From Marsupella aquatica (Eukaryota > Plantae > Marchantiophyta), in the NCBI GenBank assembly GCA_973895155.1, contig OZ316894.1, positions 21,361,867-21,425,866 on the forward strand: a stretch of DNA of 64,000 nucleotides. Reading direction: 5' to 3'. Each line of letters starts with the position of its first letter. Positions within the stretch are counted from its first letter, which is position 1. This document shows, piece after piece, positions 1 to 64,000 of the stretch. The translations under genes were made by a program, and so were the position numbers. The notes beneath the pieces were generated by a model that worked only from the letters and a program-made list of their open reading frames with translations, made no database searches and had not been told where the DNA came from.

Positions 1-534
1 AATTGCTTTGAAAGTCTTTCGTCACATTTCTGTGCGTAACAGGGTATCAGAACTTTCTCGGCCCATAGAGCTAATTGTTGGGATAAGCCCCTACATGCTC
101 TAATCTGAACCTTTCAATTGGCAGCCGACACCATGGGAGGGAATCTTTTACAGTGGCAATAAAATGCTCTAACCCACCACTACGTGAAACAGGGGACTAA
201 GGACATGAGCACATTTTCGGGAGAATACTTACTCCCATCCCGAAAATCGATGTTTCAAAACCCAGAGCGATTCAAAGACAAAGAAAATTCTATGTACAGG
301 CTCCTAGACTTTACTATCTTTCACTTGCAGGCCATGAGTTGATGGCCTCCATTATTTCAAAGAATTCTTCTCTTCCATATGGTACACACTGCAGCCGATT
401 TGATTGCAATACCTTCTCTGTGCCAAATCTCAAGCATATATACAGGATATAGCGAGATCTGAACTCGTAACCCTAAAACCCTTCAGTCCTATCGCCTGTC
501 GGGTCCTCTAGATGAACTCAGCGACAGCGGCGGG

Positions 535-3500
535 TTATGAGGGGAAACGTGACATCTCCAATATCCAAGAAACACACTCTCGCAAAAGGTCGAACTTATG
601 GTAGACAGCTATGTTGCGGAAAACTTGCATGCGACTTCCAAAATCGTTGGGAGATTCACGGCATTTAAACGCTCCTGCGCAAGTGCATTGCTCCGACAGA
701 TGTGATGATTTCACCTGTATTGAACGAAAACCCTTAGTATCAGTTAATGTTGCCTTGGCTCTAAGTTACGTCAACTTCAATAAGCATCCCGTGTGTTGCA
801 GAAAAGGTGAAGATGCTTCTAAATGTCTATTTACATCACTCCTGCTCTTGTGACAAGAACAGGAACTAATGAATAGTATGGAAGTGGGATTATGTACCTG
901 AGAGCATTTGCAGCAGATAAGGTCTTGGAGTTGGAAGAGGCGCTCTCTCCTGCGAACCAGTTGCAGAAGAGCATTCTCGACCCACTCACGGTCATAAGGT
1001 TGCCCACACTGGGGCATTACACAACGCCAGTCGTGCTCCAGTAGTGCAACATCCCGACACAGATCCAAGTCTCTACAATCATTGCAGTAGCTGCTCACAA
1101 GAGCCCACCATGAGAACAAAGTACGATTGTCAGGTCAGGTTGGGGAGTAAGCTCACAATTGTTCAAGTAGGAAGCAGAACACGACATCCTAAACTTAAAA
1201 CACACAACTGAAGTTCAAATTTCCATCTAACTGATGACGGATTCACTACATTTTGGTTGATGCTGACAACGCATTGCAAGGTACTCAAAGCTTTCCAAGC
1301 CAACTACAAGTAATAGCTAGAACAAGAAGTAAAAAGTCATAATTGCAGGCTTCTCACCTGCAAATAACATTGGGCAGTGTGAAGGACAAGCACGGATCAC
1401 GAAATACAGCTTCGGCTGAGAATTCTTTCACTCTCACAAGCTTTAGCAGATTTTTCCTCAGTACCTGCTCAGGATAAATATCAGGGAGAGTGGTTATTAG
1501 CAAAAGCATGAACAAGTATGGATGTTGAATGAAACCAGAATCTGTATGTACGTTGGCTCAAACATCCAAATTTGTATCTATTAACATGAGTAACAGACTG
1601 GCTGACTGCTACTCACCAGAACATCATACTGAACGCGTTGATCAAGAGCGAGCACTGCACAAACATGCTTGATAAACTCAAGTGCAGGCTCTCCCATAGG
1701 TAAGTGGGAGCCAGCCAGTTCCGGAAATTTCCTAGAAGCATGCACGTCTGGATCCTCAAAATCGTGCTTCTTTGCAGTCATGTGCCTTTGAATGTCTCGA
1801 ACAATTCGTAGCAGCTTGTCTGTGAAGTATGATGTGACCTGCGCCAACCGAAAATCAAGCAATGAAATTTGTCGTCAAGACCTCCGAACCTTCCATCAGA
1901 TGCTGAGAGCATCAATCAAGCATCCTTGGCGAAACCAAGACATTGACGGGTGAAAGGCAGAACTGACACCATGCAGTTATCGACACTGGGGCCTATTCTT
2001 GCATGAGACTATTGTTCGTATATGGATGCGAGTAAGGCATATAACGCATTGGTGCCCGCTGTTTTGCATGTAGTTTAACAGAATATTGCTGTTCTTGAGA
2101 AACAAAAGTGATTTGATTGCGTCATTTAGAGAGTCGCAGTGGATTTTGTCAACTAAGAGCACTTTGCCGGAGTGTAAACAGCTTTCGAAATTTTCATTAC
2201 CTTATCTCTGAGAAACAAGACATCCTCTGCTTCAAGAGTTGCTGCACCAGCCAGGGTAATAGACGGAGTGCTGGAAGTGCCACCTCCATCGTCTGCGGCC
2301 AATCTCACAGCTTTCTCTTGAGCGTGCTTCCATGGGATAAAAATGTACTCTGATACGATGACCACAAAGTAGTCCTGCAACCGATTTTACCGCATTAGTC
2401 AAATGCTGCTACAGATGAAGGTTGATGTCAGTCAGAGTTCATATATAAAGATGGAAAAATGAAATGCTAAGCTTTTATTGCCACCATACCTGTGTTGCTT
2501 TAGGCAAGTACTCAGCGATATTCCAGCTTGAAACAATCTCGTTCGCTGGAGCATCTTGAGAAGATCCTTCAATAGTCTTTCTGTCTGCTTGGATGCCTCC
2601 ATAATTGTGCTGGAACCAAACATTTGAGCAACGATAAATTCTTAGCCATTTTCAAATTGCTCTTCTTGATTGTAGAGGACAGGGATCGATTTCTTTGAGG
2701 GAAAAGTTACAGTGCATATAACTGAGTGCCTTCCCAGCTACGGCACGTTCAATGCGTGGCCTTGAGCTTTTATTATCCACAAAAACCTTAAATACCTCAC
2801 CTCTGGCGGTGACTAAAATAAAGCCTTTGGGCGTCATTGTAGAACTCCACACCAATGACTCATATGCCGTGAAGGAACAATGAACATACCTGGTCCATAA
2901 AGAGGAGAGAGTGCCAATATCTTTTTGTCTGCAGATCTATCCACTCAAACAGCTCCCTGGACCACATCAAGCGAGGTGCACAAATCAGCCGGTAAAATGA
3001 TTTATATCAGTGAAAACCCAGAATATTTTCTTTTAAGATTGCAGAGTAATAACGACTGAGTTTCCGTTCAAACTGTACCTAGTCTTGAGGGTTTTAATTA
3101 GATAGTCGCAGTAGCCTTGAGCCGTGGCTATATCAGTTTTGCCAGTTGCAATGATAACGCAAGAAAAATCAGCAAAGACGATGGCAGCCCCCAATTTGCG
3201 CAACTCTGACAGGAGCAAAGCAAATACTTTCTGCATAACCTGCGGCCCACCGTGGTAATTCATCTAAGCGATGAGTAAAGAACTAAGCAGAAATGCAAAA
3301 CCAATACTGATGCAATAGGAGGCATGCCTCCACCACTGCCATGAGAAAGTCTTATTAGGGAGACTGTCTCATAGATATAGGAATAGCACAAACATCTAGG
3401 GTATGAATAAGGTCACGCTTGACATCGTGTCAAGCAGTTGTCTGGAATAAATACTGCAATATATACTACAGATATTATCATCCACAAATGCTTTTGTGCT

Positions 3501-6500
3501 GATTGATGGTGTAAGACCACATCAGGAGAGTTTTTCCCTTTTGCGTCCGGAGAATTGGGAGAGGGGACATCAGCGAGTAGAGAGGAATTGGTACCTTGTG
3601 TAGCATCAATCGAAGTGCAGGATCATGCAATTTAGATTGTGGGCTGCCATTATGAAATATAACCAAGTTAGTCATGCGATGTACAGATATGACAAGGACG
3701 GTAATTACAGAAGATGCGGAACGTGGGCTTCCGTGAGTTCTCATCAGAAATTTTCTAATTTCAAGCAGGTCTATTCCAAAGCTGTAACTGACCTGCAAAG
3801 CCATCGGTAAACATGTTGGAGCAACGCATCAGAAAAGAGGTTCCCAGAGGATACTGCATCATAGAGCCAATTTTGGACCATGTTCTTCAGCACTTTGAAT
3901 GCCGGGGCACTCAGCATCTCTTCATCAAAGATTATCTGTCCTTCAGCTGCTCCTGGTTCTGAATCGAATCCAAAGAGAGCCCCTCCTTCTAGCTCATTCA
4001 ACTGACTACTCTTCAGCAGCGCATTTACTGCTAGATGATGTATCTGTAGCCAAGGTAGTATCGAAGAGATGAGTACAAACTTGACTATCCTTAATGTACT
4101 CTCAATATTCATTCCCACACCGCTGTGGAGGCAGTGCACAAACACAAAGCAAAGACCCATTGCGTTGGTATCAAGCACAGCTGACATACATGGCTTGGAT
4201 GACTTGCAATGGCCATTGCTTTCTACCAATTTTTGCATTAAGCTAGGTAAAGAGCAGAAATTGACGCAGAGGCAGAAACCTTCAGTCTTTCCAAAAAGAG
4301 AATCGAACCTTGAACTCCACAGTAATGTTGCGATATGCTCCTGGATGAGACACAGTAGGCTGATGGACCTGCAGTTTCACAGGTATTTTTGACTAATGTC
4401 AGTAATGATCCGACTACTCTCATACTTAGTTTTTGTAGAATTTATACCGAACTCCGCTTATTACTTTTCTCTCGTGCAATGGCCAATGAGTTTAAATTTG
4501 ACGGCTAAACTATGATCCCAGCCAGTCGTGACTTCAGGAAAGACAGTTCGGAGAGATGCAATAAATTTATGGTATTTCGATCCTTCACTAAACTATCTGA
4601 TGACGACGGTTGTTCACTTAAGTACATAACCATACGCGTTGGCACTTACCTCTGCCAAGAAACCGTTCTCGATTTCCATGATACCGCCAAGATCAGGGAC
4701 CCCGTTGTCAGAAATCCATAACACCTGAGCGATTATTTCATCCAGTGGAGAAAATTAATGAGTATGAACAGAGGACTCAACATTGGACACAATGGGAGAA
4801 AGCGAAATTACAAAAGAAAGGCCAACCTGCTTGTTGTCGCGCAAAGTGCGGGCAAAGAATGTGTCAGCCGTGAATAATAACCAGTCAGAATCAAAATTGC
4901 CGAGTGGAACCTGCAACAGCATGATCGTGTCAAGAAAACCATGCTCACAGATTGCAGGCATGAAATAGATGCTCGTCCTGAATAATGGAGAGCAGGCAGC
5001 AATTGAGATCTTACATGAGCATAGCGGGCCAGGGTGATCCTTTCTTGTAACCAGATAGAAGATGCCACACATCTTTGCATCGCCAGTCTTGCCGCCAGCG
5101 GTTGCCACCCGAGAGCCTACATGGCATAGACCAAATGTCAATTGAGGGATAAATTCGGTAACTACTGCAGCTGTTACTACCGATCTATTGGATCACTTGC
5201 GCACACAAGAAATGCAACTTGGCAAACCATACAACAGTATCCCACGTGTTTCCACCTGATACTGGCTGTCACGAGCATTGCAAGGTATCTGGACACATGG
5301 AAAATCTGCCAGTAGAGGGACCATTTGGTTGAGAAGCTCTATGGCGGGGCATTGAACGAGTGCAGTTGTTGGACCTCTGTGCTGATCTCTACAAATAGCA
5401 AGCCAATAATCTAGTTAGAGGACTGAAAATGAGGTCAGATTTCTACACATCAAAAGCACAGGAGCGACTGAAGCTAGTATTCCAACAGTGAATAAACAGT
5501 TTGGCCCTTCCCGACGGTCTAGATCGGCAGAACAGAGAGTCGATGTTGCAAGCGAGCAATGATCCCTTCCACTCATAAAATACGTAGACACAGGCATCAG
5601 ATTTCAATCTGGTTCTATCAAATGAACTCGGCATCTCTCTCGGGGAGGACCCAACAACATTGCTTCACGACGGAGCTGAAGGACTTACTTATACACGAGC
5701 AAAGCACGCTGTAATTGTTTGCCGGCATCTTGATTGTTTGCAGCATATTCCACCTGTAAGAGGAAAGTTCATCCATGCCTCGTGGTGTCAGCTCTTAAAT
5801 CCGAAGCAATCATGTTTAGCAGCATCTCAAGAACCACAATCGCCCGAGAGGCCAATGAATACCCCTTATCTGAGTCATGCCAAGTTCCCAATCTTAGACG
5901 CTTTCTTTCAAGGCAACAAAGGAATCGAGAAACAGAAGTTCAGAAGCTGCAGTATCAAAAACTAAACGGCATATCCTCAACAAGGGAGCTATGTGACTCG
6001 ACTTCTGAGACAGTCTCTTCAAGGTTTCATCGGCTGCTTAACTTTTACATATAATATGTATCTGTCCATCTTGCAAATGAGCACATAATTGAGATCAAGT
6101 GCTATACCTTGAAGGTCAAGTCGGGCGTCTCTGAGGATGGTGTTGCAGCATTTTTTACTGCATCACGAAACTGTCTTTCCAGCTGTGCCGAAGTGACTTC
6201 TTTATTGTTGAAAGGATTGACTACCAAAACGAGTATCTGTCCAGCTGCTGGAGTGTAGAGAGCATACAACCCTCGGGCATCCATTGAACTGTGGGTAAAC
6301 GGGCAATGCATTATATAAAGAAAACGTAAAATATATCCACTGACTACTGGAGCCACAGCTAAGCTGGTCGTCTATGAGCTACTTGGAGTCCAACTGAAAA
6401 CATATCCACTATCACATCAAACTTTAGTGCTCTTTAAAGAGTAGCACCTGTGGTACAAGAAGATTGAGGCCATGGAATCCACAAGGTAGGAACATTCCGT

Positions 6501-9500
6501 TGTCGTCTTCATGTTTAGCTCATCCACAGACCATCCCTCTGCTACACTTCTTTTACTGGCCTTCTTATCCACTTTGCAGACACAGCCCAGTTGCAACACT
6601 GCGTGTAATACAAGTGGTAGCTTGGTTTCATAAACTCCCTGATGGAGATCAGTTTGATTAGGAGACCACTAAAAATCACCAAGGAGCCCAGACACAATAA
6701 AGAATCAAATTAAGCGTTAAAGCTAGCATTTCATCTCTCTTTGTTTGATTCAATTCTCTTGGAACTGAGAAGGTATCGGCACATATGACTTATTTTCGCC
6801 TGGTGGCTATGGCTAAATTACCTCAACATCAGGATCTGCAAGATGACATGCGAGGATCCTTCTTGCATCCTTAAACTGTGCCTCGTCCACAATAACCTGG
6901 GGAAAGTAGAAAGTGCACCCTCGTGAGATGACTGACGTCATTTAAACAATGCATACACTGGACAGTTCTCTGGCTTGGGGTTTGAAGATACAACAGCTTT
7001 AAAACTTGTACTTTCTCACCTCAAGTAGGTTGAAAGAAGTTTTTTGATGTGGCAGCAGGCGGTTAACTAGCACCCCTGGGTACTCTTCCTTGTTAGGTGA
7101 TCTGGTGTTGAGATAGAATACCCGGGGGACTTTTAATGGAACCTTGTACATGTAACGATCGGCTATGACCCATGCATTGAAGTATCCAGGCCTTTGGGAT
7201 GGAGCCAGTTGCAGCACCTGCAATGAAGATTTGAAAAGTAAGTAAAATCTTAAACGACGCTTATATTCAGAAGAATAATCACAGTGCAAGTCTTCTCACT
7301 TGGTCTCATAGCACTCGGGTCTACTTCCATAGGTTTCAATTGCTGGTTTCCGTGTCGGGGTTGGCACCTAGATCCTCGTATAATCTCGCTCCCCTGCTAC
7401 CCCCTCAGGAGCTGGAAAGTGTCACAATTATCCATCCGTCCACTCATTTCACAAACAAGCTCTGAAGGCCGGTTACCTGCCAGTGACATCTGGTAAGGGC
7501 AGCTTCCTGCGTATGGAAGAGACCAGCTTGTACAGTTGTCTTCTTCTTCCCACGTCTGGACTTGGATTTTGTTGGTGCCCTGGTTATTTCCTCTACAACT
7601 TCATCGCCACTCTGTGAGACCGAAACTTTCCTGCATGTTGAACAAAGCACGTGCAAGAAGTCAGCCAGGCAGACATATAATAGGTTAATCCTAATCCCAA
7701 GGTGGCAGTACAAACAAATAATGCACAATGGTTTGAGAACAGTGAGCGCAGTTAGTGATATGCTCAAATTAGCGATCTCAGCTTGACGTACACAGTACCT
7801 CAATCGCTTCCGGACGTCCCCAGTTTCATTCGATTTTCGTTTGCTACCATCTGCTAGTGTCTCAGGATCGTCCATCTCAGATTCACCTGCAGGAGACTTT
7901 GTCTGGACGTTCTCTTTGCCATTTTTCCGGCCATAAGATCTTACCATCGGTTTAGGACCATTTTTGAGTGCGCTTTTGAGTATCCCCACGTCTTCAAGAT
8001 CTTCAGGAACTACCTCTGCCTCTGTTGCGATGTCTAGCAGTTGCTTCCGCTGAAACATGTCCGTGATGCTTTTCTGCTGGTATTTGTCATCCTTCTCCCT
8101 TATTTTCTTCCAAAGCCACTCTGGATGTGGTACCCTTGGAACGGGATTAACTACCTGCAATGGACCTTGTGGAATCAGTATCCATTTCATAACCGGCTCT
8201 TGTCGTGCCTCTTCCAACCAGGCCAACAGCTCTTCAGGGGTGAGAATGCATGGCTAGTACCGTTTGGAATGCAAACCTCTGACAGTCAGAGTTTCCCTAA
8301 AACAGCATTCAACCACTTACGCAACGAGGCCTGTAACCACAAGAGCATATCTCTGAACACAAACTCATTCCCAATCCTCAACCAGGTGATTGTAACAGAC
8401 CTTCTGCATAGCAGCTGGTATGGTGATGATCTTTTGTATGGCAGAGCTCAGCCGCTGCCGATAATAAGCCCAATCAATGATACTTCGAAACGCTGCATCA
8501 GCAGAACTTTTACACCATTTCCGCAAATAGACTTTCATCACCTCTGCATGCACACCATGTTGATGATTGGTCAGACATACATTAATCTCGCAACAACTGT
8601 GAGAAAGGAGCCCAGGTGAGCCTCCTTTAGTAAGGCCTGCTCAGCATCTCTGATATTCCCATCAGGATAGGTCCTTTTGTCTGAGCACTCGAAGAACTGA
8701 GAAGCTGATCAATGAGTCGAAAAGACGGTGAGAACTTGCCTGGTTCTGCTTCAAATATAGCGACCGGAATGGCACGCTCACTAACTGGGGCTCCCTACAC
8801 AGAACACCAAAGCATGTACAGGGTCTCAAAACTCAATGTTAAATTCTAACGACGCAGACGTGCTGGATGCCAGGGATCCTACCTTAGCCAGGACAACAAC
8901 TTGTCAAACTCAGAAATTGGGAAAGAATTTTGTAGCAATGTAAAAGGCTCACAGATTTAAGTATACGTTTCTGCCACTGTCAGAATCCTTCGACCTTATT
9001 CTACATGTTCGGTTCTCGTTTCTCGTTTCCCTGTTCGTTGTTTTTTGGCTAGTTGCATTTTCAACTCGCATTGTTGGACACATACAGTTATATCTCGAGA
9101 GAACAAACCCAAATAAGTTTTTCATCGTGATGAATATTCTAGAATGGATACATATCAGAAAGTATCACCTACCTGTGGATCTTTAGCGACAATATAGCGG
9201 CAGCTGAGTCCTTTGTCTTTCACCATGGCCTCACCGAGGAAGTCTGCAAGACGTCTGGCAGTTGTAGTTGCACAAGACTTCCTGTCCCCGTAATCTTCAA
9301 GTGACTTGCTCATAGTGCTCGACTCGGATATGTAGTCCAGCAGCTCGGTGTCAGCAAGGTCTATTCCTTGGTTCTGTGAGAGTGGACGAAAAAAAATTTG
9401 ACTGGATGGTTTTCGAAAACAGAAAAAAATATTGGATGTCAATCGGCGCTTGAACATCTACTGACCTCCAATTCAATTTTCACTGAAAACAAATTCAGGC

Positions 9501-12500
9501 AGGGATGTGGGGACTTATCTACTGTCACGAAGAAAAATCACTCGATCCTGGTTTCTTCGACCCATTTCTTACTGAAATATTAAGTGTACTACTTATCTGA
9601 CGTCAGCTTGGAAAATGGGCTCTATTTGATTACCTCAAGCATGTCCAACCAGCGATTTCCAATGTCAGCCACGGCATTGTAACATTCTTCCAGCGTTTCA
9701 CCATGCAGGAAGTTTTCGAATACTTCCGCCTGAAATTGATGAAACAAATGCAACTTGGTAATAAGAAAGATTAATGATAATCGGCAATGGCCTTAAATAA
9801 CGAATTGAGAGGTACTCGTTCAAGATTAAACATAACAAACGATGGCAATAATGGTATTTGACAAGCGCAGGATTCACTACCTGGAAGACTTTAATGAGCT
9901 TCAGCTCACCACGCCGTTTGATTTCAAATCCTTTGAGCTCTGCCAATGTACCGTCTTCGTTGAAAACAGCATATCGCTTCTTGATTAGAATGCCTTCTTC
10001 CTTTGAGGCTGGCAGGATCATTGCCTGGATCACAAAGTGGAAAACCTTAAAGTCGGATTTTGTCTCTTGCCCAGATTGTGGGCCCGTGCCGTAAAAAACA
10101 GATTCAATGTTGATAACAAAACTAGGTCCTGATGCTATGTTGTCACCAATATCTCAGAGGCTCGAATCTGATGCTTGGGCAGATCTGGACGTGTAAATGT
10201 ACAAATATATTATATGCTATGCCATTGTGCGGCTCAATAACGGACCTTGTACGGACCATCAACCTCGAACTCAATTGAGCATTCACTGCTCGTAAGATAG
10301 GATCTCTTGACTTTATCCACCATTGTCTGCAGAACAAGAGTGCGTACGGGTACGATGTCATAGATGGTAGATTCTTGACAAAAAACTTTCGAAGTGCAGT
10401 TGCTCACATACAGAGCTTCTGTCCTTGACTCCTGAAGATCCTCCAGACGAAAAGCGAGAAGTCAAACATACTATCAGAGGGCCTGAAGCTTACTTGATAC
10501 TGATCATTTGTGTTGTTGACAGCTACATCCACATTCAACATCACACATGGATAGGAAATTGGGAGTTTCTTCTTTGAGTCACTGCCGCATTGTCCACAAT
10601 TCAGACGCAATTTAGAAACGAAGGGGATCAAACACCAGGTCTTCTTTAGACAGATTGTAATACGTTTGAGAAGCAGAATAGTTTCTTGTGATCTTGATTT
10701 TCACTGCGATACCTCAAGCACATGATCTCCATCGTGACAATCCTTGAGGAAAGAAATTCAATGAAAAACCAGCAATACCTAGTTTTGAACAGAAAATTCT
10801 CAGGAAATGATCCAGGCAAGCAACACCATATCCCATCTGTGTCAAGTTCCAATGGTTTGCCAATACGCTCAACTAGAACCCGAGCGCTCTGAATGATTTT
10901 GGCCCCCGTATATGTGACAACACCTGCCATCTCCATTGAATACCATCTTGCTCCTCTGAATTCACACAAACCGCCCCGTCAGTCCTCTACGGGACTTTCT
11001 TTGAAATTTTGTTGCGCATATAGTTGGAAACATAATGGGGAAGGCATGCAAAAACCGAAGTAACTATTGTAAGAAGGCCTACAACGACCCGAAAGCGATG
11101 ATATAATATTTGCCTCCTGAGGAAACCAGCATGTGAGTATTAAAATGGCAGACATTTAAGACTTACTTTCGCATCACATAGCCATAGAATGAATTGAGGA
11201 TGCACTTGTGCGCCAGTTGCAGGGAATCGTAGACAACGACCATATCCTGCAAGTTATATCATTCTGTAAGAATAATCACTTTTTTAAGCAATCTGATTCC
11301 TTGCCAGTTTACTCTTTTCGGAAACATTAACCCATCCTCGCATTATCTTTATTTGCTTTACATATGTCTCCTTAGTCGGCTCGCACGCTGGTGGACTGAA
11401 TTAAATCATTTCTCTGGAACGGGAGTTCTGAGATTTCAGTGAACGACGTACCTGGGCTTCTTGTATTTTTATCGGATTCCCACTGGCCTTGGCTTCCGTA
11501 AGTTTGCCTTTCCAGACTTTGTTCAATCCTTTGTACTCATATCGTCTATCTCGGAAACTGCAATTGGAGTGATGATAAAAGCGCGTTCTTAAGACATACG
11601 TTACTGACTGAGATGCACACACTACCAGAAATCCCGTGTATTGTAAATACAGTCAAGTAGATTACTGGAAAAATTACAGGGGAAATCCCAACACAAGGTC
11701 ACAAGAAGACAGATGTGACTTTACCTGCGAACTGTGTCAACATAGAATGGGTTTTCACGCATGCAAATCCCAGCAGTCCGAACATCAGAGATTGGTTTCT
11801 CAAGGACCCTCTTGTAAACCTGCCATATGATCATTAACACAACGTGTTCATTGAAGTGTCTGATCACTTCTGGTCCAGTTTGTTTCCATCAAGCAAGCAA
11901 AACAACAACACTGAGAAATTGGAACTCAAATACCGGCCGACAACTCAGAAGTGGTAACGGTCCTTTCATTGGAAAACATGCTTGACGCGAACCTTTTGAC
12001 AATATTTCTTCAGGCGATCTTTTAATTTACTTTGCTGCTCACTTGTAGGAAGATCACGAAAATAACGAGGTGTAGCTCCCTCAATCAAAGAAGGAAATTG
12101 CTCGGACTCAATTTGGTTCTTCAAATGATTGTATTCGCTGCCACCAAAACAACACAGCTTGGCTTAGACCCACGTCCGTCCTCTAACGACACTACCTAGA
12201 AATGCAATTATTGAATGATACAACCACGTTAGTCTCCGAAATGATTCGCTAATAGAGGTACAGGATAATCGACGAAAAAATATCGTTGCCAACCTTCGTG
12301 TAGCCGAGTATGTTTCCCCTCGCCATACCCACTCCATTTGGCGAAGGCATGTCTTGTCTGGCCGGTTGAAATCACATGCTGCACAAGTGTCATCTGTTAC
12401 AATAGACGGCGGCTGCGGTACAAAGAAACCATCTAAATCACATTAGTTATACATTAGTGCATACAGCTAGAGTAGGCACGAATACGTCCATCTCTGGTAG

Positions 12501-15500
12501 GCAGCGGGGAAAAACAGTTTAAGCACGTCAGAGGTATACAATTCTTAAGTACATAGTTTGTTCCTCTAAACGACAAACTTCCCGTGAACCAAGGGGAGGC
12601 ATCAGATCACAATCAGCAAGAGCATTGTGACTACTGTCAAATTTAGCCATAAACTACACTAGAGCTAACATTGGGTATAGATATAAAACCTGAAGCCTAT
12701 TTGTCAAGATGATGTTGGGATACATGGCCGCCACATCAAGATGGTAAATCAGAGGCCGTTCGTCTCGGGTAGGAACGTCCCTGAGAGCTTCCAGCTAAAA
12801 AATACCACCAAACACGATCAGAACGATCCCATCATTCTACTTTGACTTACCTGCGAGTCTTGCCTGACATTGAATCTCATCTCTTAGCAGTCAAAAGTGA
12901 TGATAAAGTCCCATTCTATAGTGAGGCATCAGTATGAATTTATGTAAGCTTGGAACAAGAGCGGACAAAGGATGCAGTATAACTTTTTGTGCTGCAGAGT
13001 CAATGCTTCATTGAAGTGTCAACTAGGCGACTCTGCCACTGCATTACCTTGCTCTGTATTGCTTGCTTCACTTCATCATAATTTGTCACTGATTCCATGG
13101 ACATCTTGCCCTCCACTTCAATAGCATAGCTCAAGTCTCGGTCAAGGTTGTCAATTAGCTTCTGCATGACCAAAACCGTCAGGGGCATGGAGAAATGACT
13201 ACTGGTCCTGTGCAGTGCCTGTTGTTCTTATGGCTATAGAGACGTGTGGATTGAAGCAACGATGAGCCTGCGTTGATCTTTGCAAACCATCCACTTAGTT
13301 CATATAGATTAATGACACGAAATGCTCAAAACATGATTGGTAAAGAGGGAAGGCAGACTTGCTGGGACAGGCAAAGAAAAGGCAGCTCTGATGAGGATCA
13401 CACTTTGACAAATTCAGCTACCAGGACAAACTAAGAAGTTTTGAGCTGAAATATGACCTGATAAGCATCAGGAACAAGCCGAAACCTTGTTGGTAAGTCC
13501 GAACGGAATACACCACTTTCTAAGCATTCGACGTGACCCCCAATATACGTTTCACTTTCGAGCAGTCGCCCGTTGTAGACCTTCTCCGGTTCTGATTTAT
13601 GCTTATTTGGGCAGATAATATTGCCACGGAAGGCCTGACACCCAGCAATGGAATCAATATACGAGCGTTGAACAGCAGAAACGTGAGATTTAAAATCTCC
13701 TTTCACATCATGCGTGAAAAGAGAACCGTGAAATCGAATCATTGAGCTAAAGGAACTCACTGTTGCCCCTGCGTGACTTATAGATGGCCCAAAAAGCATT
13801 AGTAGGTACTCACCTCAACCATAAGCAGCATCTCACAAAGAGTTCCTGATCCCTTCCGCAATACTTCGTCCGGGGGCATCGGGATAATAGTTGCTAAAGA
13901 GAAAATAAAAGGATGTACATAGGTCATGTAGAGATAATAAGTTGCCACAGCATCTGATACTGAGTACGATGACATTATCTGCAGCAGAGACAAGGAAAAT
14001 CAATCGGCAGAAGTGCGGACCGTGAGAAATTATGTCTAACCCGAAAAAAATGCAATTTGACATTCTGTGCCAGACCTAGTGCAATCTAGAATAGCTTAGA
14101 ATTTTAGTTAAATTTTCTACTCTCTTTCAGAGCAAGTAGAAAGATCGCTGGAAGTACAAGTGCGGTAACGGTATGTACTTGAGGCTTCTCCATCGCAAAG
14201 CGAACCATATCCTCTGGGTTCACTTCCATCGGATCATATCCCAACTTCGCCTTTGTTACTGCCTTCAAAAGTAGGAAATTTAATAAGATCGGAGGGCAAA
14301 GTTAAAATCATCTTTGACAATGAATACATGATGTCCTCCATCGTATGCCATTGCCTTCCAACATTTGAACTGTTCAATGTTATCGTGCGTGCTGGTAAAG
14401 TATATTACTTAAAGCCGTAACCGTTGCTGTATATTGAGTTGTCGAAATTGCGATATTCACGAAGGCTAAAGGTTACAGGCACTCAAACAACTGAAGATAA
14501 AGACAAATATAGGTAGTGAGCTGACAAATGCAGACAGGGTAATGGAGGAGGAAGGAACTTTGAGATCAAGATTAAGGTACCTTGAGGCCCTGACTACCCT
14601 GTGGCAAATAGCTGTCTCGTTTCACCCAGGCAAAGCAGTCAAGATGGCAAGCAAACCGACTCAGACATTCTCCTTGATCTGCATCATGCTTAAATCCTAT
14701 TTCCTGCACGTGCAGCGAGAGTTGGATATCAATAAACAAGCTCATGAAAAGGTCTAGGACTATTGATGGTAAAAGACTCCTGTGGACTATAGGAGTGATC
14801 AACTTGATTTGATAGTTGCTTCGAAGGTTTGGATGATTGGCAATGAATGACGTAGAAAGCCATGCAGAGGCGCACCTCGTTCATGTTCATCCCATGATGT
14901 TTGGCACGCGTCTCAACAAAAGGCCAATCAAAGAAGTCACCGTTGTAGGTCACATATATACTGGGCTTCACTTCTCGCATATGACTGAACCAGCATTCTA
15001 GGAGTGCTCTCTGCAAGTAATCGCCCAACAGAACACTGCCGGTTATGCGAAGCAGAATACATTGGATACGTAGATGAAAGTCAACATAATTGGAGCGCCA
15101 AAAACACTCTCTTTTCAGCACCGTAAATCCCACACTTTTATAAGAGCTGGACTATACACAAGGACAGCGTGGACACTGATTCCTGCCTCGATTTTGAGAG
15201 AAGCCATCCAACTCTGAGAGTTTAAAACTCACCTCATTGGGTGCATTTGTAACTTGGAAGAGGCCTTGATATTCTGGCTTTGGGGTGTACTCTATGTCCT
15301 GTATTTCTTCGCCAACACACTGGAAATTCACAAAGGAGCTGTCAGTACTATTCCACAGGCTAGATTGAAACTATGGCATTAGTACCTGGGAAAAGGACCC
15401 ACCAAAATACGCCTGCTGGCATGAAAAACCGCATTCAACAATACGATAATTTTGAGACACCCCAAAATAATGGCAGCCTTACCTCCCGGTTAACGATAAG

Positions 15501-18500
15501 GAACCCCTCGCCATCGATCATATAAGAAATCATCATTACGCTATCATACGAGGCGTCTGGAAATTTGAGAGGAAGCTTGGTTGTCTCGATATCGAAGGCA
15601 CAAACACGGACCTCGGCGCGCTGTAGTAGACCTGTTCTTTGCTCTAGTTTAACTCTTCCGGATTCCATAGTCACATTGTACCACCGTCCACATCTCACAT
15701 CTATGAATACAGCAACGAAGAGCACAACCGTTAGTTTCGGCTAGTTATATCGTCTCATCGTGAGACTCTTAGTAAGGATATGGACCTTAGGTGTAGCTCC
15801 TGTGCAGTAAGCAAATTCCTCTCCTGGACAACATTTAGTTGACCCGGTAGTCCGCACAAGGAACAAAGCCAGAAAGCCGGAATGGATGAGGAAGATAACC
15901 AACGATGGATCACTAATGACAAGAAGCCGTAGCAGAGTCAGTCAAACCGCCTTTGGCGGAGTACGGTCTTTAGATTCAGTACAGTAGTTCTCTCGAAAAT
16001 TTATCAGGGGGGCAAGAAAGACCTTGCCTTCAAAATTGAGACCTTATAGATTTTAACCCACTCTGGGAATGTTAATAATATAAGAGGTTTGCAGTTTACT
16101 ACAAATGCCGAGTGAATAAATTGTTTGCAACCATTTTCGCAAAGCAGGAAAATCATACCGTTGTCGATAGCAAATCGCACATGGTAAGGAACATCGTATT
16201 CTCGTAGTTCTGTCATATAATCGACGTAGTCTTGAATGTTTATCTTGTCTTCCTTTCCACCCCTGTGAGACCGAAGAGGAAAAAGTGGTTACGAGACAAT
16301 AGGTAACCCAATTAGTCTGCCCAAATAACAAGTCCATTGACCGTCAAATACAAGATCAGGTCACAATCTTTCCTTGGGTACTCATACCCGAAAGTTTAGA
16401 TTAGAGTTCGGATCTTAGCAATAAGAATTATTGTAGCTCAGAAGGTAAAGGGCCATTCTTTTTCTGCAACGTCCAAATTCTACAACACGACAAATGAGTT
16501 CCATGACGCAAACTAAGGGTGTCTATCATCTATTCTGCCGCCACCATTGATCAAGATGGGAGGAATAGAAAGTTACCTCATGGCCTCAAAGAGTGAGTCA
16601 TACGCCTTAGAAGCCTCCAACTTGGCCTGGTTCCGTTCGACTATTGGTAGGAGTTCGCTCTTCACCGACATCAATTCTTGTACAGTGTTGAAACTGACCT
16701 TCAAAAACTTGTCCCGCAAACCAGACAGATGATTTTTCTGCAGGGATTGAAAAGACACGAAATTGGTATGTGTAAATTTCAGGCATCACACTAAACGATT
16801 CGGCGGTCTGAAGTTCGAGAGAACATCATGGACTGGTTGATTCCCTATCTGAAATTCTCTGATGGGTATCCCATCATCCACAAGTATTCGCAGGCGTGCG
16901 CAAAATTGGAGAATTCGGGACCACGGAGTAATACCAAATCAAGATCTTCTTTCTCGACGACTTGAATATTCGCTATACGTCCTTCGTAACGACGCCGTAG
17001 ATAGGCATCAACGTCGAGCTCCATGTTTTTCTGCAGACCAGATTTTGTCGAGGTCACAAAGTTGCATTGAGTTCCGGAGCCTGCCTACTTGTTTTACTAA
17101 AATTATAAATATGATCTGCTGCAATAAAGACTACTTAAGTCTCGAGACCCTTCAATATTCCTGCCTACTTTGTATAAAGCACTCCACTCTCACCTTGGTA
17201 CCCAGATAAAAGTATGGCGCAAATTTGAATTGGGTTTTGAAAGTTGAACCATCCTGCATTAACAATTCAAGTCAGAGCACTAACAAGGCAACTGTCTAGG
17301 ACGATCCCATCATTTCTGCCATTGAAGAGCGGAAATTTGGACCTGGAGATTCAGAGCCTCCAAAAGGATATATCCTCGCTTCAGCGCATGAAGAAATTTG
17401 GACCAGCTTCCGCAGAGTTTGTCAAAGCTCGAATACTAAAATTTGACTGCATGATGAGGTCTTGAGCTGAACAGCCATGCACTGTTTTTCTGGTGTAAAA
17501 CAATGTTTTTGACTCACGAATTCCAAGATGAGAAAGGACAGAGCGGTGGGATTTACGGAATTCAGAGCAGTGAACGCTGCAGACTCCAAAAAGGAGTTCA
17601 CCGACTTACGACCACCTTGTTTACCAGGGCGGCTGCAGCCAAACCTAAACTAACCCATCTCATTCTAAATTGAAGCAACTACAAGGCTGCGGACAACTGC
17701 CGGGGAGATCGTAGACAACAGGCCCTGGTCATGCTGCCGAATTCAAAGGTCAAAATCTAAAGAGCAAGTGTTGGACATTTCTATGAAACTTCTGGTACAG
17801 TTAGGCATTTGATTCTCTCGCCAATTTACTCAGATATGAAACTTCTGGTCTAGTCAGGCATTTGATTCTCTCACCAATTTACTCAGATGGTTTGTTTGTT
17901 ACTTTTAAGGCATTCTCGCCTAGTTTGTGCTTAACGACTTACGTCCCCATTGGAAATTTGCGTACTCCAACATAATTCATTTAATACTCCTCGATTCAAG
18001 GAAAGTGGCCGAGTCTCTACCACCGTCGATGACGCAAGAAGGTATGCAAGTACCTGACACATGAAGTAGAGGTTGACGCAGCTGTAGGATTGAAGACTGT
18101 CGTGTTCGTCTTCCATGGACGACTGAAAAAATGACACAAAAACGGTAGTCAGTACCAGGGACATCGCACTTCGAACCAGGCCACTCCCCCGGATTCAGCT
18201 GGTGACCCCGAGAAACTCCAACAGTAAGAGCTCAAAATTGACCATCTCCTCACTTCTTCAGTAACAATTCCAGAGAGAAACTTTGGCAGATGCGGCTGGG
18301 GAAGTTGGCAACATTGACGTTAGATGCAGGAGCTATAGATATTTTACTACTGACCGAGGCCATATTGAGGAGCCAGCCGAGGCGGACATTCCCTTCGCTG
18401 AATACGTTAAAGCCGAATTTTGCCTCGAGAGCATCCTCCGCTGATTTCCACACCTTGGATCTGCCAACTCTTCTGACACTCTCTTTCCCACTAAGAATCT

Positions 18501-18648
18501 CCGTTCTGTTGCCTCTTCCGCGCCCCCCTCCTCCAAATCCTCTCCCTCTACTCATTCCACCTGCAGTATAACCGCGTCCTGTCCCTCTTCCACTCCCTCC
18601 TCCTCTATCATTATCCCACGAACCTCCTCCTTTCCTCTGGAATCCCAT
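535..18648 (-). CDS. POLE: DNA polymerase epsilon catalytic subunit A (POL2A/TILTED1/POLE), multi-exon gene span (several dozen exons)
   Basis: Exon translations match Pol epsilon in colinear order. N-term [17 protein letters not shown]; exonuclease [41 protein letters not shown]; polymerase [93 protein letters not shown]; C-terminal zinc fingers ([24 protein letters not shown]). Start ATG 18648; stop TAA 535-537 after ...[21 protein letters not shown]. Confidence 0.97.
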
Positions 18649-18919
18649 CGCTTCCTGCTCAACACGCTGACGAGACAGGTCAACCGCTTCTGCTCCGTCG
18701 CGGCAAATCTATCTTCCCAATCAGTGCCTCAGACCCTTCTCGGTCCAGCATTGTCATTCAGTCGCTGTAGCTTGCCAACCTCGACTAAGAATCGCTTCAA
18801 TTTCCCTCTTACCCCAACTTTCACTCACCAAACAAACAGAAGCCTATACTCTAGTTCACTGAACTGAGCGCTCGATCAGATCTACCCGCTTCCCTGCCTT
18901 ACGCGGCTGGCTCGTCCTC

Positions 18920-19540
18920 CATTCTGCACGAAAACGATCGGCTTTCCCCAACATTGCATCAGGCTTCCTCCTCCTCTTCCTCCTTCATTCTGCATGACAA
19001 CGATCAGCTTCTCCCCAGCGTCGCGTCAGGCTTCCTCCTCCTCTTCTTGCTTCATTCTGCAAGAAATCGATCAGCTTCTCCCCAGCATTGCATCGGGCTT
19101 CCTCCTCTTCATCCTTCATTCTGCATGAACCCCATCGGCTTCTCCCCAGTATTGCGTAAGGCTTAGTGCTCCTCGTCCTGCTTCTATCTTGCATCAAAAT
19201 GATCAGCTTCTCCAACATTGCGCAAGGCTTCCTCTTCCATTTCATACTTCATTCCGCATCAAAACGATCAGCGTCGCCCCACCATTGCGCAAGGCCTCCT
19301 CCTCCATTTCCTGATTCATTCCGCATCAAAACGATCAGCCTCTCCCCAACATTGCGCACTCCATTTCATCCTTCATTCTGCATCAAAACGATCAGCTTCT
19401 CCCCAACATTCCACAAGGCTTCCTCCTCCATTTCCTGCTTCATTCCGCATTGAAAACGATCAGCCTCTCCCCAACATTGCGCAAGGCTTCCTGCTTCATT
19501 TCATCCTTCATTCTCCATGAAATCGATCAGCTTCTCACCA
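18920..19540. repeat. Degenerate tandem repeat (~66-bp unit, ~10 copies) immediately upstream of POLE
   Basis: Unit ~CATTCTGCATCAAAACGATCAGCTTCTCCCCAACATTGCGCAAGGCTTCCTCCTCC...TCCTT. The GATCAGC core recurs at ~18936, 19002, 19069, 19201, 19266, 19333, 19390, 19458, 19525. Confidence 0.9.
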
Positions 19541-19689
19541 AGAGAAATTGCCGAACTCCTCGGACGTTGTAGCGTCCACGAAGAGAAGAGCGCGGGACCG
19601 AGATCAGTCTGTCTGCTCCTGTCCCCGCCATTTGAACACAGACGTCAGAAAGGGCGGGAGTGGTAGTCTCCCGCGTTCGGTGATACGGT

Positions 19690-20135
19690 GGCTCTGTAAC
19701 TCACGGTGTAAACTGTAAATCTCCATTAGTATTGGACAGGCGGTCTGGTATGAGGTTACTAGCATGTAACCCTATGTAACATATGGTGTAAGTTGTAAAC
19801 CTCTGGAGGTAGAAGAGATAGGCGTCTGGTGTTATTAGTATTTAACCCTATGTTACATGTGTAAACTGTAAACCTCTGGAAGTAGAGGAGATGGGCAGTC
19901 TGGTCTGGGGTTACTAGCATGTAACTCTATGTAAATTGTGTAAACTGTAAACCTCTGGAAGTATAAGATAATGGCGGTCTGGCCTGAGGTTACTAGGATG
20001 TAACCCTATGACAAGAAAGTGAGGAGAACAGTCTGGCCTGGGGTTACTAGAATGTAACCCTATGACAAGAAAATGAGGAGAAGGGTCTGGCCTGGCGTTA
20101 CTAGCATGTAACCCTATGACAAGAAAGTGAGGAGA
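19690..20135. repeat. Degenerate tandem repeat array (GTCTGG..GGTTACTAGCATGTAACCCTATG modules)
   Basis: GTTACTAG(C/G/A)ATGTAAC(C/T)CTATG and TGTAAACTGTAAACCTCTGGA modules repeated about 7 times. Confidence 0.8.
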
Positions 20136-20233
20136 ACCCTATTGGAAAGTTTTTAGGAGCTTTCTTGGAGCAAGGTTCAGGTAAGAACCCTTGCCCAAAT
20201 GTCCATTATAGTACATAAATCCTGTCAAGAGAA

Positions 20234-20575
20234 GAGGTTACCGGTGTGTAACCATTTCTAGAGGGCCTGCTATAGTCATAATCTACTGCCCTGAAAAGTA
20301 GAGTCGGTGACCTCTTTCCGGACAGGAGTTACGTACACTAGTGCAGGTCTGGGCTGGGGTTATAGACTGTAACCTGCTCCCGGAATATTCAAAGAAGCTT
20401 TCCGGCTGCCGCCGGTCAACTTCTTTTCATATTCCGGACGCAAGGTTACAGTCTAGTAACCTACACCCAGACCTGCATTACCCTATACATGATTACATGT
20501 AGAAAAGGATTATTTCCGGGCAAGAGATGATGGAAATATCAGGTACCCCTGAAATTGGTTACACACTGATAACTC
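20234..20575. mobile_element. Foldback/MITE-like imperfect inverted repeat
   Basis: Inner palindrome 20342-20477 (TGCAGGTCTGGG..GGTTA.TAGACTGTAACC..CCGGAATAT / ATATTCCGG..GGTTACAGTCTA.TAACC..CCCAGACCTGCA). Outer arms ~20234-20300 and ~20505-20575 are also reverse-complementary (GTGTGTAACCA / TGGTTACACAC). Confidence 0.6.
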
Positions 20576-20930
20576 ACATTCCAAATAGAAATCAGGCATC
20601 TACTGGACTAGTGCTAACGACAATGACCAATGCCCAACGGCAATCATTCCACTGGCTTTCTGGTTGCACAAAGGAGGTCAAGTTATTACCTTAGTGCCCT
20701 TCTTGATTTCCTCATTGTAATTTTGATGGCATTTGCTCAGAAGAATGCATTCAAGATTTGGATGGGCTCGTTATGAAAATTCTACTTTGAAAATGAAAAT
20801 CTCTTAAACCTTTAAGTTTATTAAGGTTGTTATACCAGAACATTGGGCCTCTCAAAAACTCAAACTCAATTGTCAATGAATTTTTGCATACAATGCTTTC
20901 AATTGTAAATAGTCATTTACTATGTACTTA

Positions 20931-21710
20931 ACTAACTCAATACCCGTGCGTTCCACAAAAAATGTCGTGTCGGCCAAGTTGTCATTGAGAACAAAAGATA
21001 TCGTGTCGGCCAAGACGCCGGTGAGAAGATGTCATGTCGGCCAAGTCGGCCAAGAAGTCGTTGAGAGCAAAAGATGTCGTGTTGCCCAAGATGTTATGTC
21101 GGCCAAGATGTCAGGGAGAACGAAAGATGTCGTGTCGGCCAAGAAGTCGATGAGAACAAACAGGAGAACAAAAGATGTTGTGTCGGCCAGGAGGTTGTTG
21201 AGAAGAAAGATGTCATCTCGGCCAAGAGGTTGTGGAAGAAATAGAGGTCGTGTTGCCAATGGTGTTGTTATGCCAAAGGTTTCGTTAAATATAACAATGT
21301 TGTTAAATACAAAATAGCTCAATACCTGTGCGTTGCACAAAAGATGTTGTGTAGCCCAAGATGTTGTTATGTGAAAGATGTTGTGAAGCAAAAAGATGTC
21401 ATTAAGAACGATGAAGTTGTTTCGCCAAAGATGTAGTTATGTTAAAGACGTTGTCAAGTAAAAAGATGTTGTTAAAAAAGAAGTCATTTTGCCAAACATG
21501 TCGTCAAGTAAAAAGTTGTCATCAAGTAAAAAGTTGTCGTCAAGTAAAAAATTGTCATTTACAAAAAAGACGTCATTTTGCCAAAGATGTCGTTTTGCCA
21601 AAGATGTCATGAATAAAAAGATTTAGTCGAGTGAAAAGATGATGTGGTGCCAAATGGGTCGTTATGCAAAAGACATTGTGAAGTAAAAAGATGTCGTCAA
21701 GTAAAAGTGT
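20931..21710 (-). mobile_element. Probable non-autonomous Helitron remnant with AAGATGTCGT(GTCGGCC) tandem repeats
   Basis: Two copies (20931, ~21313) of ACTA(A/G)CTCAATACC(C/T)GTGCGTT(G/C)CAC. Its reverse complement resembles the plant Helitron 3' end (GTGCAACGCACGGGTA...CTAGT). Followed by degenerate AAGATGTCGT repeats. Confidence 0.45.
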
Positions 21711-23316
21711 GCCCCCTAGCCCAACACCTTGCCATCAATGTTAGTGCCATGATATTTGCTATGTCTTTGGACCTTATAACTTTTGATTTTTTGGCAGTGA
21801 AAATGGCACAAAAAATGAATGTAAAAAATCACCCTGAATATTGGAAGAATTATGTTTTATTTACGGACCTCATTAGGGATCCTTTCCAAAATTCCAGGCT
21901 CCACAGCGCGTGACATCATCATGGCACACTACAAACACAAAGAGACTTGTTTTTGGATAAAATTAATTTCTGCATTCATGTTTGTGGCAACTTTTCTATA
22001 AAATCTGGGACGTTATGCTTTAAAAGAGAATGTAAAAAAATCTGACATGCAAATCAAAAGACAAAGATTGAGGTAAAATTGCCCCTAGTAACGGTTTCAT
22101 TTATAGTTTGATTTTACTCAAAATGTAAAATTTTCTCGGCAGCAATTTTTGATTTGACATTGTTAAGTCAAATCATAATGAAAACTCACGTATAATATGA
22201 CGTTGGAACAATCTTGAAGAGACGGTCCTAATGAGCTCAGGATTGTCACCATTCAGTAAGAATTGAGTAAGCAATTTCAAAAATAGATTTTACCCTTGAT
22301 TTCATAATCTCTAACGTGAATACCCGTGTGAATAGAAATAAAAAAATTTGTTCCACAACCCTTGAAATGTTGATCCCTTCCATGAGAATGAACCAAAAAT
22401 TTGACAGATTTTATCGAGTACTAAGGAGATTATGAGTTTTAGAATTTCCTTAGATTTTTAATGAACTTAACATTGATAGATTTAATTGAGTTTTGAGTAG
22501 ATTATGAGTTTCTAAATTTCTCTAGCTTTTGATCGATTCCAAAGTCTACAATTGGAGATATGTTTTCATGAATGTTTTGTCTCAAACAATTATGCTAAGT
22601 TAGTGATTTGACGACAATGTCGGCTTCTCTCTTCATCTCTCTACATGTAGGAATTGAAAAGCGATTACTTTCAATGCAACTTGAGTGCATCTGACATCCT
22701 TTTGGTACCATGGAGGAAACCATGGAGCACCGTTTTGCTGAAGTGGGCAATTAAACTACCCAACATTAAACAATAGTTCACATTGTAGCTGGTTTTGTGA
22801 TTCATGTTAATTCTGGTTGCCTTGGTAAGTTTGGCAACTGTTTCAAGTGTCAAACACTGACTTGTCCATTTTTGAAGAAAAAAATAATCTTTAGATTTGG
22901 AGGTCTAGTTGGGCTTGAGTTTCTAGACAATGGCCTCTGTTAGGTATTGCTCTTAGTCTTGTGACTCTTGAGCTAACCACAGTTAGGCTAACTTAGGTTA
23001 GGACTTAGCTAAGGTTAGCGGTAGTGCTGTTGTGTATAAAGCTAGGGCTGGTGCGAGTCCTTGGTGGATCTTCAGGTCATTGTTGGAGTGGAGCAAGAGA
23101 GAAGTAAAGGTCTCTTGCTTTCCCATGGACGTAGCCTCAACCGTGAGGTGAACTATGTACTTGCTGTGTCGACTACTTTGTATGGTGTTCATATGTGCAT
23201 GGTGTCTCGGGATAAGGATTATCCCCAACAGCCTCTAAAATAACATGGGTCGGGGGTCCACTGATTAATTGGTTAGTGTATGTAGTCCCCTATTGATTGA
23301 AATAGTATCTGAAATT

Positions 23317-23648
23317 TGTCACACCATTCTAGGTAGTGTTAGAGTGTATCGTACTATCTAGATCCGTATGTTTGGTATGTGTGCTATATGAGCTGATAAG
23401 GTTCCGTTAGGTTTGTGTGAGAGGGTACTTCTCACTTGTGAGGCATTGAAAGGTCATCTTTCAATGTTGAGCCTTGGAGAGAGAGGAGCTTGAGTGTGGC
23501 TATGGTGGCTGTGAGCTCCGCTTGTGTAACGTGGATTCCTTGAGTAGTGCAAGGTGCGTTGGCTTGACATACATGTGTGATCGGATCGGTGTGGGATCGA
23601 TGGGGTATTGTTGACCGGGATCGTTGTGCCGATTGTATGGAGATTACA
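23317..23648 (+). repeat. Terminal repeat A1 (5' end of retroelement)
   Basis: 23317-23646 matches 31761-32090 with 7 substitutions by my count (6 transitions). Begins TG and ends ...GAGATTACA. Confidence 0.95.
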
Positions 23649-24660
23649 TTAGAAGATCAGATGCGAACTTTGTTGTGCGGACTGTGCAAACAGAAGTTCA
23701 TATGTGTTGATTGAGTTGGGGACGGTTTGGGGAAATCATTGTGTGGATCCGTGGTAGCTCGGATCGTATTGAATAGATCATTGGTATCTTGGTTGGTTGC
23801 TGGTAACGGATCTGAAGTGGGAGATCCGAGTTCTGAAGTTTTGCTGTTGACGGTTTTCGGATAGAGTTCTCAAGCAGATCTGTGGTGCCGTTCGATCATT
23901 GTGAAGCCTTTGATAAGCTGATTGGGTGATTATTGCGTGAGGCACGCGAGGTCACCCATCCCGAAAGTGCTCCCAACCGCGAGCGCAAAGTCATCCATCG
24001 CGAGCGCAGGCAGGCGCGAGGTCGAGGTCACCCATCCCGAGGCTATTCCGGGCCGTGAACGCGAGGGGAGGCACGAGGGCTATTCCGAGTCGTGAGCGCA
24101 AGGCGAAGCGCAAGGTCACCCATCCCGGGGCTATTCCCAACCGCAAGCGCTTAACTGGCAAGTTCTCATCCCACCTTGTGTACACACAAGTTTTCACAAC
24201 TTGTTGTTTAGATTCAAGCGCCAGGGGGCTTTATACACTTTCCGGTTTGCTTAGAGCCTTGTTTCGGGCCAAATCATAGGCTCTTTAGAGATTTTTGATA
24301 GTTCTGAGTTCATCTAAATACACAGATTGAACCAATTCTGCATGGTTTCTCATCTATAACATTGGGACATGATGAAGCCTATTATGAAGGCCTGTCATTG
24401 AACATTATGAATATTTGTTTGATCAATGTGTGATCACTCTTGGTGTGGAGAGTTAGTGTTTGACTATTCTTGTTGATTGGATCCTCTCCACACTTGTTTC
24501 CTGTTTATGCGCCATGTTGGTTCGGTATGGGCGCTTGATTCCATAGGAGTGATCCGGGTTTGCAACCGGACATTCTAGTGTGCTGTGTATTTCTCTCCTG
24601 GTGATGTTGGAGTGATGCCCAACACACCATGATATGTAGACATTGCGTAACGCCACGTTG

Positions 24661-26049
24661 TTTACCTGTTTCATGGCATGGAAGGGATTATTTCAGCATT
24701 TGGAGGGGTCACCCATGGATAACTACCATGAGTTTTGGAAGGCTCATTTGGTTGAGATTGAGGCATGGAGGTAGCATTGGTCACCTAATTACGTGTCCAT
24801 CACCTATGGCACTAGTGCGGCTGCCCAACCCATTGCCACAACTGCTGCTTCTTCTAGCAGCACTAGCCAGAGTGGCACACCATCCACCAGCAGCACTCCA
24901 ACAGCATCCACCGCTACTCCTGCCGGTGTGATTGTGACAAGAACTGGAGTTGCGCCAGCATTTAACCCTATGGTGGAATTCTTTGAGGTACTGAAGCAGA
25001 ACTATCAGGGTGTGAGAACTGATAAGTTGAAGGGTCTCCAGGAGTTCCAACGTAAGATTGGAGAGAGTCTACGCGAGGCATACACTCGTATGCGCAGATT
25101 GATCACTGTCACCAAGGGAGTGGCAGAGGCTCAGGCAGTCCAGTTTTGGTATGCAATTCTGGACAGAGAATTGCGACGCAAAGTGAGAGATGTCACCTTG
25201 CTTAGGGATGCAGATCCCACATTGGCAGTTGTTTTTACCCTTTCTGAGCGTATTGAGCTCAATATGGTGAATGAGAAGGTGGTGACTTCCGGATTTTCCA
25301 AGGAAGCACCAAAGGCTGCGTCTACATCCACACCACAGCCTACTACACGGAAGAGCCAGAGGAAGAAGCCTACTGCACGAGAGTCTACCAGCCAGAGACC
25401 TGTGCCCTCTTATGCTGGACAACAGTCAGGATGTTGGACCTGTGGTGGGGATCATGCACAGAGATATTGCCCACATCATAGAGGATCAGGGGGAGCATCA
25501 GCGCCTGATTAGCGATAGTGTGATCACTGTGGAGCTCCTAGACACACCAAGGATAGGTGTTTCTCACTCCACCCTGAGTTACGGAGAGGAGGATCACGTA
25601 CACATGATCAAGAAAGAGGAGGAGGAGGTAGAGGTGGTGGACGTGGTCGTGGCATGCCACATGCAGGGAGACAGGGAGGTGACGCTGCCCTTGCTGTAAC
25701 CATAGATCCAAAGGATGCTAAGATTGCTCAATTGGAGCAACAACTAGTTGCCATGGCTAGTTCCCAGGTGAGACCTAATTTTGGTGATGGGGCATCTACA
25801 TCCTATGGACCTTCCACATCCCATGGTCCTTCCATATCTTATGGAGCTAATGGAGACCTTGCCACCATGGGATTCATGTGTGGCACTGCACATATTGATG
25901 CATCAACAACGTTGACACGTGGGGCAGCCAAAGCTCTTGAGCCCCGAGGAGCAGTAGTGGAGTTAGATCCACAGAGGGGGATGCACGTTGGCAGACAAAG
26001 CTTCCTCAGTCTTTTATATTGTCAGAGACAATTTAGACTACCTTTATGA
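24661..26049 (+). pseudogene. gag: gag of the retroelement (capsid-like region, two CCHC zinc knuckles, RGG tract), interrupted by in-frame stops; true start not determined
   Basis: LQEFQRKIGESLREAYTRMRRL (retrotrans_gag-like Q..GES motif). Knuckle CWTCGGDHAQRYC and, reading through TAG codons at 25510 and 25516, CDHCGAPRHTKDRC. Same frame continues into ORF 25654-26049. Confidence 0.8.
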
Positions 26050-26435
26050 ACCCGGTTTGGACAAACCCTGATGTGGGTAAGTCGGCAGAATCAGGTAGTG
26101 ATGCAGCAGGGATGACAGGTACCCTACTGGGGGCGGCTACTGCCATGGTACGCACCCCATTATTTTCAGCAACAGACATGCTGAACTTGGGAGTTGGTCC
26201 TGCATAAGTGTTCAGATTGGCAGCTACACTCTGTGAGGACATTCCAGTGGTTGCTTCCCATGCAGAAGCAACTTGCAGTGTTGAAGCAGTGAAGACCATG
26301 CCACCTACTGCTACTAGTGAGACATGGCATGCAGCAGCAGCAAGGTTGGTGGAATTACCAGCACGCTCTGCATTTGAGAGGACTAGGTTCAAACCTAGTG
26401 TTGTGTCATTGGAGAATCGAAGTGGTATCTTCTGA

Positions 26436-26790
26436 TTAGTTGGGCCTTCTGGGGCAGTATACCAGCCAGAGAGAGTGTTACTGAATATTGGTGCTCAACC
26501 CTTGATGTTGGGTAAGTCTACCATACGTGGATTGGGATTGCGTCTGGAGGATTTGGAGGATTGTCCCTTTCCCATTCAGACTTCATTGGGGGACCTACAC
26601 CTACACAGCACATTACCAAGAGAGCTCTTGATTTGAGGTTTCAGGAAGGTCATACCACAGATAGCTCACAGATATAGGCGCGAGCTATTCTGACTAAGGC
26701 AGAGTCATATGATGTGTTGGTGGGATGTATAGTGCTCTACCCCATGGAATTTATTCTTGATTTTTGGGAGGAATCAGTGTCATATAGACA
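26436..26790 (+). pseudogene. Retroviral-like aspartic protease domain (degenerate, frameshifted)
   Basis: RVLLNIGAQPLML (DTGA motif degenerated to NIGA by two transitions) and downstream YDVLVG (ILG-like motif) in a shifted frame. Confidence 0.7.
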
Positions 26791-27189
26791 GGACATCTAT
26801 ATATGGCAATCAGAAGATGCTCGATTGAGCAAATTGCTAGTGAGATTTAGTGGACCTATGGGAGGCCCTAAATCCACACCATTGTCTTTGGCAGCATTCA
26901 GTGGTCAATTGCTGGACCTGATGATTTGATTGAGGGTAATGCGCATGCAGCAGATGTTCCACCATTGGAGGAGTCTCATGAGGAGCACATCATGCGAGGA
27001 TTACCTATTGGCAGTGTTGTGCCACCAGTGTGGGGCACTGCACAGGCCTTGCCACACGCAGCAGCACGATTGGTACATGATGCATGACGTCATGCTTTTA
27101 CACCACAGTCAGGACCAGAGCAGTCTCTTGCAGATGGACTTGTGACTCTTTCACCATTAGATACCACTCCTATTGCTTGGCAATACCCA

Positions 27190-28140
27190 CTGGTATTTGC
27201 TTGTTGGATCTTTTTGGTGGGATTAGCAGATTGGCTGTTGTTCTTCAGGCAGAAATTCTTGTGCGTCGTTATTTGTATGTGGAGACAGATGAGACAGCAC
27301 GGAGGGTCTCATTGCGACATGTGGCTATGTTGGTGGATAGATATCCACAATTGCTGCCAGTGGATGCTGTTTGTGGTTATCAGCATGCACTACCTGCTGA
27401 TATTTCATTGTTGGGGGCGGATCATCTGCATCGTGTTGGCCCCATTGATTTGGTGATTGCTGGTTGGCCATGTTAGGACCAATCTAGAGCTGGCATTGGG
27501 CATGGACTTCATGATCCACGCTTTGCACTATTTTGGGAGATGTTACGGGTGCTGCGTCATCTCCAGCTACATCAGACACAGTCTCCAGCCATTTTGGAAA
27601 ATATGTCATTGTTAGGTGATGATCGTAGTCGGATTGTTGCTAGTGTTCACCAGGTGAGGTCTTGGATTGGACCTGCTGTGTTATTGGATGTTGCACGTGT
27701 GGGTTCTCGTGCACATCGTCCACGCTTGTGGTGGACCAATTTGATCCCATGTGAGGTGCTGAAGCGCGCATTTGACAGCATTCCACGCTCACCAGCCTTA
27801 GTGGTGGATGATATTTTGGATCTAGGGCGTCGTGCACAGGGTGTGACCCAATCTGATAGACCTCCATTGGCAGTGGTCAATGTAGTTGGGCACCCACGTT
27901 GTGCATTACCCACTCTTGTAAGCCACTCTGCTTCATATGCATTCAAAGCAAGTGGCCCTGGACTTGTGTGGGACACATCTCTCCAACAGTTAGTGGAGCC
28001 TACTGCTGATGAGAGAGAGCGTGTTATGGGATTTTTGACTGGCACCACTGCAGTTGCCTCTGTGTTAGAGGGTTTGCGGCGCCAGGTTCTTGGTCAAGCA
28101 ATGGATCTGAATTGTTTGACTTGGATTATCAGCTTGGGAG
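27190..28140 (+). pseudogene. DNMT3-like C5-cytosine DNA methyltransferase domain embedded in pol (nonsense codon right after catalytic PC)
   Basis: Motif I LLDLFGGI, II YVETD, III ADI, IV GPIDLVIAGWPC*(TAG, likely from CAG), VI ILENM, VIII RAHRPRLWWTNL, IX ERERVMGF..G.T, X RRQVLGQAMD. Canonical non-permuted order. ORFs 27084-27476 and 27540-28322 share a frame with RT. Confidence 0.92.
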
Positions 28141-28472
28141 TAGTTGAACAATTGCGGATGCGCTCTACTAGAATTACTGATTGCCCCTTGGTGAGCTTGC
28201 AGTCCACTGAGACAGTACTGACCACAGCTGGGGGCGAGCAGACCTATGGACCTATGGCAGGATTGGCCAAGGCTGGACAGATTGTTGAGCAGGAAGGGAC
28301 TGCTCAATCTACTGCTAAATAGCAATCATCGACTATCTCTTCTACCCTACAAAGAGATATTAGGGATTTGGTGGAGAGTGAGGAACCACAGCTTGGCCCT
28401 AAGTTGACAGGGAAGGAGAGACGTCGCATGCATTGATTCCTGAAGAGTTACTGGAATTGTTTTGCATTTAGC

Positions 28473-29219
28473 ATGAAGGATTTGGGGACATTAAAGGGTC
28501 CTGGTATTCAGATTGAATTGGCTAGTGATGCGCCAATCTTTCGTAGGCCATACCGTTACACTGACATGGAGAGAGCTCTGATTCAAAGTAGAAATCAAGA
28601 TTTGTTGGAGGCTGGATTGGTGGAGATTTCATATGAGGAGTATGCATCTGCCACAGTGATGCCAGCCAAGAACGATGTGCATGGCAATTACACAGATAGG
28701 CGCATTTGTGGTGATTACAAACCCATTAATCGCCAAACAAAATCTGATAGATATGCCATGCCCACACCTGAGGAGATCTTTGATGTTGTGGGGCATGCAA
28801 AGGTTTTTAGTTCATTGGATCTGAGGGCAGGGTACCACCAGCTTCCAATTAGGCATGCTGACAGGTCCAAGACAGCATTCTGGGGGATTGATTCTTATGG
28901 CGAGGATCGTTTGTATCAGTGGTTATTCTTACCATTTGGGTTGAAGAATGCACCAACTGAGTTCCAGAGAGTCATGGATCGAATCCTTGCAGGTTTGGAT
29001 TTTGTCAGATGTTATATTGATGATATTTTGGTCTATTCTTCTACTGTGGAAGAACATCAGCAGCACTTGCAGATTGTGTTGGAGAGATTGAGAGCACATG
29101 GGTTGAAGCTCCATCTTAGCAAGTGTAAGTTCTTCCAAGACCAGATTGAGTATTTGGGCCACACTATATACCCAGGGGGATTGGGTGTACAGCAGACTAA
29201 AGTAGAGGCCATTACATAG
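28473..29219 (+). CDS. pol: Reverse transcriptase domain (Ty3/Gypsy type), part of interrupted pol
   Basis: RICGDYKPIN, FSSLDLRAGYHQL, KTAF, LPFGLKNAP.EFQR, YIDDILVYS, KCKF..IEYLGH. Confidence 0.96.
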   Translation: MKDLGTLKGPGIQIELASDAPIFRRPYRYTDMERALIQSRNQDLLEAGLVEISYEEYASATVMPAKNDVHGNYTDRRICGDYKPINRQTKSDRYAMPTPEEIFDVVGHAKVFSSLDLRAGYHQLPIRHADRSKTAFWGIDSYGEDRLYQWLFLPFGLKNAPTEFQRVMDRILAGLDFVRCYIDDILVYSSTVEEHQQHLQIVLERLRAHGLKLHLSKCKFFQDQIEYLGHTIYPGGLGVQQTKVEAIT

Positions 29220-29237
29220 ATTCCTTGTCCTACTGAT

Positions 29238-30098
29238 GTGAGTAGAGTTCGTGCATTCTTGGGATTGGCGAGCTACTACAAGAGGTATGTTAAAGGATTT
29301 AGCCAGCTTGCTAAACCTTTGACCATACTCACTAAGTTGGATCATGAATGGATTTGGGGTGATGACCAGGAGCATGCCTTTCAGGAGTTGAAGCAAAGGT
29401 TGGCATCATCCCCTATTTTGAGAAGACCCATTTTAGGCAGACCATTTCAGCTACACACTGATTGGAGTGGCGTAGGACTTGGAGCAGTGCTGACTCAGAA
29501 GGATGATGAGGGGAATGAGTTTGTTGTGGCTTATGCCAGCAGATCAAACAATTCAGCAGAGGCTAAGTATAGCTCTTATGAGGGAGAGTGTTTGGCAACA
29601 GTGTGGGCTGTTGCACATTTTCGTTGCTACTTATTTGGTAACCCCTTCACCTTGATCATTGATCATCAGCCTCTTAAGTGGTTAATGGAGTCTGACAAGC
29701 TTACAGGGAAGCTTGCACGATGGACATTGTTGTTACAGGAGTATGATTTCCAGGTGGTGCATAGGCCTGGGAAAGTGAACTTGGATACAGATGGATTAAG
29801 CCGCAATCCATGTACTAGTCAGCAAGATGAGACTGGAGCCAGATGGCATGATGAGTCAGATAAGGAGATGGTGCCAGGATGGCATGCATCTGCCTTTCTT
29901 TGTTGGATGCCAGCATATAGTGGATCTGTGGACTCTACCTCATTGGATGGAGTGGATGAGGAGTCTTCAGATGTAGATGTTGGTGAGGTAACTTCTGGAC
30001 AACAAGATATTCACAATGATGTGAGAATGTTGGAATATCTGCGCAGTGGTTCTATTGTTGGCAATGTTGATGCCAAAGAACGTGACAGGGTTCTATAG
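29238..30098 (+). CDS. pol: RT connection + RNase H domain, part of interrupted pol
   Basis: VRAFLGLASYYKRYVKGFS, FQLHTDWSGVGLGAVLTQ, VAYASR, YSSYEGECLA, FTLIIDHQPL, RWTLLLQEYDF..HRPGK.N..DGLSR. Confidence 0.95.
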   Translation: MSRVRAFLGLASYYKRYVKGFSQLAKPLTILTKLDHEWIWGDDQEHAFQELKQRLASSPILRRPILGRPFQLHTDWSGVGLGAVLTQKDDEGNEFVVAYASRSNNSAEAKYSSYEGECLATVWAVAHFRCYLFGNPFTLIIDHQPLKWLMESDKLTGKLARWTLLLQEYDFQVVHRPGKVNLDTDGLSRNPCTSQQDETGARWHDESDKEMVPGWHASAFLCWMPAYSGSVDSTSLDGVDEESSDVDVGEVTSGQQDIHNDVRMLEYLRSGSIVGNVDAKERDRVL

Positions 30099-30134
30099 AG
30101 AGCCAAGAGGTTTCGATGGGAGGAAAACCATCTT

Positions 30135-31448
30135 TTGAGAGTACTGCATGATGGCAGGGTGTTGGTGGTACCAAAACCATCACAACGAGTCCATTTGGTG
30201 CGACATGCACACGAGGAGTTGGGGCACTTTGGTGTGAAGCGCACTTATAGCTTGCTACAGACACAGTATTGGTGGCGTGGTATGCACACTCATGTCCAGC
30301 AGTTGATAGCTAAGTGTGTGGTATGTGATAGAGTGAGAGCATCATTTAATGCTCCCACTCCCCAGTTGCACCCGTTGCCGATCATGGGTTTGGGATATCG
30401 TTGGAGTTTGGATTTTGTTGGTCCATTACCTCTTACCCAATGTCATAATCGGTATGTTTTGGTCATGGTGGAGCACTTCTCCAAGTGGATTGAGCTAGTG
30501 ACATTGCCAGATAAAGCCAGTGGAGGAGTTGCTGCTACATTTTTGGATCGTGTACTCAGTCATTTTGGAGCACCAGTTGAGGTATTGACTGATCAGGGAA
30601 CTGAGTTCCGTGGAGAGTTTGAGAATTTGTGTGAGCAAGCTCTGATTGATCATCGTACTACCTCTCGTGATCATCCTGAGGCAGATGGATTAGCTGAGAG
30701 AGTTGTGCAAACTGTGAAGAGAGGATTGCGTAAGTATGGCTTGCAGGTTGGTCATTTGGGAGATTGGGATCTCCAGCTACCTTGGTTAGCTATGGGCTAC
30801 CATTTCAGTCGACAAGCATCACTTGCATCCTTCTCACCTTACTTTTTGCTCTATGGTAGAGAGCCAGATTTGCCAACAGCAATTCGTCGTGATGCTGCAC
30901 CAATTGTGAACTTGGATGATCCTGATGTTTGGGCCAAGGTGTGTTCAGAGAGAGCACAGGTATTTCAGAGAGTAATGCCCATGACTTTTGACAACCTTGC
31001 CATTGCCCAACATCGTGATACTTTGAGGTATGCCACTATTCGTGGAGGAGGTTATCGTGCAAGCATTCGACGATTTCATCCTGGTGATTATGTTTATTTG
31101 CAGCAGACAGCACCCACGACACTTGATGTGATCGTAGGCCGGACAATCTTACGTGTGCATGAAGTGTTGCCTTCTGGTGTCCTGATGTTGGAGGGATGCG
31201 ATGGTATGGTTTGGAAGGATCATGTGCGCAACTGTGCACCATGTCACCTTCCCAACATTGATGGTACAGTAGATCCAAGCTTGGCACATGTTCGTGCTGG
31301 CTTGAAATGTATGTTGTGTGGATCTGCTCAAGGAGCAACTACTATGTTGATTTGTGATAAGTGTTCTAGAGGATGGCACATGTCATGTTTGACACCACCA
31401 TTGCAGGTGATTCCTAGTGGATCATGGTTGTGTCCTCAGTGTCGGTGA
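30135..31448 (+). CDS. pol: DDE integrase with N-terminal HHCC zinc finger and C-terminal PHD finger
   Basis: HAHEELGHFG...CVVC; catalytic WSLDFVGP, LTDQGTEF, GLAERVVQT. C-terminal CMLC...ICDKC...WHMSC...WLCPQC (C4HC3) at 31308-31445. Confidence 0.95.
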   Translation: MRVLHDGRVLVVPKPSQRVHLVRHAHEELGHFGVKRTYSLLQTQYWWRGMHTHVQQLIAKCVVCDRVRASFNAPTPQLHPLPIMGLGYRWSLDFVGPLPLTQCHNRYVLVMVEHFSKWIELVTLPDKASGGVAATFLDRVLSHFGAPVEVLTDQGTEFRGEFENLCEQALIDHRTTSRDHPEADGLAERVVQTVKRGLRKYGLQVGHLGDWDLQLPWLAMGYHFSRQASLASFSPYFLLYGREPDLPTAIRRDAAPIVNLDDPDVWAKVCSERAQVFQRVMPMTFDNLAIAQHRDTLRYATIRGGGYRASIRRFHPGDYVYLQQTAPTTLDVIVGRTILRVHEVLPSGVLMLEGCDGMVWKDHVRNCAPCHLPNIDGTVDPSLAHVRAGLKCMLCGSAQGATTMLICDKCSRGWHMSCLTPPLQVIPSGSWLCPQCR

Positions 31449-31612
31449 AGCCGACTAGTTATCATTTGTGTTCTCTTGGCAGATATGGATTGCAGGTAGG
31501 TGATCGATGGGGCTCACTTGCACCCGGCCTCCTGATCTTCACACCTAAAAAGGTGTATATCAACCTTGTAGAACTCATGGCTAGCTAGAGTTAGGGGACC
31601 TTATTTCCAGCT

Positions 31613-31621
31613 AGGGGGCGA
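31613..31621 (+). other. Putative polypurine tract
   Basis: AGGGGGCGA directly before TTGTGGG, the start of repeat B1 (TG at 31623). Confidence 0.55.
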
Positions 31622-31758
31622 TTGTGGGTTTTGGACATGTGTGGACATGAGTTCCACTTGTATTCCATTCTCTTGTGTTTGTGATGTGGCAGTGTGACTA
31701 TGTTTGGATGTATGTGACAAGCGATGTATGTTGTGTAGCGATGTGTATGCGCACGACA
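31621..31758 (+). repeat. Repeat B1 (internal copy of the element's 3'-terminal segment)
   Basis: Matches 32090-32227 with 4 transitions. Ends CACGACA, followed by GC and then A2. Confidence 0.95.
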
Positions 31759-31760
31759 GC

Positions 31761-32090
31761 TGTCACCCCATTCTAGGTAGTGTTAGAGTGTATCGTACTA
31801 TCTAGATCTGTATGTTTGGTATGTGTGCTATATGAGCCGATAAGGTTCCGTTAGGTTTGTGTGAGAGGGTACTTCTCACTTGTGAGGCATTGAAAGGTCA
31901 TCTTTCAATGTTGAGCCTTGGAGAGAGAGGAGCTTGAGTGTGGCTATGGTGGCTATGAGCTCCGCTTGTGTAACATGGATTCCTTGAGTAGTGCAAGGTG
32001 CGTTGGCTTGACATACGTGTGTGATCGGATCGGTGCGGGATCGATGGGGTATTGTTGACCGGGATCGTTGTGCCGATTGTATGGAGATTA
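31761..32090 (+). repeat. Repeat A2 (internal copy of the element's 5'-terminal segment)
   Basis: Matches 23317-23646 but lacks the final CA of A1 at the junction with B2. Confidence 0.95.
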
Positions 32091-32227
32091 TTGTGGGTTT
32101 TGGACATGTGTGGACATGAGTTCCACTTGTATTCCATTCTCTTGTGTTTGTGATGTGGTAGTGTGACTATGTTTGAATGTATGTAACAAGCGATGTATGT
32201 TGTGTAACGATGTGTATGCGCACGACA
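32090..32227 (+). repeat. Terminal repeat B2 (3' end of retroelement)
   Basis: Copy of B1. Ends in CA, followed by the AATT TSD. Confidence 0.95.
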
Positions 32228-33067
32228 AATTTAACACCTACCAATATTACACTAAACTATGCACTATCTCACTCTTGAGTATGTACACCTTATTGAGTAT
32301 GTACAATACTCCCTATCATGGATCATGGAGGGAGGATCCTCCTTCATCCTTGTGCATTGTATTAGTGACCTCTCTTTTTTGTTTGCTTATCCCATTTCAT
32401 TCTCTCTTACTTGGACATTGATGTGACTCTTTTTCATTCACAGTGAATTAATTTTATTTTGTTTTTATTCCTTTCTTTTACCAGATTTTTTTTTGTGTTG
32501 TGCCCTGCAAATTTGAAAGACTACCGGGCTATAAAAGGGCGCAACTGTTTATGATAGAAGTTAATGTCCTTAGTGAGTTTCTCTCTTTATAATTTTCAGG
32601 ACAGTCAAGATTTGGTAATTGAAGCCACAATGGACCGTAGTGTTGGACAAAGTGCTCCCATGGACCACCAAAATATGGTCCATGGGAGTCAGGGGTCATA
32701 ACTTGATGGCTATGAATCCTAGAGTAATTTTTAGTTTTGCACCTGCAAGGCAACTATAGAAGGAGGAGACTAAAAAAACAACATAAACCCAGGTATTTCA
32801 TACTAACACAATGGAAAAAAATGAAAAACAACAAATACTAGCACAATGAAAATTAATCTAATGAAATTTACCCCTCCTCATTTTATGATGAAAAACTTAA
32901 CCAAAATGGCCAAAAAGTTATTGTCACTTTGATGGAAGTTTAGCGTACTTGCTCCTCATGCATATGCCAAAACTAGAAATATTTGAATTTATGAATATCA
33001 AGTTATTACAATTAAACTCAAACTTTGGGGCCAGAGAGACATGACTTTGTGGTAACTCACTTGAGTA

Positions 33068-33463
33068 GAGATTAATAGGTTTTGGGTTCAACTATTGTGA
33101 CTGACTCTTCCCTTGCTCTGGGGTTTTCACAGATTTCCCCTAGAAAATTAACAAAAAAACAAAAACAAAAAAAACTCACCAACTTTGGTGACTGTGGTCC
33201 ATGGGGATTGAACCTTGGAGTTAATGGGGTTCCAAATTACAAGATTTGGGTGCACTCATTATAAAACTTCTTCGAGATTAATAGGTCTTGGGTTCAACTA
33301 TTGTGACTGACTCTTCCCTTGCTGTGGGGTTTTCACAGATTTCCCCTAGAAAATTAACAAAAAAAACTCACCAACTTTGGTGACTGTGGTCCATGGGGAT
33401 TGAACCTCGGAGTTCATGGGGTTCCAAATTACAAGATTTGGGTGCACTCATTATAAAACTTCT
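33068..33463. repeat. Tandem duplication (~200-bp unit, 2 copies)
   Basis: GAGATTAATAGGT..GGGTTCAACTATTGTGACTGACTC...GGTGCACTCATTATAAAACTTCT at 33068 and 33274, differing mainly in an A-tract. Confidence 0.9.
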
Positions 33464-34984
33464 CCTCCACTAAAATTAGTAAAAACAGAAATCAAACAAA
33501 ATTGCTAGGCCTTTAAGTGTACCAGGTCTTGTTACCAGGCATTATGGACAGTAGTAACCCCTCAAAACTGGAAGATTCAGTTGCTCACGGTACTATGACA
33601 CACAGTACTATGACACACAATGCCCTATAGGATACACACCTTGTTTTGAGGAGGGAATTCTGCAGTAACCCATCAATCTTGGCATATGTAACTCAAGTAC
33701 TAAAGTTTTACAGTAAAAAGCAAAATACCACAACATAAATTTGCCAGCAAATCTTTGCATGGCCTAAAATCCTGGCATCTTGACTTTATTTTGCTTTCTT
33801 TAAACAATATGGTATGACTTAATTTCAGGGGTTTAGTTTTTTTGTTTCTTTCCAAAACTTTCCCAGTTGTTTTTACGTAAGATAAAGTCCTGGTTATGAG
33901 TATTGTGGGTCATCATGTCCCCTCAACTTGGGCTAAAGCCCTTGTTTTGGGGGCACCATATCCCACAATCCCCTCTGATTATAACCAGGACGTTACCTTA
34001 TTCTTTAATTCTCTCCAAGATTTTTCTCTTTGTATATTTCTGACCTTATGGGAGCAAATGCCCACTGCAAAGAGCATTTTGAATTTTGCCTTTCACTTGT
34101 CCCCCACGTAAACAAAGTTAAATCTGAACTAGCATGAGATTTGGGTTTGTCTTCAACTGTGAAGAAAGGACAAACATAATAAAAATAGTGTGAGTAAAAA
34201 ATCTCTTAGGAATGAAAGTGTATTATGTTCTTTCTGCCAGGGCATTATGCACAATAATAGTCTCTCAAAACCTGGGCAAAATCCTGGTTTTGTGGGCATT
34301 ATAATCCACAACACCTTGGAAACTTGTCTTTCTGGTTGGGCATTGTGGGCTATCATGCCTCCTGAAACTTGGGCTAAAGCTCTTGTTTTGGGGGCTATAA
34401 ACCAGATCTTCTTGCACACTTGTCAAGCGATTGATAAAGCATGTTGGACAATTTCCACCATTGATATGAAATATCAAATGGATGTGCATGAAAGGGTGAC
34501 ATGGATTTTTCTCAGAGTTTGTACATTACAAGAGTCTTTAAGTCACAACTGCCCATATGTAAGGGGAAAAGTCCAAAACTTCCTTTTTCCACATTCCATT
34601 CACTTCTTTCCTCCAAGGTGCAAGTCTGCTCCACAGTTTTGGAAAAAAGTTACTCTGAATAGTGGAATTAAAATCCTACGGGTAACTGGAGATTGATGTT
34701 TATGAAATGGTCACTTGTATTATTCTTGAGAATATTGCTGGATGGACCTCTAAAATTGAAAAATGTTATTTGATGGACCTAGTAAAATTCCATGAGATTT
34801 TTGGTACATTAATTTAAGGCCAATAAACAATCTGGATCACTTATGGGTTCATCAAGTAATATTTTTCATTTTAGGGTGGACCAAGTAACTCTCTATTTAT
34901 AGGAATTCCTATCGCTGATGGGGTTCATCAATTAAGGCATTCAGTCTTGAGGTGGATCAAGTATCTCTCTATTTATAACAATGC

Positions 34985-35440
34985 GGATAGCTGATGGCAT
35001 GGGGTTCATCAATTAACACTTTCAGTTTAGGGGTGGATAAAGTATCTCTCTTTTTCTTGGAGTTCTACATTTACAACAATCTGTAAGTGGACCTGTAAAA
35101 ACTTGGATCCCTGTCTACAGTGTTGGCTCAAATGTTAACGGTGGTACTCATATATAGAGTCCCAGGTAACCATGGTCATTGCCTGGCACTGTGCCCATTG
35201 CCGCAATATTTATAACCTTGGGGATAGCTGATGGGGTTCATTAATAGACACTTTCAGTTTAGGGGTGAATATAGAGTATCTCTCTATTTCTCGGAGTTCT
35301 ACATTTACAACAATCTCAAAGTGAACATGTAAAAACTTGGATCGCTCTCTACAGTATTGGCTCAAATGTTAACCGTGGTACTCGTACATAGAGTCCGAGG
35401 TAACCATGGTCATAGCCTGGCACTGTGCCCATTGACGCAA
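34985..35440. repeat. Tandem duplication (~230-bp unit) upstream of the plus-strand gene
   Basis: AGCTGATGG..CACTTTCAGTTTAGGGGTG..GGAGTTCTACATTTACAACAATCT..TTGGCTCAAATGTTAAC..GGTAACCATGGTCAT.GCCTGGCACTGTGCCCATTG occurs twice, with partial copies from ~34860. Confidence 0.85.
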
Positions 35441-35524
35441 TCCGTTCGTCACTCTCTGTGCCTTTCTGCTCTGCTCTCTCCTCTGCTCTCTCCTCTGCTC
35501 TGCTCCTTCTCTGTTTTCCCATAG

Positions 35525-35551
<27 letters not shown>
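35525..35551 (+). repeat. (CT)13 microsatellite, typical of plant 5' UTRs
   Basis: Directly visible, preceded by CTCTGCT repeats. Confidence 0.9.
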
Positions 35552-35556
<5 letters not shown>

Positions 35557-38500
35557 GGGTCGTGCGTATCGATCGCCAATTCCATGAAATGCTTCCTGAG
35601 AACGAGGGCGATGCTCTGATCGACACCCTGCAAGACGCTTTCTAGCGAGAGACCCAACTTCCGTGGTGAGTATTGGAGAAAATCTCATCATGGTCGCGTT
35701 TTGTTGCGTATGTTGATAAAATGTCAGTCGCTCTTGTTCTCTGCACTATCCGTCCCGCGAGGCGTGCTTGTGATCGACTGTGTTGTTTCTAGTGGGTCGT
35801 CCGGATTAGCTCCCGGTGGGTTTTTTTTTCCCTCTGATTGATCTCTTTTCTTTGGTTTCGTGACCGTCAGTCTGTTGGATGCTACTTTGGATTTCGCTGC
35901 TTGACGTTGTGATTTTGTTGCGAGAGGGTAAGAGGGAGATGGCGGTGTATGGAGTTCGGGAAGTTGTGGGGAAGGGAGTTGTGACGGCGTTTGAATTGCA
36001 TTTGGAGACCGGTTTCAGTAAGAATTCTTGCGCTGAGAGTCTGTTTGAAGGGGACGTGTGTGTCTTCCTTCACGGTCTTCTTTCGAGTGAGGGACTGGTC
36101 TGTTTGAGTGACTGACTACATAGCGAGTTGGACTTAATTGCCAAGTCCAAAGAGGAACCTGTTGCAAAGATATTTTTGTGCTTTTCGGAGATGAGATAAA
36201 CCTGTTTTTATTAAGGTTTGGATGACACTCATGAAGTCTCCATATCATCCCACTCTTCATCGTGATCTGTTTCTTTCCCAAAGTCCTCCTCTCTTGTTAT
36301 AACCGTAAACATTGCGCTCATGGGAATTCATTCTGCAATTCAGGAAAGCTCAACCGATCGGCACAGCTGTCCGCACTCGACCCGGTAAGTATTATTCTGG
36401 ACTTTGATCAATTGTTCAACCTTCAGTCTCTCAGGTGAATTCAGAGAGAGGTTTCGAGGCTGGGTTCGAAAAGAGCTAGACGATACAGTAGTGAGAATCC
36501 AGGGCTGGGGAGGGAAAGGATATCAGGGAAAAACGAAGAACGCTGAGAGATTTAGATACCAAGGATCTGTGGGAGAAGGAGACAGTAAATTCTGTGACGC
36601 TAGAGGAATTCTGGTAGGGAAACACAACTTCAGAAAGGAATAACAAAGGTGGAAATCGATTTGTAGGTGAGAAGAGAAACCAGTAAGAGCTTTCTACCCT
36701 CAAAAGCTTTGCATCAATATCTGGGGCATAGGCTTCCAATGTCCTGGCGGGCTGGGCTGGGGACTTCTCTTTTACGAAGCTGGAAGTCTGGAAAGCTTTG
36801 TGATTTTTGTTTGCGCATACTCAGCCGTGTAGGAGTGCAGCTGAATACCATGATGTCTCGGTTGTCGATCCCGCTGGTTGGCTTGCTGGTATTCTATACC
36901 CTGATGGTCTCTTGGGCGGCTCTTCGACTAGAGACATCCGAATATACTGTTTGATGAGGACGATGATTATGAAATTCGATTGTACAAGTAGACCGTTTGG
37001 GCGGTAGCGAAGTTGACGACGTGTCCTTCAGTCATGCCACGGTTCTTGGACTTCAGAAGTATCTCTCTCGTTCATCATCGATCGTAGTCTTCTTGGTGAT
37101 ACATTTGTCCTCCTTTTAGTTTTTTAGTCAGAAAATTTGTGCCGACCAACTACAATGCAGTATAGTGTATAGCTGTTGTTCAAGTGATACGAGCTTGCCT
37201 CCCAGATGCCTGTTTTTTTGTCTCATTGTCCACGGGTTGGTTTCTGCAAATCCAATCTTCCCTGTTGGGAGAGGCGAATTGAAACTTTTCTAAGCTGACC
37301 TTTATTGTGTTGTTGACAAGGGCGCTTTTGACCAGTCGTGATTGCAACTGTATGCTAGCCATGCTGAAGCAATCGGTACCTAGATAGGACCCATGGCCAA
37401 TACCTCTTGATCAGGAGATCAAAGTGATTTTAATTATTCATCATTGAGCACATCTTCTTTGGGTGTTCCTGGAACGTTTTGGAACAGGATGCCCAACCCT
37501 TTCCTTATTTCAGGTGTCTCGTTGCTATAAAGTAGCACAACAGTGAGGTTATATATATTGCTTTGGTGCAGCGTGTTGTTGCATAGTGAGAGTTAGCACC
37601 AATACCAGCATAAAGTAGCGTAGATTACCTCCCAAAGGTGCTTCTGCTCCACTCCCTGCATGATATCTTTTGTTTCATGTTTGCTCCGCTAAGCCTACCT
37701 CTCATCCCTGCAGACAGCATCTCTAAAAGCTGAGAGCCCACTTAACAGTCACAATGGGCTTTGAGCCAAGCTATTTTACAGTGGCATCCATTCAAAAAAT
37801 GATTAGATCGACTTATTTCTAAACCACTATTTCCTTGCCATGTCTTTCTCTCTCGCCCTCTACAGAAATCTACTTGTAGCTACAGTGTGTCTTCCCTCTT
37901 ATTTGAAAACTATGGTCTAGTGGCAGTAAACGATTGGTCAATGCCGAACCTGTGAATTGTCGTTCTCTGACCACACGACCCGTTGTGTTCATTGGATATT
38001 TTCATCATCCAAGGTTGAATCGTGCCATCTTCTCATGAGTTAGGTCATGGATGATCGATACCAAGATTAGCTCCTCACCAGGAGTATCGACTGGTCACTT
38101 GTTCATGTACACCCTAAACCCCAACACCAGGAATAGAAGTGAGTCAAAGTGAGGACAAAGTGTTCAGAGCCTTTCATGGTTTTGTCACTGCATATAGAAA
38201 GTTGAAGTGGCAGACCAAAGCAATCAACGGCTGTTGAGACCCATTTGAACGTTTGTCTCCTGCCGATTTAAGTTGACAGCAAACACGGAACTTTGGAATG
38301 GTTGATTAGAACTGAAAGTGACAAGAGCTCAAAACAATAAATCTGGATCTACCGGATCATGCTATACAGCTATCTCTCGTCTTAGAATTGTGTATCGCAA
38401 GGCAGTTATCGGGGTGGGGATGAAACTGAAGAAAGAGAGGGAGAATCTTTGCCTTATCCTGAGATTTTTGTACAGGGTGACAGCAGACGGAGGGCGGCCA

Positions 38501-38763
38501 ATTTTATCACACATGTGAATTCTCGGTGGATGAATCGCTGTAGCAATGGATAGTGGTTCAAGCCAGGTTTTCTTCTATCACTTATCTGCTGCATTTTCTT
38601 CTGGTAGCCCTTCTTTGACTGCCTATTTTGTATAAAGGAAATTTGATTTTTTAATCTCTCGTTCAAGTCTCTCCCACATGACAGACGCTTCCTGGTGATT
38701 GATTTCTTTCTTTTGAACCAACTGATGGAGCCCTTCGTTCTAACGAGGATTGATGGATTGCAG

Positions 38764-40159
38764 GAGTCAAGGGCGGTTGATTATCCATTTCAGAACACAT
38801 ATGCTCAACGAGTTCAGCCCAACAATTCGTCTTTGAATAATTCCTCTCTGAAATTTGAATCAGGTGACACTCTCATTTATTCATCATCTTTAACAGCGTT
38901 CATGTCAAGTTAAGCCATTGCGCTCACATGGTGGTAATTACATGCGTAGCATTGTCATGCTGCAGTCATGGGTAAGCAAAGTTTGCGACTGACTGGTGAA
39001 CCGGCTGACGCTTGCACACAGATTCTCCAATTCTAGATGAAACGATTGAGATTGTTAAAGACAAAGTCTGGAGTTTCCGTTCAGGTAATTAACAGTTACC
39101 CTGTCCGTCCAGTCGTGGGAAGGGATGGATTGCTAGTTTATTCTGAATAGCTCCCAATGTATTGAGGCAAAGAGAATTTGAGTGGTGCGATTGGAACTTT
39201 TGCGTATCTTGCCAGTACTTTTCCAGGAAAGTTTATTGAACCTCGCACCATCTCAACGTAAGTATGGACACAGCTTAATGCAAAGCGTGAAGTTCATGTC
39301 CCTCTCTATCAATTCGCTATCATATACAGAGATTGAAATACAGATATCAATCTCTGTATCTCATACTGGACCTAGATTAAGGGGCCATTTGCTATACACT
39401 TCACATTATTGATCGAGATTGGTCTTGCTTCTGATGTTTCCCATTTGTGTCTTGCAACAGCATTAAGGGCTGCAGCTGAAGCACTCGTCAATTTTGGGTT
39501 ACCCCCGCAGGTGGTGGGTTATGAGTATCCATACCTACTATTCTCGTTTGATAATATTTTTGTTTGATATGAAGTGCTTCTTTAACTCATTTCTCCGCCT
39601 TTCGCTGGTGGTGCAAGGAGGGATTTTTTGCATACTCCACTGCCCTGTTGTTGAGTGCATTCTTTGGACAATCTACATGAATGTTTCATTCATGTCACAA
39701 CTAAGGTATGCCACAGACCTTAATGGTCAACTCAGATCAGTCCCTTTAGGAGAAGATGACAAATTGGCAGAGAAAAATGAGGGAGAAGCTGCTCTTCAGA
39801 AAGTCGCCGAAGACGAGTTGGTTGCAAAATCCTCCAGTAGCAGATCAACAGAGGATGGGTGGACGCATCGCACCGGGGAGGGAAGCAGGCTGGTGCCACG
39901 TCCCGATGACGACGATGATACCGATCATGCCTTTGCAGAGGCTGTTCGAAAGGAAAAACGTAAGTCGCTCTGCTTCATCAGTGGTGTCCTGCTTTTATTA
40001 CAGAGCGGTGAAATTAGCTTCATATTGTTGTGGTTATTGAAGGGACGCCAATGATCAATTTCAGAGCTGACATCCACATTTCTGTTTGGATCAGAGGAGC
40101 GAAAGTCGTTGACAAGGACTTATGATGTGGATGAAGACGAGGATGGGAGGGGCAACTGA
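38764..40159 (+). CDS. 3' exons of a hypothetical protein gene (5' part probably from ~35450, unresolved)
   Basis: Mostly phase-compatible GT-AG exons: ESRAVDYPFQ..KFES | DSPILDETIEIVKDKVWSFRS | ALRAAAEALVNFGLPPQ.. | ..GEDDKLAEK..DHAFAEAVRKEK | QERKSLTRTYDVDEDEDGRGN* (TGA 40157-40159). One junction is ambiguous. No family recognised. Confidence 0.45.
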
Positions 40160-42531
40160 TCGTTAGCTTCCCTTGTAACATACCTATACTGGTTTCAAGA
40201 GAATTCGTCGATACAAATAGTGGCTGTAGAGTGAATCCCTTTGTGTCTGGATATCAACAGGCAGGGACCATTCGCTTTGCAGTTCAATTGTTTAGAGATG
40301 GATTTCGTAGGCCATATGTGATTGGAACTCTCCCAAGGTCTGGAAGTGGGCGCTGTCCAGAGCACTGTAAATTACTAGTTTGTTGAGTACGATTCTTTGG
40401 TTGTTTGCTGAGATTCGAAATCTCCAACTATGAGAGAGTACTCTCTACGGCTTTGTAGATGGTCACCACCAAGTGAAAGATACTCAGCAGGAGTACGTAG
40501 CTTTCTATGGTAAGTGCGTATGGTAAGCAGACAAATTGTACCAGGCTTGGTGAGTTGTGTGTGTGTCATGGCATCCATTTTCTTGGTTGAAATATTCAAG
40601 TAATACCATGGTGCCTCTAAGCTTCCCAAAGAATGTTTATCTAAGACATGAGTTGTGAAATTGGTGGCTTCTTTCCCCGACGTATCTGTGTGGTTTTGCT
40701 TAGAACTCTAAAATAGAATCGAACCCTCAAATTCGTCATGTCGTGATAGCATCGAACCCTCAACTCATTACTATCGCATCTAACATAAGCTGACTCTGCC
40801 CGTCATCATTCTGCAAAAATTGTCAACTTCTAACTCTTCACAGGAAGAATTAACATCTTGGATACAGGACATCTAAAGCCAACGTCCACTCCAAGTCCTC
40901 CAAATCGAAACTCCAACGATGTCGGACATCTAAACCTTCAGCTCAATGTCGATCGAGCCATGTACGTGCAATACGTGAAAGTAACACATGATTCATGAGC
41001 TACAGTAATTGTGAAAGTACCACATAATTCATGTGCTACAGGACTTGATTAATAGAGATAAACCATCAATCTCACATCAATCGATTGGTCGACCAGCTGC
41101 TTCTCAGCATCTGGAGAAAATCGGCTCGAGAAGCCCAACAAGTTTTTGAAGATATATGATTGGGACTGCAACTGTAGCTGGAGCTTGACCTCTACCGGCA
41201 TCTGATCCAATGGTTCAACATTTCTGGACGGATGATAAAAGTATCGAGCTATGGCAAGAAAATTTGTTCCATGTAACCGTTTAGACATTGATTCAAAATT
41301 CCATCATCACAATGGAAAATTCAGTCAGAGTTCAGTCACAGAATCTTGGTTATCAGATGCGTGGAAGACTGAGACATCCAGACCTGATTGGATCACAATT
41401 AACTCTGACCCCTACGAACACGAAGATTACTTCCAACTTGCTTCTATCTAAATCTAAAGGAATGTCCTCACCCGTGATGAAGATATCATTCTCTGGACTA
41501 AATCAATCTCTGGAGTGGCTGATGGAGTGGCGGAGGATCTCCGGCAACGACAACATCAATCGAACCAGGGAGTCGTGCAGGGACTGATAGATAGAAAGAA
41601 CGATACTAGTAAAACCGTGAAATCCGCACTCTTAGACTACTGTAACGATAAATGGTCTTCTTTCTAGCAAAAGGAACGTCATCTCTGATGCCATCCATCT
41701 TGTCATGAACTGCTAATTATAAAGATCATGAGATTGGAAGGAGTAGAGCAGATTGACATGACAGCGTAGGACAATTTGGAAAATTCTCACCTTTAGTATA
41801 GGCTCACCAGAATTTCTTTCTACACGGACTGAACGTCTTGATTTTATTTGACAAACTGTCTACGGGAGGCAATACTAGCTACTGTAGCTGATCCCGGATA
41901 ATCCCCGTGTTGAATGACGGAGAATTCACACCTCTTGCCAGCTAAACAAAAGGAGGACGCGCATTTATGGGAAACAAGGATTGAAGATCATCCTAATGTC
42001 ATCGGGGTGAGCTGACAGCTGCATTCGCAACGAATCTCTGATTTTGTAGCAACGAATCTCTGATTTTGTAACTCATGCCGAACCAGAGACGGAAAGGAAA
42101 AGAAAAGATAAGAGGAAAACTCCATGCTTTTCGATCTCTAAGTTTTACACACCATCCTGCATACTAAAAAATAGGGATCGCTTGGAAAAGTATCGATCCC
42201 AAGAATTAGATTCAATGAAAGATGTAAGTTGAAGATCGAGTAAAGATTACATCGATCAAATGAATTGCCAGGAGCTTTTATTGTACCAATAGCGCAAACA
42301 AGGTTGACGTTTTGATGTATATAAGCAGAACCAATTCGTGTTGCAACGTTTCTGACTAGCGAATTATTTGACATGCCGTGGTCAATTGCAAACCAAATCA
42401 AAATATCGGTAGCTTAATGACATCCGAGAATTCATTTTCGGCTGTAGATTTATCCAGACAGATGAGAAGATTTCCTACGATGTATCGACGAGGGAAAGCG
42501 CATGACGTTCAACAACACGAAAAGTGAACGC

Positions 42532-44016
42532 TCAGGTCTCATCATCCGGTTTAGTGTCTTGTTTTGTGGTCTCATCATCCGGTTTAGTGTCTTTTTTTGT
42601 GGTCTTGTCATCCGATGACAGTTCAGATTCTGATTCATCGAGCTCGCTGGCGCGGTCGTCTTTATCAGGAGCGGGAGGATTGGCTTTCCGCTCATGAAGA
42701 GCTTTGACGACGAGGTCGATGGCACTGTCCGGGTTGCTTCTCTCTTTGGTGAGAATCTCAGCAATTTCGGCAGGACTCATGAAGCTGGAGTCAATAATTT
42801 CCTGCACATCTGCGAAACGAGGGTGATCCTTGATCTGCAGGAAGTTTCTGACCAGAATTTTGAATGCGGGATAGCGGCAATAGCCAAGGTTGATGTGCAT
42901 GTCCATACGTCCCGGGCGTAGCAATGCCGGTTCCAACTTGTGGACAAAGTTCGTGGTGAAGATAAAGATGCGCTCAGATCCACATGCGGACCATAAACCG
43001 TCGGTGAAGTTGAGCAATCCGGAAAGGGTCACCTTGCTTGGCTTGTCTTCGTCATCGGTCTTACTTCTAGGATCCTTCGGTTTCTTCTCCGCAGACTTCT
43101 TCTTCTTCTTTCTTTGGCCGGAAAGGTCTAGCGAACAGTCAATGTCTTCGATGACTATGATGGACTTGTTGGAGGTGTGAAGAAGGAGCTTGCGCAGGTC
43201 CGAATTTGTTTGGACTTCCGTGAGCTCCAGATCATAGACGTCGTAGCGCAATCGGTTGGCCATCGCGGCGATAATCGAAGTTTTTCCTGTACCAGGAGGC
43301 CCGAAGAGCAGGTAGCCTCGTTTCCAAGCTTTGCCGACACGCCTGTAGAACTCTTCACCATGGACGAAACTGTCGAGGTCGTTCAGTAAGCTGAATTTCT
43401 GGTCTGGATCAAGAGCGACAGTGTCGAAACTGGCAGGGTGTTTGAAAGGAATACAAGTCCACCCACCACTCGTGCCGTTGCGATCAATGTTCCTGTTGGA
43501 ATACAGGTTCAGATCACGATTGGCCCTTTCAAGCACTTTAGCCTCCTCGACAATATAAGCGAAGTAGCTATCCAAGAGGAAATCCTTTTGTCGACGAGGC
43601 ATTTTCACTTGAAAGGCTCGCCTCTCATCACTGTTGCTCTCCCAGTTCATCCAAAGGGGGTTCCTCCGCTCCTCCACGTTGTGTATCCATTCCACTGGCA
43701 CTTTCTCGAAGTTATCACGGATGCGCTGATTTCTGGTCAGACTGAAGGTGAAGTTCTTTGCGTTCTTCGCCATTGACAAATTGGACTTGCGCGCTCGCTG
43801 TCGGGTTAGCGAGCTGAGGTAGGTCTGCACTGCGGCATACAGTTCGTTGGGAGTTGTGCCTTCGTACTGCGAAACGACGAAGTAGGTGTAAGGAGATACT
43901 AGATTCACTAACCGGTCTGCAAAGTAGTTCCAGTACTCGCTCGGTATGAATCCTTGCATGACGGCCGCCATTGCGAGCACCGATCCTATCCAACTCATCG
44001 TCTCCGAAATCTGCAT
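42532..44016 (-). CDS. BCS1-like plant AAA-ATPase (ASD/OM66 family), intronless
   Basis: 494-aa ORF. AAA_assoc-type N-term (NELYAAVQTYL), FKHPASFDTVALD, FYRRVGKAWKRGYLLFGPPGTGKT (Walker A), IIVIEDIDC (Walker B), VTLSGLLNFTDGLWS, ALLRPGRMDMHI. Ends in a duplicated TK.DTKPDDET tail. Confidence 0.95.
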   Translation of the reverse strand: MQISETMSWIGSVLAMAAVMQGFIPSEYWNYFADRLVNLVSPYTYFVVSQYEGTTPNELYAAVQTYLSSLTRQRARKSNLSMAKNAKNFTFSLTRNQRIRDNFEKVPVEWIHNVEERRNPLWMNWESNSDERRAFQVKMPRRQKDFLLDSYFAYIVEEAKVLERANRDLNLYSNRNIDRNGTSGGWTCIPFKHPASFDTVALDPDQKFSLLNDLDSFVHGEEFYRRVGKAWKRGYLLFGPPGTGKTSIIAAMANRLRYDVYDLELTEVQTNSDLRKLLLHTSNKSIIVIEDIDCSLDLSGQRKKKKKSAEKKPKDPRSKTDDEDKPSKVTLSGLLNFTDGLWSACGSERIFIFTTNFVHKLEPALLRPGRMDMHINLGYCRYPAFKILVRNFLQIKDHPRFADVQEIIDSSFMSPAEIAEILTKERSNPDSAIDLVVKALHERKANPPAPDKDDRASELDESESELSSDDKTTKKDTKPDDETTKQDTKPDDET

Positions 44017-44207
44017 CTTGAATTGTCAGTGGGTTTCCCCGGGGGTTTCCGTTATCCAATTGGATTCCTCTATGGGTGCTCGCTGCCTGCTTGCTCGATG
44101 AAGAAAAATACAAAACGAAGGTTTCTCTCAATCCCCAAATCACCGACTCTCCTCAGTCGCGTAAGCTGTACTAGCAACTCGGACTACAGAGTTGGCTGAG
44201 TACTGAC

Positions 44208-44360
44208 TGTGAAGTGACGACATGTACGTTGGGTGAAGGCCTTTTATAAGGTGTGCTTGAGAAGTGTGAGCGGGAGTGTGAGGGCATGAAATGTGAAGTG
44301 ACGACAGGTCTGTTGAGTGAGGCCTTTTATAAGGTGTGCTTGAGAAGTGTGAGGGCATGA
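44208..44360 (-). promoter_or_regulatory. Duplicated core-promoter module (two TATA boxes) upstream of the AAA-ATPase
   Basis: Direct repeat TGTGAAGTGACGACA...GGCCTTTTATAAGGTGTGCTTGAGAAGTGTGAG at 44208 and 44292. The minus strand reads CTTATAAAAGG in each copy, and each copy contains TGACG. Confidence 0.6.
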
Positions 44361-45357
44361 AATACCCGTAATAACAGTGCAATTCACCGTCCATTCACCA
44401 GGAGGTTTCTTCGTTGTTACGCTGGAGAGGTACGGTCTAGTCTGACGAGCATAGTCTGACGGTCTAGTCTGAGGAGTGTAGCTCAAGGATCATAGCTTAC
44501 TAGGGACGCCCACGGTCTCCGAGCACGGTCTCCCAAAATCCACATTGAAGACTTTTCTTTGATATTTGCTAGTCGTAACTGATACGATTATTAACTTGCT
44601 ACAGTACCGGACTCTACCCTGTCGTAATAGTAACGTCCCGAGGAACGTCCAAACCGACAGATATATTCTGCCCTAGCAGAAGAATGGACATAGCTAATCG
44701 TCTATGAGACTATGATGGATAGATGTCCTCTCCGTTCCCCAAGCAATAAAAAAAAAGAACGTATACGGTGAAATGCAGCTAGCTGGGACATCGATATCGC
44801 AGTAGACCCTACAGACAGCTTCCACTCTCTATATTGAACGGTAGATTAGGATTAAGCACAATCGGTCAACAGCAGAAGGATGTAATGGTCACCGCTTGAA
44901 GGTTATTTTCAAACAGATACATTCCAGGAAACAGCACACATCGCGGGATGTTTGCTTTGAAGCAAAGGTCAAGCAAAGGTCAAGCAAGGTCTTGAGCACA
45001 AGATTCCCAAAATTTGCTCTGGTCAATTCTCCAGACGGTCACAGCTATCTCTGTGCCACAGAGAATCAAGCAGCTAGTATTGTACGTGACTGGATCACCT
45101 TGTTGCTGTTTACGTTCGTACTACGTCGCATGAAAAATTGCAACTGCCAGGAAGCTCCATTTTAGATCAGTAACTCGTTCGAGTTGATAGTAGGTCCAAT
45201 TTTCGTGCCTGTCATACTTCCAACTGCAGTTCCACGTGTCGGGCTTAAATACTTTTAGTATGTTATCAAAGATACGGTAATTTTTTGGAAAGTACACAAA
45301 ATATAGATTTCCATACATATAAAATCCATACAGCCTACAGTAGATATGGAATGCTGT

Positions 45358-45830
45358 GTTGGTGTCATAGAGGTTGAAAAGATGGTCACCAGTATCGTTG
45401 GTGTCATAGAGGTTGAAAAGATGGTCACCAGTATCAGTCCGCCTCAGAATCCGTGTTATGACTGAATGATCAATTCATATTATCCATAAATTTTTGAAGA
45501 TGCTATATGGTAAATGCATATTAGATTTTTGTGTCATGTATTTTCATTTCAATGTGTCTTATCAAGGGGCAGTCTTTGTATTCTATATATTTTTAATTAA
45601 TTTATAGACCTTTTTAGTTTTAGGTATTTTAAAGTATTTTGAACTTATTTTAGTAATCTCATCTATAAATTTTTGAAGCTTATTTTATTTTATTCAGATT
45701 TTTGTGTCATGTATTTTCATTTCAATCTGCCTTATCAAGGGGCAACCTTTGTATTCTATATATTTTTAATTAATTTTTTAGACCCCTTTAGTTTTAGGTA
45801 TTCTAGAATGTTTTGAACTTATTTTGGCAA
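45358..45830. repeat. Short local duplications (39-bp perfect pair; ~175-bp AT-rich pair)
   Basis: GTTGGTGTCATAGAGGTTGAAAAGATGGTCACCAGTATC x2 (45358-45435). AGATTTTTGTGTCATGTATTTTCATTTCAAT...TTTTTAGTTTTAGGTATT x2 (~45523, ~45696). Confidence 0.8.
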
Positions 45831-48238
45831 CCCCCTTTCACAATATGTGTTTTCTTAGAGATGAAACCAAAGGTTCCACAATCACAAGTGAGAAAAATGA
45901 TGGTGAAGACCATGAATGCATAGTCTCTTAAATTCTCCTCATGTTTTTCTGTCCTAGGTTTATGGTTTCTATTGAAAGGAGTGTCATTCATAAGACACCC
46001 TGAGTTAAGTGCACACATCCTAGCATGGTTTGATTGTACTTTTTTTTGGTCAGTGTGCTTGTGCTTTTTTTGGCAGACACTTTACTTATATAACAGCATT
46101 TCTATTCCTCTCATATTTTATTTACTTTCAAATCACTACAAGACAAAAAAAATAGCATCGTTTGATTGTACCTTTTCTTGGTCATTGTGTTTTTTTGGGA
46201 GACATTTTACTTATATAAGAGCATTTCTATACTCTCATATTTTATTTTCTTTCAAATCATTACAAGACAAAAAATAAAGCATGATCCAGGATGAATATGC
46301 TTTCAAATCATTAGAAGACAAAAAATAAAGCATGTTCCAGGATGAGCATGCTATAATTCACTGCGAGGAAGTGGTTTCCAATGCGAGGAAGTGGTTTCCA
46401 ACACCCTGAATGGGTTTGGACTTTGGCCATTTTTTAACGGATGTTCTCGTTGTCTCCGACGTAGGACGGTGGTCGTTTACTGAGTCGTTCCCTAAAACCC
46501 ACATGATATTCCCTCGTGTGAAGAAGCTCCAATAAGTTGCATAATCATCAGTAACGTCATCCTCAAGTAACAATGTGTGTGAGGCTTCACCACCACACAT
46601 CCTCCATTCCGAGGCCATGACGAATGGCAACAAAACAAGCTCAAGTCTCTCAGGAAAAATGATACTTAGCCTGCTGCATTCTCTTGCTGTCAGGAATGTC
46701 TACACAACTAGCCGCAATGTCGAGCTGGACGGCCCGATTTAAGGACATCAGCATAACACCATTTGTGAATGCTGCATGCTACTGGTTTCATCATAATTCT
46801 GAGGCTATTAATTTCTGATAGAATGCAAGGACGCCGTAACAGAAGTTTGTCTGGAAGGACAGTTGGAAAGGAGTGATAATATCGTGCTCTTCTTACCTTC
46901 CAGATGTGTTGTTGATCTGGACCTGGGAACTGCACAGTTGGCGGGGATCCAGCTTTTCACCAATCTTTGCGCAATCTCATTTTGTCAAATAATTTCCTAC
47001 GAGAGACATCATCACCTTTCTGCTGATGTGTTCTTATGTATCTTCTGATCCTGAGAAACAGCAATCTCACTCGATTTTGTCCCAATTGCCCGACTCACTC
47101 CAGCTCCACTCTCTAGACCACAGCAAGAACACTACAATTTCTGTCTTTATACTCAGTTGTTAACTCTTCTTTGGCACTTCGATTCTTCTTAATGAATTTA
47201 ACGACTGTAGTACTGAAGATTCCTAGCCGTAAGGCAACCTTTGCGAGCTGGAGATCCTGCATCTCTCTTGAAAATCATGTTGAAGCACCATACCCGAATC
47301 GTGAGTAACCAAACCTCGTCTAGCCGTCTCTAACCAGCCCTACGATCATAATATTACTATGTACAAGGCAATCTAGGAGAGGTTCGACAGAAACGGCCAG
47401 TCTCAGACGATTCAGTTTGCTTGGCAAGTAATGCGAATTTGAACAAGGCAAATCTAGGAGGAGAGCTTCGACAGAAACGGCTAGTCTCACACGATTGAGT
47501 TCGCTTGGCATTGTTGATGAATGTAACAGTACTAGATTTTCGAGGCTATATCTGGTGCCGGTAGAAGATAAAATGTTGAGATCTGTTCAAACAAAGGTGC
47601 TTAACTTCACGAGTGAGTCATACGTACTTACCCTGCTCTCAAGAATCGTGATTCTCATCCAATTGCTCGCTGCGACCATCGAGGTGTGTCAAGCTTTCGG
47701 ACGGGATCGAGAGAAAGATCGAACGCTCGACAAAGTTCTCGATCGAAGCACATCTCCAGCAGATGACAGCGTCGCTTTAGGGGAGTGTTCCATGAGCCCT
47801 CAAGAGGTTCGCACCCCTAAATCCCAAGAAGTGTAGATAAGTTTTTCCAGTTGTCTTTCGAATGATCCAGACTAGATCTCAGGCAAATTTGAAGGGCCGA
47901 GATATGGGAGAAAGATTTTTGAATGATCGATTCAGACGAGATCTGAGACATTATGGAGGCCAGATATGAGGCAAAGATTATGTAAAGAGAACCTTACCCC
48001 TATCCCACATCTCACGGTCAATATGGATGAGCTTCATTGGCACACCTCAAAACCTTAGCAGCATGCAAGTGCCTCCCACTTGGGCAACTGATATTAGGAT
48101 GATTAATTACATAGCTTCAAGGAAACCACGCCATTAATTTCAATGCCCAGAGCTAGTAATGACAACAAAACTCTCTTGGCTAAGGGTGAATACGAATGGG
48201 TTTCAAAGGGGAAACTCTCTTTCAAACTTTTGTATTAG

Positions 48239-51200
48239 CTACAGTTGCGAATTACATAAAAAAGCAACCGTGCATCGGATCTTTTGGAATGTGGAATCCA
48301 GTCTTTGCCAGGACAACCCTTGTAGATCAAGGAGCTTTTTCGACTTTTCTTGCACGCGAGAATTTCTAATAATGGTTTGCCCATGAATCTGTCAAGAACG
48401 AGGTACATTGTAAGTCTGAGATAGGCTCATTATCATTCTGCATTCGATTCAATGCAACTCTAGTTTCTATTAAAATTTTCAGTTTCTACAAAATTGTCAA
48501 AAAAACAAAAACGAGTTTCTTTAACTCGTTTTTCAGACTTTTCACTGTAGGATGCCTAGACAGTACTTGGCAGTGACCACAACACGAAGAACTTGATCCA
48601 ACATTACTGACACCAGGTTCAAGCTTACCTTGAGAAATAATTGGATTAGGGCCTGGACAAATTCAAAATCTGTATTGGCTGCCATTTGCTGTACGAAGAA
48701 ATCCATGAGTCGCGCAATGTCGAGCAGTTCTTTGCTCTGAGATTCTGTATCATCATCGTCATCATCATCGACTATTTGTAGGATTCGAAATTCAGCATCC
48801 AAGGCAGAAGGTGTCATCCCCTTAACAAGGGTCATCAGACTTGTGTCTGCGCAAAGGAGCAAAACAGCGTGAATTATAAAACACCCCACAAATACTCCAA
48901 AATTTTGAACTTGAAAGTAAACCCTCATCTCTAACAGTCAATTCTAACAAGTGAGTGGACTTGCTCTAATTCAACAATAGTTACTATCGACGGCCAAATT
49001 GGACACACTGGAGTTGATTTAGAGCAGAGACTTACAGTCTTCAATATTAGAACATTTACGAAGAGTGTGGATGAACTCTGACTGGAGTTCATCGCCAGCT
49101 GCCATATTGTTGATAAATCTTGAAACAGCCTTCAGTGCGGCCTTAGGGGAATTGCCATCTTTTTCAGTTTCCTCAGCGGTCGTTCCAGCTACAAAGGTAG
49201 GAACTCCTGAGACTGAAGGTAATGTGGGCAAGAAAAAAGGAGCTCTTTCTGGCTTTTTGGGTGGTTCGACTGGCTTGTTCCGAACCTGACGAAAGCCACA
49301 TTTCTCAACGTTAGCATCCAAGCAATTCTCAAACTTTGGGAACGATGAGAAGAGGACTGCTGAACTGATAAATCAAATTTTGCTCAAATTAACCAATTCT
49401 CACAAGGCGTGATCTGAAAAATTGTTTCTGAACCAAAGATGTGGCAGAAAAATCTGGAATTATTTGGATAGCCTATATTCAAATTGTTTGGAGAATGTTC
49501 TGGCATTTATGCACATGAGATTTGTCATGTTTACGCATTATTTTCTACTGTCTTGCAGAACGCCTAGGGAGTTTCGAATTGGAACTGCCAGGTGAGCAAG
49601 TAGAGTAAAATATCGACTTCTTACTGTATATAGATCATGTTGAACACAGGATCTAAATCAAAGCACAGTAAAAGATACGTTCGTCCAGGTCCCATGCAGT
49701 TAATAGAGTAGAACACCTTGACAATTCTCTCCCCCATCCCCTTCCCGAAAAAAACAAAAGACGAGCTCGCTACCACAAAAAAATCAGAAAGAATGGAAGG
49801 TAAAAAAATGAAGAGCAAGCACAAAAACTAATTGAAGTACCCAACAACTGGTGAATAGAGTACCTTGATAATATCGAGATTTACAAGGGCTTGCCATTGA
49901 CTTTTGGGTAACATTGCAAGTGTGATCAAAGAAGGTAGTATCTGAGCAATGTCAGATGAGGATCCATCTTTTTTCGGAACAATCGTACTGGAGTTCTCAC
50001 TGGCAATCCCTGCACCAGCTTCAGACGGTTCGTTCTCCAGCGCAGTTCCATCACTGGATGAAACGGTTGGCATAGAAACATGAACCACAGAGTTCCCACT
50101 CCCAGAGGGTTCTGCATCAACAGAAGAGTAGATAAGCCGGTTTGCCCTGCATAGCAGATTGTAAAAACGACTTAGTAAATCGCGAGCAAAGGTCGAAGTA
50201 CTGCAAGATCACTGCCTGTTTTAGCGTTTGAGATCGCTTTTCCAGGTTTGCAGTAAAAACTTCAACCCTAAGTTATGCGTCAAGGAGACTGATCGCCACT
50301 TCAAAGTAGAGTATTGAGTCTAGGAGATAAACAATTTCTGGAAAGTAAAAGAGTGACTCACCATAAATATATGCCATTCCGATTAACATGTGCTGTGGCC
50401 AACATGTCCATGTTTGGGGAGAGAGTTAGTGCTGTGACAGCAGCATCCACCTGCATGGCATCTAATGGCTTTGCAGCAACAACATCCCAGACCCGTACAG
50501 TTTCATCCATGGATGACGAAATTAACCACTTTCCATCCTCACTGAAGCACACGTCAGTGATGCGGTCGGTGTGGCCTTGGAACAGTCTAACCATTCGCAC
50601 AGCCACTACATCATACAGGCGAAGGACTTTGTCCTCTGAAGCGACTGCAAGCAAGCCTACATTCCAAGAAGAGAACAGTCCATGAGTTTAAAAATTTGCC
50701 TAGTTCCCTGTGTACACATAAGCTCTCCGTTTCCTATCAAAGCACAGAATTCCAGAAAACTTCTCAGCACGATAAAAAACGTACAGAAAAGTCTAACCCA
50801 AAGGGTCTGATGGTAAAAGTGGAAGTAGAGGAGCGAACCATTGCCAGGATGATAAGCAATCTTCACTGGTGGAGAGCCCACAGAAATGGTGGACTTGAGT
50901 TCCCTCCCCTTGAAATTCCAGACCTGCATAACAACAATTCATGTAAACATTGACAAAGTAGACTACGTTCAGAGAGCTCGACAGATCGGCTATTCTCCCG
51001 AACCACACCAATGGAAGAGAGAGATTTCATCGCTTAAAGTAATGACGTAGGGTGGAGCAAATTTTTAAAACTGTATGGTATCCAGTGTCTGGAAAAGCTG
51101 TGCAAGTCGATGTCAAACCTTGATCTTATCATCACAACCTGCACTCAGCAGTAGTGTATTCGTAGCATCACAGGCTAGCCCAACAATTGCTCCGTCATGA

Positions 51201-54200
51201 GCACGCTGTTCGAGAGGAGTATCTATATATGAGCCTCGGTTAAGACCAGACTGCAGATTGAACTTTTCAATGTATCCTCCCTCTGTTCCAAGGATTGCAA
51301 AATTTCCACATGCGCTAATTGCACAAGCCTGCACAATAGAAGATCTGAGGGTTTAAAATACGTGTATCTTGATTTTAACAAATAAATTGACTGCCTACCG
51401 TGAAAAGTCTTTATCGCTTCTTTTCAACGAAGACAATTGAAAGAAGTATTGTGCAGTTTTCTAATCCTAAAACCCCAACAAGAACAAACTTCCCTGGGAC
51501 TCCTTTATAATGAGAAGCGTACCTTCACAGGTGTTGGATCATCCAAACAAGGTTTCAAGATGTGTTCTCCAATGACAAAATTTTGCAATCGCCACGAGTA
51601 CGCAACAGTGTCATCCATATGGCACGTCACTACATTGCACCAATCTCGTGCTCGGATCTCCGCTGCAACAAGTAAATTCAATCAAACTAGTGAGAACGAC
51701 CGTTAGATAAGCCTCAATGAAACCCGTACAGCATCATGAAGGACCTGATCAAATAATTGACCGTTTCTTCGTTCCTTAAGGAACATAAGTTGAATTGAAC
51801 TAACTCAGGTCCCGATGAGGGTCAAAGAACAAGAACTGTATCAACGATACCGGGTCAGAATTTTGCACGTAAACACAAACACAAAGATTGCATAAAATAG
51901 ATTCCAGTCTACTCGAAGTTTGCCTTCAGTGATCACAAGAATGAATTCCTAGACCAAGCTCGAAAACACAAGAAATTCCAAATAGACATGCCAAGCATGA
52001 TCATGACAGCAGAACAGGTTTCCAGTGTTTTAGCGGCACAGAGCGTGAAGGATATATCCTCATCATCAGAGGGGAGCAGCAACGGAACATACCAGCAGCG
52101 AAGCCAACTACAGGTGAAAGCTTCACTTCTTCTTCCTGCAACGTTCCATGGAACTTTCAGTTACCCATTCCAACTGATGGGTTCTCAACCAAAGCACCAT
52201 CAAAATTCTTGACTCGGCTTTTGGCTCCATGCTATTCTTACAACAGGAAATGAAAACAAAAGTTGTACCTTCACTTTGAGCGTCCGAGCCCGCTTGGCTA
52301 CATGCCCTTGTGACAGTTCTCTACTTTGCTGATCCTGCAATTTGAATTGTATGAACATTATCTCAGTGTGAAAGACAGGAGTGGGACCATATGCTACAAT
52401 GAAATTCGATCCCAAGTGCACATGGCCCACAAGAGCCATGGTGTAGGACAAATCGGCTTGTGGCTGGCAAAAGAGGAAATAGCAGTTGGATCCCATTTCA
52501 TGACAAACGAAATTAGTTTAAGGTCAGCTCAGTGAATACATTATGAAAGAGGTCTTTGCCAAGAAACTAAATAATGAGTGTTTTCGCAAAATTGAGAATT
52601 ACTGAATCGAAGGAGACAACACTCGCAACAATTCGACTCCACGATCCACATGATACACCCACCTGAATAGTTGAAAAGAAGCGAAATGATCTATCAAGCC
52701 CTGCTGACAGAAGGTGGTGGCCGTTTCCATAGTATCTGTACATCAAGTGCAACAAAGAAGTGAAATTGAGATCTCACATCCTCTCAGTACGAAGTGAATT
52801 TCCGGTTAGCACATCAAAGGTAAGATGCACCTTTTCTGTATAAAATGGTTCCTCTTACGGTTGTAGACCCTTCTCTAGACCAGCTTCGAGAATACCCTAG
52901 TCACGAATGCAAGATAAATAATCAGGCTTCAACTGGACCTGAGACAGCATGCAATCACAACTAAAATTCAGTTAATACACAAGTGTCGCAGGGATGGTAC
53001 GCAGAAGGTAAACCTGATGCAGGTGGGTGGAGCGCTGTGCCCACTTCTGAAACGCAGAAGGCGTCCCTCCCCATCGCTGGTATCAAAAATCCACATCTGC
53101 GCCCCACCGCCATTTAAGGACCCATTTCAATTGATAGGAAGAATGTGCAGCTTGCAGTCAATGGCACGTTTTAATCAGAGGTATAAAGATCTTTGAGGAA
53201 CCAAACATGCTAACAAACGTCTAGACTATTACAACAGTTACAATGTACCTTGAGGGAATTGTCAGCACCACCACTTAGCAAAACAGGTTCATTTGCAAAG
53301 AAATGCAGAGAAGTGATGGGTCCGTCGTGGGCATCTTTAACGACGGTGTGCAGCTTTTTCTTCTCGAGATCCCAGATGCTGATGACACCAGATGACCCAC
53401 CCGCTGCTAGAAAAGGTTGTCCATCTGTCAAGCGAAGGCCAACTTCAATACTCAGAAAGCATATCGTCCATTAGCACTTGGTCATACAAATAACTGTATC
53501 AACAATGAGAATTGAGTACAGTTGGAAGTTTGTTCGAAGATAGGTTTGAGTGTCTGAAATGTACCAGTTCTGAAAGAAAGAGCAGTGACAGATCCCCTCG
53601 TAGTGTGCGTAAAGGTGACGACAGTTTCATTGTACCGAAGATTGTGCAAATGAATCTTGCCATCTCCACAACCAATTCCCACCACATCCAACGCAGGAGA
53701 CGACACACAAGACCGAACAGCAGATCCCCACCCTCTAAACTCATATATCAACTTCTGAGTGCTAACATTCCATAGCTGTAAAGAGCCTTCCTCACTGCCA
53801 ATAAGAACCTGCTCACACAGTCCGACAACGAGTGAAAATTCATGAAATAGTTTGATGTTTGGTTCATGAATACCGAGTGAAACTAGAATTTCGTATAATG
53901 AACATCCTGCGTCCACACAACCCTTCCGAGCAATCATTCCCACACCTATGAGCCATGCTTGGGCGAGAGGATACGTTACTCCCAATCCTATCCAAGGAAA
54001 CTGTGAATCGATTAGCTTGCCGGACCTAAACCTAAAGCTCACATCGACATCAGAATCTGGACTTCACAGTCATACTAGTGCAAACAACGATTCAAGCAAC
54101 AACTTCAGAAATAGGGAGAAGGTAAAGTCCGAAGATTCCTTAATTTCATTTCGTGGATCGAATATTTCCATTAAATTCAATTTCTGCACTAGTAGTGATT

Positions 54201-55638
54201 ATAACATCCCTCTCGAAGGTGGGCGGCGCGGTTGTTGTTGCCAGTGAGTGGTAGTGATAACTAAGCAACGGGGGACCATTCATTACGTGAAATCTTCCCA
54301 CAAGATTCACGTCAAGAGGGATTTCGCATGGCAATCTGGCACCCCTCCAGCAAGCAAGTTTGGTCACGCGGCCAGTTGCGAAGGGTTACCTCCATTTATT
54401 TGCATTTGATTTTGTTTGAATTACGGATAGAATGAAACACGAGGCACACTACATCCCTCTCAAAAAACTCCTGTGAAGGATGACAGAGTGGGAATCTTCC
54501 AACCCCTGACAATAATGAAAACAATCGAATACCTTATTGAGATAAGTGTCAGGGTGCATGATGCACGTTGGAGTGAATGACTCCCTCAGTTGAATGCTTC
54601 CAACGGGATGGGCAGCAGTGGTCGGGTCGGCTTCGACGACAGGCCATATGAGAAGGCGCCCATCTGTTCCAAGACTGAGCACATGCTTCCCAAACGCAAG
54701 GAGTAAAACCACTTTGCCATTGTGGGCAGTCCATGTAGATACCTGTGTCCAATGAAATACCAGTCAAAACTCCGGATTTTGAGTTTCATTTAATCACTAA
54801 TAATTATTCCTCGCTCCCTCGCAGACAGACAATATTGAAGTAGAACTCTGATTACTCCAGCATTTCAAGAGATTTAGAGGATTCATCTGATAAGAGCCAC
54901 TGGGATTCATCTGATAAGAGCCACTGGCTGAGAGTTGAGAGTGTGAACCTGGTGTGCTCTGTTGAACACAGCAATGCTCTGCCCTGTAGCAATATATGTG
55001 TAGTCACGCCAAGAAGCGATCGCCCTAATTTTCCTCTCCAATTGCGGTCCTGAATCCCATGAAGGACATATGCAAGGGTTTAGGGTTTAGGGTCGGCATC
55101 TACCGGAGACAACGACAGCGCACCCGCATTCATCCTTAGAAATGAATTAAGTCATCCCTCCTAATCATCACCCTTCAACCACCAAATGAAGATAGGCATC
55201 TAAGGGAAGGGTTCAGACCAGTACCCACAAATACGAGAGAAATCTTGGCTAGCTGCAACCGTAGATACCGTGCCAATCAGTGTACCGCAATAGTATAGCA
55301 AAAAAACGAGAGAATTGGAGTGGCGATTTATCAATACATATCAAACCACTTGAACGCTAAGAAGTCAATGCTAAGCAACGAGTTGAAACACCTAGTGTCC
55401 TAGACATATTAAATCTAAAACTCTCAAACCCCCAAGCTAAATCGTCTCGAAATCAAAATTTCTCGTGGAGCATCGACGGGGAGGCAAATGCGAGAAGTCC
55501 AACAAAACGTACGTTAAAAATCTGCCATGACTTTCCGACGCTCACAGTAACGAAAGTTTCGAGGCCTCTGCGCTGCACAGAGAATGGAGTTCCGTCAGTG
55601 ATGTAACCCAACGCCCTGAAGGGCTCGAAAATCCCCAT
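48239..55638 (-). CDS. WDR36: WD repeat protein 36 / U3 snoRNA-associated protein 21 (UTP21), multi-exon gene span
   Basis: Start MGIFEPFRALGYIT. Exons HPDTYLNKV, GSEEGSLQLWN, SPALDVVGIG, LLRFRSGHSAPP, EIRARDWCNVVTCH, GHTDRITD..FSEDGKWL, and Utp21 C-term LPKSQWQALVNLDIIK, RNKPVEPPKKPERAPFFLP, FEFVQALIQLFLK|IHG...RCTVAFLCNSQL* (TAG 48239-48241). Confidence 0.95.
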
Positions 55639-55786
55639 CGCTGGAGACCCCTGCCTGCACTGCCGCGGCCGCGAAATTGGACGTCACGTGAGGCAGTCCC
55701 GTGCATGAATTTGATCAAAGCAACATGTCTTGCGCTCGAATTCAGGTCCCAATCCGGAGTCCAACATTGAGACCTGCTCGTTGTTA

Positions 55787-55795
55787 AACCCTAAC
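55787..55795. promoter_or_regulatory. Telo-box (AAACCCTAA) upstream of WDR36
   Basis: AAACCCTAACCCT ~150 bp upstream of the ATG. A further GGGTTTAGGGTTTAGGGT lies in an early intron (~55076). Telo-boxes are known from plant ribosome-biogenesis gene promoters. Confidence 0.5.
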
Positions 55796-56875
55796 CCTGA
55801 TCCCTTGCTAGCGTGCTCGTTACTCGCTCTTGAACGTAACTCGTCGGTTAGACGGGTGGAGATGGGGTTTAGCGTTTCCACATCGTCTCTTCCCTTCCCT
55901 TTACTTTGTGACCAGCCAAGACCATAGTTGCGGAGTTGGGCAGGAAAGCAATTTCCTGAGGGCAGCTATCATTTATGAAGGGAAGAGGGAGGCCCGGTGA
56001 GATGCCAACTTTGAGAAGTTATACAACTCTATCGAAAATGAGTAGTCTTTGGGGATCTACATTAGAGCTCGAGTCCAACGTCATTTTTGCTAATGCTTTT
56101 CCTCATGAGAGAACTGAAGATGTACCCATCAGAGGTTTATGCCCAAAAATGCTTCTCAATAAAATAAACTTTCTTTGGGTTTTGCGTGCAGAGTATACAG
56201 TATCAGGATGGCCAGACACCTGAAACTACGGATCGTCGGCACTGAGGGCCATTGCAGCAAAGGTTCTCTCTCATGGTTTCTGCTTTGCACTTAGGTGCTG
56301 CGATGGGTCATTTTGAATCTCTTCCTTGCAAATGAGAATTTGGGTAATTCCCAAGCCTTCCCTTCAGAGCAATTGCTCCTCCGAAGTAATTGCGAAGGAT
56401 ATTAAACGGACAGGTACGTCAGGCTTTAGCCCGCAGCCCTTCAGACTGTTTCCAGATGCTATGCTTGGACTGTTAACAGCGCTGAAACCTGGCTGGCTCC
56501 CATTCGTTTAGTGATTTATTTCATCTCGTCAAGCGTTATTCTCCTTCCCACTTGTCAAGCTGCTCCAAAGGCCCCTACCGTAGTGTAGCAATTGCTCCTT
56601 CAGGAATATTTGCGTTTCCGGTGAACTAACAAGAGTTGTTTGCTTAATTTCCTCTGAATTGTCAGATACAGTGCTGAGACGACCAATCTAACCATCACGA
56701 GAGAAAACAAGGGACAAATAACCCATGAATACCATCTTTAAGGATGTGGCCAACTTTGTAGAATAGTCCTCATGCATTCTCGGAGAAAATGTACAATGTG
56801 CTGGTATTGTGGACTTTCTTTTAATTTAAATGAAAGGCGAAGACAAATGTGTGAATGCATCTTGATTGAGACTTA

Positions 56876-59800
56876 TTAGCTGACTTTTTGCTTTGTGGCA
56901 ACATCAGCAGGAATTGTCCACTGCTTCCAATTTGTATACAAAATCAGAGGAACAAAGTGGGCAAATGAGTAAGACATAATGAACGCATCAAAGAGGAACG
57001 GGTATCTCGTTGGTGGCTGCAGTCTAAAGTACATCAAATGCAAGACAACTGCTCCTAGGACTGAAACACCTGAGAGAATTCTCGTAGTCGAAAGCTCTGG
57101 CCTATGTGAAGCTCCAGATATATTTCGGGATTGAGTTGGGGGTCTTGGAATCAGAAGGAATAACCACGCGAGGGCAAGATACGGAATGAGAAGGTCATCC
57201 CGGCAAAGAAGTGGAAGCATGGAGAACATTGAGTATGGGACAAGCCATTGCAGAACTTGAGGTTCCTCCAATGCCAAAAGACTTGCGGGGATTACTGGAA
57301 GCAGAATTGATTTCTCATGCACTGCAAAAAATGACAAAAGAAAACTATCAGGGCAATAACAACTGGAGCACAACGAGGCTTAGCAAAACAAACGAGGGCT
57401 TCAACACAAATTGTGACGAACAATATCGTCAGAAGTCAGTGCCCTACTTCCTTCAAACACATGGAGGCAACGTCTTCCTACTTAGGAACACTGAGGTCCC
57501 TTAAATGTGATAGCAGAAAACAGGAAGAACAGGAACATTAATCGGTACCTTGGTAGGAGAAGAAGTAGAAACCAAAAGAGCTGTTCAGCATCGCATACAA
57601 AAATCCTTTTCTACTAGGTGCACGTATTTGCTGAACCATCGATGGCAAAGCTGCTGATATGGTCGCACCTAAGGCGAGTTTAGCAAGGGTTGGTTGTGCA
57701 AAGAGATGCTTCCATTTAAACAACATAGCTGTTCCACACCAGAAATTCGCAACATAATCCTCATATAGTCCACGGTGCAAAGGTGCAAGCCGTGCCAAAA
57801 CCTGTTATTTTCAAAACAAACGAAGGATATATAAGTTCGAATTTCCATACAATCCATAGCAGGAATATAAATATAGCTCTGAACTCCGATTTCTCTTAAA
57901 TATGACAATAAATAAAAGACAAATTCACCCCTAAACTACCTTCAAGAAAGCTTCTCCATTTTAATCTACTAAAACGGCCTTTACCTCCAAAGCTGCCCCT
58001 GAGGACCGCAGAAAGGGCCACCAACATATAGTGAAAGTCGCAATTACAGTGCAACCGAGCACTAATACTCTGAGCAATGGATTCCTCCTCTGTAAAGACT
58101 TGCCTAGAAGATAAGCAAAAAATGCTGGTGCATAGTACATACTCATCTGCAACGACACAGTTCGAAAGACCCATGGATAAATTGAGTGATGTCCTTTCAG
58201 TGCAATTGTCCTGTACGAAAATCCCGAAAAGAGAGATTCAGACGTTCATAAATGAGGTGACAATTGAGGCAAACGGAGAAGAAAATGCAACCTGTTTGTG
58301 GTTGAGGGACAGAGAAAACAAAACACATGCTAGTAACTCTTGTCTTGACACCACCGCAGCTGCCGCTCCAACAGCTAGCCCCAAGCTTATACAGTTGTAC
58401 TGCACATACGTGGAACACAAGTTACTTACTGTCAATCAAATTATGTCAATGGTTGGTGGAGCTCCACACGTATGAAACGAGGTCGACCAGAATTTGTCAG
58501 AATACCATGGCATTCTATGACAGTGTATTCCGGAGGTAAGGTTTCAAGATGGTCAAGTCAAGGCAGTAAGGTACAATGACAACTTCTGCAACGGACAGCT
58601 TTGGGGCAAATGAGAATTCCTTAAAGGAAATATTATTAGAGAACTTTTCGAATGCATAGTAAAATGGGCCAGCAATGTAGCAGGCAACACATTGCACCTC
58701 TCAACTCGAAAACACAATCAACGGTAGGAGCAGTACCTGGAAGTGGCCATGATCAATTATAATGAGAGCAGGCTGTAAAAGGATCATTGTCAAAGCCCAT
58801 ATCCGTTGTTTTGCACCACGATGGGCATAAAATATGTTTATGAAGCATAGAGCTGCAGGAAAGAAAACAAGAATGTCCGATGACAGTACCGTCCAACGCA
58901 TCAGCAACTTGCTGCACCCTCTCATAAATCCCACAGTTTTTTTACGTCTTATCAGAGGAATTCCAGGGCAAATGTACATTAAGGACTCGACCAACGGGCC
59001 AGCCATACACAGGGAAACTAAATAAAAGAGCTTCATGAGAATCCCTAGTAGTTTCGACAACGACAGGACCTACTCTCGACACCAACAGACAGTAATCTTT
59101 TAATAAATCCAAATCCCATATTCTAATGCGTGCATTCATAAAACAGTCTTCTTTAAACTCCACCTCTGTTGTCCGCAGCAACTTACCAAGAGGTTAACTA
59201 TTGCATTGCGGTCATTCTTTGGAATGTTATTTAGTGGAGGTTAGAAGACAAGTAGAAGACAAAAGGATCTTTGCAGATTAAGGTGATTACAGATCTGAAA
59301 GCCACTGAGGGATGTTAATATTAATAACAAGAGGTTCATTGTCGGGGCTAGAATGCAAAGTGAGCGAGTCCTTCGCAAGGGACGATATATCAGACCTGCC
59401 ATATGTTTCGTAGCCTCGAGATGAATGCAGAGCTACAGCCTCCGGGTCCAACGCGCGAATCACAAGACCATGAACATAGCTCTGATACGCAGTGAGGGGG
59501 GGGTAGTCCAAACCCCACCACCCCAAGTCATTATCGGTTGTATTTCGATACCAATCTACGACAGGGGTATGAATTGTGATTTCCATCCAATGCCTTTGAG
59601 CTTCATAATCCCCAAACTTTGGTGGTGTACCTTTACCTGCACAAGGGAAAATGCTGATCAGGACAAAGATTATTACACAACTTCAATTTGACTAGTCAAT
59701 CAAAGGCTTTCCGAAAGGACACTTCATCGATGAGATACAACTGCGATTCCTTGTGAGTTCCCTGAGATCTCGACTGAGCTCCGGACATTCCAAGACCGAA

Positions 59801-60284
59801 GTGGCCTTCACTGAAGAAGGGTACATATTTTTTTTCGACTGAGGTCCTAACATGATCGGGCACACTCGCCTCTAAGGGACCGATTCTTCTTACATTGCAG
59901 GACAGAAGTGGCCCTAATTGAAAGAGCCGAAATTCCTTAAGAGTTGTGCAGAACCGTGAATGAGAACAAGCGTTTCAGGAATGCGTTGTATTCCAGGTGC
60001 GACTTCTACTTATTGGACATTTGAGGCACAAGGGGCATGGAGAAAGAGGGGGAAGGGGCCATCTGTGATTATACGATTGTTAATTTACCTGAGTAAGAAT
60101 GCAACCCGACCAAAATGCGCAGAAAAAATGCAAAGCCAGCCAGCAGCAGCCTTGTGGATGTGTAGCGGGAGGCAAAAGGCCAGCTGCTCCGCACGTCATC
60201 ACCATCTTCATCATCGTACTTCAATTCCTCCACCTTCTTCTGCTCCACCACCACATCTTCAGTGTCAGCCATCTCCCTCCCCAT
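56876..60284 (-). CDS. ALG6: Dolichyl-P-Glc:Man9GlcNAc2-PP-Dol alpha-1,3-glucosyltransferase (ALG6), multi-exon gene span
   Basis: LHSYSG|KGTPPKFGDYEAQRHWMEIT, WYRNTTDNDLGWWGLDYPPLTAYQSY, SRGYE, LIIIDHGHFQ|YNCISLG, LNHKQ|MSMYYAPAFF, RLAPLHRGLYEDYVANFWC, FFSYQ|VHEKSILLP. Ends ...TKQKVS*. Confidence 0.95.
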
Positions 60285-61063
60285 GCTCCTCAAACACTAC
60301 TACCACAGTAAGTGTCTCACTACCCTCGTCCTTCGTATTCAGCACTTTCTATTCAAATTACGCTGATTGCTCTTCGCAGCAGCGCTACTGTTTGCCGCCC
60401 ATCTTCCCAAAATCTCTTCTCTTCTCTTCTCTTCTCTTCTCTTCGGCTCAGTCACGAAGCTTTCAAAGCACAGAGAAAGGAGATGTACACCAACGTCCTG
60501 ACGGGGCCAACAATCCCCATCCATGGAATCCTGCCTGCACCACCGCAGCGGTGAAATTCAACGGCACGCGAGGGAGTCCCATTCCTGAATTTGACCAAAA
60601 TGCCATTCCTATCGAACTCACAATGACCTCCTTTCGCTCCATTTCTCTTTGGTCCAACCTTGGACCAAGCAGTCTTCTCTTTAAACCCTAACCCCTCCTC
60701 CCTAAACCCTCCTTGTTGCTCCAGTACCCTGAATCCTCGTACATAGGGTGCATATTATTATCTACAACTATAATAAGGGATCCCGCCATTTTTCGTCCTT
60801 CGTCCCCATACAAAAAAAGACAGGAAAGATCCACAGTTGTTGGATTTGATTAATTATTTTTGCTCACCATTGATGAGAGAAATATACAACCCTATCACGT
60901 ATTTGCTTCCCGCTACCCCGTAATACCCCCGCCCAATCCCTATGGGCCTGCCCTCCTTACACAGTGCAAAGCACTGGCATAGGGCTCGTATTCTATCATA
61001 GTCTAAGGTATCAATTACTTTGACCCGTGATAGACCTCAGGGTGATCATTTTTAGACCCCATT

Positions 61064-61135
61064 AGTGGTCCCTTGCAAATTCACATCCACAAGGTTCCTG
61101 CTTGCTGGCTTTGCATTCCTGGCACGTTTTCTGGA
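61064..61135 (+). pseudogene. Inverted, diverged fragment of ALG6 exon 1
   Basis: 61082-61117 is 33/36 identical to the reverse complement of 60127-60162. It translates WSLANFTSTRFLLAGFAFLARFL versus ALG6 WPFASRYTSTRLLLAGFAFFLRIL. Confidence 0.65.
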
Positions 61136-61269
61136 AAACAAAAAGGTTGGAGAATAATGAATATCACACACAAATGAATGCATATAATAGCACATATATA
61201 TTTATTTAACACATTACAATATATACTATTATATGTATTATAGCATGTTTTATATACACATACTAGCTG

Positions 61270-61690
61270 AATGTACGTCAAGGTGAGGAAAGATGGTTGA
61301 GGAGAGAAAAATGTAAAAGTGAGTAAAAGATGTGCAGGTGAGAAAAGATGTCAAGGAGAGAAAACAATGTGGAGATGAGGAAAAGATATTGAGATAAGAA
61401 AAATATGTCGAGATGAGAAAAATATGTCAAGGCAAGAAAACATGTCAAGACAAGAGAAATAAAGTATAGAGTTTGAGAGAAAGTTCTTGAGGCATGCTAT
61501 GTGTCATCCTGGCCATATAGTCATTGTGATTGTGTTCAATCCTTGTGCATTGTAAATAAGATGTCGTTGTGAAAAAACACTTGGTGCGTAAAATATGTCA
61601 TTGCATAAAAGATGTGGTCGAATAAAAGATGTCCATGTGAAAACATTGTCATTGGGCAAATGATGTCAATGTTAAAACGATGTTGCATAA
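61270..61690. repeat. Degenerate AA(G/A)ATGTC-type tandem repeats, similar in style to 20.9-21.7 kb (TE remnant)
   Basis: Recurrent AAAAGATGT/AAAATATGTC/AAAACATGTC modules. Confidence 0.5.
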
Positions 61691-62790
61691 AAGCTCAGAA
61701 GTGGAAAAAGAAACATCCACCTCACCTTAGAAAACAGGAAAGGTGGGAGGGGTGAACAGTCAAGGGTTCAACAGGGCATATTTTACGGTTCATGTTTCTA
61801 ACTATTTTTAGTGGCCTTGAGTCAAACAAAAACGGCCGTGTTTGTGTATTGCCCCTTGTATAGGCATCCCTGTTTGTACCCTGTGGACACCTGGAGTCTC
61901 ATAGTTGGTCCAAGCGAACCCCCTCAAACCATAGATGTGAAGAATGAGGGGAACCAAAATGCAATAGTGCTTGCTCATAAACAATAGCCGACACCTGCAA
62001 CCCAGTGAGTATGGGAACCTACAGTTGGAGGGGACGAGCTCCGGCAAATCACAAGCCTCCATGTGTCCAAAAACCAATCCCATGCCATCTCAGTTACCCT
62101 AGTCCAAGTTAATTCAACCCATCTATGCCGATAATTAAGTACTTTTGGGGGGAAGTAAACTAAATCGGGCCAATTTGGGGGATAGGATAGTAAACTAATT
62201 TGGACCAGTTTTGGGGGGTTAGGGTAAGTAGTTAACTATTTTGGACCAACTTGGGGGATAGAATAGTAAAAAGCGAAAATTCAAGTTTGCCTCATCAGCA
62301 CACCATGAGGTGTGCCAATCCTAGGCCATAAGCTTAAAAAGTAGTACAAGACACTCCAGAACTCCTCTCCTTCCTTTCTTCGTTTCAGAGCCGCATCGAT
62401 CACCTTCACTCCCCTTCGTCCCAACGCAAGGCGTTTGTCACCGCTCTTGAAGCAAATTCTGAATCCTCATACTCCGCCTCTTCATACTCCGCAGAATTCC
62501 GCAGAATTCGTGTCCGAGTCTCTCCTACCATCCATCCATCCCTGTAGTGCTGTACCCACTGTTGTTGCTCTCTCAGTAACAATCTTCTGTATCTCTGTTG
62601 TGTTGTAGACTCTCTGTTTGGGTTGTGTTGGGGAATCAAACCTCTGGGCTCCCATTATTTTGTTGGGTCTTGTGGAGTCGCTGAATTTTCGTGGTTGAGG
62701 ATCAGGATCTGGGCAAGTCAACGATTCGCAAACCTCAACGTGCATCCCGTCGAGCGGGCGGCAGACGATGATCAGGATGGGGACGTCAAT

Positions 62791-63990
62791 TTACACCTGT
62801 TGTTGCGGAGGATGATGTCGGTAGGATTCATCTGAATAAGATTCAGAAGCGAGGGAAGGAAAAGAGGAAGACGAGAAAGAAGCCTTTGGGTCGACGGTAG
62901 TCTTTGAGACCTGTCTTGCCTTATTCTCGACTGCCTGCCTTTTGCAAGCGGAGGAAGAGGAGGAAGAGGAGGACGAGGAGGAAGCAGCAACAGCAGGAGG
63001 GGGAGTAGCAGTCGAAGAAGGACCGGACGGAAGGAGGACGGGAAAGGAATGGAAGGAGCGCAGATTTCGCAACAGAATGCACTCCTCCACAGTGGGCAAC
63101 GACGACCAGGAAGACAACTGGAGAAGTGAGAGTACCGCCAGCAGGACTGGGGAGCGAGGAGGAGGAGGAGGAGACTGTGTCTGCTCGTCGTCGTTGCCGT
63201 GGCGTGATCGAGGTCGCGCTCCTCTCCCCTTCTTCATTGTTCTTGCTGCTGCCGAGGGATTGTGTGATTGCCGATTCTGGTCTGCGATGGTGTGTGAATT
63301 GGACGAATCTTTTGTGCTGGTGTGACTGATGAGGGAGGACGAGGAGAAGATTCTGTTCCTCTTCGTCGTGTGGTTGAGGTCGCGCTCCCATCTCCGTCTT
63401 CGTTTTGGCTGCCTTTGCCTTATGTGTGGTGTGATGATTTTTGTTTGGGGCGGGACGATGTTTGAATTGGTTGAATCTTTGGTTCGTCTCTGCTCCTCGG
63501 CTTGGCTTTTCACATTTGTGATGGCTGGTCGGTTTTGGTGATTTACGTTTTGGAGCGTTGCTGGTGTGTTTGTGTTTGTATTTGTGGGTTGTGTGGATTC
63601 GACTCTTGGGGGAAATGGCAATCTCTGAATTCCATACAGCCCCGCTGTATGTGGAGGGATCGGATTGCGCGACGTGGCATTCGTCCGGCAGTCTGTAATG
63701 TGATTTTGGTTTCCGGGAATGTTCTTCTTCTCCAGCTTCTTACCTTGAAGAATAAATGTATTGTTGAAGCTTAATCGCAAGTAATTGAATTTTCTTCTCA
63801 CATTTATCTCCTCCCTCTGCTTCTTTCTCTTATTCATCTTCTTCGCCATCCTCTTCTCTATGTTCGTGTCCATTTTCCATTGGCTGTCTGAAGAGAAGTG
63901 GGGGACGTGATGGCGGGCGGGGGAAGAGAGAGAGGTACTGCAATTGTAGACTAACTGTTGCGTGTCTGCAGCAGCAGAGAAACTCGTCAT
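62791..63990 (-). other. Long low-complexity ORF (399 aa) of uncertain coding status
   Basis: Open frame rich in S/P/R/N, overlapping an acidic plus-strand ORF (62942-63325). No recognisable domain. Confidence 0.25.
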
Positions 63991-64000
63991 GAGCGACTGT

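Follow-up and report, generated by a model that had tools for sequence, protein, structure and literature searches.

A split-repeat Ty3/Gypsy-DNMT3 family of the green lineage may integrate through a palindrome within its long terminal repeat

The accepted view is that LTR retrotransposons, like retroviruses, insert linear cDNA through its ends, circular forms being regarded as by-products, and integration through a circle junction was once proposed for retroviruses and then dropped. A 64,000-nucleotide stretch of the genome of the liverwort Marsupella aquatica (contig OZ316894.1, forward-strand positions 21,361,867 to 21,425,866; here termed the window) raises the question of how an element encoding a DDE integrase came to be inserted with a single repeat, A, at its 5' end and the series B-GC-A-B at its 3' end.

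Organization of the element in the window

The element is composed of A1, gag-pol (24631-31448), a polypurine tract and B1-GC-A2-B2, its outer ends reading TGTC...GACA with AATT on either side. The following features were assigned.

23313..23316 (+): left target-site duplication AATT, placed by the empty-site joint, its 4-bp length fixed from relatives
23317..23646 (+): first A repeat (A1; 330 bp) with the left attachment end TGTC, likely holding the promoter, R and U5
23456..23466 (+): self-primer of 11 nt (predicted), with which the transcript likely begins; best complement of the 11 nt after A1
23647..23657 (+): predicted primer-binding site adjoining A1, decayed here and without a tRNA-type TGG start
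24631..26007 (+): Gag-like region with CCHC knuckles, stops and frame changes (tblastn, Marchantia protein P0002, 50% identity)
26399..26911 (+): disrupted region, likely aspartic protease (tblastn to P0002, 34%)
27186..28199 (+): DNMT3-like C5 cytosine methyltransferase domain (PF00145, E 5.5e-7)
28437..29744 (+): reverse transcriptase and RNase H (PF00078, E 2.4e-34; PF17917, E 3.5e-36)
30099..31307 (+): DDE integrase with H2C2 zinc finger and rve core (PF17921, PF00665)
31308..31442 (+): C-terminal PHD finger (PF00628, E 8.9e-11)
31613..31621 (+): polypurine tract adjoining B1, from the sequence and the G-run before B1 in relatives
31622..31758 (+): repeat B1, 137 bp, end GACA
31755..31764 (no strand): palindrome GACA-GC-TGTC, in which 2 nt separate the right end from the left end; the integrase likely cleaves here
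31761..32090 (+): repeat A2
32091..32227 (+): repeat B2, which follows A2 flush and carries GACA, the right attachment end
32228..32231 (+): right target-site duplication AATT

The split arrangement, with its ends and flanking AATT, had been described in a sequence-only reading of the window and is confirmed by the repeat coordinates and an empty-site joint. A1 and A2 differ at 7 positions over 330 bp and B1 and B2 at 4 over 137 bp (the 138 bp given earlier for B is reached when a shared A is counted); 10 of these 11 are transitions. Taken alone, the window copy is equally compatible with a 6-bp duplication, AAATTT, and ends GT..AC, and the duplication is taken as 4 bp because relatives show 4 bp.

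A joint from 23311 to 32227 with a single AATT, representing the empty site, was present in two sequencing runs (three contigs each), and the element boundaries therefore do not stem from assembly error; because the flanking DNA is itself repeated at high depth, the empty-site contigs may be paralogous sites. Contigs leaving the element at the end of B into unlike flanks numbered 17, 37, 9 and 1 in four runs. No loose end at the start or end of A was found among the 24 sequencing-contig entries listed of 294, so left-end diversity in the window's own species is represented by one contig (X6 record 25) and the empty site only. Loose ends before position 32085, seen in 6 and 14 contigs at an agreement of 0.56, look more like divergent A ends than flanks.

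Coding region and relatives

The order of reverse transcriptase, RNase H and DDE integrase is that of Ty3/Gypsy Pol, a single in-frame stop separating the Pfam matches to the first two; the integrase spacing is D(34)E in 24 of 25 scorable proteins. Neither the Gag-like nor the protease region returned a Pfam match, and the latter is likely a protease, judging from its position and an LLDSG motif in P0002. The DNMT3-like domain, whose best solved relatives are DNMT3A (E 1.5e-7), contains a stop codon within its catalytic-motif region. A PHD finger occupies the place of the chromodomain of chromoviruses, no chromodomain being matched at the integrase C terminus at E values up to 0.1. Neither a tyrosine recombinase in the eight open reading frames scanned nor a match to the element among the viral contigs searched was found. 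Neither the DNMT3-like domain nor the PHD finger had figured in the sequence-only reading, nor had the self-priming site.

The nearest named proteins derive from Marchantia and Sphagnum, and Pol is 43% identical over 1310 amino acids to Klebsormidium nitens KFL_009030040, with which it shares the order DNMT-RT-RH-IN. In a reverse transcriptase tree (DNMT-bearing rows only, quick search, midpoint root and no outgroup), the 10 rows with DNMT before RT form one clade (SH-aLRT 99), which includes both the window element and KFL_009030040. The latter presumably represents a copy of KnitGypsy-Dnmt3, a K. nitens element reported to carry DIRS-like repeats, A-coding-B-A-B in that usage (de Mendoza et al. 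2018; PMC5890265, Fig. 4c legend). The window element combines the two traits of that Gypsy-Dnmt3 lineage, a DNMT3-type domain inside Pol and DIRS-like split repeats, and is a decayed, dead member of a Ty3/Gypsy family that is probably akin to KnitGypsy-Dnmt3.

Insertion boundaries and the internal palindrome across the family

Among 80 related loci, 34 were screened for ends, which were analyzed only where the flank sufficed; merging duplicate loci by flank reduced 22 5' ends to 17. All 11 independent insertions with both ends visible start at A, end at B and carry a 4-bp duplication (exact in 8, a single mismatch in 3), which supports the earlier claim that the structure was inserted as one unit by a DDE integrase. 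Five of these retain the long form, A-internal-B-A-B, while six are short, A-internal-B. B was absent upstream of A1 in all 17 independent 5' ends, and the mirror form, A-B-GC-A-internal-B, was found in none of them; five long forms besides the window copy share a single polarity (one-sided binomial 1/32 versus 0 mirror forms). The sole match to a GACA-NN pattern before a 5' end, in L020, proved to be its target duplication, with no B upstream.

The TG..CA ends and 4-bp duplication are those of Ty3/Gypsy elements, in which the duplication measures 4-6 bp; the two full LTRs that canonically terminate an inserted copy are not found, and no ordinary paired LTRs, which would have contradicted the sequence-only reading, were met among the 80 loci. 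The A-B split recurs at independent loci of two further families and is a family trait. Two copies (L048/L080 and L059/L060) end at an inner CACGACA repeat of B. L023, L045 and L052-054 present the order tract-B-palindrome-A-leader without B2, the L053 and L054 contigs having terminal overlaps; these loci are treated as collapsed assemblies and argue neither for nor against circles.

GACA-GC-TGTC at the B1/A2 boundary is the sole occurrence of that 10-mer in the window (0.12 expected). It recurs exactly in 9 of the 80 related loci, always downstream of pol, and in decayed versions at the same place in other relatives; it was missing in exact form from 5 of 12 scanned GC-rich or divergent loci, some of them short (L047, L050, L063, L078, L079). 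Relatives whose RT is no more than 36-41% identical and whose domains are ordered differently also carry exact copies, and conservation extends to distant algal-type relatives. The palindrome is likely the attachment site used by the integrase, in keeping with the internal CA-gc-TG site suggested earlier.

Priming signals and the LTR defined by reverse transcription

The predicted self-primer scores 9.5 of 11 against the 11 nt after A1, a value reached by 1% of control 11-mers, and primer/site pairing of differing sequence was found in six families (the window's, two AT-rich families, L023, L045 and L052-054). The leader folds into a self-priming duplex in three of five relatives folded, but not in the other two or in the window copy; the best complement lies at a second site deeper in A in 4 of 16 copies, and L006 has none above background. 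A TATA-like box lies approximately 30-33 nt ahead of the self-primer in relatives, no clear box being called in the window copy. In the relatives read, of bryophyte and algal type alike, B1 is preceded by a run of G. A predicted self-priming-type site after the 5' repeat and a polypurine tract before the 3' repeat are, again, as in Ty3/Gypsy elements.

Because the self-priming site abuts the end of A and the polypurine tract the start of B, reverse transcription likely yields B-GC-A LTRs, as had been suggested. The accompanying suggestion of a conventional LTR reading TGTGGG..GATTACA is not supported: TG..CA termini of B-GC-A are not conserved in relatives (one family reads ATAC..CAAT). Nor has a terminal CA been lost at A2/B2, since the primer-binding site starts with the CA that follows A1, outside the repeat.

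The A/B join and the origin of B2

In one family the A/B junction is flush in all four copies, one of which shows transition decay; in another it is flush in two of three. Among the 12 indels listed of 17 in the window's own family, none falls at 32085-32095. The join is thus nearly fixed, contrary to the imprecise, end-joined junction first envisaged. When variants explicable by C>T/G>A decay are set aside, B2 shares 12 with its own B1 (7 pairs), compared with 0 with the B2 of other copies (9 pairs) and 2 with their B1 (18 pairs), and private variants common to B2 and its own B1 reach within 6-14 nt of the join. By overall distance, own B1 is nearest to B2 in only three of seven long copies. 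Long forms survive with repeat divergence of up to 15%.

Proposed integration route and its alternatives

The steps proposed here are all inferred from inserted copies. Transcription would begin mid-A1, and the first 11-12 nt of the RNA would pair directly after A1, self-priming as in Tf1; plus-strand synthesis from the polypurine tract would then give the cDNA B-GC-A-internal-B-GC-A. The right end of this cDNA (the end of A) would be joined flush to its left end (the start of B), B2 being remade from B1 in each cycle. The integrase would then cut both strands of the left palindrome in a staggered fashion at CA|GC. The resulting CA-3'OH ends, carrying 5' overhangs of 2 nt, would have the shape of a processed retroviral end, and insertion with a 4-bp stagger would yield A-internal-B-GC-A-B. 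The short A-internal-B form could arise from a one-LTR circle, if both palindromes were cut, or through B1 x B2 recombination at a later stage and, having no 3' R repeat, is likely a dead end. That the left palindrome alone is opened might, as a guess, be due to a nick or flap left by reverse transcription.

We thus propose that copies start at A and end at B since the integrase probably cuts the LTR-internal palindrome of an end-joined, circle-like cDNA and not the cDNA ends. This reading is favored because the ends are family-wide, no B precedes A1, the palindrome is conserved, the join is flush, B2 shares variants with its own B1 and primer and site pair in six families; the cleavage of a 2-LTR junction palindrome by HIV-1 integrase is a precedent. 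Host end-joining, however, is expected to give less clean joins, and the overall B2 distances, the leaders without a self-priming fold, the copies that pair better deeper in A and the absence of B2 from algal-type relatives (in which the contigs end early or seem to be collapsed) also weigh against it. Use of the internal site is supported, but a plain symmetric 2-LTR circle, as first suggested, does not predict five long forms against no mirror form. Were both palindromes of such a circle cut equally, the mirror form could be hidden through collapse by A x A recombination into A-internal-B, for which the near-equal numbers of short and long insertions and the length of A (two to three times that of B) might speak; mirror forms would have to vanish entirely while long forms up to 15% diverged survive, and this explanation is considered very unlikely.

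A possible, if distinctly less probable, alternative shares the attachment site and differs in the intermediate: without a covalent circle, the reverse transcriptase would pass from the end of A to the start of B, and the integrase would trim an overlong linear or lariat cDNA, B-GC-A-internal-B-GC-A-B..., at internal palindromes. The one-sided polarity, the flush join and the copying of B2 from B1 would all follow, and the inner CACGACA ends look as if the integrase had chosen among internal sites; yet a homology-free jump would be needed in every cycle, join overlap being at most 1-2 nt, and the inner-site ends could instead mark a subfamily short of one tandem unit. Templating as in PAT or Ngaro, in which the RNA would read through B2, the A2/B2 join would be RNA-inherited and a B1-GC-A2 splint would restore the ends, accords with the A1-B1-A2-B2 layout shared with PAT, Ngaro and Viper (PMC4157794) and with the nearly fixed join. 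It is improbable given the private B2 variants matching own B1 almost to the join, the lack of non-decay variants common to different copies' B2s, priming signals that define an ordinary LTR cycle and, no tyrosine recombinase being found in the eight open reading frames scanned, 4-bp duplications and TG..CA ends that point to a DDE integrase. The idea of an ordinary LTR element that was mis-assembled or underwent a one-off accident (nested recombination, autointegration) is refuted by independent copies in two other families, the empty-site joint and the many flanks at the end of B in four runs, as well as by the layout published for K. nitens (PMC5890265), and retains practically no probability.

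Relation to known systems and implications

Circle-junction transposition by IS3, IS911 and IS30 likewise involves a DDE enzyme acting on abutted ends 2-3 bp apart in a circular donor, although these are DNA transposons whose junction is made by the transposase and not LTR-borne. HIV-1 integrase cleaves the 2-LTR junction palindrome (PMC1905944; PMC4372172), and retroviral 2-LTR circle cleavage resembles the present proposal in its DDE integrase and its CA..TG palindrome inside double-stranded DNA; there the palindrome arises when the ends of the cDNA are joined, and its cleavage is a side route back to the normal linear form, whereas in the window's family it is inherited within the LTR and is apparently the only route. 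Tf1/sushi and Tcn1 chromoviruses share the Ty3 domain order, predicted self-priming without a tRNA site and a polypurine tract (PMC6317226; bioRxiv 10.1101/2022.12.06.519325), a likeness of features, and differ in having a chromodomain instead of a PHD finger and in lacking a DNMT3 domain and permuted ends. PAT, TOC1, kangaroo, Ngaro and Viper share A1-internal-B1-A2-B2 and an internal copy of the end-to-end junction (PMC4157794), unlike them the window element having a DDE integrase, no recombinase found, a 4-bp duplication, TG..CA ends, a polypurine tract and a self-priming site; the common layout is likely convergence.

The layout is not undescribed, as the sequence-only reading had held, because DIRS-like repeats were noted on KnitGypsy-Dnmt3, likewise a Gypsy Pol with an inserted DNMT3 domain; the host is an alga, whereas the nearest named proteins here are from land plants, and the accessible text of that account (PMC5890265) is silent on ends, duplication, priming site, palindrome and mechanism. 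Streptophyte Gypsy-DNMT3 elements are mentioned without the repeats in the available part of a preprint (bioRxiv 10.64898/2026.05.21.726589). Within literature searchable apart from subscription papers, Repbase reports and bioRxiv supplements, only the 2018 paper named KnitGypsy, and no mechanism for a split-repeat Gypsy layout was found. New here are the placement of the self-priming site and polypurine tract, the conserved palindrome, the flush A/B join and the private variants shared by B2 and B1.

Inserted copies across several families cannot be products of linear cDNA ends. On balance, it appears that a Ty3/Gypsy clade spanning the green lineage, from chlorophyte algae to mosses and liverworts, has uncoupled its reverse-transcription ends from its integrase ends and integrates obligately via end-joined cDNA, which the integrase opens at the inherited GACA-GC-TGTC much as a restriction enzyme would. 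Such a clade would escape LTR finders, because these need two terminal repeats (as in the REXdb survey, PMC6317226), and some of its copies are annotated as hypothetical genes. The finding suggests a route to the A-B-A-B layout without a tyrosine recombinase, and junction-palindrome cleavage by integrase, known so far as a contested side reaction in HIV-1 and foamy virus, can now be put to the test as a regular route, for which Marchantia polymorpha is likely to be a tractable host. If the proposal is true, this would be a natural LTR element that normally uses circle-junction integration and carries its own DNMT3 domain and PHD finger.

Boundaries and family-wide layout of the element

The Gypsy-type element spans 8911 bp (positions 23317 to 32227 of the window), with AATT on either side, and follows the order A-internal-B-GC-A-B, its repeats being arranged as listed below.

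Repeats of the element
5′ end of the element: A1, 330 bp
31622-31758: B1, 137 bp
31761-32090: A2, 330 bp
32091-32227: B2, 137 bp

A GC spacer between B1 and A2 produces the palindrome GACA-GC-TGTC. As A1 and A2 differ at seven sites and B1 and B2 at four, the two repeat pairs are of approximately the same age. Contigs from two public runs contain an empty site with a single AATT, in which position 23311 is joined to 32227, while in four runs 17, 37, 9 and 1 contigs exit exactly at the end of B into unlike sequence, the flanks beyond agreeing at 0.36 to 0.46 where a run has several contigs. It is, therefore, apparent that the element is real, present in high copy number and bounded as the sequence-only reading had described, AATT duplications included. 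The flanks (22800-23316 and 32228-32300) are themselves high-depth repeat, and the element is thus likely nested inside another repeat. The remainder of the window harbors the following features.

Other features of the window
18945-21724: several degenerate tandem arrays (units of approximately 67, 54 and 17-18 nt)
42532-44025, minus strand: intronless AAA-ATPase of the plant At3g28540 type (PF14363, PF00004, PF25568)

A metagenome scan yielded 80 related loci, whose ends were read by self-comparison and by mapping of A and B. All 17 independent 5′ ends, that of the window included, begin with TGTC or a decayed form thereof, and B lies upstream of A in none of them. A 4-bp duplication flanks each of the 11 insertions with both ends visible, exact in 8 and with a single mismatch in 3; five are of the long form (the window, L020, L058, L068 and L075) and six of the short form, A-internal-B (L009, L018, L041, L048, L059/60 and L076). 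A sixth long form, L002, is cut by the contig end inside A2; L008, L028, L036 and L065 supply additional right ends of the B-A-B type, while only the last six bases of B2 remain in L038. Ordinary paired LTRs, whose presence in relatives the sequence-only reading had proposed to check, were found in no copy analyzed from the scan. The B repeat of one family closes with a tandem pair of CACGACA motifs spaced 17 nt apart; two insertions (L048/L080 and L059/L060) terminate at the inner motif.

Coding content and relatives

The element encodes Pfam reverse transcriptase (RT), RNase H, H2C2 finger, rve integrase core and C-terminal PHD finger domains, with a C5 cytosine methyltransferase domain (best solved relatives DNMT3A, 3C and 3B) upstream of RT; a tyrosine recombinase was not found in its eight scanned open reading frames. 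Several stops and frame changes break the reading frame, and the window copy is therefore dead. Among named proteins, the closest come from Marchantia polymorpha (57-73% over the methyltransferase region) and Sphagnum fallax, to which a profile search (103 matches) adds Haematococcus lacustris and Klebsormidium nitens KFL_009030040, the latter 43% identical over 1310 residues with identical domain order. The host itself is probably a seed-free plant, such as a bryophyte. Among relatives, the DNMT domain precedes RT in 17 proteins and follows RT/RNase H in 40; these layouts split in the midpoint-rooted RT tree, while the palindrome and self-priming site are kept in both. Of 25 scorable proteins among 120 relatives, 24 have an integrase (30099-31445 in the window) with D(34)E spacing, D(35)E being usual in Ty3 and retroviral integrases, and this spacing may be connected with an unusual integration substrate.

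Among M. polymorpha proteins that include P0002, P0003 and P0004, several “hypothetical” genes (for example, Mp4g09160, Mp8g17980 and Mp6g11220) resemble the Gag-protease-DNMT3 frames of the element, and many relatives terminate past the DNMT domain, a hint that a stop or frame change precedes RT. The related protein P0082 (RT-DNMT-integrase-PHD) is labeled as coming from a Minisyncoccia bacterium MAG, which likely reflects eukaryotic contamination.

Predicted LTR and priming site

A G-run stands immediately upstream of B1 or up to three bases away from it. A tRNA-type TGG is absent after A1, where the 11 nt that follow are instead complementary to an 11-mer inside A, a predicted self-primer that in relatives follows a TATA-like box by approximately 30-33 nt. 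The best complement falls at this first site in 11 of 16 copies compared and at another site, deeper within A, in 4, while L006 has none above background; match scores at the first site are equaled by 0-7% of control 11-mers. The primer and site arms differ in sequence between families yet pair in the window's family, two AT-rich families, L023 (16 bp), and L045 and L052-054 (12 bp each). Folded leaders form the self-priming duplex with a probability near 1 in three of five relatives, but not in the other two or in the decayed leader of the window. Such predicted priming resembles that described for Tf1/sushi and Tcn1 (PMC6317226; bioRxiv 2022.12.06.519325).

Because the G-run adjoins B1 and the predicted priming site follows A, reverse transcription likely yields an LTR that extends from the start of B to the end of A, i.e., B-GC-A, as originally suggested. 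Its supposed conventional TG..CA termini did not hold across relatives, one family having CA at the end of A and another ATAC..CAAT. Similarly, the terminal CA thought to be lost at A2/B2 belongs, after A1, to the predicted priming site, and thus nothing is missing there. A duplicate of the priming-site sequence just upstream of the self-primer (window approximately 23444-23466; likewise in repeat A of L002 and L023) forms a hairpin across the predicted transcript start, which in the 3′ repeat could mask the second primer copy; this hairpin-forming copy is absent in the other AT-rich family.

Integration substrate and origin of B2

Nine of the 80 loci contain the 10-mer GACAGCTGTC in exact form, downstream of pol every time; they include GC-rich relatives with 36-41% identical RT, in which the methyltransferase follows RNase H and precedes integrase. 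If both palindrome strands were cut just after CA, in a staggered manner, this would generate two CA-3′OH ends with 2-nt 5′ overhangs, the substrate form for retroviral integrases. In vitro, HIV-1 integrase cleaves the palindrome at its 2-LTR junction, and integration can be supplied from 2-LTR circles (PMC1905944, PMC4372172). We are confident that the integrase uses the internal palindrome rather than the cDNA ends, a view common to the circle-like, template-jump and symmetric-circle explanations considered below.

A2 and B2 join flush in four of four copies of one family and two of three of another (whose third copy is 2 nt shorter), contrary to the imprecise end-joining once suggested, and no indel at this join is among those listed (12 of 17) for the window's family. 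When B2 variants were scored against the column majority, with C>T and G>A set aside, 12 changes recurred in the copy's own B1 (7 pairs), 2 in the B1 of other copies (18 pairs) and 0 in the B2 of other copies (9 pairs); overall distances carried more noise, the copy's own B1 coming closest in 3 of 7. These private changes and the flush join indicate that B2 is likely remade from B1 in each cycle, the cDNA right end being joined to the left. PAT-like templating is improbable.

We consider it probable that the donor is an end-joined, circle-like cDNA opened at the left palindrome. A covalent two-LTR circle would carry two identical palindromes, and opening the other would give A-B-GC-A-internal-B; this mirror form was not found among the copies analyzed, against five long forms besides the window's (a small sample), for which a polar intermediate is the simplest reading. 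A symmetric circle, whose mirror forms could have decayed into short forms, is thus quite unlikely. Of the circle integration initially proposed, the internal attachment site is supported by the conserved 10-mer. A template jump yielding an overlong linear donor is a lesser, though appreciable, possibility. That the copy is a one-off accident is scarcely credible, given that all 11 two-ended insertions start at A and end at B with 4-bp duplications. Separately, two contigs of an algal-type relative, each with a terminal overlap (L053, 1-13768; L054, 1-13735), span a 13594-bp unit, representing either the collapse of a multi-copy loop or a genuine circle with one LTR.

The layout itself is not undescribed: KnitGypsy-Dnmt3 was reported by de Mendoza et al. 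in 2018, with a figure legend assigning it DIRS-like repeats and the domains of Gypsy (PMC5890265). The portions of that text consulted give no mechanism, and the name does not recur elsewhere in the literature searched; as far as these searches reach, the layout has been described once, without explanation, and its anatomy and mechanism are absent. The structure is real and family-wide, and the element probably adds a new member of land-plant type to the Gypsy-Dnmt3 lineage. Read from inserted copies and contigs, it likely represents a new variant of LTR retrotransposition.

Follow-up and report, generated by a model that had tools for sequence, protein, structure and literature searches.

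The window, a 64,000-nucleotide stretch of Marsupella aquatica DNA (contig OZ316894.1), contains a Ty3/Gypsy element whose features are listed in Table 1. The Gypsy order of protease (PR), reverse transcriptase (RT), RNase H (RH), and integrase (INT) is present, the integrase being of the DDE type. When the Pol frame (27084 to 31448) was translated with X at the stops, conserved domains were identified in the order PF00145, RVT_1, RT_RNaseH, Integrase_H2C2, rve, and PHD. The Gag region between 24577 and 25431 matched the Gag of Marchantia protein P0002 at 52%, and the protease of P0001, a closely related protein, matched Asp_protease_2 below the cut-off. The best solved-structure matches of the PHD finger include CHD4, DPF3, ATXR5, and KDM5B.

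Stops occur in the Pol frame at 27474, 28320, 28434, 29217, and 30096, and the final stop is at 31446. The window copy is dead: four of the stops are decay stops, one just past the catalytic PC and three in Pol, and frameshifts are present as well. Its repeats differ at 11 of 468 positions. CpG is depleted in the element (0.43 versus 0.66 in the flanks), a depletion that cannot tell methylation by the element itself from methylation by the host.

Table 1. Features of the Ty3/Gypsy element in the M. aquatica window (positions are those of the window)
Feature	Positions	Strand	Remarks
Ty3/Gypsy element, whole	23317-32227		4-bp target duplication on both sides
Left 4-bp target-site duplication	23313..23316	+	Identical 4 letters at both ends
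Terminal repeat A1	23317..23646	+	Begins TGTC; no B upstream; 7 differences from A2 in 330
Gag, broken	24577..25700 (end approximate)	+	Two zinc-knuckle-like motifs (25432, 25519)
Aspartic protease, frameshifted	26388..26830	+	71-82% to P0001 protease, in two frames
DNMT3-like C5 cytosine methyltransferase (predicted)	27186..28136	+	Stop at 27474, just past catalytic PC
Conserved in-frame stop, TAG CAA TCA	28320..28328	+	Gag-PR-DNMT ORF ends here
Reverse transcriptase	28437..29216	+	PF00078, E 2.5e-33; YIDD at 29013
RNase H	29220..29819	+	PF17917, PF17919
DDE integrase and H2C2 zinc finger	30099..30998	+	PF17921, PF00665
PHD finger and final stop	31308..31448	+	PF00628, E 3.7e-10
Polypurine-tract-like G run	31613..31620	+	Adjoins B1; position kept in 6/6 complete elements
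Repeat B1	31621..31758	+	4 differences from B2 in 138
Palindromic B/A junction	31755..31764	.	Right-end motif, 2-base spacer, left-end motif
Repeat A2	31761..32090	+	
Terminal repeat B2	32090..32227	+	Last letters GACA
Right 4-bp target-site duplication	32228..32231	+	

Outside the element, a single-exon plant AAA-ATPase gene lies on the minus strand (42535 to 44016), and its look-alikes have AAA_assoc and AAA_lid domains; this gene indicates a streptophyte host. Two further minus-strand stretches (56879 to 57379 and 59290 to 59682) are putative exons resembling an ALG6-type glucosyltransferase. Degenerate tandem arrays were seen at 18945 to 19523 (units of ~67 nt), 19742 to 20137 (54 to 79 nt), 20951 to 21701 (17 to 36 nt), and 34842 to 35441 (76 nt).

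The DNMT3-like domain and its relatives

A sequence-only reading of the window had proposed a DNMT3-like, non-permuted C5 methyltransferase (DNMT) between the protease and RT. The motifs that it named lie in a single frame and in the places given: LDLFGGI (27204), YVETD (27276), GPIDLVIAGWPC (27438 to 27473), ILENM (27591), RAHRPRLWWTNL (27708), ERERVMGF (28011), and RQVLGQAMD (28080). The ORFs starting at 27084, 27540, 28473, 29238, and 30135 share one frame, as it had stated. PF00145 matched the read-through frame with 27.6 bits (cut-off 22; E 2.5e-6); the match was obtained only from the frame joined with X at the stops, and neither DNMT half alone gave one. Position 27084 did not hold as a start, as similarity to relatives begins only at 27186 and two different frames each hold part of the protease.

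The resemblance to DNMT3 was borne out by the profile and by the modelled fold of a relative. The intact relative P0001 (83% identical) was used for a structure model (pLDDT, 94.5). The best Foldseek match of the model was DNMT3A (E 3.7e-20; TM, 0.75); against DNMT3B the Z score was 29.4 (root mean square deviation, 2.5; 269 residues aligned), compared with 26.0 for M.MpeI and 22.2 for HhaI. A profile of 19 domains ranked solved structures with E values of 1e-26 for DNMT3A, 1e-24 for DNMT3B, 1e-14 for DRM, and 1e-8 for HhaI, and DNMT2 was far lower than DNMT3 in both fold and sequence comparisons. The element domain is intronless and non-permuted, and its key residues are conserved: of 152 full domains, 146 have the catalytic C, 150 have the E of motif VI, and 144 and 147 have the respective R residues of motif VIII. 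The active-site loop reads WPC or WEC where SPC is expected, and, compared with DNMT3A, the domain carries an insertion behind motif I.

The ratio of nonsynonymous to synonymous changes (dN/dS) was calculated by the NG86 method. For the pair L026 and L027, which is unsaturated (dS, 0.26), it was 0.12 for the DNMT and 0.07 for the RT. The window copy compared with its sister family gave 0.15 to 0.17 (RT, 0.09 to 0.10), with dS near saturation, and comparisons between subfamilies gave 0.09 to 0.27 for the DNMT. Among dead copies of the sister family the ratios were 0.41 to 0.75, with similar values for RT, as expected from decay. The values of 0.12 to 0.17 indicate purifying selection on the DNMT, which is a stable and selected part of the Gypsy element, located between the protease and RT. 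The DNMT3-like domain, matched by PF00145, is genuine and occurs across the family.

Protein searches returned 65, 233, and 110 proteins, with close relatives in Marchantia, Calypogeia, and Sphagnum and distant ones in chlorophytes. Named matches were from Marchantia polymorpha (60 to 75% identity), M. paleacea, Calypogeia fissa, two Sphagnum species, Closterium, and Haematococcus; further chlorophyte matches were from Tetradesmus and Hariotina, both named, and from Chromochloris, identified by label. No Klebsormidium nitens protein was among the matches listed in the protein searches, and locus scans using single proteins gave no match. In a metagenome scan, 600 matched stretches yielded 313 confirmed relatives, 80 of which were kept (L001 to L080). 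Both L001 to L043 and L044 to L080 are presumably Sphagnum-like, judging from named-protein similarity and shared contig series. Three runs contained the window family itself at great depth; among the 40 of 215 variant rows covered, the stop at 28434 was missing from nearly all copies. Viral contigs were also considered as relatives and rejected; they gave weak matches only (E of at least 1e-13), which were taken as ordinary phage C5 methyltransferases.

The relatives have the following layouts: (i) in layout A, Gag-PR-DNMT is followed by a stop and then by RT-RH-INT-PHD; (ii) layout B has the same order without the stop, so that DNMT and RT are in one ORF; and (iii) layout C is RT-RH-DNMT-INT-PHD, and all named layout C proteins are from chlorophytes. 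In 35 proteins, the DNMT is placed after RNase H and ahead of integrase. A single ORF for DNMT, RT, and RNase H is found in family B and in the chlorophyte type but not in the window subfamily. The DNMT end and the RT start were both present in 61 loci (33 and 28), with the domain in the same place.

Loci L044 to L080 (for example, L045:4378-13692) represent a second DNMT-bearing Gypsy family with a DNMT ~40 to 45% identical, similar split repeats and junction, and a fixed stop at no codon surveyed. The chlorophyte polyproteins P0186, P0192, P0228, and P0231 carry a related DNMT between RNase H and integrase, and we found no description of them in the literature. P0063, a Closterium gene model, combines a Copia polyprotein with a protease-DNMT piece and is probably a nested insertion or an annotation artefact.

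In a quick DNMT tree, all 18 element DNMTs formed one group (SH-aLRT, 99), within which the eight type A sequences formed a subgroup (97). The quick RT and DNMT trees agreed by group, the RT tree having no true DNMT-less outgroup. The element DNMTs were sister to animal DNMT3 and four DNMT3-like proteins in the DNMT tree, in which plant DNMT3 and DRM are absent and labels are partly provisional. Plant DNMT3 was absent from the 30 of 150 representatives that were scanned and from the 10 named ones. Four proteins (P0431, P0439, P0440, and P0445) had no PWWP or ADD match and were nearer to animal DNMT3 than the element DNMTs are. Five short thrips DNMT3-like proteins (P0407, P0415, P0421, P0422, and P0432; 318 to 410 amino acids) have a catalytic domain only, and some are multicopy.

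A conserved stop between the DNMT and RT

The five ORFs of the shared frame had been read as parts of a single ancestral (PR)-DNMT-RT-RH-INT-PHD polyprotein, separated only by TAG or TGA codons. This view is not supported for the window subfamily, in which a conserved in-frame UAG-CAR stop divides Gag-PR-DNMT from RT-RH-INT-PHD. The sister family has one fixed stop among 1592 codons, found in 32 of 33 copies (23 TAG and 9 TAA; the other copy has TAC), and the next-highest share of stops at any codon is 10/25, with sense codons mixed in. The group A sample consisted of 33 sequences, the window included, each with the DNMT end and the RT start. TAR-CAR was present in the linker of 29 of these, including all 24 in which the frame is kept, where it lies 36 to 43 codons before the RT anchor; of 546 decay stops, just 12 have CAR as the next codon. 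Divergent subfamilies also have the stop, in linkers whose lengths (300, 360, 414, 474, and 483 nt) are each divisible by three. The 33 copies share ancestry, and an insertion can be represented from more than one sample, so that independent support amounts to about five subfamilies.

A fully intact element coding region on a metagenome contig, L026:976-8229, consists of ORFs of 1369 and 1047 codons that are joined by TAG CAG TTA and contain no other stop. The P0001 protein terminates at the residue that corresponds to the window stop at 28320. Among 55 proteins with a protease and a full DNMT, 45 end 60 to 180 residues past the DNMT, and 7 continue; these comprise 5 spliced gene models, whose junctions differ, and 2 proteins of type B. 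The stop and its six-base context conform to UAG CAR YYA in the window, L026, L027, L034, and L060. The sister family has CAA CCC rather than strict CAR YYA, with an ATG two codons later. In family B, the linkers have this stop in 0/28 cases, and the highest stop share at any codon is 15/34. The stop at 28320 is not due to decay, because of its CAA TCA context, its fixation in the sister family, and its being the sole stop in the intact L026 element.

UAG CAR YYA is the readthrough signal of tobacco mosaic virus (TMV), for which the accessible part of one report gives 6 to 10% readthrough in stable Arabidopsis lines (PMC2754532); in the same part, rice gypsy elements appear as computational readthrough candidates only. 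A conserved RNA structure 3' of the stop was unsupported, with an unfavourable covariation term, compensation in 1 of 34 pairs, and a window z of -1.5. A literature search did not find a stop placed after a protease and a cargo enzyme. On these sequence data, we consider it quite likely that the stop at 28320 is leaky and is read through.

Split terminal repeats and known systems

The window element and the five loci with both ends have split repeats in the order A, coding region, G-rich tract, B, 2-base spacer, A, B. The B/A palindrome, built from the right-end and left-end motifs, was identified in the window and 11 loci, always downstream of the coding region. B was found upstream of the left end in 0 of 21 cases, which disfavours a symmetric two-LTR circle opened at either junction. 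A 4-bp target duplication was present in 4/6 complete elements, and a tRNA-type TGG after A1 was absent from the six. No tyrosine recombinase match was found in the Pol frame, where rve and H2C2 were. The bases 3' of A1 can pair with a site inside A: in family A, 6 of 12 ends paired better than every one of 200 shuffles, and for 9 of 15 ends in family B no more than 4 shuffles did as well. This pairing was not significant in the window (142/200). Its appearance in relatives suggests self-priming, and the paired sequences differ between the two families. At L036:2018-2035 and L045:4669-4686, the bases after the 5' repeat pair over 12 to 18 nt with a site ~160 to 180 nt into the repeat. The B/A junction resembles two element ends joined to each other, which an integrase could open. 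Together, the split repeats, the palindromic junction, and the target duplication suggest that integration follows an unusual route.

KnitGypsy-Dnmt3 of Klebsormidium nitens is described, in the available text of de Mendoza et al. 2018 (PMC5890265), as a Gypsy element with a DNMT3-like domain, DIRS-like repeats, and purifying selection. The window element shares with it the Gypsy domain set, the non-permuted DNMT3-like domain, the DIRS-like repeats, and the purifying selection, and by analogy probably works in a similar manner and is its kin. However, as far as that text goes, the KnitGypsy-Dnmt3 methyltransferase is in the ORF of RT and RNase H, whereas here a conserved stop lies between the DNMT and RT. 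The Gypsy-DNMT3 type is therefore already known from Klebsormidium, and the DNMT ahead of a conserved stop is the new feature. Marchantia and Sphagnum are absent from the accessible part of the 2018 survey (PMC5890265).

The same part describes SymbioDIRS-Dnmt3 of Symbiodinium, whose repeats are in the order A-coding-B-A-B and which, in yeast, methylates CG (PMC5890265). SymbioDIRS-Dnmt3 and SymbioLINE-Dnmt likewise represent a C5 methyltransferase carried by a retrotransposon, but in the descriptions available they use a tyrosine recombinase or LINE machinery, whereas the window element has a DDE integrase and is flanked by a 4-bp target duplication. Cymbomonas and Euglena have EpiLTRs, LTR elements that likewise combine a cytosine methyltransferase with a chromatin reader; according to the accessible text, their DNMT is sister to DNMT4 and accompanied by DAM and a chromodomain, and the authors regard them as distinct from streptophyte Gypsy-DNMT3 (bioRxiv 10.64898/2026.05.21.726589). 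The host protein PpDNMT3b has a non-permuted DNMT3-type catalytic domain in common with the element, but in the portion available it is multi-exonic with a C-terminal DUF3444 (PMC6453930), whereas the element domain is intronless and has no DUF3444 Pfam match. Other literature, in its accessible parts, names just streptophytes and dinoflagellates as hosts (PMC12344493; bioRxiv 10.64898/2026.05.21.726589). Neither a land-plant Gypsy-DNMT3 family nor the fixed stop was found in the literature covered, which did not extend to Repbase and most subscription papers, or in the available text of PMC6317226, PMC6453930, PMC9940879, PMC6673714, PMC11982613, and PMC4157794. Chlamydomonas REM1 is a PHD-bearing element with unusual LTRs.

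Proposed mechanism and alternatives

In the model that we favour, the first ORF would yield abundant Gag-PR-DNMT, and rare readthrough would add RT-RH-INT-PHD. The DNMT would be packaged in capsid-level amounts, freed inside the particle by the protease, and would methylate the cDNA of the element before integration, so that new copies would arrive methylated like host heterochromatin. Host DNMT3s carry an ADD domain, and the PHD finger of the integrase may be its counterpart, a reader used in targeting. Taken as a whole, with the Gag-PR-DNMT ORF, the leaky stop, co-packaging, activity on DNA, and cDNA as the substrate, this model seems to us somewhat better than an even prospect. Since family B lacks the stop and chlorophyte elements have the DNMT inside Pol, capsid-level amounts are not needed lineage-wide. 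Counting against the model is the isolated KnitGypsy-Dnmt3 domain, which gave no methylation in yeast, a result that its authors call inconclusive in the text available (PMC5890265).

The layout would be unchanged if Pol were instead produced by splicing, internal initiation, or reinitiation that skips the stop. Such a route is known from Ogre elements, in which Pol is made by splicing or internal initiation around a stop. Introns bypass the stop in five annotated Marchantia and Sphagnum gene models, and the sister family has a pyrimidine-rich stretch along with the ATG two codons past the stop. However, the junctions of the gene models disagree (in three of them, motif X and RT are 36, 79, and 101 residues apart), the frame is held over five linker lengths, and the intact L026 and L060 have no Met within 90 codons after the stop; we therefore think this route unlikely. 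Equally unlikely, in our judgment, is that the DNMT acts in the nucleus rather than in the particle, where it would methylate the insertion site, earlier copies, or rival elements, for instance, in copy-number control. Bulk production would presumably exceed the need of one cDNA, and the integrase PHD is most like readers such as CHD4, DPF3, and KDM5, which prefer unmethylated H3K4. Yet the enzyme is tied to the particle in every layout, through fusion to Gag-PR or through placement between RNase H and integrase, and the K. nitens methylome is not unusual.

We give still less credence to retention of the domain for nucleic-acid binding or RNA modification rather than DNA methylation. The WPC or WEC loop and, in the accessible account, the lack of DNA methylation by the K. 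nitens domain in yeast (PMC5890265) are in keeping with such a role, but the near-invariance of the catalytic C, E, and R and the proximity of fold and sequence to DNMT3, with DNMT2 much lower, speak against it. These splicing, nuclear, and noncatalytic alternatives overlap in part. The broken state of the window copy would also fit a one-off host DNMT3 fragment captured by a dead element; this is contradicted by the recurrence of the domain in the same place within the element in 61 loci, by the purifying selection on it, by the single group formed by the element DNMTs, and by the agreement of the DNMT and RT trees, and we regard it as having a negligible chance of being correct.

A wider scenario is offered tentatively and appears to us doubtful as a whole. 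An ancient green-plant Gypsy lineage, spanning chlorophytes, mosses, and liverworts, would have kept one DNMT3-like enzyme throughout, and one branch would have moved the DNMT ahead of a leaky stop, with enzyme-filled particles and premethylated cDNA. The DDE integrase would open circular or end-rebuilt cDNA at the B/A palindrome, and self-methylation might mark the junction to be cut.

What retrotransposon-borne DNMTs do has been a question since 2018; at that time, in the available account, the sole Gypsy case was that of Klebsormidium, inactive in yeast (PMC5890265). Marchantia polymorpha is a genetic model with relatives of the window element, making the question testable in a land plant. 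Many "cytosine methyltransferase" annotations in Marchantia and Sphagnum are such elements and not host genes. If readthrough is similar to that of TMV, the DNMT would be made in roughly tenfold excess over RT or integrase, and this dosage would limit the possible roles of the enzyme.
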